Part shown: positions 1-64,000 of the stretch, piece after piece
How positions within the stretch are numbered: the stretch's first letter is position 1
Layout of the letters: each line of letters begins with the position of its first letter
Assembly (NCBI GenBank): GCA_951406725.2
Contig: OX597820.1
Location: forward strand, 106,082,001-106,146,000
Direction of reading: 5' to 3'
DNA from: Octopus vulgaris
Lineage: Eukaryota
Length of the DNA stretch: 64,000 bases
Translations under genes and position numbers: made by a program
Notes under the pieces: generated by a model
The model's database searches: none
What the model saw: the letters and a program-made list of their open reading frames with translations, nothing else
Told to the model about the DNA's origin: nothing

Positions 1-761
1 TTCTCGACACAGGGACCCTCGACTCACGGTTTCCATATTCACAGAAGAAATGCAAACATGTAATTTACATATATCTATTTTCCATGAGCTTTAAAAACAA
101 GCTTCACTAGAAATAGCGTGTTCTGCTAGTAGAAGCAACCAAATTTCCCTCAAATCACACCCATCGTCTTATAAAACAACAAATACATAAAAACGAAGGC
201 AAAATGCTGTCTGCTGGCCACGAGACAGGAACCCTTATTCTCACATTTTAAAACCAATCGAAAACAAAACTCAGAATATTTTGTCTATTTTCTTATTCTT
301 TTTATCAAAATAAAATTGTCATTTCCAATTAAATTCGCTTTCGCTTTTCCGGAATTACATGTAACATGTTATGTTCAACTTCTCAAACTGAATGGAGTTT
401 CCACATTGATTCAACAAAGTTATGGGAATATTTTGCAAATTGATGATATTGTAATTGAGTAGATGACATTTTGTGGTCTAAATTTCAAATGATTGTAAAC
501 AGCATTTCGTTTGACAATGTTTATAGCAAACCAGTCTTTAGGATTTTCTTTCTTTAGCAGAAGTAAGATTAAATAAAACAAAGTGAATAACTTTTATTCA
601 CAAAACATACTTGCTAATTTCAGTTAAGGGTCCAGATGAATGCATTCTCATAAATAAATACAAACAAAATTCTAAAATGTTTTATGTAATATTCTTTGAA
701 GAACAAAGAGTTTGTAAAGTTACTCCATGTGTCTCGAGTCCGACTGAATAATAAACAAACT

Positions 762-989
762 TCAACGCAACTTGTCCTCGTCAAGCAATTCTTTATACTT
801 CTTACTACGCTCTACTCTTTTTTCTAGTATTTCTTCATATTTTTTTATCCGTTCGGTTTTAAAATAATTATCCACATCATCGATTTTCTGAGACAGTTTC
901 TTGTAAGGTTCCAGGTTCAAAAATACCGCTGTTAAACCTATTGTATACAATAGGGTTCCAAATACAAAAATTTTCCGAAAGCGGAACAT
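762..989 (-). CDS. Probable small single-pass membrane protein, 75 aa (MFRFRKIFVFGTLLYTIGLTAVFLNLEPYKK...DEDKLR); alternative start at 1004 gives 80 aa
   Basis: Non-repetitive uninterrupted ORF with a basic N-terminus, one ~19-aa hydrophobic segment and a K/E-rich helical tail. AATAAA lies on the minus strand at 593-598, about 165 nt past the stop. A relatively CpG-containing segment lies upstream (~1100-1270). No family recognised. Confidence 0.55.
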   Translation of the reverse strand: MFRFRKIFVFGTLLYTIGLTAVFLNLEPYKKLSQKIDDVDNYFKTERIKKYEEILEKRVERSKKYKELLDEDKLR

Positions 990-2075
990 TTTCGTTCCTT
1001 TCATAAATCCTCTGTCCCCTGATCCTTTGATCTCCCTTCCTTCCATTCTTAAAATATTTGTCAGGAACATTTTACAGTAGATTTGCTTTATTTTCCAAGC
1101 AAATCTCAAATTTCGATTGTTTTCTTTTTTCCCACGACACCGGTTCAAGAGTGATAACTCTTGAATTCAAACAAGTAGATTTTCATTGATTTAATGCTGT
1201 TCCTTACAAACTTTTTTCCGGCCCCTACAGTCTTGGGTTTCGTATCACTTATCCCTAAAAACATTATTCGGAGCAACAATTTTGTAAAGGTAGTAGAAAA
1301 TTTCATTAATTCAAGGGAAAAATATTTAAGTACAAAACATGAAATTTTTCTTCCAATGTATGACAAGCAAAAATAGGGAAGAAAAAAAAAAGGAAAAGGA
1401 AAAGCTAGTGGAGTTCACTAATTTGAAAAAAATATATTTAATTCTGAAAATAAAGTTTTCTAGAATTGTAATTTTAAGTGCATGACGAAAAAGAATAATT
1501 ATGGCTGGAAAAAGAAAAGAATATATCAAGTCATAAGATATAGCTACTTCTAAACTCTGCCCTAGTAAGATTGAGTGACAACAACTATTTCTCAGTTTAT
1601 TAGAAATACTATTAATCCTACGGTCTCCAAATAATCTAGTAGTTGAGACAGTGGGATTCACATACTCTGAGATTATCAATTTAATTCTTTTTCTATATAG
1701 TTTCCTTTAAATGATTTTACCTGCAACTTATCAATAATTTCAACACTTAACTGTTGATAATGGAATAAAGTCATTTCAAGATATCCAATCCTTTCTTTTT
1801 TCTAACTGAACTGATTTCAACTAAAATGTGTTTCCAGGGAAGATGGCAAGTGGTAATTGATTTTTGAAATAATATTTTCTATCATCAATTAAAATTATAA
1901 CTTTTTCAGTGTGTAGCAAAGTTTGACTGAATCAACCTGGCTGCTTTATCTATTGTAACACTGGCACAAACATTTAAAACACTTAATAACACTGGGTAAC
2001 ACGATTTTTGTCCTTGGGTGGCAACAGTTATCTCCTATTTGCTTACCCCAAAAAAATATTTAAAAATGGTTAATA

Positions 2076-2588
2076 CCGTAAATCCTTGAGTATAATCCGC
2101 ATGTTTTTCCCAAAATTTAAAGGTCAAAATCCCTAGTGAGTACTATATACGAGGTTAAAAAGGAAAATTATTTTCTAAGCAATGTCTGAGTCTCTATTTG
2201 CTGTCTGGCAATGTTTATTCAGACGCATTTTGTGATGTCGGGGGGTGAAAATACCTTAAGATAAGCCTGAAAGCAATGAAGTGATAAAAGAATCATCCAT
2301 AACTTGCATTAAGCAACATTTATTAAACGTTATTACTGTTATTTCTTTATTTTCTGCAAACAAAATGCACAAAAAAGCTACACGTTTGCATTATGTTATA
2401 TATACAATAATAATAAAGGACGTTACTGTATACATTTTTACAAACCAAGGATGTTATATAGACCTCCTTGACTCAAGTTAGAGAAGGCGTGCGTATTATA
2501 TACAAGGTTTAGGTTTTTCAGAGGTACAGCTCCCTAAAAATCCCCTGCGTATTATACTCAAGGACGGACTATACTCAAGCATTTACGG
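2076..2588. mobile_element. Tc1/mariner-pogo-type MITE, copy 1
   Basis: TIRs CCGTAAATCCTTGAGTATAATCCG / CGGACTATACTCAAGCATTTACGG with TA on both sides; second copy at 41572-42077. Confidence 0.85.
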
Positions 2589-3408
2589 TATTTCCTTCTA
2601 ACTTTGCATTTGTTACATTATTCAGACGCCAAAGAATCCCACTCAATTCGTGGCTATGATGTTCCCCATTACTCCTGCTCATGATCAGAGATGCACATAT
2701 TGTCAGCCACAAAGGAACATGCTCAGGTGATCATGGTCAAGCAACTGACAAGCAAATCTGTGCTGTTGAGCAGAATATTTGTTATAATGATACTTCTGCT
2801 TCAGGAACTCAGTGCTGAATCTGTCTGAAATGTAATGGAAAATAGGTCAGTTTCAGAACATTGATGTCCAGGTCACAAAAGCAATGGTTGAAGGGAATGG
2901 TAGTGATTTCCTTTGATTTCTAAATAGAAGCAAATAGGAAATAACACTTACTGACCAAAGACAAAACTAAAAAAAATATTAAAAAATAAAAATATTCTTA
3001 TATAATGTAAGTTATAAGAAACTAGAATGTTACCTGTCTTATGAAAGGTAACTTTGGAAGCTTACTATTGAAACCATGGTTAATGTCATAAAATATGGCA
3101 TTCATATCTTTCATCTTCTATCTTTTACTTGTTTCAGTCATTTGACTGTGGCCATGCTGGAGCACTGCTTTGAAGAGTTTTATTCAAATAAATTGACCTC
3201 AGGACTTATATATATATATATTTTAAAGGCTAGTGCTTATTCAATCAGTCTCTTTTGCCGAACTAATACTTACAGAGATGTAAACACATCAACATAGGTT
3301 GTCAAGCAGTGGTGGGACAAACACAGACATAGACTCATACACATAGATATATACAAATGTATATATAGATATGTGTGTGTTGCATAAAGTTAGATAAGGC
3401 TGGTTTAT

Positions 3409-3469
3409 GGGATTACCCTTGGTTTCATGTCCATAAAGCACTTAGCTTTATGGCATATCATCAGATCCC
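3409..3469 (-). ncRNA. Type I hammerhead ribozyme, canonical core
   Basis: Minus strand reads GGGAU-CUGAUGA-U-[AUG CCAUAAAGC uaagu GCUUUAUGG a CAU]-GAAA-[CC aag GG]-UA-AUCCC. Stems I, II and III all pair, both core motifs are present, and the cleavage triplet is GUA (cut between 3414 and 3413). Confidence 0.85.
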
Positions 3470-3560
3470 AAAACCTGTTGACTTAAGATCTCTCTAGTGA
3501 GTGGCCTCTCTGGAATATGGAAGCCACACTCGCTAGAGAGGCCTTAAGCCATTAGATTTT

Positions 3561-3621
3561 GAGAATTGATGATATACCATAAGGCTAAGCCCTTTATGGG
3601 TGTAAAACTCAGGGTAATCCC
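3561..3621 (+). ncRNA. Decayed hammerhead ribozyme (inverted copy of 3409-3469)
   Basis: GAGAA-UUGAUGA-...CCAUAAGGC..CCUUUAUGG..-AAAA-CUCAGGGUA-AUCCC; core C3 and G12 are mutated. Confidence 0.65.
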
Positions 3622-3854
3622 ATAAACTGGCCTTATCTAACTTTATTTATATTATATACTGCTCTATAACTTAGAGTGTGCTTCTTTTACAGATTTATGT
3701 TTTACCGATTATCGATATATATATATATATATATATTGTTGTATTTCGGAATGGTCATTTTGCCAGTTTAGCCAATAAAAACACATGCACTGTATATTTG
3801 GTGTTATTTTGCTTCAGTGTTATTTATTTTTTACATTAATCTTAATCTTATTTC

Positions 3855-3899
3855 GGCCAGAGTTCTTTCGTCACACTCCTGTGACCGCATCAGTGGTCC
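3855..3899 (-). ncRNA. Minimal type I hammerhead-like motif (A9 replaced by C) in a short element between (TA)n tracts (~3737-3990)
   Basis: Minus strand: GGACCA-CUGAUGC-G-[GUCACA ggag UGUGAC]-GAAA-G aa C-UC-UGGCC. Confidence 0.6.
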
Positions 3900-3988
3900 T
3901 TTGCTTTCTTCTTTCTTATTTGTGTGTCTCCCCTTACTAACCGTCAGCCATTTTGTATTTCTATTCTTGCACAACAAATATATAAACG

Positions 3989-4033
<45 letters not shown>

Positions 4034-4199
4034 GGAATAATTACTATGAAGCATTGTATAGAATATATTGTATAAAAGATTGTGAGTAAGGTCAAAACAA
4101 TGTGAAGTAAATGCAAGGTAAATTACAAGAAAACAAATATATGAATTAATGTAGACTTACACACAACCTTTTATACAATATATATATATATATACATTG

Positions 4200-4458
4200 T
4201 GAAAAACAACATTCCAGTGTGGTCGTTGTCAGTGCTGCCAGACTAGCTCTCATGCAGGTAGCATGTAAAAAACACCTTTTGAGTGTGGGTGTTGCCAGTA
4301 CCACCTGACTGTCCCTCGTGCTGGTGGCATGTAAAAGCACCCACTGCACTCATAGAATGTTTGGCATTAGGAAGGGTATCCATCTGTAGAAACTTTGTCA
4401 GATCAGATTGGAGCCTGATGCAGCCTTCTGGTTCGCCAGTCCTTAGTCAAACCATCCA

Positions 4459-4490
<32 letters not shown>

Positions 4491-4995
4491 CATCATCATC
4501 ATTTAACATCTGATTCCATGTTGTTTGACTGGAACTGATAAACCAGAGAGCTGTAGCAGGTTCCAGTCGTATTTGGCAAGGTTTCTATGGCTGGATGCCC
4601 TTCCTAATGCCAACTACTCCAAGGGTATAATTGGTGCTCTTTATGTGCCACCCGCATGGGTGCCATTTATATGACACCAGCAATGGCCATGACTACGATT
4701 AAATGAGTGCCATTTGGATGACCCAGTTAACAGCCATGACTATGGTTTCATTTGGTTTGGCGAATCTTCTCAAGCACAGAATATTGCCGAGGTCTTGGTT
4801 ACTTATTATCTCCTCCTTGAGGCCAACATTCAAAGATCATGCTTCTGGCAATGGCCATGACTATGATTTCACAAGTCTTCTCAAGCACAGAATATCACCA
4901 AAAGTTTCAGTCATTAGTCACTGTCCCCATGAGGCCCAACATTTGAAGATCATGCTTCACCACCTTGTCCCATGTCTTCCTAGGTCAACCTCTTC
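4200..4995. mobile_element. RTE 3'-end fragments in opposite orientations around (TA)n/(CAT)n
   Basis: Similar to the 3' UTR and C-terminal region of the RTE copies at 5447-7775 and 36209-38915. Confidence 0.65.
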
Positions 4996-5004
4996 TATAT
5001 ATAT

Positions 5005-5280
5005 ACAGAGTGCATAAGGTATTTGAGGACATAACTTTTGGGGGTCATTGCTGCAGTTTTTGCTAACTCTGTATAATCTTTATTTCAGAAAATAATAATG
5101 GCAGACCCTCAGCTTACACAAGAAATGAAGAGGTATGCCATTATTGTGATTATAAAGGCTGAGTATAACGATTTAGGAATATCTCATTTTTTAAAAGTTG
5201 TCAGATCTTTCATTAACAAAGTTTGTAAGGAGCTAGAGACTGAAGATGGAAACGTATCACCAGTATCAAACCATCTCTCT
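5005..5280 (+). mobile_element. Tc1-like transposon 5' fragment
   Basis: Begins TA-CAG after a (TA)n tract; ORF MADPQLTQEMKRYAIIV...ISHFLKVVRSFINKV resembles an N-terminal HTH of a Tc1 transposase. Confidence 0.5.
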
Positions 5281-5446
5281 GTCGACTGGCTACTGGTCTA
5301 TTTATAATGGCTTATTACTACCACTTGTTACTGGGAGAGATGTACAGTTTCACTATACAACATCTCCCCTTTTAAATTTTTTATTAACAATTAATTTCTT
5401 TTATTCACCTTACCTCCTTTTATATATCATCATCATCATCATCATC

Positions 5447-7775
5447 ATTTAATGTCCGCTTTCCATGCTAGCATGGGTTGGACGATTTGACTGAGGTCTG
5501 GCGAACCAGACTCCAATCTGATCTGGCAGAGTTTCTGCAGCTGGATGCTCTTCCTAATGCCAACAACTCAGAGAGTGTAGTGGGTGCATTTACGTGCCAC
5601 CGGCACGAGGGCCAGTTTGGTGGTACTGACAACAACCACGCCCAAATGGTGCTTTTTACGTGCCACCTGCACAGGAGCCAGTCCAGCGGCACTGGCAACG
5701 ACCTCGTTGGAATGTGTCATGTGCCACCAGCACAAGTACTAGTAGGGCGATGCGGTAACGATCACGCTCGAATGGTGTGCCTAACGTGCCATCGGCACGA
5801 AGGCCGGCTTGTTGCTCTGGCAACGATCTCACTCGAATGGCAATGTTAGCAGTCCACTAGCAACGGCTGCCAGTCACCGAGTTTGATTTCGAATTTGATT
5901 TCACTTGCTTCAACTGGTCTTTGCAAGCAGAGTTTAGTGTCCAATGAAGAAAAGGCACACATAAGTGGGCTGGTTACCCCCTAGCATGGGCCACAAGGTT
6001 ATGGTCACACTTGCGCTTGCCGAGTCTTCTGCAGCACAGCATATTTCCAGAGGTCCTGGCCACTAGTTATTGCCTCGGTGAGGCCCAATGTTTGAAGGTC
6101 ATGCTTCAACACCTCATCCCAGGATTTCCTGGGTCTACCTCTTCCACAGGTTCCCTCAACTGCTAGGGTGTGGCACTTTTTCACACAGCTATCCTCATCC
6201 ATTCTAGCCACATGACCATACCAATGCAGTCGTCTCTCTTGTACGCCACATCTGATGCTTCTTAGGTCCAACCTTTCTCTCAGGGCACTAACATTCTGTT
6301 GAGTATGCACACTGACATTACACATCCATCGGAGCATGCTAGCTTCATTCCTTGTGAGCTTACACATATCCTCAGCAGTCACGGCCCATATTTCACTGCC
6401 ATGTAGCATGGCTGTTCATACACATGCATCATACAGTCTACCTTTTACTGTGAGCGAGAGGTCCTTTGTCACCAGCAGAGATAAGAGCTCTCTGAACTTA
6501 GCCCAGGCTATTCTTATTCTAGCAGCTACACTTTCAGTGCACCCTCCCCCGCTACTGACTTGGTCACCTAGGTAACGGAAGCTATCAACTACTTCTAGTT
6601 TTTCTCCTTGGAATGTGGCAGAAGTTGTTCTCTGCACATTTTCAGTGTTATTTATAGCTCCCGAGCATCTGCCACATACGAAAACCATCCTCCCAGTTAG
6701 CCTTCCTTTGATATTGCTGCACCTCTTATGTGTCTAAAGCTTACACTGGGTACATCTTATAGAGTTTCTACCTACGCCTTTTCTACAGATCGAGCAGGGC
6801 CATCTACCTGAAGGGACCACCAGATAAAGGATCGGGGGACCCTGTCAAAGACTTTCTCCATATCAACGAAAGCCAGGTACAGGGGTTTATCTTTGGCTAG
6901 GTATTTCTCCTGCAGGTGTCTAACCAGAAATATAGCATCAGTGGTGCTTTTCCCTGGCACGAAACCAAACTGCATCTCGTCCAAACTGGACTCTCTCCCT
7001 AATTAGTTGGGCTATCACCCTCTCCGTGATCTTCATTACCTGATCCAAGAGCTTGATACCTCTGTAATTATTTGTATCTAAAGCATCACCTTTACCTTTG
7101 TAGCAGTTGACTATAGTGCTGCTACACCAGTCATTGGGTATGATTCCTTCATGTATTGCCTGGTTAACTATACAGGTGACCAGGCTAATGCCAATACTGC
7201 CAGATATTTTGATCATCTCTGCAGTAATTCCTGATGGGCCAGGGGCTTTCCCTGTCTTCATACTCTTAATTGCTTTAACTACCAAGGTACTGTCAACTCG
7301 GATAGCTGGTTGGTTCAACATTCGGCAGACTCTCTTTCTCCCATTCATTTTCTTTGTTCAGCAACCTTTCATAGTGGCGTCTCCAAACCTCTCTCTTTGC
7401 AGCCTCATTTAGTGCAAGAGAACCATCATCCATGTGAACACATTTCTTTCCTACAACATCACGATTCTCTCTCATACACTGTCTTGCAACATGAAATACC
7501 TCAAGTCTTTGGTCCTCACAGCACAGAACATTGGCAAATTTTTTCTCATCTGCTTCCCCTCTGGCTAAATAAACCTGTCTCCTAGCTTCTCTTCTGGCAG
7601 TCTGATACAATTCCCTGCTACCACCATTCTTCCAGTCCTTCCAAGCCTGTCACTTTTCTCTAATAGCCCTGTCTACAACATTGTTCACTACCACATTATT
7701 TTGGGTCGAGAGGGGACTTTGCACCATCCACAGATCTGGTCAGTGGCTCTCAGCAGGTTGTCCCTTAGAAACCTT
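5447..7775 (-). mobile_element. RTE-clade LINE, 5'-truncated, frameshifted, RT core deleted
   Basis: ORF pieces KAPGPSGI, NYRGIKLL, QFGFVPGKSTTDAIF, AFVDMEK, FRYLG, MLHGSEIW, WYGHVARM and GRGRPRKSW; (GAT)n tail. The YADD region present in the 36-39 kb copy is missing at the junction near 6817. Confidence 0.92.
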
Positions 7776-7799
7776 CAGTTGTCTTCTACCCCATGTGAA

Positions 7800-9400
7800 G
7801 CTATATCCCCTTCTATTTCTATATATATGTATATATATATATCAATGTCTTTTCCTCTTAGGGTGTACTTTTAGGGTGTACTTCAGTGTTCTACATTTTC
7901 CTTGTTCATATGGTTTTGACTTTTTGTAATGGTATTGGAACTTGAAAAGTGTCATTTAACCAATCTATCAGTATTTCTACTCTTGTTGGTTCCTTTTCTA
8001 TGACTCTTTCCTTAAGCTGATTTCTATGTCTCTTTTCCATTCCATTTCTGCTTCTTACACCATACATCATTCTTCCTATGTATGTTACAATTTCTCTTTC
8101 TTTCCAGTATTGCTTACCATTTTTGTACATTCTTATATATACCTTATCACCTATTCTAAAGAATTTTGGTATGTCTTTACGAGTATGTATTTTCTTCTTC
8201 ACTGGTAACAAATACTGACTTAACCTTTCTGGCAAACATTAATTCTGCTGGGGAACTTCCTTCTGGCACATTTGGATTCGGAGTTACCCTGTATACCCTT
8301 AAGAATTGTTGGATTGTGACCTTGTCTGTGGCTTCCTTATTAACTTTCTTTAAAGCTCTCTTAAAAGAATCCACTGACCGTTTGGCCCTTCCATTTGATT
8401 TAGGCTGATATGGTGCTTTAGTTTTATGTTCTAATGTGAATATCTCATAGAATCTTTTAAACTCACTGGAAGTTACTGGTAGTTCACACATGATGTTCCA
8501 CATGACTTCTTTTTGTTTCAGTTCATTTGACTGCTCCATTTACACTATTACACGAAGTGCTTTTGGGTGTATCTCATAAATTAAATTTCTCCATACATTC
8601 AGTGCCAAATAAATTCATGGATTTTTTCAACACATAAACTTTCACTTTTTTGTTCAACCTTTGAACATTATATTACAAATGTATTCGCCCATGGAATATA
8701 ATTTCCTTCCCATAACACCATATGCGATTTTGTTTGAATTACATAATTTTGGTTTACCCATTTGTTACCATGTTTTCTCCTTTATGGTTCTGATATAATT
8801 TCCTGTGTCTAACTGCATTCTTACACTACTGGTTTCAATTCTCACAGTCATGAATTTTCTGTTTGTTATAGTCACAACTTTTCTTGCTGACAAACTATTT
8901 GCGTTTCCTTGTTTGTTCCATTTTCCTATCAGTCTAGTTTTGCAGTGTGATTTTTATATATCCTGTAAACACGCAGCAAAAACACTTTGCTTTTTATATG
9001 GACAATCTTTTTTCAGGTGCATCCCACCACATGCTATACATGGGTCTACATCCCAATATATTTTCTGTTTTTCTTGCAACACTTTAGTTGTCTTTTGACA
9101 TTTTTGCACTGGTCTTATGTGGAAATATTCTTTCCATTGAATTTCTGTCATATCATGGCTTGATTTTAATATTCTGTTACACTCTTCTGATGGTTTCTGC
9201 ATTGTCAAATACTGATCCATATTCAGTTTTGATAGAATTTTCATTTGGATTTCCACATCCCTTCTATCTGTCAAAAATACACAAAGTCGTCTGCAGAAAT
9301 CTTCAAGGCAATCTGTGGGGTCAGTAGTGGTTTTTATAGAGGACAAGAAGTCAAATTTTAGAAAATTTGAGAAAACCCGTATCATGCTGATTGGTTGATT
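7800..9400 (-). mobile_element. Decayed Ty3/Gypsy LTR retrotransposon internal fragment (gag, protease remnant, integrase)
   Basis: CIACGGMHLKKDC zinc knuckle and integrase motifs APYQPKSNGRAKRSV, YRVTPN, SPAELMF, FRIGDKVY and KRHRNQLK. Confidence 0.85.
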
Positions 9401-11018
9401 TATAGACCAATCATGTGAAACTATGGTGGCTCACTCCAGTTAGGTTTTGAATCTTGTTACAGTTTCAATTAATGTTGAAACTATCAAAACATTTATTAGA
9501 ATAACTTTGTCACTTTTAAGTTTGTGTTTAGAACATAAATATGGAATTTTAATGGAAGATTTTAATTTAGATCACTTGAAAAAAATGTTGTTTATATCAG
9601 AGAACTAGAGGCAGTATCATGCAGATTTAAATATTTTAAAACTATTTCTGATTTTTTTTTGTATTATCTTAAAAACCCCAAACTTATTAGGTCAGTGTCA
9701 TTAAGGAGCCTTAAATTAAAAGACTCAATGAGGCTTCAAATATTATACTATAGTCAGATTTTGTTTGATAAAACTCTTCAGGATAAAATATATGTTGACA
9801 GCTATCATGTCTAATATAATATACACATTTTAGTCATGCATTTGTATCTCTTATTCAGAAAGAAAAAAAAAAAATTTACTACCAAATTAAATTTTCCAGT
9901 AACCCATTGATTTTGTTTTCATACTGTTTGACCTTACTTTTGGGAAGTGTATCTCTGTAAGTGGGTTGTAAAGCTCTCACACACCATTCACCTACATCTA
10001 GTTTCCTTAGTAACAGCTAGGCTACTTACTAAATATGGTATTATGTCAAAAATACTTTATCCAAGCAGATGAATCTTAGGTATAGTGATGTTAGAGATTG
10101 CTATGGCAGTTCTATCATATAGAAAATAACAACTTGAGTAACAGTTTCATATTAAAATTTTTTGCTACCACATTTCTATTGAAATGCACTGCCTTTGTTT
10201 CAGTTACTTTTGAAAACGATAAAGAATTTAGAAAAATAACTTTGTCCTTGTTAATCTGGTGAAACATAAATTAGCATGACCTTGTCATGGAAGTATTTTT
10301 ATTTAGATCATTTCAAACTAGAAAGTTTGTAACATAGAATCAAGATCAGTTTCAGGTGGGTTGGCATCAAAAAGGTTGAACAACTTGAGTACAATGTAAT
10401 CTGGTTGCACCTTGCTTTATGGAACTGCAGAAAATATATTCACATAGCATATTTTCTACACATCTGTGGACTCATGCCTCACTGTTTGGCCAATACCTGC
10501 TGGTCATTAAGTCTCCTTGTTCAGAGCTGACCTGGGACAACAGCAACAATGACAATGATGATGATGATGACAACAATGACAACAGCAACAACTTCAACTG
10601 AAAAATCTTCAATTCTTGATCCTTTCTTGGATATAAATCCTTTTCCTCTTTTATCTCTTGCACCTATAAAGAAATCTATTCCTTAAAACATACCAGATGT
10701 GAACCATATTTCTTTAGATATTATTGTTTAGCAGTATTTAAATAAATATTAACAATTATTTAAATATTACACCAACTTAACTACTTCTAATTCTTGTTGT
10801 TGGTTTCATTGTGCTATTTTCTTAACCTTTTAATGTTTAAGAAGAATAAATGTTTTAACAAGTCTCATATTTTTTCCTAGCCTAGCCATTGCTACTTTTA
10901 ATTACCATCACATTTAAAACCCACATTTATTTGCTGCATATTTACATCCAACTTCTAAATTGTACATCTGCTATCCATTTCAAATTCAGAACTATCCTAC
11001 ATATTTGTGTTCCTATTT

Positions 11019-11166
<148 letters not shown>

Positions 11167-11751
11167 AGATGGTAGTAAAGATAACCTGCCAACAGAAATT
11201 TAGCATTTTCAACATAGTTATTAGTATGGCCTGATGAAATCTGGTTGCATCTGGTATCATTGTTTATAAGTTAAACATAAGGTGAGAGAAGTGCCATTGT
11301 CTGGTAAAATCAAAGTGGTTGATGTTCAAATTTCAAAGACTGAAATCGGGAAAGAAAATTTTATATATGCAGGTATGAAGTGAGTTCTAGAGGAATAAGA
11401 TAAATTAAGTGCAAGAACTATGAGGTGAGATATGATAGAGGAGTAGTGAGAGGAAGAGTATATCAAATGGGTATGGCTGGAGTTGGGTATACATCTCATT
11501 GGTTTAGAGAAGCAGAGGGTATTGTTTACTTAGGGTGGGAGAGGCATGAAAAGGAAGAACATGTCTGTGAACTGGTGATTGTAATATACTAGTGTGTGAA
11601 GCATTGCTAATCAGCTGGATTTCTTTTCAATGTGTGTAGAGCTGTACACTAGTATTTGCATGTGAGCAGTTCACCAATTACAAAATTCTATTGCACTTGA
11701 AATTTGGTGAAGGTCAACTGCTGATCAGGGCTGAAGTATTTCCTGACATAA

Positions 11752-11789
<38 letters not shown>

Positions 11790-11796
<7 letters not shown>

Positions 11797-12170
11797 CTTG
11801 TCCGTCAATATCTGGAGATGACAAAGTCTGTGTTCTCAGTGATGAGAGTGCCTGACTTCACAGTCCAGAGCCATAACGATAGTTTGTTGTCTGGATTGAG
11901 ACAGATGCTGCCCTGTGACATCTGTCTCTTGCAGCAGTGAGATGCTGCTACACACGAGGTGAGAGAGCTTCACGCTGATCTGTCTATGGCAGAGGCTTCA
12001 AGTTTGCATGGACTAATGCCACTCCATTTGTGGGTGCTTTTCAGGATGTCTTTTTACATCAGTTTAGGGCTTCCTTGTTTGCGTGAGCACTGCATGAATT
12101 CACTGTACAACAGCTGTCTGGGTACATGCAAAATAGCATTGTCATACCTTTGTTCTTCTGTGCAAGTGAG
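11790..12170 (-). mobile_element. Decayed RTE-like LINE 3' fragment
   Basis: Minus-strand remnants PRQLLYSE, GSPKL.KDILK and CLNPDNKL..H; related in organisation to 16380-17060. Confidence 0.5.
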
Positions 12171-12219
12171 ACATGGGCTACTATGAAAAGTGCCATTGAA
12201 AGATCTGTGTTCAGAGTAT

Positions 12220-12540
12220 CATTGCGAGAGCGTGTCTGAAATTAAATGATTAGAGAATGGAGTGAAGTGAATGATATGATTGCAGAATACCAAAATCACC
12301 AAGTTCTGCTGGATCAGACATGTCTCAACATTCACAGACAAGTGGATGCATGCAGTTGCTGAGTGGAATCTAAGAGACCAGAAAAAGTCACCCAGAAAAC
12401 CTCTACACAGATTGCAAGACAATTTAGTTAAACTATATGGACCAAGATGAAAAAGAATAGCACAATCAAGAAAGAAGAACTGGAAGGGCATTGTGACCAG
12501 TGGTTTATAATAACATCCAATAGTCTGGTTGATACAGTGA
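12220..12540 (+). mobile_element. Decayed non-LTR 3' fragment (related copy at 49320-49710)
   Basis: Shared segments between the two loci, for example CAAGTTCTGCTG, CAAGATGAAAAAGAA and GCATTGTGACCAGTGG...ACATC.AATAGTCTGGTTGATAC. Confidence 0.55.
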
Positions 12541-12619
12541 TACAGTGACTGTGATGTTTGTATATACATGTGTGAGTGTGCGCATGCACGTGTGTGTATT
12601 TCTGTGTACGTATGTATGT

Positions 12620-13165
12620 ATAAGACGACAATAAGTAAGGCAAGGACCACTTTTCACCTGTTAAAGAAAGTATGGAGTGCAAGTGTAATTTCAATAAAGA
12701 ACAAAATAAGAATTTTTAACACTAACGTAAAAGCGGTGTTATTGTATGGGGCTGAGACATGGCGAACAACAGTTAAGTCAAATAAGCAAATACAATCATT
12801 CATCAACAGATGCTTGCGTAGTATACTTAAAATTAGATGGCCCAAACACATAAGCAATATGGAGCTATGGTAAAGAACAAATCAAGTTTTGATTAGGGAA
12901 CAAATATTTAAGAAAAAGTGGAAGAGGATTGGTAGCACAATTAGAAAAGAAACACTGAATGTAGCGAAAAGTGCTTTAAAATGGAAACCAGATGGATATA
13001 GAAAGAAAGATAGGCCTAAGAACTTGTGGCGTTGATCAACACGAAAGGAACTAGAGAAAGGGGGACATTCACGGCAGAGTATAAGTACAGAAGCGAAAAA
13101 TTATGTGACATGGAATTCAATTATAAGAGGCCTATACTCAGCATTGGAGGGTTAAAGGCAGAAAA
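12620..13165 (+). mobile_element. RTE LINE 3' fragment (different subfamily)
   Basis: KIRIFNTNVKAVLLYGAETW and FINRCLRSILKIRWP..ISNMELW. Confidence 0.85.
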
Positions 13166-13724
13166 AAAGAAAAAGAAAGAAAGAAAGAAAAATGTATGTA
13201 TATATATGTAAAACTAAATTGATGAATACTGGACTGACAGCCAAACATTTGTCATTCACTTTCTGAAAGATGTTTGTAATCAAAGCACTTACTTTCCAAT
13301 TGCTTAATTTACATGCCATTAGTAGCCACTACTATGTGGTATAGTTCTTGGTTATAGGTAGCAGGAGCACTGTAAGACAGATGTCTGTTTGTCAAATAAT
13401 AGAACTGGCTTTAACTTCTCCTGAGACTATTGTTTAGTGGAAGACAGTCTCCACCAAATTGACTAGCCTTAGACATACAATATGAAGATGATATCCAGTG
13501 ATGTCACTTCATGGTAATGACTAACAGCACTCACTAGTCTTGAAACACAGTGACAGAAATGGTAATATTAAGGCCCTATGAAGATAAACATAGAACCTCT
13601 GGTTGTTGAGCACACATTCTGTTAGATAAAATAAAAATATAAATTGACATCATTAGAATTATAAAGTCTCAGGAGAACATAAAATAATTTTCGGAACAGA
13701 TCTCAAAACACATGAAGTTATAAA

Positions 13725-14112
13725 TAATCCTTTCTACTATAGGTACAAGGTCTGAAATTTTGAGGGAGGGGACGTTGACCCAAGTGCTCAACTGGTACTT
13801 ATTGTATTGCCCTCAAAAGGATGAAAGGCAAAAGTCGTCCCTCACAGCTCAGAATGTAAAGTCGGTAGAAATGCCACTTAGCATTTTGTCCAGTGTGGAA
13901 ATGATTCTACCAGTCCACCATCTTTAAATATTGGTTTCAAATTCTGGCACAAGGCCATTGGCCCCAGTGCTCAGCTGGTACTTATTTTATTGACCTTGAA
14001 AGGATCAAAGGCAAAGTTGTCCTTTGGATAACTTGGAACTCAGAACAAAAGACAGAAGAAACACCACTAAGCAATTGTCCAGCATGCTAACAGTTCTGCT
14101 AACCTGCCACCT
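13725..14112 (-). mobile_element. Two tandem tRNA-derived SINEs (family B)
   Basis: Reverse complement of GGTGG..GGCAGAA..GTTAGCA...GAGTTC...GCCTTT.ATCCTTT...AAGTACCAG. Confidence 0.75.
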
Positions 14113-14847
14113 TATAAAGTTATGAATAATATCATGTAAATACTGGGTTGAAAATCCCTTCCAGATAGAATAAAGAGTTGGAGGCTGCCTGTAGGACACG
14201 AATGCAAATCTCCTGTTTCAATATTTTCAATCCAAAAGGATTTCTCAACCCAATATTCACAAGCTGTTATTTGCAGCTTTATTTGCTTTGAGATAGACTG
14301 TTCCAAAATAGAATTATAAATACAAATATTTTGAAGTATATCTTGCCACTGCGACACTTCACAGGCTGTGTGATAAATATCTTGATCAATATCATTAGAT
14401 TAAATTTTATCTAATATTAACTTTAACATCATAGATTTTGTAGACCCTAATGACTGTATTCAATGGGTTCAATATGTATAGTCAAACCTTTGATGGAATA
14501 TTGATTATTGATAACAAGGTCTAAGTTCAAACATTATTACAGCTATTGTATTGTGTTATTATTTTGTCTGGAAACAGCATGATTGAATGATTAAGAAAGG
14601 CTTGCTTTGCAATCAGAAGATCCCAGTTTCAATCCTCAGCATGGTATCTTGGGAAAGCATTGTTTACTATGGTTTAGTGTTCACTCAAGTTTTGTGAGTG
14701 AAATTGGGTCAGTGGAAACTGTGACGAAGCCTGTTGGATGGATTGTCCTTGTAATTCAAATAGCACAGCTTTGTCATACATTGTCTCCCTGATTCTGTCT
14801 GAAGATTGCAGTAAGCAAACATGTGTCTGTAGAATACTCAGCCACTT

Positions 14848-15070
14848 ATAGGGGGATGCTGCAAACTTCCGGGCTTTAAGGGTATCATGAAAGGCTTGGT
14901 TGGAGGCCCAACCTTCCAAGTTTTTTTTTACAGGGCTTAGAAAAACTGAAGGACCACTGCAATAAGTGTGTGAAACTGAGAGGGGAATATGTTGAATAAA
15001 ATCCGAATTAACTGATCCTCCTGTATTTTCTTTTATCCAAAGCCAGGAACTTTTCAGCACTGCCTCGAAC
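14848..15070. mobile_element. Mariner-type MITE (inverted copy at ~58517-58736)
   Basis: Termini GGGGATGCTGCAAACTTCCGGGCTTT / AAAGCCAGGAACTTTTCAGCACTGCCTCG; internal sequence shared with the 58.5-kb copy. Confidence 0.7.
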
Positions 15071-15913
15071 ATGCTAATTTAATGAACAAATGCATTGCTT
15101 TTCTGAAGAATTGAATTTATGATCAAAGGCATTCAATCAGGAACATTATGTTATTTTTAGGGCATCTACGGTTGCATTAACGTTCCCACCTCTTCCTTGA
15201 GATGATAAAGTGTTAGTTGAGGGAGGTTTAGCTGCTTTTTCAACAGATCAGCAGAACATATGCAGGCTCCTTCATTGGCTCATCTGTATTGTGTGTTTCT
15301 AACCAATGTGTGCAACTTTGCTCTTCATGGGCCAACGAGGGAGCTTCTGTATAATTACTTCCCTTGCCAGAAATAGCAGCCAAATACCCTTGAAGTTTCA
15401 CCGTACCATATATAAATAAAGGACATATTGTGTTATGTAATACTGGATCCATATTGCCTTAAATAACAGGCAGGATGTTCATGGTTAGCATACCTTCCAT
15501 TATAAGTCTGCTTGATCAGGACTGACCCTGGGTTAAATAACAACAGCAACAAAATATTGCTGTTTTTTGCCACTCTGGCCAACTATAACTTTCACTTCAA
15601 AATTGAATGGCTGGCTGTATGAAGGGCAACAAAAAGTTAAAAAAGCAATTGTTTCAGCAGGTCAGAAGCTATGACTATCCAACCATAACAACCCATCATT
15701 ATGAAACAATGGACGTAAAACAGTAATTAGACAATAATAACTGAATAGAACGCATTTTATTGTAGATGGGCTGGATTTATATCAGTGTGTGATCACCTTT
15801 GTGAAAAGGTAAAATAAATTTTGTCCTTCAGCCTTTGCTTTAGGTTTTCTCTTGCATAGTCTACAAATTAAAGTGGGTATTAGTTCAGGTATATAAACAC
15901 ACATACATACACA

Positions 15914-15948
<35 letters not shown>

Positions 15949-16007
15949 ATGCGTGTGTTTTTATATATATATCTATACACACACACACACACATATATAC
16001 ATATATC

Positions 16008-16315
16008 ATGTGATCACGTGACCAACCAGGGCTATCAGATGTTGCTACACATCACTGGTCACAATGTGCATTGCATTGTTTTAGCCTTCAAATGACACCA
16101 CCCCGCTGGCTAAGTGAGCAGGCCAACAGAAGAAAGAGTGAGAGAAAGTTGTGGCAAAAGAGTACAGCAGGGATTGCCACAACCCTCTGCCGGAGCCTCG
16201 TGGAGCTTTAGGTGTTTTCGCTCAATAAACACTCACAACACCCGGTCTGCGAAACAAAACTGCAATCCTATGACTGCAAGTCCGCTGCCCTAACCACTGG
16301 GCCATTGCACCTCCA
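16008..16315 (-). mobile_element. tRNA-derived SINE (family C)
   Basis: Minus-strand head GGAGGTGCAATGGCCCAGTGGTTAGGGCAGCGGAC with an A box; flanked by microsatellites. Confidence 0.7.
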
Positions 16316-16379
16316 CACACACACATATATATATGTATGTATGAATATATGTATGTATATACGATGATGGCTGTCAACT

Positions 16380-17060
16380 CATGTCCGAGGAAGACCAGTG
16401 CTGACCTTTAGGAACATCGAGCACTCTAGGACTAACTTATATTTTGCATTTGTGGCTCTGTTGGTGGTTAATGAGCCCTGCTCTTGACAAGCATACATGA
16501 CCACAAACATTGCAAACCAAGCTTTCTCCATTCACTACACCAGCAGTGTGCTTTCGAGCAGCATGCTTAAATTCTTCACGCAGAATATGTGCTCTTTCAG
16601 AGGTATTGTTCCCCCCCTTCACCTGCTTCCTCCATCTGTGGTGATGACAGGCATTGCTCTCCCAGTCAGTCTCCTGCATATCACAGACCTTTAATGATTA
16701 CTTGACACAGTCCTTAAATCACAGCCTTGGTTTCTGTTGGGGTCTCTTTCCAGTAACAAGTTCCTCATATAGCATCTGTTTAGGGATCCTGCTATCCTTC
16801 ATTCTAATAAGGTGTCCAGTCTAGTATAACTGGTGCTTGTGTACCATTGCCTCTATGCTTAAGATATCAGCTTGCCTCGAGACCTGTGTGTCTAGAGTTT
16901 TTAAGGTCTAGCCAACATTCAGAATGTATCTCAGACATCTCTAATGGAAGCATTCAAGGACCTTTACATGACATTTGTAAAGGGTCCATGTCTCACATGA
17001 GTAAAGGAGCGATGTCAGCACACATGCATGGTCCACAGCAATTTTTGTTTGCTTTGTGAT
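16380..17060 (-). mobile_element. RTE-like LINE 3' fragment
   Basis: VLTSLLYSCETW, RIPKQMLYEEL and a C-terminal CNVCGHVCLSRAGLINHQQSH zinc finger. Confidence 0.8.
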
Positions 17061-18572
17061 GCCAAGGCAAACAAAAGTACACATACACACACACGTATAT
17101 GTATACCTCTGTGTGTGTGTATACATATATGTATGTGCATGTTTGTGTCTACTTGTCTTGACATTGTGTGGTATTTGTAAACATTAAACAGTCACACAAG
17201 TAGTGCCATTTGTTTCCAATCTTCCGGTAAAACATGTTTAGCCACGGGGAAATATTACCGCATTTGAAAACAGGTGCATCCGGCTGTAGAAAACCTGCTT
17301 TAACAAATTCTGTCTGATCTATGCAATCATAGAACAAGGGACATTAAAGCAACAATGATGATGACAACAGCAATGACGACAATGATGGTGATGATGACAA
17401 CAATGACAATGATGACAGCGATGATGATGACAACAACAATTGTGATGATGATAATGACCCCCACCAAAAAATTATAAGTAAACAGGAGTTGGAGATTAAA
17501 ATAACATCTATTCCTAAATAATTATTTTAATCTCTAACAATTTTCACTGTAAAGAAATTCTGCTGCCAAGTAAAATCCAATTAAATTGTCAAACATTTTT
17601 CCATAATGTTGGTGGTTATTATAAACATAACTTCAAGAAAGATAAGCTACATACCAATCTTTAATTACCATTTTCTATAGCTTATATGTTTGGTAGAGTA
17701 TATGGAATTTCTTTTTTTATCAGGGTTGTTGCAAAGAAGACAACAAAATCTGTTGAGATGTTTTGATAAACAAAATTTTTATTCTCCCTGTAAACAAAAT
17801 GCAGAGAGTGTGTTGAATATTATTGTTCTTTGTATTACTGTAGCAACAGTTAAAGTGTGGTTAGCTGCTTGCCATGCAACTGACTTCTTTTGTCTTCTCA
17901 CTGTTCATTGCCTTGAGTTGTCAGCTGCTGTCTGCTGTCACTGTTGGCCATCTTCCATGGTTTCTATCAATGCTCCCTCCAAGCTTTCTCTCAAGTAGTC
18001 AAAGTGTGCCAAATTTAAACTGATGGTTAAGCTCAGAAGGAAGACCACCAAAAGATGAAATTGTCACTGGAACCTATTCCACTCAAAGTCCTGTTGGTTA
18101 GATTTCTTTTCATCACACAGGTAATATTCTGGCAAATTGTGACATTGAGTGCAATGGTCTGACTACTGAATATTCCCACAACAGGATTTTTCAACTGATC
18201 AAGAATATTGCATACATATTCAGTCCCTTTAATTTCTGACAGAGAAAAGAAAAATTTATACTTTGATAGGGTACTGAACAATGGGTGCAAGAGTCAACAG
18301 TCCATAAAAATAATTATTTCTAATATAGGTACAAGGTATGACATTTTATAGGGTGTAACTAATCAATTTCATTGACACCCCTTCCTCCAATGCTCAAATG
18401 GTACTTATTTTATCAACCCTTAAAGGATAAACGGCAAGGTTGACTTTGGCAACATTTGAACTCAGAATGTAAAACCTGAAGAAATGCTGCAAAGTATTTT
18501 GTCCAGCATGCTAACGATTCTATTGAACTCATTGCCTCAATAACAACAACAACAATAATAATAATAATGATC

Positions 18573-21500
18573 TTTTTTATTTGTCACCAGCGTGGAGGAT
18601 GAGTTGGGGACAATACAAAGGGTTTACATATGATGGAATGATATGAAAAAAAAAGAAGTGTACACAGTGTACATTAAAAGATGTGAAGTATACATAGTAT
18701 ACAGCAATAAGGGAAAAAAATGTAGCGCAGCTGATACCCTCACTGTTTGAGAGATATATTAGAAATGATCTCGTGCTAGATAACAACCATCTTTGGCTAG
18801 TTTGACCCTGTTGTGTTCACTGCTCTGATTGGTTGGCATTGGTGCAGGTTGTCTCTCGACTTATTTTGTGCCAGTGTGTAACCCAACCAATCACAGCCTT
18901 TGGATAAGGTCTCATGACACTGTTTTTCTTATGCCTTGTTTGAGGCTACTTCAGGCTTTATAAGGCGCCAGCATTCACTATTCCTGGTTTTTTGGCTCTA
19001 GACCTTCTAAGGTCTAGTCACTGACCACAGAGCACTCAACCATGTTCCAGCAACACCGGTCTTGGGTTCTAGTCCATTTCAGGACTAACCTCTGACCACA
19101 GAGCTACTCAGCCAATTCCAGTTCGAGCGACAGTCAACATGCAAAGCAGGACCTTTCCACCACCGACACCTTTCAACGATGCCTTTCTCTGCCACCACCA
19201 TCGTCGTCCTTCAACTTTGATGTCGTCTCCATCTCTGTCGACTTGAGCAATATGTACACAGCACTTGCCTAGGTTTAGCTTTCTCGCTGTTGTGATGTTC
19301 ACTGAGCTCCAGTCTACCTGAAAGAACTTCCTGTATCAAGAGACCCAGCACAGCATTGAAGCCTCAACCTCTACACGACATGTGTTCAACCGACATTCTG
19401 CCTTGTGACCCCAACAACAGAACTTACAGAACTGTTACTATTGTGTACCTCACTTACGAACTGGTAAACTAATTCCATCTTAACTCAGTATGCTGAGAGA
19501 CTCATCCTATGCTCTGTATTCTGTTTTATATGCATACATCTTATTTGTACTTCTGTCGCACACACAAACACACAGGCACAAACACTTGTCGCATGCACAC
19601 AGACACTCCACTTTGCTAGCACTCTCACACACACTCTCATTGTACACATTTGTAAATAAAATCTTCTTCTGTCTCAAACAGTAGAACGGTTGTCGTCCTC
19701 ACTTATTCCTTTGGCACATATTCTTTACATCATGTGTTTGACTTCTAATTTTGTTAGGCCGACTGTGCGGTGTTAAAAGGAGACGTTTCCATCACCCATT
19801 CCTTACGTACGGTCGTATTCCCTACAAAAATGTGATGGGGATGGGGCCACCTGATACAGGAAGACTACTAGGGATGATCGAGGAACCCCACCATCACCAT
19901 GAATACCGTGGACAAATACCTTTTCCAACTCCTTTCCTCCAACTCACAGGTCTACACAGAGAGTGATACCATCCACTCTTGCCATTTTCACAACTTTCAC
20001 CCACCTTTTCATAATATAACTCGAGGAAAGCACCTTCCTCTCCACCCTCACTTTCCTTTTCAAGTGAAACTTGAAAAAGTCAATGAGGGCTTTACCAAAG
20101 AGGAATGTCTTTGTCCTCATTCCTTTCAGCCCCCTCCACCAGACAACCTCTTTCACGACAGCAACCAGGCAAAAGAAAACTGCCTTTGCCTGCCTAATTA
20201 AACGAGGGCAGTGGGACAATCATCAGTATGGAGTCGGATGACAGACAGATTAGTCCCACACATGACAGCAGCTGTTCAACATAACTCCACAAGACACTAA
20301 ATTAGTGCATGCAGAACCATTTCGTTGCTCTGCGTACACCTCGGACAATCCCATCTGATAGCACATTCATGCCTGTAGAGTTTATCTTGAACTGGTAGCA
20401 CCTCCACCCACCCACCTCCAGTAGCGCTGCCAAGCCAAAGACATCTGGAAATTATCCATAATAGTCTCCAACTGGAAAGTCCTCCGGAACAGACTAGTTA
20501 GTCCATCTTCGTCAATGCCCAGAGTCTCCCCTAGGATGTTGTTGCACTTTTTAGCCACTAATCCTCAATAAATAGCTAAAGTGGAACATCCACCGATCCT
20601 ATTGCCCAACTGGTAGAGGACAGAGGGTGCCTGACGACATTCTAAGTGCCAGGCACTCAGTCTTGTCTATCCTTCACCCAGGACTGCAGGTCCATTAAAG
20701 AGATGAGTTATGGAAATACATGCCTCACAAACGGAGACCACACATGTTCACCTTCTAGAAATCATTGCAGGTGACACAACCTCAGTGCATGTCCATGCAT
20801 CAAAAGCTATGGCATGCCTAAGCCACCACTCAGAGGGAGCTGACAGCAGATTGACCACCTGACCATTGGAATGCATCCCTTCCACCAGAACATGAACAAA
20901 AGACAACTTGATTAAGCAATAACTGGGGCAAGGCATGACGGTCAGACAATAAATGATGACAGAGGTGTAGGCATTTTCCACCTTTGCCTGACCTTCCAAG
21001 GACAGCTTCCTTTCAGCCCATTTCCGGGTAAGACTGGCCACCCTCTTCATCGCCTCATCCCAGTTCTTATCCACCTGGAGGTTGGGACCAAACCAGATTC
21101 TGAGCAGTTTAACTGGTTTGTCAGTCCAGTGTCTGACAATGCCATCGAACAGCATCGACCTGCCTCTCCAGGTGCCCAGTCACAAGCCCACCAACTTCTC
21201 AGCATTGATTTTAGCCCCTGAAACTGACTCATATTCTTCTAGAATGGAGCCAACTGTCTCCATTTTGGAGGCATCCAACACCATGACGGTGACGTCATCC
21301 ACATATACAGACACTGCTCTTCCAAGTCCCTGTTCGAAAGGGATGCCCGTCAACTTCCTCAGCAGTGGCTCGAGAGCCAGCTCATACAGAAGAGGTGACA
21401 GTGGGCAGCCCTGACAGACTGAGCATGCGATGCTAAACGGTTCTGATAGAGGACCACTTACTTTGACAACCAAGGTGCCACTGTGCATTACAATAATCCA

Positions 21501-22680
21501 GCTCCTGAAAACGGGTCTGAAACTGGCTGCTTTAAGGATGGCTTCCAGGTTGTGATGGTTGACCCTATCGAATGCTTTTGATTGATCCTAATTTATCAGG
21601 ATCAATACTAGACTGCCAACAACAAGCGCTAACCTTTTCACTAACACCTTGGTCAAAATCTTTAAAAATTCACTAGTATGTCCCTACTGTCAACGTTCTT
21701 CTTCAGCAGTGTAACCACACCTGACTAATAGCACTGGGAATTCTCCTACTCTTTTGCCTGTTGTGGTAAACATCTGCCAAAAGGTTGCCAAACAAATCTG
21801 GCATAAATACATAGAATTCATCAGGCAGACCATCTGAACCTGGCGATTTGCAACTTGTGCAATTGCTCATCACCTCTCGTATTTCAGTGGCTGTTATTGG
21901 CTTTTCACAGAACTTCATGTCCACTGCTAAGAGTCACGGCTGGCCATCCAGGTATGAACTAAAGTCTGCTACTGTTGTTGACCTATCACCCCCTCCAAAC
22001 AGTTGTGTGAAGTGCTGCTGAAAAGCTGCACACATCTGCTCAGAACCATGTAGCATACGCCTGTCTCGATCTGTCAAAGACCCAATCGTGGTTTTGTTGC
22101 CATGTTGCGTCGCCACTGTTTAAGCCCATTGGACGGTTTTAGTTCTCTCATGTTTTAGCACACAAGCCTTAACTCTGACAACTCAACCTTCATGTTTCAC
22201 CTCAAAGAAATGGTTAAGAGCCATTCTTGCCACTAACACATCAGTTGCGATACCTTTATTAATTACCTCTTTTAGTTTGCTAACGAGTTCTCCCTCTAAT
22301 CTGTTTTTTTTTTTCTATTGCTAACTCTTTGCTAAACACTATTGATCCTACTCTAATCACCCTCCTCAAGGCTGTCCACCACCGGTTGTTAACAATTGCT
22401 TCCGTCAACTGCTGCTTAATTAGTTTGCTAATCCAGTCCCTGTGGTCTTTGTGCACCAGAAAAGACACATTCAGTTTCCAGTAACCAGGTCTCTGTCTAT
22501 GCATCCTATCTAAATCAACAGTGCAGATCACAAATTCGGGGTCTGTGTAGTCTGTGTAGCCGACCAATTTGAATTGTGGACACCCTGTACTATCCTTATC
22601 CACTGACCTAACAAATACTGTATCTAGATAGGGTCTGGATGACTCATTGTGATTGCTCCATGTCCACACTGGCACATCAG
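18573..22680 (-). mobile_element. L1/Tx1-clade LINE, decayed, with a solo LTR inserted in its 3' UTR
   Basis: WTWSN, GYWKLNVS, KSPGSDGLPDEFY, QGCPLSPLLYELALEPLL and YVDDVT motifs; AATAAAAAAGA 3' end at ~18573 abutting an (AAC/AAT)n tract. Confidence 0.88.
18721..19826 (+). mobile_element. Solo LTR (~1.1 kb)
   Basis: TGTAG...CTACA inverted termini with AAAA on both sides, CCAAT-like boxes, TATA-like TTTATAAG at ~18957 and AATAAA at ~19655. A related partial LTR lies at ~52900-53417 (minus). Confidence 0.75.
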
Positions 22681-22967
22681 GGAAAGTCGACCACAGCGGA
22701 AGTTGAACTCAGAACATAAAGACCAACGAAATACTGCTAAGCATTTTACCTGGGGTGCTCACGTGTCTGCCAGCTCACTGCCTTAGGGGTGCTAATGTTT
22801 CTGCCAACTCGTCGCTTTAGCTACTGCTAAATATTAATAAAAAAATGTACTCTATTTTCCTGTTTGCATCACCAAACCTATATGTGTGTGTGTGTGTGTA
22901 TGTGTGTGCGTATGTGCGTGCGCATATATATATATGTATATATAAGATATATATATATATATATATA

Positions 22968-23261
22968 TGGGGTTGTCCTGAAAGTTTGTGATGATTTCTT
23001 TGGTTGCTTGTGAGGCATTTTTCCCTTTACGGAAAAAGAAAAGCATCAAGTGCCGAAAATGAACTTTCTTATCTTCCATTTAAAAGGGTTACAGAATTAA
23101 CACAGATTATAGGAACATAAATCTTCTTCCACAAAAAGATAGCTTAAACTTTGCTCTAAATGGAGGTGTAGTCAAATCCTATTTTATAGGCTCAACCATG
23201 TTCTAAAATAAGTTGAAATGTAAGCTACTATAAATCGGCACAAACTTTCAGGACAACCCAA
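22968..23261 (-). mobile_element. Internally deleted mariner element
   Basis: TIRs GGGTTGTCCTGAAAGTTTGTG / CACAAACTTTCAGGACAACCC, TA-flanked; transposase N-terminus MEDKKVHFRHLMLFFFRKGKNASQATKEI. Confidence 0.9.
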
Positions 23262-23731
23262 TACATACATACATATAAACATATATATGTAAATCATTAA
23301 CATCATTTAATGTTTGTTTTCTATGCTGGCATAGGTTAGACTTTTTTGGAGCAACATGAAATGAAGTATTTTACTCTTGAACAGAATACATCACCCAGTC
23401 CAAGAATCAAAACCACAATCTTAAGATCATGAGTCCAACACCCTCACTGCTAAGCCATGTGCCTCTACAATATAAATATATATATATCATCCTCATCGTT
23501 TAACGTCCGTTTTCCATGCTGGCATGGGGTAGATGGTTCGACTGGGGTCTGGGAAGCCAGAAGGCTGCACCAGGCTCCAGTCTGATCTGGCAGTGTTTCT
23601 ACAGCTGGGTGCCATTCCTAATGCCAACCACTCCTACAGTGTAGTGGGTGCTTTTTCTACATGCCACTGACACAGGAGCCAGTCAGGACAAGGGGGAAGG
23701 CAATGACCATGTTCGGATGGTGCTTTTTACG

Positions 23732-23778
<47 letters not shown>

Positions 23779-23907
23779 AAAATTATTTGAAAATTATTTG
23801 AAAATTATTGAAAATTATTTGAATTTTCTCTGACTCCTCAGATTTTTTGAATGCTGGACTACTGGTTTTAAATTGATATTAAAATTAATATTAATTTATC
23901 TCCCTCA

Positions 23908-23963
<56 letters not shown>

Positions 23964-24057
23964 GATAATAATATTAGGGAGTATAACTCAAAACTTACAG
24001 GGAAAAATTCAATTTAGTATTAAATCAAATTTCACAGTATAAATATATGAAATATAA

Positions 24058-24319
24058 ATTAGAAATTAAACCACTATTATGCAACTCAAACAGTGATAGA
24101 CATAAACCAATACATAAATAACAAATAATATATATTTTTATAAAACATATAACTTATAACTTGATCTCAAAAAGTATAAAAATGAATAATCAATATATAA
24201 TACTTTTTGAGATCTAGTTATAAGTTATATGTTTTATAAAAATATATATTATTTGTTATTTATGTATTGGTTTATGTCTATCACTGTTTGAGTTTCATAA
24301 TAGTGATTTTATCTCTAAT
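24058..24319. repeat. AT-rich foldback with ~120-bp arms
   Basis: 24058-24177 is inverted at 24200-24319. Confidence 0.9.
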
Positions 24320-24324
24320 ACATA

Positions 24325-24722
24325 GGCGCAGGAGTGGCTGTGTGGTAAGTAGCTTACTTACAAACCACATGGTTCTGGGTTCAGTCCCACTGCGTGGCAT
24401 CTTGGGCAAGTGTCTTCTACTATAGCCTCAGGCCGACCAAAGCCTTGTGAGTGGATTTGGTAGATGGAAACTGAAAGAAGCCCGTCTTATATATGTATAT
24501 ATATATATATGTGTGTGTATGTTTGTGTGTCTGTGTTTGTCCCCCTAGCATTGCTTGACAACCAATGCTGGTGTGTTTATGTCGCCGTCACTTAGCGGTT
24601 TGGCAAAAGAGACTGATAGAATAAGTACTGGGCTTACAAAGAATAAGTCCCGGGGTCGATTTGCTCGACTAAAGGTGGTGCTCCAGCATGGCCGCAGTCA
24701 AATGACTGAAACAAGTAAAAGA
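24325..24722 (+). mobile_element. tRNA-derived SINE (family A, octopus OK/OR-like)
   Basis: GGCGCAGGAGTGGCTGTGTGGTAAG...GGGTTCAGTCCC A/B boxes, CTTGGGCAAG core and an internal (TA/TG)n tract. Copies at 59978-60373 (+), 59545-59705, 57582-57735 and 39215-39370 (-). Confidence 0.85.
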
Positions 24723-24747
24723 GAGAAAGAGAGAGATATATATTTAT

Positions 24748-24982
24748 TTGTGAATTAAGGTTACTATTGGTTTCGTGTTAAGAAAAATAGGAAAATATCT
24801 TAATATCTTAGCAATTTTTCAAGTTGACCACATGGAGGAATGGTGCTTATCTCCATTTTAGATAAACACCAAAATGGAGATGAACACCATTCCTCCATGT
24901 GATCAGCTTGAAAAATTGCTAAGATATTAAGATATTTTCCTATTTTTCTTAACACGAAACCAATGGTTGCCTTAATTCACAA
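24748..24982. repeat. Foldback with ~110-bp arms and a possible highly decayed hammerhead in the right arm
   Basis: 24748-24858 is inverted at 24871-24982. The right arm has UUGAAAA..UGCUAAGA...UCUUAACAC-GAAA-CC aau GG-UU. Confidence 0.85.
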
Positions 24983-25339
24983 AAAAAGAAATTCTATCCA
25001 CCAATACAGTGTTGAGCACTCATTTTCCTTGTTCGACATTTACCTATATATATGTGTGTGTATATATGTGTATATATATATATCAAAAAATTTGTTAACT
25101 TCTCTTGAAATGAATGATGTAAACACAACTGCCTGTAAATATGTATCCAAACTATGATGATCTTTACATATATAATTGGAGATAAGTACAAGACACATTC
25201 CTCAGATGTTTATGCAACGAGAGGCAGGGACTACAGGCTCAGTTATAGAGCAATGGGATCAGGTTCATTCATACATATATAACATTGGTAACATCCTTCC
25301 CATGGCATATCATCTTTCATTCCTTCCTCACTCTTATAG

Positions 25340-25735
<396 letters not shown>

Positions 25736-27299
25736 ATATTGTTTCAATTTTCTCTATCTTCACCTTTAACTTTTTTCTCGTTGTCCCTTTTTTTTATCCT
25801 CCTGTTTTCAGCCTTACTCGGTTTCCTCCTTTCTTTCTCTATCTCCCACCTTCTTTTCTTTATGTTCCCTTTGCCTTTATAACATATGCAATAGTATTTC
25901 GGGGGTTTTTTTTATGCTATCTGTTTCATTCAGTCTCTGATTGTTTGTTAGCCTCTCTCTTAAGTGCTTGTCTCTCTCTCTCTCTGCCTGTCTCCCTTAA
26001 GAGAAAGATAGAATGAAAAAATTAATCCCTGAAATCCCTTATTCTGCCTTATGTAAGAATGTAAGAAGTTCAATTCATTAATTGATACAACACCACAACT
26101 GCTATTGTATGGTAAGACATCTTTTCTGTCTTCTTCAATCTGTTTCTTTTGTTTTATTATTTATGACTTATAATGATAGTGGGGGAGAAGGCAAAGGAGG
26201 GGAGATTGAAGGAGGAGGAGGAGGAAGTGAAGGGGAGAAGGTTAAAGGGGGAGGAAGTGAAGGACAAATAGGTGAAAGATGATGATGATGAGGAGGAGGA
26301 GGATAACATAGTGGAAGGCATAGGAAGAGAAGGTGAAGAGGAGAGAGATAGAAAAGGAGAAAGAAGAGGAGAAAGAAGTGGAGAGAGGTAGAAAAGGGGG
26401 GGGAGAAGAGGAGAAAGAAGAAAAGGAAGAAGAGTGGAAGGAATAAAAGGAGGTGGAGAAGGAGTGCTGACTTGGTTTCAAATTTTCACACAAAGCCAAC
26501 AAGTTCAGGGAAAGGGGTGAGTTGATTACATCGACCCCAGTGTTCAACTGGTACTTATTTTACTGATCTTGAAAGGATGAAAGGCAAAGTCAACCTCTTT
26601 GACTTTGAGATCAATGTGGTTATGTTAAATATCTCAAGATAAATATCAGCATGAAAAAAAAGAATAATTTGGGAGATAGCTCTAGTTTGCTACAGTTCTG
26701 TGGGTAGGAAGGATTGGTAGAAAAGTGTGTAATGCAAGATCTAGGAGGTATGACAATGTGGGGGTGATGAGTATGGGGTATGTGATATGGCTTTAAGTAT
26801 AGTATATACACAATTAAGTGAATATTTTCCTAATCTTTTCTTTGTAGGACTGCTGCAGCGGTAGAAAAGTGTGTAATGCAAGAGTGGAGGAGCTGCCCAC
26901 TGCAGCTCCTCCACTCAACCATGTAAGGAAATTTTTTTTTGTAGTGTACACCCACCCACAACCAAATACTCCCCTCCCCCCCATACATATACACAGTACA
27001 TAGATAGGGTTACAATCCAAGCTGTGTCCTCTTGAAGCACATCATCTTATTCCAGCACTCCAAAAGGAGTATGTAGATGTTGTATTTGTGTGAGGTATGC
27101 ATAAGAATCGAAAAATACTGGAAAATATTTTTTACAGAGCAATTACACATCAAAACAAGAGATAGGTAAACATTTTTTGGTATTATTTATTCACCATTAC
27201 ACATGTTTCATTTGCTAATAGGAATCACAAAATTGTATATGTTGTACAAAGCATATAAGGTATCTCCTATTCAAATATTTTTCAAATTCAATTTTTATT

Positions 27300-30200
27300 C
27301 GCTCAAAAAGCAAAAGCAAGGCCATGTAGGGGGACAGGGAGTTATGTACAGGGAGGGTGGTCATACAAAGAGTTCAGGCCATTTCTGGTCAAGAGAGACT
27401 TTGAACCGAGCGGTCGTCGGTATCTTCACTATCTCATCCAGAAGCTTATTCCACGGATCCGCAACCCGGATGGAGAAAGCCCCTCTCCTTCGATTGAGAT
27501 GAAATCATCATAGATAGAGCTTTTCGGAGTGACCCCGCAGCCCACGCTCTGGAGCAGGAGTGAAGAACAGCTCTTTCGAGAGGTTACACTTTCCACCTAT
27601 GATGTCGTGAGCGAGAATGAGATCACCACGATGGCGGCAGCGTTTTTCGAGAGAATAAAGGTCGAGTGTCTTCAGCCTTTCTTCATAAGACAAATGCTTG
27701 AGATCAAGAACCATGCGTGTAGCCAGCTTCTGAACTCTTTCGAGATGATGTATGTCTTTGAGGAGATAAGAAGAGGCTTGAATCCCATACTCCAATATGG
27801 GTCTCACCAGCGGGACATAGATCGGTAGGAATATGGCTGCTGTGACCATTCCGAATGACCGTCGAATCAAAAACAGAACTCCGCGTGCTTTGTTGGCAGC
27901 ATGGATGCATTGGGCCGAAGGCGAAAAGGAAGAATCCACCAAGATACCCAGGTCTTTACTTGGTCAGTCTTCTCCAGCAGCAGACGACCTGGCTCGAAAT
28001 CAAGTTGAGTTGCAGGAGAGGAGCCAACAGGCAGATGACAGCACTTTGACACGTTCAGACACAGGTCCCATTCGTTTGACCATCTCCAAACTTGGTGGAG
28101 GCATCAACGAAGATCATCTATATCACTGCGAGGAGCAACCAGTTTGACATCGTTGGCAAATAGAAGGGTGTGTTGCATGAGGTCATTGGGCAAGTCATTT
28201 ATGAAGACTAAAAACAATAAGGGCCCAAGCACTGAACCTTGAGGCACACCACTACTCGCACTGGAGATGTCGGACAGTGAACCATTAACTTGGACTTGGA
28301 AGGAGTGATTTGAGAGGAAGGCACCAATCCATTGTACAATATCCGGATGGAAATTTGAAGCTTGACAAGTAATAGGCAGTGGTTAACCGAGTCAAAAGCT
28401 TTGGCAAAGTCCAATAAAAAGATGCCAACAGCACCACCATCATCCAGGATACCTCTTCGGTACAAAGCCGTGTTGGGAATCAGAGATAGAGGCTGTGTTT
28501 TGGAGGTGGAGCAACATACTTTTTTTGAGGATGGTTTCGAACATTATTGAAGTAAGGAAAACCGGTCGGTAGTTAAGCAGGTCTTCACAGCTCCCTTTCT
28601 TGAAAATTGGGCAGATTATCGCTGTTCTCCAGTCCACAGGTACAACACCTGTCGCCAATGACACATTGAATAGAAGTGTTAAAGGTTCGCAGATGACTGG
28701 AGCCAATGCTTTGATAACCTGTGGGTGTATGCCATCAGGACCGTGACCCTTGTTGACATCGAGGCCTTGAATAACGCATTCGACTTCGTCACGAGTGATG
28801 ACCAATCTAGGCATTGGAGGTACCGATCTATCAAATGGAGGGGCTTCATGACCATCATCTTGTTTGAAAATTGTCGAAAAAGCCTCGGCAAATAACTGAC
28901 TCTGCTTATAAGGGTCCTCAAATGATATGCCTTTTGAGTCTACCAACGTTGCAATTTGGTTGTTCAAGTGGAAATTCCATTGGCAAAGAAGATTTTTGGA
29001 TTGCGACTGGCGTTTGCCACGATTCTGTATTCATATCTGAAGCGTTCTTCCTTTTCAATTTTCACGGCTCTGTCTCGTTGAGTTTTGTACACCTCAAAAG
29101 CTGCAGTCGAATCTTGATTTTTGAATTCAGCCCAAGCAATATCTCTGAGCCAAAGTTCTTGTTTAACCTTCTTCATCACCCAGGACTTGTGTTTCTTCTT
29201 GGGAAACCCATCGGGGACTGCTTGGTCAGTCAACCAGATTACATATGCTTTGAGGGACGACCATAGTTCGTCAACTGTGGAAATCGTCATCAGGGATCAC
29301 CAGTCCAGAAGCGCAGAAGCCTCGGTTAGAATTTCAAGATTGATTGCAGAGAAGACTCTACGTGGCAGCGAAGTAGTCGTGGGCGTAGAAAAAGTTGTGT
29401 GCATGTCGAACTTCAGGACTGCGTGATCACTCTTGGCAAGAGGGGCGCACACAGATAAGTCTGATACTGATCTTGGATAGCGGGAGAATACCAGATCCAG
29501 CATAGATGGCTGCTGCCCAGACCGATGCCTTGTCGGAGATTCAACATGTTGCGATAGAAAACAATCTTCAGCCACATCAAGAAGCGCCTGGCCGAACCGG
29601 GAAGATGATGTACAAATTGATGCGGGCCAATCAATCGAGGGAGCGTTGAAGTCTCCTAATATCAAACATTCATGAGAAGATGAAACGAATCTTATCGCTT
29701 TGAGTAAATGAGCATCGTCCTGGGGGTCAGCAAGAGGCGGCCTGTAGACAGCTAACACGGGCAAACAAAACCCAGATAGGCTCAGCTTGCAATAGACGGC
29801 ATCGAATTTTGTTGTAGGTTGAGCATTAGTAGGTAGAATACCGCTGGATGGTTTGAGATCAGATTTAACATACACAGCAACACCTCCACCTCGCCTTTTT
29901 TCTCTGTCACATCTGAAGAGGGCGTAGCCCTGTAGGTGGATTTCCGAGTCCTTTACTGCTGGAGTCAGCCAAGTTTCGGTGATAGATATCACATCTGGGG
30001 AATCACACATGGCCAGTGTAAATAATTCGCTGAACTTTAGAAATAAGGAGCACGAGTTGGTATAGACGATGCTGAGCTGTGAAGTTTGAGGGGCAGGAAT
30101 TAGGGAACAAGCAGAATAAGGGGTATCAGAGATAGCATCGTATCTACTTTACTTTGATTTGCCCTCGATTCACTTTCCCTGTCAGCACTACAGCATGTGA

Positions 30201-31540
30201 CCAGAGGTAGGACTTGATTATTTGTCCATCTTGGATGCGTAAACCCTTCTCTCCCGTCTGTTTTCTCATCTTCAGCTCGGATATCAGGTTTCTCCGACGA
30301 ATTCTCTCTCACAGTGAGTATTCCTCACGAAAACCCATATTGGGGTCCTCCCAGGCATGCTTCTGAGCTCTGTTCAGAAAGGTTGAAGCCTCCTGATCGG
30401 CAGAAAAGATTACTCTTATTTGGTGTGGTGTAGTGTCTGGGGTTGAGATCACTTGGAATCTTCCTAGCCGAGCGACCTTATGGATACTGACATTTTCGTT
30501 GACAGAGAACAATTCTCCAACTAAAACGGAAACAAAGTTTATGTCATCTTTTAGGCGGTTTATGCCTGTATCACCGGTGGATTCAGCTTTACCATAAATG
30601 ATTGCTGATCTTGAGTGGGCAAAATGGTCGTTCTGTTCTCTACTTGAACTGCGGCATTCGATTCTTCAACGGATAAATTAGAAAGGGCGGTTTCATTGCC
30701 ATCAGACTTATGTAGGTCGTTGGGGTCGATTGGAATGGGTTTAGTGGTCATAACTTTCCCACCTGGTTTGGAACGGCACTGCCTCTTCTTCGTTTTGGAG
30801 GAGCACCACTCCCCAGAATGAACTCACATCAAGATCATTCAAAATTGGTTGAGCAATGGCATTGATGGGAAGGACAAGTGAGGGAGAATCCAAACAGATT
30901 TGATCTTGAGCAGGTTTCGCAGCTAAATCTGCCCCACTGGAGTTTTGACTACGTTTCTTCTTTTTGGGAGAGCAACAGTCTTCAGGTGGGTTTGAGTCTA
31001 TGCTCTTCAATTCAGGTTGGGGAACCTCCAGGATCGAAACGGCAGATGAGGAAGAATCCATACAGATAGGATCATGAGTGGAAACGACCGCCGGTTTTTT
31101 TGCCTTCTTTGACCGCTTCGATTTTGATCCCTTCAGTTTGGAAGTCCTTAGGGAAGAAATCACGGGTGGCTCTGCGTCAATAGGAGACTTTGAATGGGAT
31201 TCAGTTTGTTTATTCTGTAACTCAGCAACAACAGACTTAAGGTGCTCGACCTCTTGTTTAAGCAACAGCAATTGCTCGTTGAGATGTTTGTTAGTAAGAC
31301 TATCTTCTTGATGAGAAATCTTGATTTCAGGGTCTTCATGTGAAAGTTTGATATCACTGATCGCCTTATTAACTGAATTTTCCAAAATAGGATCAGCAGA
31401 GCGAGCCCTTTTTGCCGATCTCAGTTTCAATTTGTAGGTAGCTGAGCCAGGCTTGGACAACATGATAGATGGTTGACAAAAACAATCTTTTATAGCTGCC
31501 AGGGTTCTAGGATAATTCTGATAGTTAAAAACAGGAACAA
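27300..31540 (-). mobile_element. CR1-clade LINE, near full length (ORF1 + APE-RT ORF2), frameshifted
   Basis: APE motifs ISITETWL, GGGVAVYV, VYRPP, ILGDFN, LDLVF and SDH. RT motifs GPDGIHP, WRTAIICPIFKKG, NYRPV, QHGF, LDFAKAFDSVNH and FAND (catalytic DD mutated). C-terminus LVRPILEYG, LERVQKLATRMV and RGDLI; (TTTTGC)n tail. Confidence 0.93.
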
Positions 31541-33475
31541 AAACAGCTGCAATCTTTGTAGGTGTAGATAACAGCAGACAAAATCTGAGAAAGTGTGGGT
31601 TGAGCCAAGTCATGATCAAAGATTGAAAGTAGACGGTGAAACGAGTCAGGAACTTTTCTTCTTTATCTGTAAGTAGCTTTAGGATAAGGAATAGTAGGTC
31701 CAACTTTAGAATATTGATATGCATGTAAAATGCTCCACATGGTTAAATATTATTTGTTGTGTTATTTAGTACTTCAATATTTGCGTGTGCGTATGTTTGT
31801 ATATATGTGAATAAATGTGTTTCTGTGCGAGAAGGCTCATGTTTTTGTCTTTCGTTAATTTCATTTTATTTTTTCTCACGTTTTTCCCTTTTAAAATATT
31901 TTTTAAAGTAATTTTTACACTGGAGGGAGAGCTGAAGGTTTGTTTTTATTGTAAATTCTCTTTTCTCCCAGCAAAAGAAAAAAAAAGAAAGGGATTTTTC
32001 ATTGGTGTCACCAGTATGATTCAGACACGGGGAAAAACATCTCGATGTCACCGTCAACTTGTTATGTTTCTAATTGTAGCAGTAGTAGTAGTTGTTTCTG
32101 ATAGTAGGAGTCCAATCGGTCAAAAAGAGTTCAAATTCTTCTGACAGATAATCAAATAACATTGTTTTCAAATTTTGGCACAAAGCCAGCAGTTTTGGGG
32201 GAGAGGGTAAGTTGATTATATTGACCCCTAGTACTCAACTGATACTTATTTTATCGACCTCGAAAAGATGAAAGGAATTTGAACTCAGGATGTAAAGACA
32301 GACAAAATGCTGCTAAGCATTTTGCCCAGTGTGCTAATGATTCTGCCAGTTTGCCACCTTAAGAAAGAATCAAATAATATCATTTGTTTCTCCTACATGT
32401 ACAATTTTGTAACTCCTATTAACAAATGAAACACATGTAATGGTGAGTAAATAATAGGAAAAAAGCTTTTTCCAATTTCCTGCTTGGAGGACATTCTTTC
32501 TTTTCTCTTGACTCTTAAACTACTAATGCTCTGTGACGAAAGAAAAGATAAAAAACATTTCATGGATTTCCTTTATATTATAATTTTTTAATAATTGATG
32601 AAATGTCTCACTTCATAAAATAATGTTTCATTAACAAGTTACAGGTTATATCATGCTGATAATTTCTAAAAAGAACGAGATAGTGTCATACAAGATTGCC
32701 ATCAACTACAAATTGTAAGAACTTTAAAATAAGTAAACAAAACATAAAATTAAATACGTGAATTCTATGTATCTTTTTCCTTGTTATTCCTTATTTCAAA
32801 TTGAAATTTCTAATCCCATCTCATATTATGAAGAATTGATTATCTCCCTAGTAATAGCTGTTATTACTGGAGACACCACATGCATGTATATCATCATGAC
32901 CACCGCTGCCGCCGCCGCCACCATCACAATCATCATCGTTTATTGTCTCTATTCCATGTTGGCATGGGTTGGATAGTTAGGCAGGATGAGTCAGAGTACT
33001 GTTGATCACCAATGTTTTCTTTTGTATGCTTTGTATGGCTGGATATATGCTTCCTAATCCCAGTCAACAGAGTGTACTGGGTGGTTTTTTCATGGCACCA
33101 CTACTAGTGAAGTCACCAAGTATTTCATAATACAAGACCTACCTCCTTCACAGAGTGTGGTGTCCAGTATGGCAGAAGATGGTTTGTGCCAAGTGTTGAG
33201 AGGTTAATGTATGAAAGAGAGACAAGAACAGGTGTCTTGCTGTAGAGGAGATACATAGCTACACATACACACACACACACACAGAGTTTTTTCCATTCAG
33301 TTGTTGTCTACCATTCCACTCACAAGGCATTGGTCGGCTGTTTTTATAAGAGAAGACAGTTTTCAAAGGTTACACACAGTTGGATTGAACCTTCTGGTGA
33401 TATCTTAGGCATTTCAGTAATAGCAACTGAGGTACACACCCAACATACCACACCCATATATGATTGTTCTCATCT

Positions 33476-33520
<45 letters not shown>

Positions 33521-33673
33521 GTTTTTATGCTATGTAAAGTATATGTACATGCTACACATTTCTAATGTTACATAGATTGTTTACAAGAAATTATGTGATT
33601 TCACTATCAACATTTCTAACCAATTTCTTTAAAACCCCTAAATTGTATGTTAACACACACATTCTCACACACG

Positions 33674-33733
<60 letters not shown>

Positions 33734-34354
33734 TACACACACACACACACACAAATGCACACACAAACTCCTCTCAAATTTTCTGCTCAAGGCCCCTCTT
33801 CCCCCAATTCTCTCTCTCTTTCCCTCATTCACTTTCTGTTAATCTCTCTTTCTCAAAGAATCTAATCAGAAATGGCATGTGGTGTATTTACTCCATACAA
33901 CAGACTGTTTTACATTTACACAATGAACAACTGTTTAAAACCCTTGAAAGATAAGACTTGCTTTCTGATTTAGTTAGGATATCCATAAATACCCTACAGC
34001 TCTCTCTCAGGCAATGTTTAGAAGTATACAAAGATACATTTACACCCACCCACACCAATGCATGTGTGTGCACACAGACTTGTATAATATATATATCTCT
34101 GGCTCATCTATTCTTATCAAGCTGTCCAGCCCATACCAACATGGTAAAAAGAACACCAAAGAATGAGGACAATAATCACACACACACACACAAAACATCC
34201 AAGGGTATAGTTTTTTCCCCACTGAAGATATTATACTCAGGTCATATAAATATAAATTTGATATTTACTGAAACAGCTGTAAGTTAAGATGATTAATTTG
34301 CTGTTAATAATAAACAATAATTAACTTTCCAATCTCCATTTTCTTTTTCTTCTG

Positions 34355-34395
<41 letters not shown>

Positions 34396-34679
34396 CCATA
34401 GATGATATCTCAGTAGTCGATTATCAGTAGTATATTTCAGATGTTTAAACACTTAAATTTGAATTTTTGTGGCATTAATTTGAAGAAAGATAAATGGCAG
34501 GTAGAGGCAGAGTCCAAAACTGTTTACCTCAGAGAAACTGGCCTTTTGGATCAGTGAGAAAAAAATTGCCTTTAATGTATGTGTATGTATAAAATATGTA
34601 TGCCTATGCATACACACACACACACATATGCACACATACAAACACATTTTATATATATATATATTCACAAGACTTATGT

Positions 34680-34945
34680 GAAGGCACATGGCTCAGTAGT
34701 TGGAGCGTTGAGCTCACAATCATGAGATAGTGAGTTCAATTCCAAGACCAGGCTGTGTGTTGTGTTCTTGAGCAAGACACTTTATTCACATTGCTCCAGT
34801 TCACTCAGCTGCAGAAATGAGTTGCAACTTCACTAGTGCAAAGCTGTATTGACATTTGCCTTCCCCTTGGATAACATTGGTGGCATGGTGAGAGGAAGCT
34901 AGTATGTATGGGTGACCACTGGTCTTCCATAAACAACCTTGCCTT
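34680..34945 (+). mobile_element. tRNA-derived SINE
   Basis: TGGCTCAGTAG A box, GAGTTCAATTCC B box and CTTGAGCAAGACACTT core; similar element at ~47020-47270. Confidence 0.75.
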
Positions 34946-35685
34946 GGAGGTAGACCCAGGAAAACCTGGGATGAGGTGGTGAAGCATGACCTTCAAACAT
35001 TGGGCCTTACCAAGGCAATGACTAGTGACCGGGACCTTTGGAGATATACTGTGCTTGAGAAGACCTGACAAGCCAAGTGAGACCATAGCCCATGGCCTAT
35101 GCCAGTGGGTGTAACCAGCCCACTTATGAGTACCCCTCATTCATTGGACAATGAACTTTGCTTGCAAAGACCTATTGAGGCAAGTGTAAACAAATCAAAA
35201 TCGCTGACGTGGCCGATGACAGTGCTGCCTGATTGGCACTCATGCCAGTGGAACATTAAAAGCACATCCAAGCATGATTGTTGCCAGGGTCACGGATTGG
35301 CTCCCATGCCGGTGACTTGTGAAAAGCACCATTCAAGCGTGATTGTTGCCAGCATCACCTTACCAGCACATATGCCAGTGGCACATGAAAAACAACATTT
35401 GAGCATGGTTGTTGCCATTGCTGCCGGACTGACTCCCATGCAGTTAGCATGTAAAAACACCTTTTGAACGTGGTTGTTGCAAGAACCACCTGACTGGCCC
35501 TCATGCACGTGGCATGTAAAAGCACCCACTACACTCTCGAAGTGGTTGGTATTAGGAAGGGCATCAAGCTGTAGAAACTTTGCCAAATCAGATTGAGTTT
35601 GGTGCAGCCTCTGGCTTGCCAGTCCTCAGCCAAACCGCCCAACCCATGCCAGCATGGAAAGCGGACGTTAAATGATGATGATGAT
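34946..35685 (+). mobile_element. RTE LINE 3' end
   Basis: GRPRKTWDEVVKHDLQTLGL followed by the repeat-bearing 3' UTR and a (GAT)n tail. Confidence 0.85.
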
Positions 35686-35697
35686 ATACATGTATAT

Positions 35698-35853
35698 AAA
35701 CAATATTGAACACTCATACACAAGGTGTGTTTTGCTAGTTTGTGGGTAAGCTGCATTTATACGTATAAGAGAATATATCCTCTTTTACCCATAAGCACAG
35801 CCACCCCACAAACTAGCAAAACACACCTTGTGTATGAGTGTTCAATATTGTTT
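35698..35853. repeat. Foldback hairpin of about 155 bp
   Basis: AAACAATATTGAACACTCATACACAAGGTGTGTTTTGCTAGTTTGTGGG is mirrored at 35805-35853. Confidence 0.9.
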
Positions 35854-35897
35854 CTATCTCTTGAGCTACTTTTAATTCATACATGAACGTATACATA

Positions 35898-36125
35898 CAG
35901 GGTGACCCAAAAGTAGGTTTACAGTTATCATGTAGGCACTTTAAATTTCTTTTAAAACATTTTATTGAATTTAAATTTCTATTTTTCAAACTGAAATTTT
36001 GACAATATTAACTTAATTAGCATTGAATAATGGTTTCATATGTTTTTTTTTATAATTCAGTTCTAAACTGTTAATATATAAATGTGAGAAAGTTGAATGA
36101 TTGTAAACCTACTTTTGGGCCACCC

Positions 36126-36127
<2 letters not shown>
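35898..36127. mobile_element. Tc1/mariner MITE
   Basis: TA-CAGGGTGACCCAAAAGTAGGTTTACA ... TGTAAACCTACTTTTGGGCCACCCTG-TA. Confidence 0.9.
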
Positions 36128-36172
<45 letters not shown>

Positions 36173-36208
36173 GTATATACATATATATCATCATCATCAT
36201 CATCATCA

Positions 36209-38915
36209 TCGTTTAACGTCCGCTTTCCATGCTAGCATGGGTTGGACAATTTTGACTGTGGGCTGGCAAACCAGATGGCTACACCAGGCTCCAATCTTGA
36301 TTTGGCAGAGTTTCTACAGCTAGATGCCCTTCCTAATGTCAACCACTCCAAGAGTGTAGTGGGTGCTTTTTATGTGCCGCCGGCACGGGCCAGTCAGGCG
36401 GTACTGGCAACGACCTCGCTCGAATCTTTTACACATGCCACTGGCACAGGTGCCAGGAAGGTGACATTGGTAACGATCACGCTCGAATGGTGCCCTTTTA
36501 CGTGCCACTGGCACGGAAGCCAGTTGGTTGCTCTGGCAACAATCACACTCAGATGGTGCTCTTGGCACCCTACTAGCGTGGGCACAAGTGCCAGTAAGGT
36601 GACTCTGGTAACAATGATGCTCGAATGGTGCCTTTGAAGTGCCACTGGCATGGAAGCCAGTTAGCTGCTCTGTCAATGATCACACTCGTATGGTGCTCTT
36701 TGCACCCTGCTAGCGCGGACGCCAGTCATCGAATTTGATTTTGGTTTTGATTTTGATTGATTTCACTTGGCTCAACAGGTCTTCGCAAGCAGAGTTTTAG
36801 TGTCCAAAGCAAGAAAAGGTACGCATAAGTGGGCTGGTTACGCCCCTGGTATAGGCCATGAGATTATGGTTTCATTTGACTTGCCGGGTCTTCTCACACA
36901 CGGCATATTTCCAAAGGTCTCGGTGACTAGTCATTTCCTTGGTGAGGCCCAAAGTTCAAAGGTCGTGCTTCACCACTTCATCCCAGGTCTTCCAGGGTCT
37001 ACCTCTTCCACAGGTTCCCTCAACTGCTAGGGTGTGGCACTTTTTCATACAACTGTCCTCATCCATTCTTGCCACATGACCATAAAAGTGCAGTCATCTC
37101 TCTTGCACACCACATGTGATGCTTCTTAGGTCCAACTTTTCTCTCAAGGTACTTACATTCTGTCGAGTATGAACACTGACATTACACATCCATCGGATCA
37201 TACTGGCTTCATTCCTTGTGAAATTATGCATGTCCTCAACAGTCACGGCCCATGTTTCACTGCCATGTAGCATGGCTGTTCGTACACATGTGTCATACAG
37301 TCTACCTTTTACTCTGAGCAAGAGGCCCTTTGTCACCAGCAGAGGTAAGAGCTCTCTGAACTTTGCCCAGGCTATTCTTATTCTAGCAGCTACACTTTCA
37401 GCGCACCTTCCCCTGCTACTGACCTGGTCACCTAGGTAATGGAAGCTATCAACTTCTTCTAGTGTTTCTCCCTGAAATGTGGCAGAAGTTGTTCTCTGCA
37501 CATTTTCAGTGTTTATTGCTCCCGAGCATCTGCCACATACAAAAACTATCTTCCCAGTTAGCCTTCCTTTGATATTACTGCACCTCTTATGTATCCATAG
37601 CTTACACTGGGTACATCTTATAGAGTTTCTACCTATGCCTCTACTACAGATTGAGCAGGGCCATCTACCTGAAGGGGTTTGTGGTTTGCCTGCCTTCCTA
37701 CATATTACGATTTTGATTTTAGCTAGGTTGATTCTGAGGTCCTTCGATTCTAATCCTTGTTTCCACACTTGAAACTTCGCCTCTAGTTCTGATAGTGACT
37801 CAGAAATTAGAGCAAGGTCGTCAGCATAGAGGAACTCCCAGGGGCATCCTGTCTTGAATTCTTTCATTATTGCCTGGAGGACTATGATAAATAGGAAGGC
37901 ACTGAGGACTGAACCTTGGTGGACCCCTACCTCTACTCCGAATTCTTCAGATGCCAACCCTCACCTTACTGACAGTATCCCTGAACATGGCTTGTACAGC
38001 TCTCACCAACCACTCATCTATCCCAAGTTTCCACATTGACCACTAGGTAAGGAATCAGGGGACCCTGTCAAAGGCTTTCTCCATGTCAACAAAAGCCAGG
38101 TACAGGGGCTTATCCTTGGCTAGGTATTTCTCCTGCAACTGTCTTACCAGAAATATAGCATCAGTGGTGCTTTTCCCTGACACCAAACCAAACTGCATCT
38201 CATCCAAGCTGACTCTCTCCCTAATCAGTTGGGCTATGACCCTCTCCATAACCTTCATTACCTGATCCAACAGCTTGATACCTCTGTAATTATTTGTATC
38301 TAAAACGTCACCTTTACCTTTGTAGCAGTTGACTATTATGCTGCTACACCAGTCATTGGGTATGACTCCTTCATGTATCACCTGGTTAACTATACAGGTG
38401 ACTAGGCTATAACCAACACTGCCAGATATTTTGAGCATCTCTGCAGTAATTCCTGATGGGCCTGAGGCTTTCCCTGTCTTCATGCTTCTAATTGCCTTTA
38501 CTACCAAGGAACTGTCAACTCCGATAGCTGGTCCCTCTGTTGGGTCGACATTTTGCAGACTCTCTTTCTCCCATTCATTTTCTTTATTGAGTAACCTTTC
38601 ATAGTGGTGTCTCGAAACCTCTCTCTTTGCAGCCTTGTTTAGTGCAAGTGAACCATCATCCATGTGGACACATTTCTCTCCAACCACATCATGATTCTCT
38701 CTCACGCACTGTCTTGCAACACAAAATACTTCAAGTCTTTCGTCCTCACGGCGCAGAACATTGGCAAATTTTTTCTTATCTGCTTTCCCTTGGGCTAAAT
38801 AAACCTGCCTCCTAGCTTCCCTTCTGGCAGTCTGAACAATTCCCTGCTACCACCGTTCTTCCAGTCCTTCCAAGCCTTTTGTCTAATAGCCCTGTCAACA
38901 ACATTGTTCCACCAC
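36209..38915 (-). mobile_element. RTE-clade LINE, 5'-truncated (same family as 5447-7775)
   Basis: ORFs of 216 and 287 aa with AFVDMEKAFDRVP, GVHQGSVLS and LYADDL, plus an inserted PHD-like CSIC...CTQCKLWIHKRC...FVCGRC; (GAT)n tail. Confidence 0.95.
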
Positions 38916-39867
38916 CATATATATACAGACATATATTCATATATTTGTGTGTGTGTGTACATATACACACATACATATTTAACTTCACCATTTGAACGTC
39001 CAGTTTTCTGCTTGCATGAGCAAGATGGAATTTGTCAAAGCAGATTTTTTATGCTAGGATTCCCTTTCTGTTACCATTACTCACATGTTTCTAAGGGTGG
39101 TAATATTTTCCCGTGGCCAGATATGTTTTCATGGAATCCAAAATTAATGACTCCACCTTTATAATAGTGACACTTGTTTACATCTGTGGCATACGCATCA
39201 CACACACATATACAATGGACTTCTTTTATTACTCTCTACCAAATTCCTTCACAACGCTTTGGTCAGCCGGAGGTTATAGCAGAATATACTTTTCCAAAAT
39301 TTGAAGTACCATACAATGGAACTGAAGTTGAAACCATGTGGTTGGGAAGCAAACTTCTTAACTACCTGGTAATCCCTAGAGATGCTGCATCAAGATGCAA
39401 TCTCTAATTGTAGAGAGAACATATCGAAGGGGTAGACCCAGGAAGACGTGGGACTCAGTGGTGAGAAAGGATCAACAGAGGGGATGACAGAGAACCAAAA
39501 CTCCTGCTGGTTTGTTATGCTTCAAAGGACATGTCAAGCTAAGAAAAGCATGGTTGCCCTTGTATACAAACTCGTCCCCTGCAACCCTCTCTAGCAGAGC
39601 ATCCCTAATCTTACAGGCTTGTAGGTGCTGGTGACATGTAAAAAGCACCCATGCTGGTGCTATGTAAAGGCACCCAGTACACTCTGTAAAGTGGTTGGCA
39701 TTAGGAAAGGCATCCAACCAGAGAAACCATACTAAAACAGACATGGATCCTGAATAAATCTTCAACTGGTCAGTTCCTGTCAAACCATCCAACCCATGAC
39801 AGCATGAAAAACAGACGTTAAATGATGATGATGATGATGATGATGATGATGTTGATATATATATATA

Positions 39868-40329
39868 AATGTAAAGTATAGAAGCTATCTTATCATGGCT
39901 AACCACATTGGGGAGGGGGTATTACTGTAGCTTTATAGCCCCAAGAGATCTTCGTCTCTAGCTGGCTTTAGACACAATATCTGTGTCCTTGGAGTATTTG
40001 CAAAGGGAGGCCATCCCTTCCTCGCAAGCCTGAGTGATACGCTCGAACTAGATTCAGGATTTTTGTCCCTCGTCAATGGGCGGTAACCACCAGGTAGCGA
40101 TGAAAGAGAAGCGATAACTCAGGCTTGCGAGGAAGGGATGGCCTCCCTTTGCAAATACTCCAAGGACACAGATATTGTGTCTAAAGCCAGCTAGAGACGA
40201 AGATCTCTTGGGGCTATAAAGCTACAGTAACACCCCCTCCCCAATGTGGTTAGCCATGATAAGATGGCTTCTATACTTTACATTATCGAGCGATTACTGT
40301 TTCAATCTCATTCTGAGATTTAATTATGC
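39868..40329. mobile_element. Foldback Penelope/retrozyme-like element with 168-bp arms, between (TA)n tracts
   Basis: 39868-40035 versus 40117-40284, with two mismatches by eye. Homologous to 51373-51742. Decayed hammerhead in the spacer. Confidence 0.85.
40040..40082 (-). ncRNA. Decayed minimal hammerhead ribozyme
   Basis: Minus strand: CGCCCA-UUGACGA-[GGGA caaaaa UCCU]-GAAU-CUAG-UU-CGAGCG, with a palindromic stem III region. Confidence 0.5.
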
Positions 40330-40823
40330 TATATATATATGGATTTCTACATAAATATATATATACACACATACACACACACATGAATGTATGCAGTGAT
40401 ATATAAATGTCTGTAAAATATGCAACAACATATGAATAAGTTGAAAGCTGCTGGAAATCAATATAGAAAGAAACTATAAATATAACAAACATGACAGATA
40501 GATGAGGAAGGAACAAGGGCAAGGTGCTATCACAGGCTTGTTGAACAAGGGCAATATAAAATTAATGGTACTACAGGAAAAAGTCCTAGCTCAAAACATA
40601 GCTGCAATTGGATTCCTTAGAATACAGAAGCCCTTGGAATCCAAATACAACCAAAAATGTTGATTAGGTTACATTTCTGTGGAAAACATAACTTATGTGA
40701 TTAGCAGATACCCTGAAATGTCATCAAGGTACTATCTACCAATGTGACATGGTGTTGCTAAAACAATATACAAGGCCATCAAACCTGTCTTGGGATAAAT
40801 ACAGAAAATCGCCCAGCGACTGA

Positions 40824-40901
40824 ATATGTACAAAGAATATTAATCTTCTACCAAGTGCAAACATATGTACAAAGAATATTAATCTTCTACCAAGTGCAAA
40901 C
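40824..40901. repeat. Perfect 39-bp tandem duplication
   Basis: ATATGTACAAAGAATATTAATCTTCTACCAAGTGCAAAC occurs twice. Confidence 0.95.
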
Positions 40902-41571
40902 ATAAGAGGCTGAATATTGTTGTTTAGGTAAGAAGAAAAAATAAGAACTGTCACAGAGGTTATCGACCTTACTGGTGTAAATATCACCATCATCATTATT
41001 TGATGTTCATTTTCCATGCAGGCATGGGTTGGACAGTCTGACAGGAGCTGACCAGCTGAAGGGCAGTTCAGGTTCCATGTCTGTTTTTGGTATGGTTGGA
41101 TGCTCTTTCTAACACCAACTGCTTTACAGAGTGTACTGGGTGCTGCTCCAGCACAAGTGCTTTTTACATGGCACCAGCACCTATGAGCCTACAAGATTAG
41201 GGATGTTCAGCTGGAGAGGGTTGCATGGGCTGAGCCTGTATGCAAGGGCAACCATACTTTTGCTTAGCTTGACGTATCTTTTCAAGCATAGCCAACTGCC
41301 AGGAGACTCAGTTCCCTGTCACCCCCTCTGTGAGTCCCAGCATCTGTAGATCCTTTCTCACCACTTCATCCCAGGTCTTCCTAGGTCTACCCCTTCCACA
41401 CGTTCCCTCTACTATTACAGATCAGCACCTCTTAATATCTCTTCAAAAATCAAAGAGAAAGAGGGTAACTATGAACAACAACTTTGAAACCTTCAGCATT
41501 TATACCTAGATTATAAATTCACATTTATGCCAGTAGTAATTGATGCACTTTGTTTTGTAAGTAAATGCCTA

Positions 41572-42077
41572 CCGTAAATCTTCGAGTATAATCCGCATTT
41601 TTCCCCAAAAATTTAAAGGTCAAAATCCCTAGTGCGTACTATATACGAGGTTAAAAAGGAAAAATATTTTCTAAGCAATGTCCAAATCTCTATTTGCTGT
41701 CCGGTAATGTTTATTAGACGCATTTTGTGATGCCGGGCACGAAAATACCTTAAGCTAAGCCTGAAAGCAATGAAGTCATAAAAGAATCATCCATAACTTG
41801 CAGTAAGCCACATTTATTAAAATAAATGTATTCAGAACACAGAATAACATGTAACAAAAACAATTTGCAAACATATTTACATTCCCATATAACAGTTAAG
41901 AACATCACCATTATTGTATTACGCATGCACGGAAGGTGCTGCTGGCTTAATTACGCACGACTCAAGTTAGAGAAGGAGTGCGTATTATACACAAGGTTTA
42001 GGTTTTTCAGAGGTACAGCCCCCTAAAAATCCCCTACATATTATACTCAAGGGCAGACTATACTCAAGGATTAACGG
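41572..42077. mobile_element. Tc1/mariner-pogo-type MITE, copy 2
   Basis: CCGTAAATC.TCGAGTATAATCCG TIR, TA-flanked; ends shared with 2076-2588, middle differs. Confidence 0.85.
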
Positions 42078-44974
42078 TAAGTAACAATAAGGAAAGACCA
42101 CGATTTTCAGAAAAAGAAATCAACCAGTTAACATGCACATTAGAAACAATATGCAAGTGGAACAGTAAAGATATTCAAGACTTTTCTCAAGTTCAAAACA
42201 TGAGATTGGTTTTGTTACCTACATTTCAAAGTTGAAGCTTAGTATAGTTGTTAGGAACTAGCTCGTTCCATTCAAGAAGTCTTCAAATAATTAAAACTAG
42301 ATGACTACAAATAGACATAAAATCTTGGTTGTGATACTTATAAAAGCTTGACTTGTATTTACTTCTTTCACTTACTCTGGATGAAACCGAAAGAGTGGAA
42401 GAGAAAAAGGAAAAATAGAGATAGATAGAGAAAGAGCGAGAGAGTGAGAGAGAGAGAGTGCACATGTGTGTGTGTGTGTGTGTATCTCCATACACCTGTC
42501 CATCTGTCTATGTGTTTCACTTTGTATACATGTATGACATTCCTTTTAATAATACTAAATAGTTTTGTGAGACAAACAACCATAGTTTATAGTATGTCAA
42601 TATAAACAATATGTAACAATGGAGGTTTAGACAAGGCAATGTACAGAAACAGTGAAAGGCAATTTCAGCTATTAAAAATGTGACCATGGAAAGAGAAAGA
42701 GAGGATGGGAGAGAGTCAGAAACAAAGAGGAAGGGAGAGAACAAGAACAGACAGGTGAAGGTGAAGAGGGGATGGGGTGACCCCCCCCCACTCCGATATG
42801 TGTCATGAATAAACAAATGTATATTATCGCAAATAAATAATGAAAATTAAGTAACTTAATATGTGTTGCTTATTTTCATGGCATTTTTAAGCACCTGTTC
42901 TTAAACATTCCCTCAATGACACAAACATGCCCACCACTACCAAACTTTGTCTTGTTTCACTAAGCTTATAAAGTCAATCAGCAAATTTAGCATCAAGCCT
43001 CTATGTGTTGTTCAGCTCACTAGAAACAGCAGCTGAATCTTACTCAAATTACAACTTCTACCTTAAAACAAGAAAGGACCCATAAGATCAGAGATTCTCA
43101 TATAGAGAGCCTTCTACCCCTGAAGGAAAGGTTTTTGGATATCGAAAAAGGGGGGTCAAATTGTTGTGTTGGATAACATTAAGACAGTTTTTAAAACTTT
43201 TTAACCATTTAGCATTCAGATTCCTCTGTCAAACGAAACGCTTATTTATTCCCATTGTTTTGGATTAAATCATGGATTATCTCATAGCCTTGATATTTTG
43301 AGGATACAATTGCTTTACTTTTAGAATGACATTGTGGGGTAGGTGCAAGAAGCTGGATCTGGTCAGTTTGAACTCAAAACTGATAGAATATTTAGGCCGG
43401 ATATGACCAGTTTCAATACTAAACCAGTTCAACACTGAAGATAGTGGTGATTGATATAGATGCTAACTATTCTGTCTTCTTATTAATAAAGAGGAGAGGG
43501 ACCAAAAAATTTCATTAATATTTTTGCTGGCTAACGTGATGAGCTGACAGAATTGCTAGTATGCCGAGCAAAATACTAAGCAGCATTTTGTCCTTCTTTA
43601 TGTTCTGAGTTCAAATTCTGCTGAAGTCAATTTTGCCTTGCATCCTTTCAGGGTTGATAAAATAAGTGCCAGTTGAACAATGAGGTCGACGTAATTGACT
43701 TATCTTCTCTCCTGAAATTGCTGGCTTAGTGCCAAAATTTGAAATCAGTATTTTTTGCTGGCCAGGTGCATACATTTGTATTACATGTAGATACATCGAC
43801 ATTCATAACAGTAGAAATGGTGGAATATATTTCATTACTTCGTGAGAAAGAAAAGATGCCTAGTGTTTCAAGCAAAACTCTTTATTAGGAAGAGAGTAAA
43901 AAAACGTCAGCTTGTAGTAATAAGAAGGAGAAGGAAAGTGTAGGCAGAAGTAATAAGTATTAGTAGTGAGGAGCAAAGGGTAAAGCCGGGAGAAAACAAC
44001 AGAACACTGTGTCATAAACAGAGACATATATAAATCTCACTTTTGTTTATCAAACCAGATGTTATAACATATTTTTGTGGCAAATTTGGAGCAAAGAGTG
44101 CAATTATACGCATTAAAGCCCCAGAGAAATGACTCATCAATTTCAATTACCACAAATACTCTTGGGAAATGTTAGATGTCATAATTCACATTTCCTATGC
44201 ATCCCGATGTCAAAGGATTTGATCACTCATTAATGGATACTGACATCCCAGAAGTCCATGTCAAGCTCTGATGTTTGCTTTGGAATGGTTTCTACAACTG
44301 GATACTATTGCTAATGCCAGTCACTTTACAAGGTGTAGTGGGTGCCTTTTTCATGACATTGGTATTAGTGTGGTTGCCAAGTAAGTCACAAGATAAAGAA
44401 AAAGTCCCCTCCACAGAGTTTAAGTGTAGCAGAGAAGGAGGTGGCTTTATGCTAGGTGTTGAGTGACTACAGTATGTAGTGGAAACACATGGCTACCTTG
44501 TATTATATAAGGTGAGTGGGAGTTACTGAGAAGAGAGATAAAGATAGTGGTGATAAGGTGTCAGAGAGTACTCTCAAGTTAGAAGACAGTGAGTAGAAAA
44601 ACAGAATAGAAACAAACGGCCTGGAGGAGTGGGCAGAGAAGTTTGCAAAAATGTTAGAGCAGAATGAGAGATGATGAGTGACAGAGTTAGAGGTGAATGT
44701 AGTGAACAGGGGTCGGGAGGAATCAACGGTGAAGGCATGGTCAGAGATGAATATAAGTTTGGAGAGAAAGTGTTAAGAAACAGAAGTGGTTCAGCAAGAA
44801 GGGGGTGATGAGTGACAGAACTGAAAATGTGGAGAGCAGCAAAATATCAAAGTTGTTGATAGATGAGAAATTAGAAGATGAGATGTGGAATAGGTGGGCA
44901 AAGAAAGACTGTGGGGAGGGAAAGATAGATAGATAAATAGATAGAGATAGTTAGATAGATAGAGATAAATAGAT

Positions 44975-45019
<45 letters not shown>

Positions 45020-45883
45020 GAGAGATGTACAATGATGAAGATGGAGGTCAGAAGTATATAGAGGTAGATATAGTGACAAGCAGAGGTGATAGCAGATATG
45101 AGAGGGTGTTAAGATTGCTGGTAGATTTGAGAGGTTGTAATGAATGAGATGTAAGTCATAAGATTTAGTTCAAGGAAAAAGGAAGGATAACTGGTGGCAC
45201 AGAAAAGAACAATCAGTGGAAAAGAAAGATGAAAACAAGGGATTGATTTCAAAATGAAGTGGTTTCAGGGGGGGATAACTGATAGCAAAAAAAGGAGATG
45301 CAACACATGTACTTTTGCTTTTATATAATTACAGTAGCTGAACAGTGATGAAGACAGAAGAGTAATGAAGGGATAAGTGAAAGGAAGATGAGAGAGTGAT
45401 GAAAGCTTGACAGTGATACACACACACATGCAAAGTAAACTCTTGATTTGATTGACTATAGTAGAAAGGGTGCATTTGTTAATATTCTTTTCTACTACAG
45501 GCCTGAAATTTTGTGGAAGGGGTATAGTTGATTACATCTAGCCCCAGTATTCAACTGATACTCATTTCATTGATCCCAAAAGGATGAAATGCAAAGTTAA
45601 CCTCTGTGGAATTTGAACTCAGAATGTAAAGATGTACGAAATACTGCTAGGCGTTTTACCTGGTGTGCTAACGATTCTGCCAGCTTGCTGCCTTTGTGTT
45701 TATTAATATTAAAGTCTGTTAAATTGACACTATTGCACTGCATAAAAATTATCAAATTTTCAAAATATAGATTCAATTTTTATTTCTTTTTTGTGTGTGT
45801 ATAAATAAATACACACACAAACACACACTCATATAATACAAATAATATATGTATGTAAATATGTACGTAAATATGTATGTAAA

Positions 45884-45943
<60 letters not shown>

Positions 45944-45984
45944 TATTATATGTATGTAAATATGTACATAAATATGTATGTAAA

Positions 45985-46021
<37 letters not shown>

Positions 46022-46385
46022 CAAATATTATATGTATGTAAATATATATATAATGTGTGTGTGTGTGCACATATGTGTATGTGTGTCTATGTGCATATGA
46101 ATCTATAAATCTATCTATATGCATGTGTGTGTGTGTACACACAAACTTTGCGTGTGTATATGTACCTACATATGTATGTACTATGCTATCTTAGCCTGTG
46201 TTGCTGAGCATAACAGCATAACAGAATTTCAAGTTTGTCGAAAGAAATCCAAACAGTCAATGTTTATTATAAGCTAGGTTCAGGTTTATCTGAATACTGG
46301 ATGAAACTTAAGACAGGTATATACTTTAGCAGTGTTATGGGTGTGGTTATTCATCAATAGCGGGTGTTTATTTCATATGTTAATG

Positions 46386-46416
<31 letters not shown>

Positions 46417-46825
46417 GTCGTCGTCGTCATCGTCGTCGTCATCATCATCATCATCATCATCATCATAATAATCATCATCATCATCAATATCATCATAATA
46501 ATCACCACCACCATTTCTGCTACCATCATCCTCATTACCCATCCTCCTCCTCCTCCTCCTCCTCCTCCTCCTCCTTCTCACAACTACCACTGCCACCAAA
46601 ACTACCATCTCTTCCCCCTCACGACCACCACTACAGCCACTACCACCACATTGCCACTCTTGTTGCCACAGTTGCTGTCTTTATCATTGTAGCTGTCATC
46701 ATCATCATCATCATCATCAGTTGTCGTCATCAACATCACAACTACCATCACCATTGCTGTCACCACCACCACTGCCGTTGCTGCCACTTCCATTTTTGTT
46801 ATTGTCATCATCATCATCATCATCC
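46386..46825. repeat. (CAT/CAC/CCT)n compound trinucleotide repeat
   Basis: Directly visible; source of the poly-His and poly-Asp ORFs. Confidence 0.95.
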
Positions 46826-47439
46826 TCAAGTGAAGAGTGAGCCAGAGGACTTTGCCATGCTCCAGTGTCTGCTTTGGCATGGTTTCTATGGCTGGATGCT
46901 CTTCCCAATGCGACCACTTTGCAGAATGTGCTGGATACTTCTTACATGGCACTGGCACTAGTGAGGTTACCAAGTTAAGTCTCAAGATTCATGGTTACTC
47001 CAGTTGGAAAAGAGTGGAGGTAAGTTGGTTGAGTGGCTAGGGTGTTGGATTCATGATTGTAAGATTGTGGTTTCAATCCCTAGACTGGGTGACATGTTGT
47101 GTTCTTGAGCAAAGCACTTCATTTCCCATTGCTCCAGTCTGTTCAACTGGCAAAGATGAGTTACCATGCAACTGACCAGTATTCCGTCCAGGTGAGGAAT
47201 ATATATGCCATGGAAACTGGGAAACTGGCCCTTATGAGTCAACATGACTTGAGAAGATAACTCTACCTTTTTATTTTACCAGTTGGGAAAGAGGGAAGGT
47301 AGTGGTAAAAAGGTGTCAGAGTGTACCTTTAAGTTACAGGAAAGTAAATATGAGACATGATATAGAGAACTGGACAGGATGAGTGGGTAGGTAAGTTCGT
47401 GGTGAGAGTATGAAAGGAGAGTGGCAGATAGATAGATGG

Positions 47440-47688
47440 AGGGATAGATAGATAGATAGATAGATACATAGATACATACATACATACATACATACATACA
47501 CACACATACATACATATGTATATACACATATATATATTCAGAAACACTCACACATGCATGCATACATACACACACATACATACACACACATACACATACA
47601 CACACATACACATACACACATACAAACACAGACACATGCATGCATGCATATATACATACATACATATGTACATATGCACATACATACA

Positions 47689-47719
<31 letters not shown>

Positions 47720-47776
47720 GTACATACATACATACATATGCACATACAAGCATACATACATACATGCATACAAGCA

Positions 47777-47807
<31 letters not shown>

Positions 47808-47928
47808 CATACATACATACATACATACATACATACATACATACATACCTACATACATACATACATGCATACAAACATGCATACATACATACAAACATAC
47901 ATACATATATGCATGCATACAAACATGC

Positions 47929-47959
<31 letters not shown>

Positions 47960-48030
47960 CATACATACATACATACATACATGCATGCATACAAGCATTA
48001 CATACATACATACAAACATGCATACATGCA
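47440..48030. repeat. (ATAG)/(ATAC)n compound microsatellite
   Basis: Directly visible. Confidence 0.97.
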
Positions 48031-48259
48031 TGACATCCACTTTCTTGTTCTCGAATACAGCCATTACTTAAAGCATTCCAGAATCAGTTTATAATGATTA
48101 CGATGCTAACATGGCAAGTAATGTCAATGCATGATGCCTTTTAAAGTGAAGAATTCCACTCTCTGAACAACAATGATAGATACTCAAAAAAGAAGACCAA
48201 GTCAACATCATTGGATACCATTGAATCATGGATTGTACATCAGCTTTCCTTCTCTAGAG

Positions 48260-48846
48260 AAGTAGTTCTCAACCAGGGTCCATATGGCACGTGGGTTCCA
48301 TATAAGATTTTGTTAAAATTCATGTGCAATATGCTTCAACAATACACAAAGAACTTTTTTTTTTAATTCCTAATAATATTTAATTATAAAATGCAGTTAG
48401 ATATGCAACATGCATAAACAAACTTTTTTGTTTGTTTTTGGAAGCATCAAAAGTGTATCGTATCACACAGACAAGAAAGTAATATTTTGAATTCAGTATA
48501 GTGGTGAAAGCAGCAGAAGGCTTGGATATTTTACCCTTATATGGTAGAAAAAGTTGTCAGCAGACAGCCATGGGACACAAACCTGCACTCCTCAGATACC
48601 ATCTGAGTATTCTACCATTAAGCTAAACAGCCCACTGTCTGTCTGCTGAAAACTTTTTCCTTCATATTAGAGTAAAATACCCAATCTTTCTGCTGTTTTC
48701 ATGGTTATACTGTGTTTGAAATATTACTTTCTGGCATGTATGATACAGTTAGATATATTTTACATTCAGCAAATGCCTATGGAAGTTCAGAAGGGTAAAA
48801 TAGGAATCAAAAGGATCCATAGACAAAAAATGTTTGAGAACCATTG
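48260..48846. mobile_element. hAT/Charlie-type MITE containing a nested foldback insertion
   Basis: Termini AGTAGTTCTCAACC / TGTTTGAGAACCATTG with 8-bp flanks CTCTAGAG / GGCTAGAG. Uninterrupted copy at 59047-59302. Confidence 0.75.
48454..48747. mobile_element. Foldback with ~110-bp diverged arms and a tRNA-like sequence in the loop (48567-48633, minus)
   Basis: Arms TGTATC...GAAAGTAATATTT...CAGCAGACAG / CTGTCTGCTG...AATATTACTTTC...GATACA. The loop reads GGGCTGTTTAGCTTAATGGTAGAATA CTCAG atggtat CTGAG GAGTGCAGGTTTGTGTCCC. Confidence 0.7.
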
Positions 48847-51298
48847 GGCTAGAGTGATGTCCTAGCAAGAACTAGGAGTTGCGCAGTAATGTGGTACACC
48901 ATACCCACATTCCCATTCTCATGGTTCTCTACTGACTAAACTTGTGGTGCCTGCCGTTTGTTGAAAACGTTTCAACCCATTGTGTTTTCTACATCAAATT
49001 CACTGGATTGTCAATGGTTGCTACAAGAACTACCACTGTCCATGAGAAATAGCAGAATTAAGCCTGTGTACAGAGTATTAGATGACCGTTGACTTCATCC
49101 ATTGAGTTCATCTGTCCTTTGGCAGGTTTTGTTTTTTATCCTGCAGGATATCCAGTCACACTCCTCCCTAAGGAAGCCTAGTGGAGCTGTCAGTATGTTA
49201 CCAATAGCATTCACAAGCAACCTGACATACATGCATACATTCATATACACATGCATGCATACATGAATACATACATACATACATACATACATACATACAT
49301 ACATACATACATACATCAAACTTGCATGAGACATGGGCAATGATGAAGAGGGAAGAATGTTGATTGGTTACAACAGAAAAAGAGCCATGGACAATTCAAG
49401 CCAGTAATATAATTGCAAGAACTTATCCAAAACGAAATAAATCAAGAACAGATTGGAGTAAACAGCATGATTGCAGAAGACCAGAAGCACAAGTTCTGCT
49501 GCACTGGGCAATTCACAAGGTTTACAGATGCAGTTACTAAGTGTACCCAAGAGATTGGAAAAGGCTTCTCAAGCGGGGCTCCACGATGATGTGAAGACGA
49601 TTTAGTTAAATGATTTGGGCCAAGATGAAAAAGAAGGGTACAGTCAAGAAAGAAATAGAATTGCATTGTGACCAGTGGTGTATAACAACATCTAATAGTC
49701 TGGTTGATACAGATGGTATGTGTGAATATGTGCATATGTGTGTTCGTGCCATGGAAAATCTCCCTCAATGAATTCTGTTTAAACTATGCTGGCATGAAAA
49801 AGTTGTTAAAATGATGATGATGATGATGAGACTAGTTGTGGTGGTAGTAGTGATGGTGATAATGATAATGATGATAATTCTTTCCTTGTTCCCAATACCT
49901 GATGTCCAGCATCTTCTCTTCTACCTATTTGATATTGTTTCTTGCTCTCCATATTCTTCCATACTTTTCCAGGTTTGTCTTTTAGCTTTTATAGCTCTCT
50001 CTGCTGTACCATTCTGCCGCTGGGTAATTTCCATTTTTACCTAGTTGGAACCTTGCATGCATGTGTTTCTGTCTCCTTATCTCATCATAACATGATAGCT
50101 GTGAGTGTCACTATCATACAAGCAGTGTCAGTCATTTCCAATCTTCTGCATGAACATGTCCAGCCATGGGGAAACTGTGCTTTGCTGGAAAACAGGTGAG
50201 GATTGGTAACAGATAGGGCATCTGGTTGTAGAAAATCTGCCTCAAAAATTTCTATCTGACTCATGCAAGCATGGAAAAGTGAATGTAAAGATTATAAAGA
50301 TGATGATGGTGATTGCAAGACCATTCCATTATTCTAGAAAGGAGGTCTATATTCATTGAAATTGATACAAATACGTAACTAGACTCATGCTATAAAAAAC
50401 CTCACAAAGATGAAAAATGAAATCTTCTTCAGTGTGAAATGAATTTAGAACAGTAGGGCATCAAGCTAGAAAATTTAGGGCATCTAGTCCATATCAAAGC
50501 CATCCCCCAAGGGAGACATTTTATGAAAATAATACAAGGGTACAGTCGACCAAATTATAGCCAATCACAGAGTTGATGAATGAAACACATTCAGCCAATG
50601 AACAAGATTTTTTAGCATGGGTTGAGAGATGGGAATGATAAGAATAGATCTCTCATCTGTTTCTTCTGATCAGATAAGACATTTTTTAAGATGTGTTTTC
50701 ACCCCACCACCACCATTGCCACCACCATAACACATAATTTGATGGTGTAACATGGTAACATAATGCCTCTTAAAAACAATAATAATAATCACCAGTTCTC
50801 TATTATATAATTATGATGATGCTTGTGATGATTATTATGATTTCTTTATCTGCCACAAGAGCAAAGGATGAGGGGAATCATAATTACAAGGACAAGTTAT
50901 ATAAATGGTGCAGGCTTCAACATAGCTCCTTTATTTGTCACAAGGATAATAATAATAATTCTTTCTATTTTTGGTACAGTGATTTTGAGAGGAGGGAGCT
51001 ACGCAATAACATTGACCCCAGTATTTGACTGTTACTTTATTTTATTGTCCCCGAAAGGACGAAAGACAAAGTTGACCTCAGCAGCATTTGAACTCAGAAT
51101 ATAGGGAGAACAATAGGAATATTAATGGGTTCAAATTTTGTCAGAAGGCTGGTAATTTTGAGGGGAGGGTGTTAGTCAATTACACTGAATTCAATATTTA
51201 ACTAATACTTTATTTTATCGACCCCTACAGGATGAACAGCAAAGTTGATCTCAATGGGGTTCGAACTCACAAGGACAATAATAATAATAATAATAATG

Positions 51299-51356
<58 letters not shown>

Positions 51357-51372
51357 TGACGATTATAATAAT

Positions 51373-51741
51373 CAATAATAAATCTCTGGACGAGGTATAA
51401 ACAGTAACTGCATGACAATGTGAAGTATATTTGCCATCTCAATATGGCTAACCACTAAGGGTAGATGTTACTGTAGCTTGTAGCCCCAGGAGAATATCTT
51501 CTCCAGCTGGCTATTGACACTTTCTGTGCCCTGTCGATATTTGCAAAGGGAAGCCATCCTTCCCATCATCGACCTAACGTGATATGCACGGACCCGGGTG
51601 TTTGGGTATTTACCCATCATCATCACATGGCAATCACTGGTCTTCGATGAGAAGGGGTCCCAATGCAAATACATATATCCTTTTTCCAGTGACTTTTCGT
51701 CACTGATCTTGAAAAAGTGTAAACAAGCAATAATAAATCTC

Positions 51742-51742
<1 letters not shown>
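51373..51742 (-). mobile_element. 355-nt terminally redundant non-coding element with a decayed hammerhead (51587-51629), between (AAT)n and (TTA)n
   Basis: CAATAATAAATCTCT at 51373-51387 and 51728-51742. Minus strand reads CAUG-ugaUGAUGA-U-[GGGU aaau ACCC]-AAAC-ACCCGGGU-C-CGUG. Homologous to 39868-40329. Confidence 0.65.
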
Positions 51743-51810
<68 letters not shown>

Positions 51811-51816
<6 letters not shown>

Positions 51817-51953
51817 TCACTACCTCGAATCTAATTCGGAATCTTGGGGTTTGTAGCCCACGCTCTTAACCACTACACCAACAGGCATATGGCATAGTGG
51901 TTAAGAGTGCGGGCTACTAACTTCAAGATTCCGAGTTCGATTCCAGGCAGTGA

Positions 51954-51984
<31 letters not shown>

Positions 51985-52090
51985 TTCCCCAAGGCACCTG
52001 ATGAAGGCTGGAGGGTATATCAGCCGAAATGTTGTGTTAACAACAAACGAGAGGAGGACAAATATCCGTCAAATGTAAATAATGTAAATC
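51811..52090 (+). mobile_element. tRNA-headed hammerhead SINE with an inverted copy of its head at the 5' side
   Basis: Head TGGCATAGTGGTTAAGAG...GAGTTCGATTCC (51889-51957) is mirrored at 51811-51880; then (AAT)n, the hammerhead, and a tail shared with 61716-62157. Confidence 0.8.
51993..52038 (+). ncRNA. Minimal type I hammerhead ribozyme
   Basis: GGCAC-CUGAUGA-A-[GGCUG gaggguauau CAGCC]-GAAA-UG-UU-GUGUU. Combined with the 62-kb copy, the inferred consensus is GAAACGUU, a palindromic AACGUU stem III. Confidence 0.75.
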
Positions 52091-52094
52091 TCCA

Positions 52095-52885
52095 CAAGTC
52101 AACAATGCATGGACACTGTACAAGAGCATGCAGAATGGTTTCATCACTCTGTGTATGTATGTCTTGGAAAAACCCATCTGACTGCACACCCATGCCTGTA
52201 GAGCTTATCGCGAACCAGCAGAATCCTGTGGTAGCACTGCCACGCCAGAGATTTCTGGAAGTTATCCAGAGGCCCTGGCCTGAAAGTCCTCCAGAAAAGA
52301 CTGGCTAGTTGATCCCTCCTGATGCCCAGAACCTCTTCGAGAACATCGTTACTGACCACATTGCCTGACTGGCCAAGAGCTGTGAGTGCTTGGAGACACT
52401 CTAAGTGCCAAGTGCTCTGCCTTGGTCTATGCCTGATCCAGGACTGTGGCCCTGTGAGCTGCAGAAAAGCATGTCCAACAAATGGCAACCACACCTGCTC
52501 ACCATTAAGGTATTGCTGAAGATGTCGCAGCCTCAGTACATTTCTGCACATCATCAGCCTCCAGGCCACCATGTGCCCCATACAGTTCAGCAAAGTGCCA
52601 CTAAAATTCTGCACAAATCTGCTTGGACTCATGTAGCATGTGCCCATCCTGACCCCTCAAAGACCAAATTGTAGTTTTATTACCATGTTGCACCTCAGCC
52701 ACCTAGGCCCATTTAACAGCTTTCATTCCCTCCTGTTTTAGAGCACGTGCCCTAGCTTTGACAATGCAACCTTCATGCTTGGTGTTGAAGAATTGATACA
52801 GAACCAATCTCGCAGCCAGTACGTCAGCTGCTATGCATCTACTGAGTGTCTCTTCTAATTTCTTAACTAGGTCTCCTTCTACGCT
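52095..52885 (-). mobile_element. L1/Tx1 LINE fragments
   Basis: LDNFQKSLAWQCYH and RLRHLQQYL, similar to 20200-22300. Confidence 0.75.
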
Positions 52886-52899
52886 ACCATCAACAAATC

Positions 52900-53417
52900 T
52901 TTCTTTGTTGATGGTAGCAACAAAGAAAGAAATTGCCCTAATGCTGTTGGATGTGTGGTGTCATCTGCCTTGCAGATTGTATATTTGCTGTTGATCCAGG
53001 GTGAAGTAATTCACAACCAGTGCTGTGTTGAAACCTGGGCATGTTGCTGTTGGACAGGTGTTGTCGTTTGGCATTGTTGGTGGAACTGACTGTGTCTTTT
53101 GCGGTCAGTGGCTAGACCTTAAAATGTCTGGAACCAAAGACACCGAGACAAGAAGTAGCTGAGTCTTTATAAGGAGCTGCAGGCTCAAACTGAATTAAGA
53201 ACAGGTTGTCTCATGTGATCTTATTTAAGGCTCCAATTGGTTATACACTGCATATTGGCATGACAGAGTAAGAAACAAATTGTGCCAATACCAACCAATC
53301 AAAGTAGTGGACACAACGGGGTCCAAATAGCAGCCAAGTGTTAGCTGTTATCTGCTACGTTTGAATGTTTGTATATATAATAAAGGGAAGAGGGATTTCA
53401 CTCGAGTGTATGCTACA
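52900..53417 (-). mobile_element. Partial LTR related to 18721-19826
   Basis: Minus-strand TGTAGC start; shared block GACCC.GTTGTGT.CACT.CT.TGATTGGTTGG.ATTGG. Confidence 0.6.
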
Positions 53418-53566
53418 TCCGTGAATCTATAGGTGCATGCTTATAGTAGGTCCCTTCACCCTAACCATTTTTGTCAGTCATCCACCTTTTTACAAACTCA
53501 ATAACAACAACTACAACAATGATTTTTGCAACTTAAAAACATTCATAATGGTGGTAGTAGCATTAG

Positions 53567-54343
53567 CCTAGGCTTGGGAACTAGGGGTGCAGGGGTACAA
53601 GTATACCCATTAAAATTTAGGTGGTGGTGGGGGTCAATGAAAACACATTGAATACCTATCTGAAAAACTTCATTGCTAAAACAAATGAGCAGAGAAACAT
53701 TTTTGGACTGATTTGAAACATTATTTCTCCATTATTGGGTTCATCTGATTTGATTGATGCACAAATTTCATAATATTAATTAATATTATATCTGTGTTTA
53801 GGGTGGTGAGCTGGAAGAATTGTTAGCATGCCAGGAAAAATGCTTAGCAGCATTCTGTCTGTCTTCATATTCTGAGTTCAAATTCCACTGAGGTCGATTT
53901 TATCTTTCATCATTTCGGGGTCGATTAATTAAGTACCAGTGAAACAGTGGGGTCGATGTAATTGATTAATTCCCTCCCACCAAATTTCAGGCCATGTGCC
54001 TTTAGTAGAAAGGATTATATATGTGTTTAAGGTGGTGAACCAGCAGAATTGTTAGCTCATCAGGAAAAAGGCTTAGCATCATTTCGTCTGTCACTACATT
54101 CTAAGTTCAAATTCCACCGAGGTTGACTTTGCCTTTTATCCTCCCAGGGCTGATAAAATAAGTACCTGTTGAACACTGGTGTTGCTTTAATTGACTTAAC
54201 CCCTTACTTGAAATTACTGGCCTTGTGCCAAAATTTGAAACTATTATTATATCATTGTTTGTCTTGATATGAAGATTGAAAAAAGACAACATTGTTTGTT
54301 AAAATTTTTACACCCCCAAACAAATTTTCTTCCCACGCTTGTG
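53567..54343. mobile_element. Possible hAT MITE split by two family-B SINEs (53800-54015, 54030-54242, plus)
   Basis: Imperfect TIRs CCTAGGCTTGGGAA / TTCCCACGCTTGTG with flanks AGCATTAG / AGTGTTAG. SINE heads GGTGGTGAGCTGG.AGAATTGTTAGC...GAGTTCAAATTCC are clear. Confidence 0.55.
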
Positions 54344-54994
54344 AGTGTTAGGGATGTGGATATTAGCAGTTATGGTTGCTGTTATAGTGGTTGTTGGTGC
54401 GAATGCAGTTTTATTGCTGGTAGTGGTAGCTGTTACAACTTATTATACAACATTGTTATTGCTTTTAAATATGTAGGATATTTAGGTAAAGATAAAACAG
54501 TATAGCCAATGGAGGTAGTGGTACAGATATTTTGGGGGTGATAACATTAATGGGGGTAAGAGAAGAGATATTTTGGTTGCTAGTGATATTAGTGGTGTTA
54601 GTGATGATGGTCGCCTACGATTTGCTGTTTTGCGACAGCGTTATTTTTGAGGAATACTTGGAGATGATGTTTTGATAGTATCTATGTTGAAATCATAATA
54701 GCAGTGGAGGTGGTAATGGTGGTGGAGGTGATAATGGTGGTGGAAGTGATAATGGTGGTGTTGATGTTGGTGGCAGTGGTGGTAGTAATAGAGTTGGTGT
54801 TGATAGTAAAATTACACAAAAAATGGTGATGCTTTGGGATTAGTATTTCCACAAAATATTATGATAATGATCTTATTTTAGTAAAGGTACACTTAAAATG
54901 CATGTTGGTGTATGCATGTGTGTGAATATATATATATATATACATACACACACACACATATATGTACGTGTGTATATATATATATATATATATA

Positions 54995-55673
54995 TCTATT
55001 ATATAAAATCCATTCTGTCTGTCTGTGTGTGTGTCTTCTAGGATCTTGGGCATCCTCCTTCCGATTGTGCTCAAATTTGATATGTAGATACCGATGGTAT
55101 CAGGCCGTGTATAAGTCTTGAAAAAATTACAAAAATCGATTCCATGTGGGAATGCGATCGATAAAGCCGTGGGAACGTGCCTTTGTACACACAAGTTCAT
55201 CAGCTGTTGCAATCGATACTATGTGTACGTGAGAAAAATCACCTCGAGTTGATTTCCTACATGTTTTATCGAATAAACTTATTATTGTTCCAGGTATGTT
55301 CTCATAAATTCATCATGCTTTTCTATCAAGATTTACCTCCAGATAACCCATTTGCATATATCGTTTTTGTCCTGCTTTTCTTCCGTCAACCTGTACATAA
55401 CGGCACCTTCTATTTTTTGTTGTTTTTGTACTGCTTAAAGGCACGTTTCTTTCCTGCCAAACTTACTATTTAAACCATGTTTGTGTTCTCCCAGTCAACA
55501 GCTTTATCATTACTGGTACTTTAAACTCTTCGGTTGCATATTTGTGTGAATAAAATCATTTTTCTTTGGAATAGAAAAAAGTCTATCTTTATTCCTTCTT
55601 TTGCTGGTGTCTCAAATTTAGGTTAAATCAGTGTTTTTCAAAGGAGAGGCCTACAGGACGGTCGGACAAGTTG
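54995..55673 (+). mobile_element. Non-autonomous Helitron-like element
   Basis: 5' TCTATTATATAAAA, internal (CTGT)n and CCGATTGTGCTCAAATTTG; GC-rich imperfect 3' hairpin followed by a decayed CTRR-like end. Confidence 0.55.
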
Positions 55674-55710
55674 TACATACACGTATATATGTATATATAA
55701 ATACATTCAT

Positions 55711-56271
55711 ATGACCGAAAAATGATGAGCTAACCTCAGGCTGAATTGAACCCACAAATCGATGCTTTCATGGCTCCTTGCGAATCTGATTGGCCAAATG
55801 CTCACCCATCAATTTCAGTCAAATTTACTTAATTTATACTTAAACTGTCTTAATACTACATAAATAATATTTATATAAACAAACCCAAAAGGCTTTGCAA
55901 GTTACGGAGAGAAAGCTACTATGGAAGGGATCCCAAGTTAATTCACAGAGGATGTAATTTAAGATAGTTTAAGTGTATATTAACTAAATTTGACTGAAAT
56001 TGATGGATGAGTGTCTGGCCAATCAGATTCACAAGGAGCCATGAAAGCATCGATTTGTGGGTTCGATTCAGCCTGAGGTTAGTTCATCATTTTTCGGTCA
56101 TTTGTTTATATTTAAAAATTGTTGCTTTAAAATAGGAGAATAAATATCATTATGATATATATTATATACAGTTATTGTACAGTTAATATACTATGAGCCT
56201 TCCATAGTAGCTTTCTCTCCGTAACTCGCAAAGCCTTTTGGGTTTGTTTATAAAAATATTATTTATGTAGT
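55711..56271. repeat. Interleaved double inverted repeat A-B-A'-B'
   Basis: A 55711-55853 / A' 55959-56101; B 55855-55928 / B' 56198-56271. A' contains the B-box-like GGTTCGATTC. Confidence 0.85.
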
Positions 56272-56285
56272 TATATATATATATA

Positions 56286-57380
56286 GGGTCATCCAATAAA
56301 TAATGTGGTTTTTTTCAATTGCATGAACTAAAAGTCAGAGGGGGACTGGATAAACTACCTGCATCAACTTGCTATAAAAGCAGGTGGTAATTTTACTTTG
56401 GGTTTATTCTTAGTGCAAGTTTTGAAGAGTGCAGTTCGATTTTAACAGTTATTTTTTCAAAGCTATAATGGAAGTGACAAAGGAGCATATTCGGCATATT
56501 TTGCTCAATGAGTTCAATAAAGACAACAATGTAATGGAAAGTGCAAGGAATATTAATGGAGTATATGGTGACTGAACAATAAGCGTAAGCCATAGTCAAC
56601 GGTGGTTCCAGAAACTACAGCCTAGAATACAAGCCTCGTCCTGGAAGATCTGTAGAACTCAACAAGGACACCCTGCAAACCCTAGTGGAACAAAATCCCA
56701 TCTTAACTGTTGAGCAACTAGCAGAGAAGCTTGGATTTGGTCATTCAACCATTTATTGACACCTATATGCCATTGGAAAAGTCAGCAAATTGGTTCAATG
56801 GGTTCCTTACAAATTTCCCGAGTCTAATTGCATGCAGAGAGTGAATGTGTTCTCTTCTTTGCTGTCATGTCTCATGAATAAACCTTTTTTGGATCGAATA
56901 GTAATTGGTGATGAGAAATGGGTTCTCTATAAAAATGTCAAGTGCCAAAGACATTGGGTAGGGAAAGGAGAAACACCGACACCCCAGGCTAAAGAAGGTC
57001 TTCCCCCACATAAGGTGTTGTTTTCTGTTTGGTGGGATATGAAAGGTTTAGTCCACTTTGAACTTTTAAATCCAAACCAAAACGATAACAAAGGAGATCT
57101 AGTGTGAGAAGCTTGAGTGGTTTAAGTCAACACTAGAAGAAAAACAACCATCTTTGGTTTTAAGATGAAAGGTTTTCTTTCATCAGGATAACGCTCAGCC
57201 ACATACAGTGAGGATGACATTCCAAAGCCTGGAGTAGTTTGAATGAGAAACGATGTCCCAACCACCATATTTGCTGGACATTGCCCCATCTGATTATCAT
57301 TTATTCCACAGTCTTCGAAATCATTTGGATGGAAAAAACACGAATTCTGTAGATTAGGTCAGAACAGTACTGGAGGAGTT
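56286..57380 (+). mobile_element. Decayed mariner transposon (transposase pseudogene)
   Basis: WVPYKF, LDRIVIGDEKWV, VWWD, HQDNAQPH and DIAPSDYHLF, with multiple stops and frameshifts. Confidence 0.92.
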
Positions 57381-58362
57381 GGCTGATTTTAAACCATAGC
57401 AAAGGCAACTAACCAAGTACATGGAGAACTCTAGAAAATCCTGAGGTATATTGCTCGTTAAGTTTATAGCAAACATTTGCACCAACTTTCTGCTGTCATT
57501 ATAACAGTAGTGGTCAAGCAGTGGGGAGGGGCAAACGTAGACACACACACACACCTATATGTGTGTATGTATATATACATATGATGGGCTTCTTTTAGTT
57601 TCCCTCTACTAAATCCACTCACAAAGCATTTGTCAACCCAATGTTATAGTAGAAGATACTTGCCATGCAGTGGAATTGAACACAGAACCATGTGATTGGG
57701 AAGCAAACTTCTTACCACACAGCCATGCCAGTGCCTATGTATGTATGTGTGTGTGTGTGTATACACATATAGCCATCCACACACACACATATGCACACAT
57801 GCATATTTGTATATTTATGTGCAGATGATGCTTTAGCAAGACGTGTAATGATGCATGACAATGAGATGTGGGAAATGAATAAAGAAGAGTTGTGTAAGGT
57901 TGAAGAGAAACCAGTCAGGCATGACCAATTCCTCTGAAACAGGAAAGGCATTGAATCAAAGCCACTGACCATGTAATGTTAACCTACAGACCATGAGATA
58001 GCTGAGAACATGGTGGAACATTGAAGGAGCATAAGGCAAATCCTGCAGCTGATGTGTTTGCTGTGATGCAAATGAATGATGAGCGTTTGGGAAGAAAAAC
58101 AAGCTCTATGTTTGTCAGTTAAAAGTACCGAAGGAAGATGACTAAGGTAAAACAACAGCAGCACCACCACCACCACAGCTACCGCCACCACAGCTACCAC
58201 CACCACCATGGCAAACACCACCACCGCCACCACTGCCACCGCTGTCATCACTACCTCCGCTACTGCCACCTCCACCCCCACTTCTACCGCCACCATAACT
58301 ACCACCTTCACCATCATGATCATCAACATCATCAAACATCACCCTACCCAATATTCACACAT

Positions 58363-58400
<38 letters not shown>

Positions 58401-59046
58401 ACATCTACAGATATTGGATTTCATAGAATAAATGATAAAAGTTTGAGTCATATAGAAATATGTTAAAGCAAATGAAATCTTCCTATGTTAACATCAAAAA
58501 ATCACTCAGGGAAATATGAAGGGGAGCTGAAAAGTTCCTGGCTTTGAGTAAAAGAAAATACAAGAAGGATCAGTTAATTATGATTTATATACAACATATT
58601 CCCCACTCAGGTTCACACACTTATTGCAGCAGTCCTTCATTTTTTCTAATCCCTGTAAAAGAACTTGGATGTTAGGGTTTCCAACTAGGCCTTTCATGAT
58701 ACCTTTAAAGCCAAAAACTTTTCAGCACTCCCTTGTATTGTTGGGAAAAAAATAGCTGAATTGAGAAACAGTTTTGTATTGTGCTCAAACATGGGACCAC
58801 TTCTGCTTGAATAGGATACCAGTCTATTGCAAGGTTACTCCCAGTAGCAACAGCTGCTGGTACTCACTTTCAACTGAGTTGATTGGAGTAATGTAAAATG
58901 AAGTACTTTGCTTAAACCCAATGTACTCTCCAATTCAGGCATTGAACCCATAACTTGATGATTAAGAGCCAAACGCCCTAACCACAAGGCATCACTTACA
59001 CATCAGAATGGAGCAAAGAATCATAAATCACATTATAAATTTCTAT

Positions 59047-59302
59047 CAGTGGTTCTTAGCTGGGGTCCACATGGCCCTTGGAGGCCTGTATAAGATTTAG
59101 TGGTTAAAATTTATCTCCATTAAATTGGTTATACTTCAACAATGCACAAAATATTTTAACAATTTTTTTATACATTTCCTAATAATGTTTAATTATAACA
59201 ATACAACAGGATTTTTTTAAAGCATTGAATGGGTATTAATGTCTGGAAGAGTAAAATAGGAATCGAAAGGATCCATAGGCAAAAAATGGTTGAGAAACAC
59301 TT
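59047..59302. mobile_element. hAT/Charlie-type MITE
   Basis: CAGTGGTTCTTAGC ... GGTTGAGAAACACT termini; same family as 48260-48846. Confidence 0.7.
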
Positions 59303-60142
59303 TGATATATAGTCAGTTGATCCTGCTAGAGATAGGAGCTAAACTTCTTTCAAATTTTACTCTCGTTTAGCATCCGTTTTCCATGCTAGCATGGGTTGGA
59401 CTTTTTTTTTTTTTTTTTTCTTGTGTGGCAAGCTTTCTACGGCCAGATGCCCTTCCTGACGCCAACCCCCACCTGTTGCCAAGCGAGGTAGTTTTTCCCT
59501 CTCTCTCTTTCGGAGAGGCACAAGCACCTACACGCACATATACACACACGGCAGTAACTTCCACCTACCGAATTCAATCACAGAGCTCCGGTCAGCTCAG
59601 GGCTATAGTGAAAGACACCTACCCAAAGTGTCACGCAGTGGGACTGAACCCAAAACCATGTAGCTAGGAAGCAAGCTCCCTAACCACACAGCCATGCCCG
59701 CGCCTACTCTGTTGTTTTGAAATGAAGGGCACATCAGATAGTGTAGTCTCAGATATAGACAATTTGAATAAAAGACGATGGTCATTGCTGGAAAGCATTT
59801 GATCATAAATCTGTTCAACCTGAGCTAACCTGAGCCTAAACGACACTGATGGTCAGTGATGGTCAATGAAAGAAAATGATCAAAACATAGAAAGTGAAGT
59901 ATTCTAATTAAAAAGAAACATAATTTTTTCAACGACTCTTAAAAAGGTTGCCATTCACAACAAAAATTTAGAAAAAAGGCGTAGGAGTGGTTGTGTGGTA
60001 AATAGCTTGCTTACAAACCACATGGTTCTGGGTTCAGTCCCACTGTGTGGCACCTTGGGCAAGTGTCTTCTGCTATAGCCTCAGGCCAACCAAAGCCTTG
60101 TGAGTGGATTTGGTAGACGGAAACTGAAAGAAGCCCGTCGCA

Positions 60143-60191
<49 letters not shown>

Positions 60192-60529
60192 GTGTGTGTG
60201 TATATGTGTATCTGTATTTGTCCCCCAACATTGCTTGACAACTGTAACTTTGCGGTTTGGCAAAAGAGACCGATAGAATAAGTACTAGGCTTACAAAGAA
60301 TAAGTCCTGGGGTCGGTGCTCCAGCATGGCCACAGTCAAATGACTGAAACAATTAAAAGAGTAAAAGAGTAAAATGTAAGTAAATGACTCTCCCCAGACA
60401 CAACAAAATCATTTGTTTTTATTTTGCTTTTTCCCAATTTTGCATTTTTAAAATTTGTTTTACAAGAATTTTAATCTAAAATAAAATGTTGAAACCAATA
60501 TTGTTAAATTTGGGACGAGTCATAATTAA

Positions 60530-60703
60530 TTCTTTCTAATTTTGGCACAAGGCCAGCAATTTCAGGGGAAGAGGATCAGTTGATTATGTCAAACCCAGTA
60601 CATAACTATTTCTTTATTTTATCAACTCTGAAAGGATGGAAAGCAAAGCTGACTTGGTAGGATTTTAGCTCAGAACATAAATAACCAGAGGAAATGCCAT
60701 CTC

Positions 60704-60734
<31 letters not shown>

Positions 60735-61145
60735 GTGGTTTCAAATTTTGGTACAAGGCGAGCAAATTTGATGGTAGTGGGTAAGTTGGTTACATTGATC
60801 CAAGTCCTTAACTGGTACTTATTTTACTGACCTGAAAGGCAAAGTCAACCTTGGCAGAAACTGAAATCAAAACAAAGCTGGAAGACACACTAATTAGCAT
60901 TTTCTCCAACATGCTAATGATTCTGTCAGCTCACAAGTTAATTGTTTTTAATTTTTATACAAGGCCAGCAATTTTAGGGGGAGGGGCAAGTTGATTACAT
61001 CAGCTCAGTACTTGACTGATACTTAATTCTAATGATCCTGAAAAGTCAAACTTGGTGGGATTTGAGTTGAGAACATAAAAAGCCAGAAGAAATACCATTA
61101 AGCATTTTCACTGATGCACTAACGATTCTGCCAAGTTGCTTAGGA
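60530..61145 (-). mobile_element. Three tandem family-B SINEs (further copies near 18315, 26470, 32163, 43535, 45485, 50960, 51125, 62790 and 63480-63770)
   Basis: Repeated TTTGGCACAAGGCCAGCAATTT...GATTACATC...GGTACTTATTTTA...GAAAGGATG...GCAAAGT.GAC. Confidence 0.8.
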
Positions 61146-61539
61146 CAGAGTCATAATTAATGCAGTCTATAAATACACGTGCACCGGTTGTTGTCTGTCT
61201 AGATTTCGTTTTACTTTCATTTTTCATAACAGTCCCCACAAAATAATTTTTTGCTATGCTAGTCTGCAGTTTTCCCAAAAGGTGTGCATTTTTTCCTTTT
61301 AAAGGGTTGGTTTTTGGATTGGTGTTGTGAGAAATTGTTTTCTGGTTGCGGATGGAGGATGTTTTGAAAGAAAACTGGAATATAGTCAGACAACTGATGT
61401 GTTTATTAGCTTTGGTCAATTATGATTCTTTCCACATAAAAAACTTGTGTCAGATGATAAGAAAACTAAAGTAAATCAAGTGCATGCCAAACAGTTCACT
61501 TTGAGTTCAAAATAACAATATGATTAGTAATAAATCTGT

Positions 61540-63250
<1,711 letters not shown>

Positions 63251-63814
63251 AACAGAATAGTTGATGGTTCAATTGAATAGCTAAAACAGAATAATCTTTA
63301 CACACAACAAACAGCTTATGCAACAGACATTTAATAATCTAAAACAACACAACTTACACAGCATACTATATAAGACTTGGACTCAACAAAATAACACAAC
63401 TTACATTACACACGTGTGCATGTGCACACACACATGCACAAACACACAAGATAACACAGAAGTTGTTACATCGAGCCCATTTATCAACCCTGAAAGGATG
63501 AAAGGCAAAGTTGACCTTGGCAGCATTTGAATTCAGATTATAATAATAATAATAATCCTTTCTACTATAGGCACAAAGTCAGAAATTTGGTAGAAGGGGG
63601 CTAGTTGTTTACATCTACCCCAGTGCTCAACTGGTACTTATTTCACTGACCCTTGAAAGGATGGAAGGCAGTGTCAACCTTAGTGGAATTTGAACTCAGA
63701 ATGTAGTGACAGATGAAATAATGCTAAGCATTTTGCCTCATGTGCTAATGTGTCTGCCATCTCAGTGTCTTAATAACAACAACAACAACAATCATAATAA
63801 AATGACAGTACTTG

Positions 63815-64000
63815 GTAGATAAAGCAATTAAAAGTATGAAGATAGGGAAAGCCCCTGGCCCATCAGAAATCACTGCACAGATGCTTAAAATATCTGGCAG
63901 TGTTGGCTATAGCCTAGTCACCCGTATAGTTAACCAGGTGATACACGAAGGAGTCATTCTCAATGACTGGTGTAGCAGCACTATAGTCAAGTGCTACAAA
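63815..64000 (+). mobile_element. RTE LINE fragment running off the window
   Basis: KAIKSMK.GKAPGPSEITAQMLKISGSVGYSLVTRIVNQVIHEGV, matching the 38-kb copy. Confidence 0.88.

What the first reader, a model, noticed from the sequence alone, without database searches (positions are those of the whole stretch)
51400..51586. Unassigned structured RNA domain with covariation, 3' of the hammerhead
Comparing the minus strand here with 40117-40300 (plus): outer stem GUCGAU/AUCGAC versus CUUG(C)GAG/CUCCAAG encloses a GGGA../..UCCC hairpin and an invariant UUUGCAAAUA. Hairpins GGCAC/GUGUC versus GACAC/GUGUC, GAGA/UCUC and GCCAU/AUGGC keep their pairing with different loops. AGCCAGCU, GGGGCUA, AAGCUACAGUAACA and GUGGUUAGCC are invariant. 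I could not match it to HDV, twister, pistol or hatchet. It may be an RT-binding domain or an undescribed RNA motif.
Basis: partly seen in the sequence, partly recalled or inferred. Interest (0 to 1): 0.7.

Follow-up and report, generated by a model that had tools for sequence, protein, structure and literature searches.

The report
Retrozyme's folded reverse-transcription start domain
This stretch is the folded 3' half of a 355-base, protein-less repeat present in thousands of copies; it is likely not a new ribozyme but the part that a Penelope-type enzyme grips and starts copying from, and the repeat likely also carries a U2-type promoter.

Summary
The similarity is real, but 51400-51586 is not a free-standing motif. 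It is +63..+249 of a 355-nt unit (window 51373-51742, minus) with a type I hammerhead: a non-LTR retrozyme with at least 3,840 copies and 13 sampled subfamilies, 51-98% identical. The 'invariant' motifs vary and are mostly helix strands. Copies end at two sites about 45 nt apart, at the 3' side of this domain, in AT-rich DNA, often with inverted pieces: the Penelope signature, which in vitro marks two RT start sites. So the domain is likely the RT recognition and start region. The unit also holds the host U1/U2/U5 promoter core 59 nt before a U2-like start, where two LINE families insert, one also at U2 +1. The partner element, expression and cleavage are not shown. The window copy has a broken hammerhead core.

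The parts
51373..51742 (-). One whole retrozyme copy, subfamily A: 355-nt unit plus a 15-nt terminal repeat (51728-51742 = 51373-51387), between (TAA)n/(TTA)n tracts
   Evidence: Sequence; profile hit E 8e-94; coordinates; circular fold -111.6 kcal/mol, z -4.5 against 25 shuffles
51687..51707 (-). ATCAGTG (51701-51707), matching the host U1/U2/U5 promoter core (likely PSE); also the 5' strand of a small conserved hairpin
   Evidence: ATCAGT at -57..-61 in 12 of 12 U1, 11 of 12 U2, 9 of 10 U5 loci read; best-scoring site in 5 of 5 monomers tested; hairpin 97.7% paired
51658..51671 (-).
   Evidence: 97.2% paired, one A-U to G-C change in subfamily G2; pair probability 1.0 in the window copy
51639..51648 (-). 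Predicted transcription start (51648, ATCG, 59 nt from the promoter core, as in U2); also the 5' strand of the helix I extension and the target of two LINE families in other copies
   Evidence: pairing
51579..51637 (-). Type I hammerhead with short palindromic helix III; predicted cut after 51591. Core altered in this copy (51617-51623 and 51599-51602), so likely inactive here
   Evidence: Core status of 44 copies; Rfam Hammerhead_HH9 E 0.0021, below gathering score, in a subfamily B copy; no Rfam hit in the window copy
51538..51574 (-).
   Evidence: 7 both-side changes against 2.5 null, 7 of 1,500; 5 against 1.8-2.0 without subfamily G, 15-32 of 1,500
51516..51530 (-). Hairpin P3 (GGCAC/GUGUC)
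   Evidence: 96.4% paired; one pair occurs as G-U, A-U and G-C
51482..51512 (-). Hairpin P4 (AGCC/GGCU base, 3-4 nt bulge, GGAGA/UCUCC top)
   Evidence: 96-98% paired, 4 of 9 pairs with both-side change, 1 of 1,500 null
51401..51474 (-).
   Evidence: 90.6% paired, 5 of 8 pairs with both-side change in real copies; 4 of 1,500 null
51433..51448 (-). Hairpin P7 (GCCAU/AUGGC)
   Evidence: 91.3% paired, 3 of 6 pairs with both-side change; 10 of 1,500 null
51414..51428 (-). First preferred 3' end of copies (AC-rich linker); likely RT start site 1
   Evidence: 66 of 223 anchored copies stop 0-6 nt past it
51373..51400 (-). End of the optional 'tail': hairpin P9 (51384-51395) and second preferred 3' end; likely RT start site 2
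   Evidence: 88 of 223 copies stop 37-56 nt past site 1, only 7 stop between
40110..40329 (+). Subfamily B copy, 5'-truncated, ending at site 2 in (TA)n
   Evidence: family members 98-99% identical
39868..40109 (-). Inverted piece of the same subfamily B insertion; holds the hammerhead region and ends at site 1 (no tail)

Best explanation
The stretch is the 3' half of the unit of a non-coding, hammerhead-bearing repeat (a non-LTR retrozyme) whose copies end at two fixed sites beside it; its conserved fold is likely the handle that a Penelope-like reverse transcriptase binds and starts from. Cycle. (1) Inferred: in a tandem copy RNA polymerase II starts at a U2-type promoter 59 nt behind ATCAGTG and reads through the unit into the next one. 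(2) Inferred from the known class: two hammerheads cut out a ~355-nt monomer that is ligated to a circle; this puts the upstream promoter inside the RNA, so it is copied along. (3) Shown by covariation and folding: the first third of the finding pairs back to extend hammerhead helix I into a rod; the rest forms hairpins P3 and P4 and a branch closed by P5 that holds P7, followed by P9. (4) Inferred: a GIY-YIG/RT protein supplied in trans nicks AT-rich DNA and primes at two internal sites, one in the AC-rich linker after P7 and one after P9, which gives the optional 40-50-nt tail and the inverted pieces. The window copy is a dead-end insertion with a broken ribozyme core.
For: Repeat: 3,840 exact hits of one 22-nt pattern, control 0; unit 340-358 nt; 13 subfamilies. 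Structure: 90.2% of 3,045 cells paired, 32 of 75 pairs with both-side change, 0 of 500 shuffles; tree-aware null for P3/P4/P5/P7/P9 11 against 2.3, 0 of 1,500, and 4 against 0.8-1.0, 1-8 of 1,500, without the deep subfamily G. Unguided RNAalifold recovers the long-range helix, P3, P4 and P7. Ends: 154 of the 175 copies that stop within 85 nt do so in two clusters; in pattern-picked loci 92 of 104 pieces end at +221-240 or +261-300, while no 5' end position holds more than 3. Next 10 nt 88% AT; microsatellite follows in 30 of 66 and 50 of 88 against 3.4% background. Inverted pieces in 9 of 29, 18 of 29 and 8 of 25 loci. These are the Penelope hallmarks (10.1101/2021.04.23.441226), and for the anole element PAc the tail lies between two RT starts in an AC-rich stem-loop downstream of the hammerhead (PMC11167929). 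Promoter; 28 of 28 5' ends of one LINE follow the unit's +1..+14; a sister LINE abuts U2 +1 in 5 and the unit's ATCG in 6 of 12 hits; 3 of 3 U2-side 5' junctions carry an extra 14-mer like the unit's +1..+14.
Against: No autonomous partner found: none of 30 GIY-YIG loci carries the unit behind its ORF (30 of 148 matches, of 6,136 candidates), and 85 of 98 flanking ORFs gave no GIY-YIG hit. No sequence likeness to a Penelope pLTR was shown. The structure was chosen by looking at the same sequences, which inflates the tests; many both-side changes lie on one long branch (G), and MAFFT misregisters G in the rod. Unguided RNAalifold did not return P5, P9 or the helix I extension. Two fixed ends show where copying starts, not that the hairpins bind RT. 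ATCAGTG is also a hairpin strand, reads ACCAGTG in many G copies, and the extra 14-mer in U2 copies may stem from one event. No expression, circle or cleavage was shown.
Confidence: 0.68

Rival explanations
1. The fold is only generic self-pairing that keeps a circular RNA compact and nuclease-resistant; RT recognises just the short sequence around the two start sites, and the hairpins bind nothing specific.
For: Circular monomers fold far better than shuffles as a whole (z -1.0 to -6.0 in 21 monomers), as reported for other retrozyme circles (PMC7229834). Loop sequences and the P4 bulge drift between subfamilies.
Against: Helix order and spacing are kept at about 55% identity, and short stretches such as GGGCUA (41 of 44) and UUUGCAAAUA (38 of 44) keep their letters as well as their pairing, which generic pairing would not need.
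Confidence: 0.17
2. The conserved words in the stretch are DNA promoter elements (a distal enhancer with an octamer-like site) for the next unit's snRNA-type promoter, as recalled for newt satellite 2.
For: In tandem the UUUGCAAAUA word sits about 255 nt before the next predicted start, near the distal element of vertebrate snRNA genes (220 bp; PMC4494074); it is one base from the octamer (recalled), and host U1 and some U6 promoters hold ATGCAAAT.
Against: In subfamily G2 the word and its upstream partner change together (A-U to G-C), which breaks the octamer likeness and keeps the helix; the other words are helix strands that covary. No shared distal motif was seen by eye among U1, U2 and U5 upstream regions.
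Confidence: 0.07
3. The unit is the pseudo-LTR of an autonomous Penelope-like element and the copies are 5'-truncated insertions of it rather than a separate circular RNA.
For: Same insertion signature; retrozymes and pLTRs are related in Xenopus (10.64898/2026.07.22.740005).
Against: Copies that extend upstream run into the previous unit (48 of 223 run on; pieces up to 581 nt); no shared coding sequence was seen upstream.
Confidence: 0.05
4. The domain is an undescribed second self-cleaving ribozyme.
For: Covarying multi-helix fold with no Rfam match.
Against: No pile-up of 5' ends inside it; almost no conserved unpaired bases for a catalytic core across 44 copies; the unit already has a hammerhead.
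Confidence: 0.03

Closest known systems
Metazoan non-LTR retrozymes (Cervera and de la Pena 2020, PMC7229834; mussel units 350-390 bp, axolotl 330/350 bp)
   Same: Non-coding unit of about 355 nt, GC 42-45%, one type I hammerhead, monomers to short multimers, thousands of copies, stable predicted circle with the hammerhead at a rod tip.
   Different: In the passages read the paper gives no covariation-based fold of the non-hammerhead part, no RT start sites and no promoter. No sequence comparison with mussel or axolotl units was possible here; supplements not seen.
Penelope-like element PAc of the anole (Frangieh et al. 2024, PMC11167929) and PLE pseudo-LTRs (Craig et al. 2021)
   Same: Two internal 3' ends bounding an optional tail, downstream of a hammerhead; AC-rich first site; AT-rich targets; inverted 5'-truncated pieces.
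   Different: PAc encodes its own RT and endonuclease and its RT-binding RNA lies in the ORF start; here there is no ORF, the tail is 40-50 nt, and the partner is unidentified.
Newt satellite 2 (Coats et al. 1994, seen only as cited in PMC2220036)
   Same: Hammerhead tandem repeat said to be transcribed by polymerase II from an snRNA-type promoter inside the repeat.
   Different: Different animal group and sequence; there the promoter was tested, here it is inferred from host U1/U2/U5 promoters and LINE junctions.
Target-specific Tx1-clade LINEs: Keno (U2), Tx1 in Tx1D, Tx1-Mar (PMC4494074)
   Same: Two-ORF APE/RT LINEs that insert at one site in a multicopy RNA gene or in another transposon.
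   Different: Here one young family uses both U2 +1 and the retrozyme's predicted +1 with a 14-bp duplication. Clade membership was not tested with a tree.

Membership tests
Non-LTR retrozyme | Repeat unit of about 170-400 nt, GC below 50%, non-coding | tested here: met
   340-358 nt, GC 0.42-0.45; the ORF spanning the unit has no Pfam hit
Non-LTR retrozyme | One type I hammerhead per unit | tested here: met
   Core YUGANGA..GAAA in 27 of 44 copies, most others natural-looking variants; helices I and II covary; Rfam HH9 E 0.0021 in one of 5 loci. The window copy itself fails (two core changes).
Non-LTR retrozyme | Tandem copies with at least two hammerheads | tested here: met
   Hits spaced 341-358 nt; extra direct pieces in 5 of 29, 12 of 29 and 10 of 25 loci. 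Long arrays were not seen in the loci read.
Non-LTR retrozyme | Self-cleavage of the transcript | not testable with these tools
   Needs an in vitro assay
Non-LTR retrozyme | Expressed as linear and circular monomer RNA | tested here: inconclusive
   No holder on record as RNA; only contigs could be laid
Penelope-mobilised element | Optional tail of about 30-40 bp between two 3' ends | tested here: met
   Two end clusters about 45 nt apart in subfamilies A-E, about 55 nt in G
Penelope-mobilised element | Inverted 5'-truncated piece, partial tandems, AT-rich or microsatellite target | tested here: met
   window locus 39868-40329
Penelope-mobilised element | Autonomous RT + GIY-YIG partner sharing the 3' region | tested here: inconclusive
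   Such elements are abundant, some with 781-aa open frames, but none of 30 loci read shares the unit
snRNA-type (PSE) promoter | Host PSE core about 60 bp upstream of the start | tested here: met
   A[TC]CAGTG in 42 of 44 copies (copies were chosen for having this region)
snRNA-type (PSE) promoter | Capped transcript starting at the predicted base; SNAPc dependence | not testable with these tools
   Only indirect: LINE junctions
Known small ribozymes other than hammerhead (HDV, twister, twister-sister, pistol, hatchet, hairpin) | Match to the family's covariance model | tested here: not met
   No such hit at E up to 1 in the window, 5 in five loci, 10 in the unit
SECIS of Naiad elements | AUGA/GA core with apical AA, 3' of a UGA-recoding ORF | tested here: not met
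   No SECIS hit; the AUGA is not conserved; no ORF

The most novel reading that the evidence does not exclude
This retrozyme is a complete minimal parasite with three separable modules on one 355-nt circle: a captured U2-type promoter and start that becomes internal only through tandem or circular permutation, a hammerhead at a rod tip, and a covariation-defined RNA domain that is the binding and double start signal for Penelope-type reverse transcriptase; a LINE lineage in turn switches between U2 +1 and this promoter's +1. The domain would be the first defined cis signal for retrozyme mobilisation.
Probability: 0.4. Interest if true: 0.72.

Novelty: new member of a known kind. Interest (0 to 1): 0.5.

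Why it matters
Who transcribes animal retrozymes and who copies them back is open: the papers read propose Penelope-like elements but name no RNA signal and no promoter. A series of 13 subfamilies gives a fold with compensatory changes, two start sites mapped onto it and a predicted transcription start, so the RT-recognition step becomes a defined mutagenesis experiment. If the domain suffices for priming it is a short non-coding handle for a Penelope RT. The promoter and LINE parts were also reported by other agents of this scan for other copies, so they are not unique to this window.

Tried and rejected
Rfam: only microsatellite-driven miRNA noise in the window, nothing on the domain. Octamer reading of UUUGCAAAUA: weakened by the paired change in G2. 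U6-type (PSE + TATA) promoter: the 6 of 12 U6 loci with promoter-like flanks have another element and no ATCAGTG at -59, so a U1/U2/U5 type fits better. The sequence after the promoter in three loci was first taken for the autonomous partner; it is an inserted APE/RT LINE with a target duplication. Partner search: 30 GIY-YIG loci and 85 of 98 flanking ORFs, none linked; one diverged unit lies on the opposite strand about 1.2 kb from one ORF. Expression: no RNA holder listed; runs guessed to be RNA hold contigs over the unit, with a unit-to-neighbouring-repeat depth ratio like that of DNA runs (about 0.02-0.05 in both); contigs show no ends or strand, so this says nothing either way. Metagenome pattern scan: 9 hits, only short profile matches around the pattern, taken as chance; viral contigs 0. 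The PSE null (27 of 2,109 windows reach the score, 9 also with YATC at the right distance) was drawn partly from loci that hold the unit, so it is an upper bound. The primary paper on the newt promoter and one on the newt riboprotein complex were not held. Literature searches for a description of this domain, of an snRNA promoter in invertebrate retrozymes or of a LINE targeting a retrozyme listed none; Repbase and subscription journals were not searchable.

Full report
Observation. The minus strand of 51400-51586 matches 40131-40327 at 77% over 198 nt and an inverted piece at 39868-40021. The window lies in a 2.8-billion-base animal genome; that it is octopus-like is my recall and the wording of earlier AI notes, not a test. 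The stretch is a dispersed repeat: 2,981 and 1,885 candidates for the two window versions and 3,840 exact matches of a shared 22-nt pattern against 0 for the reversed control.

The unit. Flanks show a unit of 340-358 nt that runs head to tail. Counting from an ATCG as +1: ATCAGTG at -59, a type I hammerhead with predicted cut at about +56, the finding at +63..+249, a tail to about +272. The window copy is one unit of 355 nt plus a 15-nt terminal repeat at 51373-51742, with two changes in the hammerhead core. A second pattern (1,899 hits, control 75) brought further subfamilies and a deep one, G (2,226 candidates). From 101 copies spanning promoter core to domain I grouped 13 subfamilies, 51-98% identical (99 of the 101 were placed in a group). 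The hammerhead core is YUGANGA..GAAA in 27 of 44 aligned copies; several others have U at position 3 with A at position 8, which would keep the 3-8 pair (the pair is recalled; PMC11167929 describes its C3G/G8C rescue), and helix III is short and palindromic, as in amphibian hammerheads that cut as dimers (PMC7229834).

Structure. On 44 real copies my 75-pair model has 90.2% of cells paired and 32 pairs with a change on both sides (0 of 500 shuffles; slid controls 33-45% paired). Without G the domain gives 4 against 0.8-1.0 (1-8 of 1,500) and the rod 5 against 1.8-2.0 (15-32 of 1,500). The model was drawn from these same sequences, so the numbers lean in its favour; unguided RNAalifold found the long-range helix, P3, P4 and P7 but not P5, P9 or the helix I extension. 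Folded as circles, 21 monomers give z from -1.0 to -6.0 against 25 shuffles each, and 15 of the 16 with both arms intact form the long-range helix with probability at least 0.99. So the first third of the finding is the return strand of an extended hammerhead helix I, UUUGCAAAUA pairs with an upstream inverted copy, and ACAGUAAC pairs with the tail. The GGGA/UCCC hairpin may form only in the cut linear RNA.

Ends. Of 223 anchored copies, 66 stop 0-6 nt past an AC-rich linker after P7, 88 stop 37-56 nt past it (after P9), 7 stop between, 14 at 57-85 nt and 48 run on (part of this set was picked by full-length similarity). In loci picked by pattern alone 92 of 104 pieces end in the two clusters, while 5' ends are scattered, with at most 3 at any base and no pile at the hammerhead cut or inside the domain. 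The DNA that follows is 88% AT, often microsatellite. Inverted pieces occur in 35 of 83 loci; the window's second locus has an inverted piece ending at site 1 and a sense piece ending at site 2. Partial tandems, inverted truncated pieces and an optional 30-40-bp tail are the marks of Penelope-like elements (10.1101/2021.04.23.441226, passages). For the anole element PAc the tail was shown to be the sequence between two internal RT start sites in an AC-rich stem-loop 3' of the hammerhead, with the minimal RNA spanning that region (PMC11167929, main text parts 1-2 of 4). This is the basis for reading the domain as the RT handle; it is analogy plus end mapping, not a binding test. Penelope-like elements abound in the genome but none of 30 loci read shares the unit.

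Promoter. Host U1, U2 and U5 genes carry ATCAGT at -57..-61 (12 of 12, 11 of 12, 9 of 10 loci read, being the best 12 of 42, 12 of 48 and 10 of 26 matches). The unit has the same word 58-59 nt before an ATC in 4 of 5 monomers scored, the fifth having a changed start; subfamily B begins with the same six letters as U2. An APE/RT LINE of 4.8-5.3 kb has all 28 of its detected 5' ends right after +14 of the unit; 26 of 28 lie 71-76 nt behind ATCAGT, the other two behind another LINE's 3' end; 12 of 12 copies fetched in full repeat the 14-mer at their 3' end with 0-2 mismatches. A sister family (83% identical over 3.6 kb) gave 12 hits (control 2): 5 abut +1 of U2, 6 abut the unit's ATCG, 1 is unrelated. 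At 3 of 3 U2-side 5' junctions the duplicated U2 14-mer is followed by an extra 14-mer one letter from subfamily B's +1..+14, as expected if a LINE RNA once began at that base; the three may descend from one event. A promoter upstream of the start can only be copied if the template is a multimer or a circle, which fits the retrozyme cycle. Newt satellite 2 is cited as having an snRNA promoter (PMC2220036, passages); the primary paper was not held.

Comparison and verdict. The element meets every testable feature of the non-LTR retrozymes (PMC7229834: passages, discussion and section 14; supplements not seen), which a 2026 preprint links to Penelope pLTRs (10.64898/2026.07.22.740005, parts 1-3 of 5; supplements closed). 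Those unseen supplements may hold folds or cephalopod examples that bear on novelty. An octopus repeat annotation does not mention ribozymes in its main text (PMC13282606, term search). After my own tests I found that other agents of this scan had reported the promoter and LINE targeting for other copies; these are unchecked notes and add no independent support. What this window adds is the corrected, covariation-tested fold of the 3' half and the placing of the two ends on it. Odds: retrozyme membership about 0.9, Penelope-type mobilisation about 0.85, domain as specific RT handle about 0.68, functional snRNA-type promoter about 0.7, second ribozyme about 0.03. Interest 0.5.

Noticed in passing
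G000 loci L252-L291 (e.g. L289:496-5815 +): LINE family with CCHC ORF1 and APE/RT/zf-RVT ORF2 inserting only after +14 of the retrozyme unit, 14-bp target duplication, 28 of 28 5' ends.
   Followed up: yes
L292-L311: Sister LINE family, copies 97-99.7% identical, at +1 of U2 genes and at the unit's ATCG; U2 copies carry an extra retrozyme-like 14-mer at the 5' end; tandem stacks of both families occur.
   Followed up: yes
window 51998-52029 (+), related piece near 62018-62122: A different, minimal hammerhead (CUGAUGA, short stem II, GAAA) in another repeat, on the opposite strand 250 nt from the unit.
   Followed up: no
window 51786-51970: Inverted pair of a short repeat with (AAT)n tails, also at 61714-61821; looks tRNA-derived by recall, not tested.
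   Followed up: no
window 21180-21587, 29297-30148, 37094-38846 (all minus): Broken LINE fragments: RT, APE endonuclease, and RT followed by a PHD-like finger.
   Followed up: no
L086, L088, L093-L096: U6 loci with promoter-like flanks use a different upstream element (octamer-like word near -78 and a TATA near -30) from the ATCAGTG of U1/U2/U5.
   Followed up: partly
alignment A2, columns 96-102: Whole subfamilies carry variant hammerhead cores: U3 with G8, U3 with A8, and C at position 4.
   Followed up: partly
window 51687-51705 and subfamily A copies: The loop of the promoter hairpin occurs in both orientations among subfamily A copies, as after an inversion by template switching.
   Followed up: no
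L021:2433-2678, L119:2481-2762, L134:1897-2143, L188:1837-2049, L330:13-264, L053:142-333: Older, more diverged relatives of the unit found by chance in flanks; the superfamily is deeper than the 13 subfamilies used.
   Followed up: no
L209: A 1.38-kb four-copy tandem that contains a retrozyme piece together with unrelated sequence: a secondary amplification.
   Followed up: no
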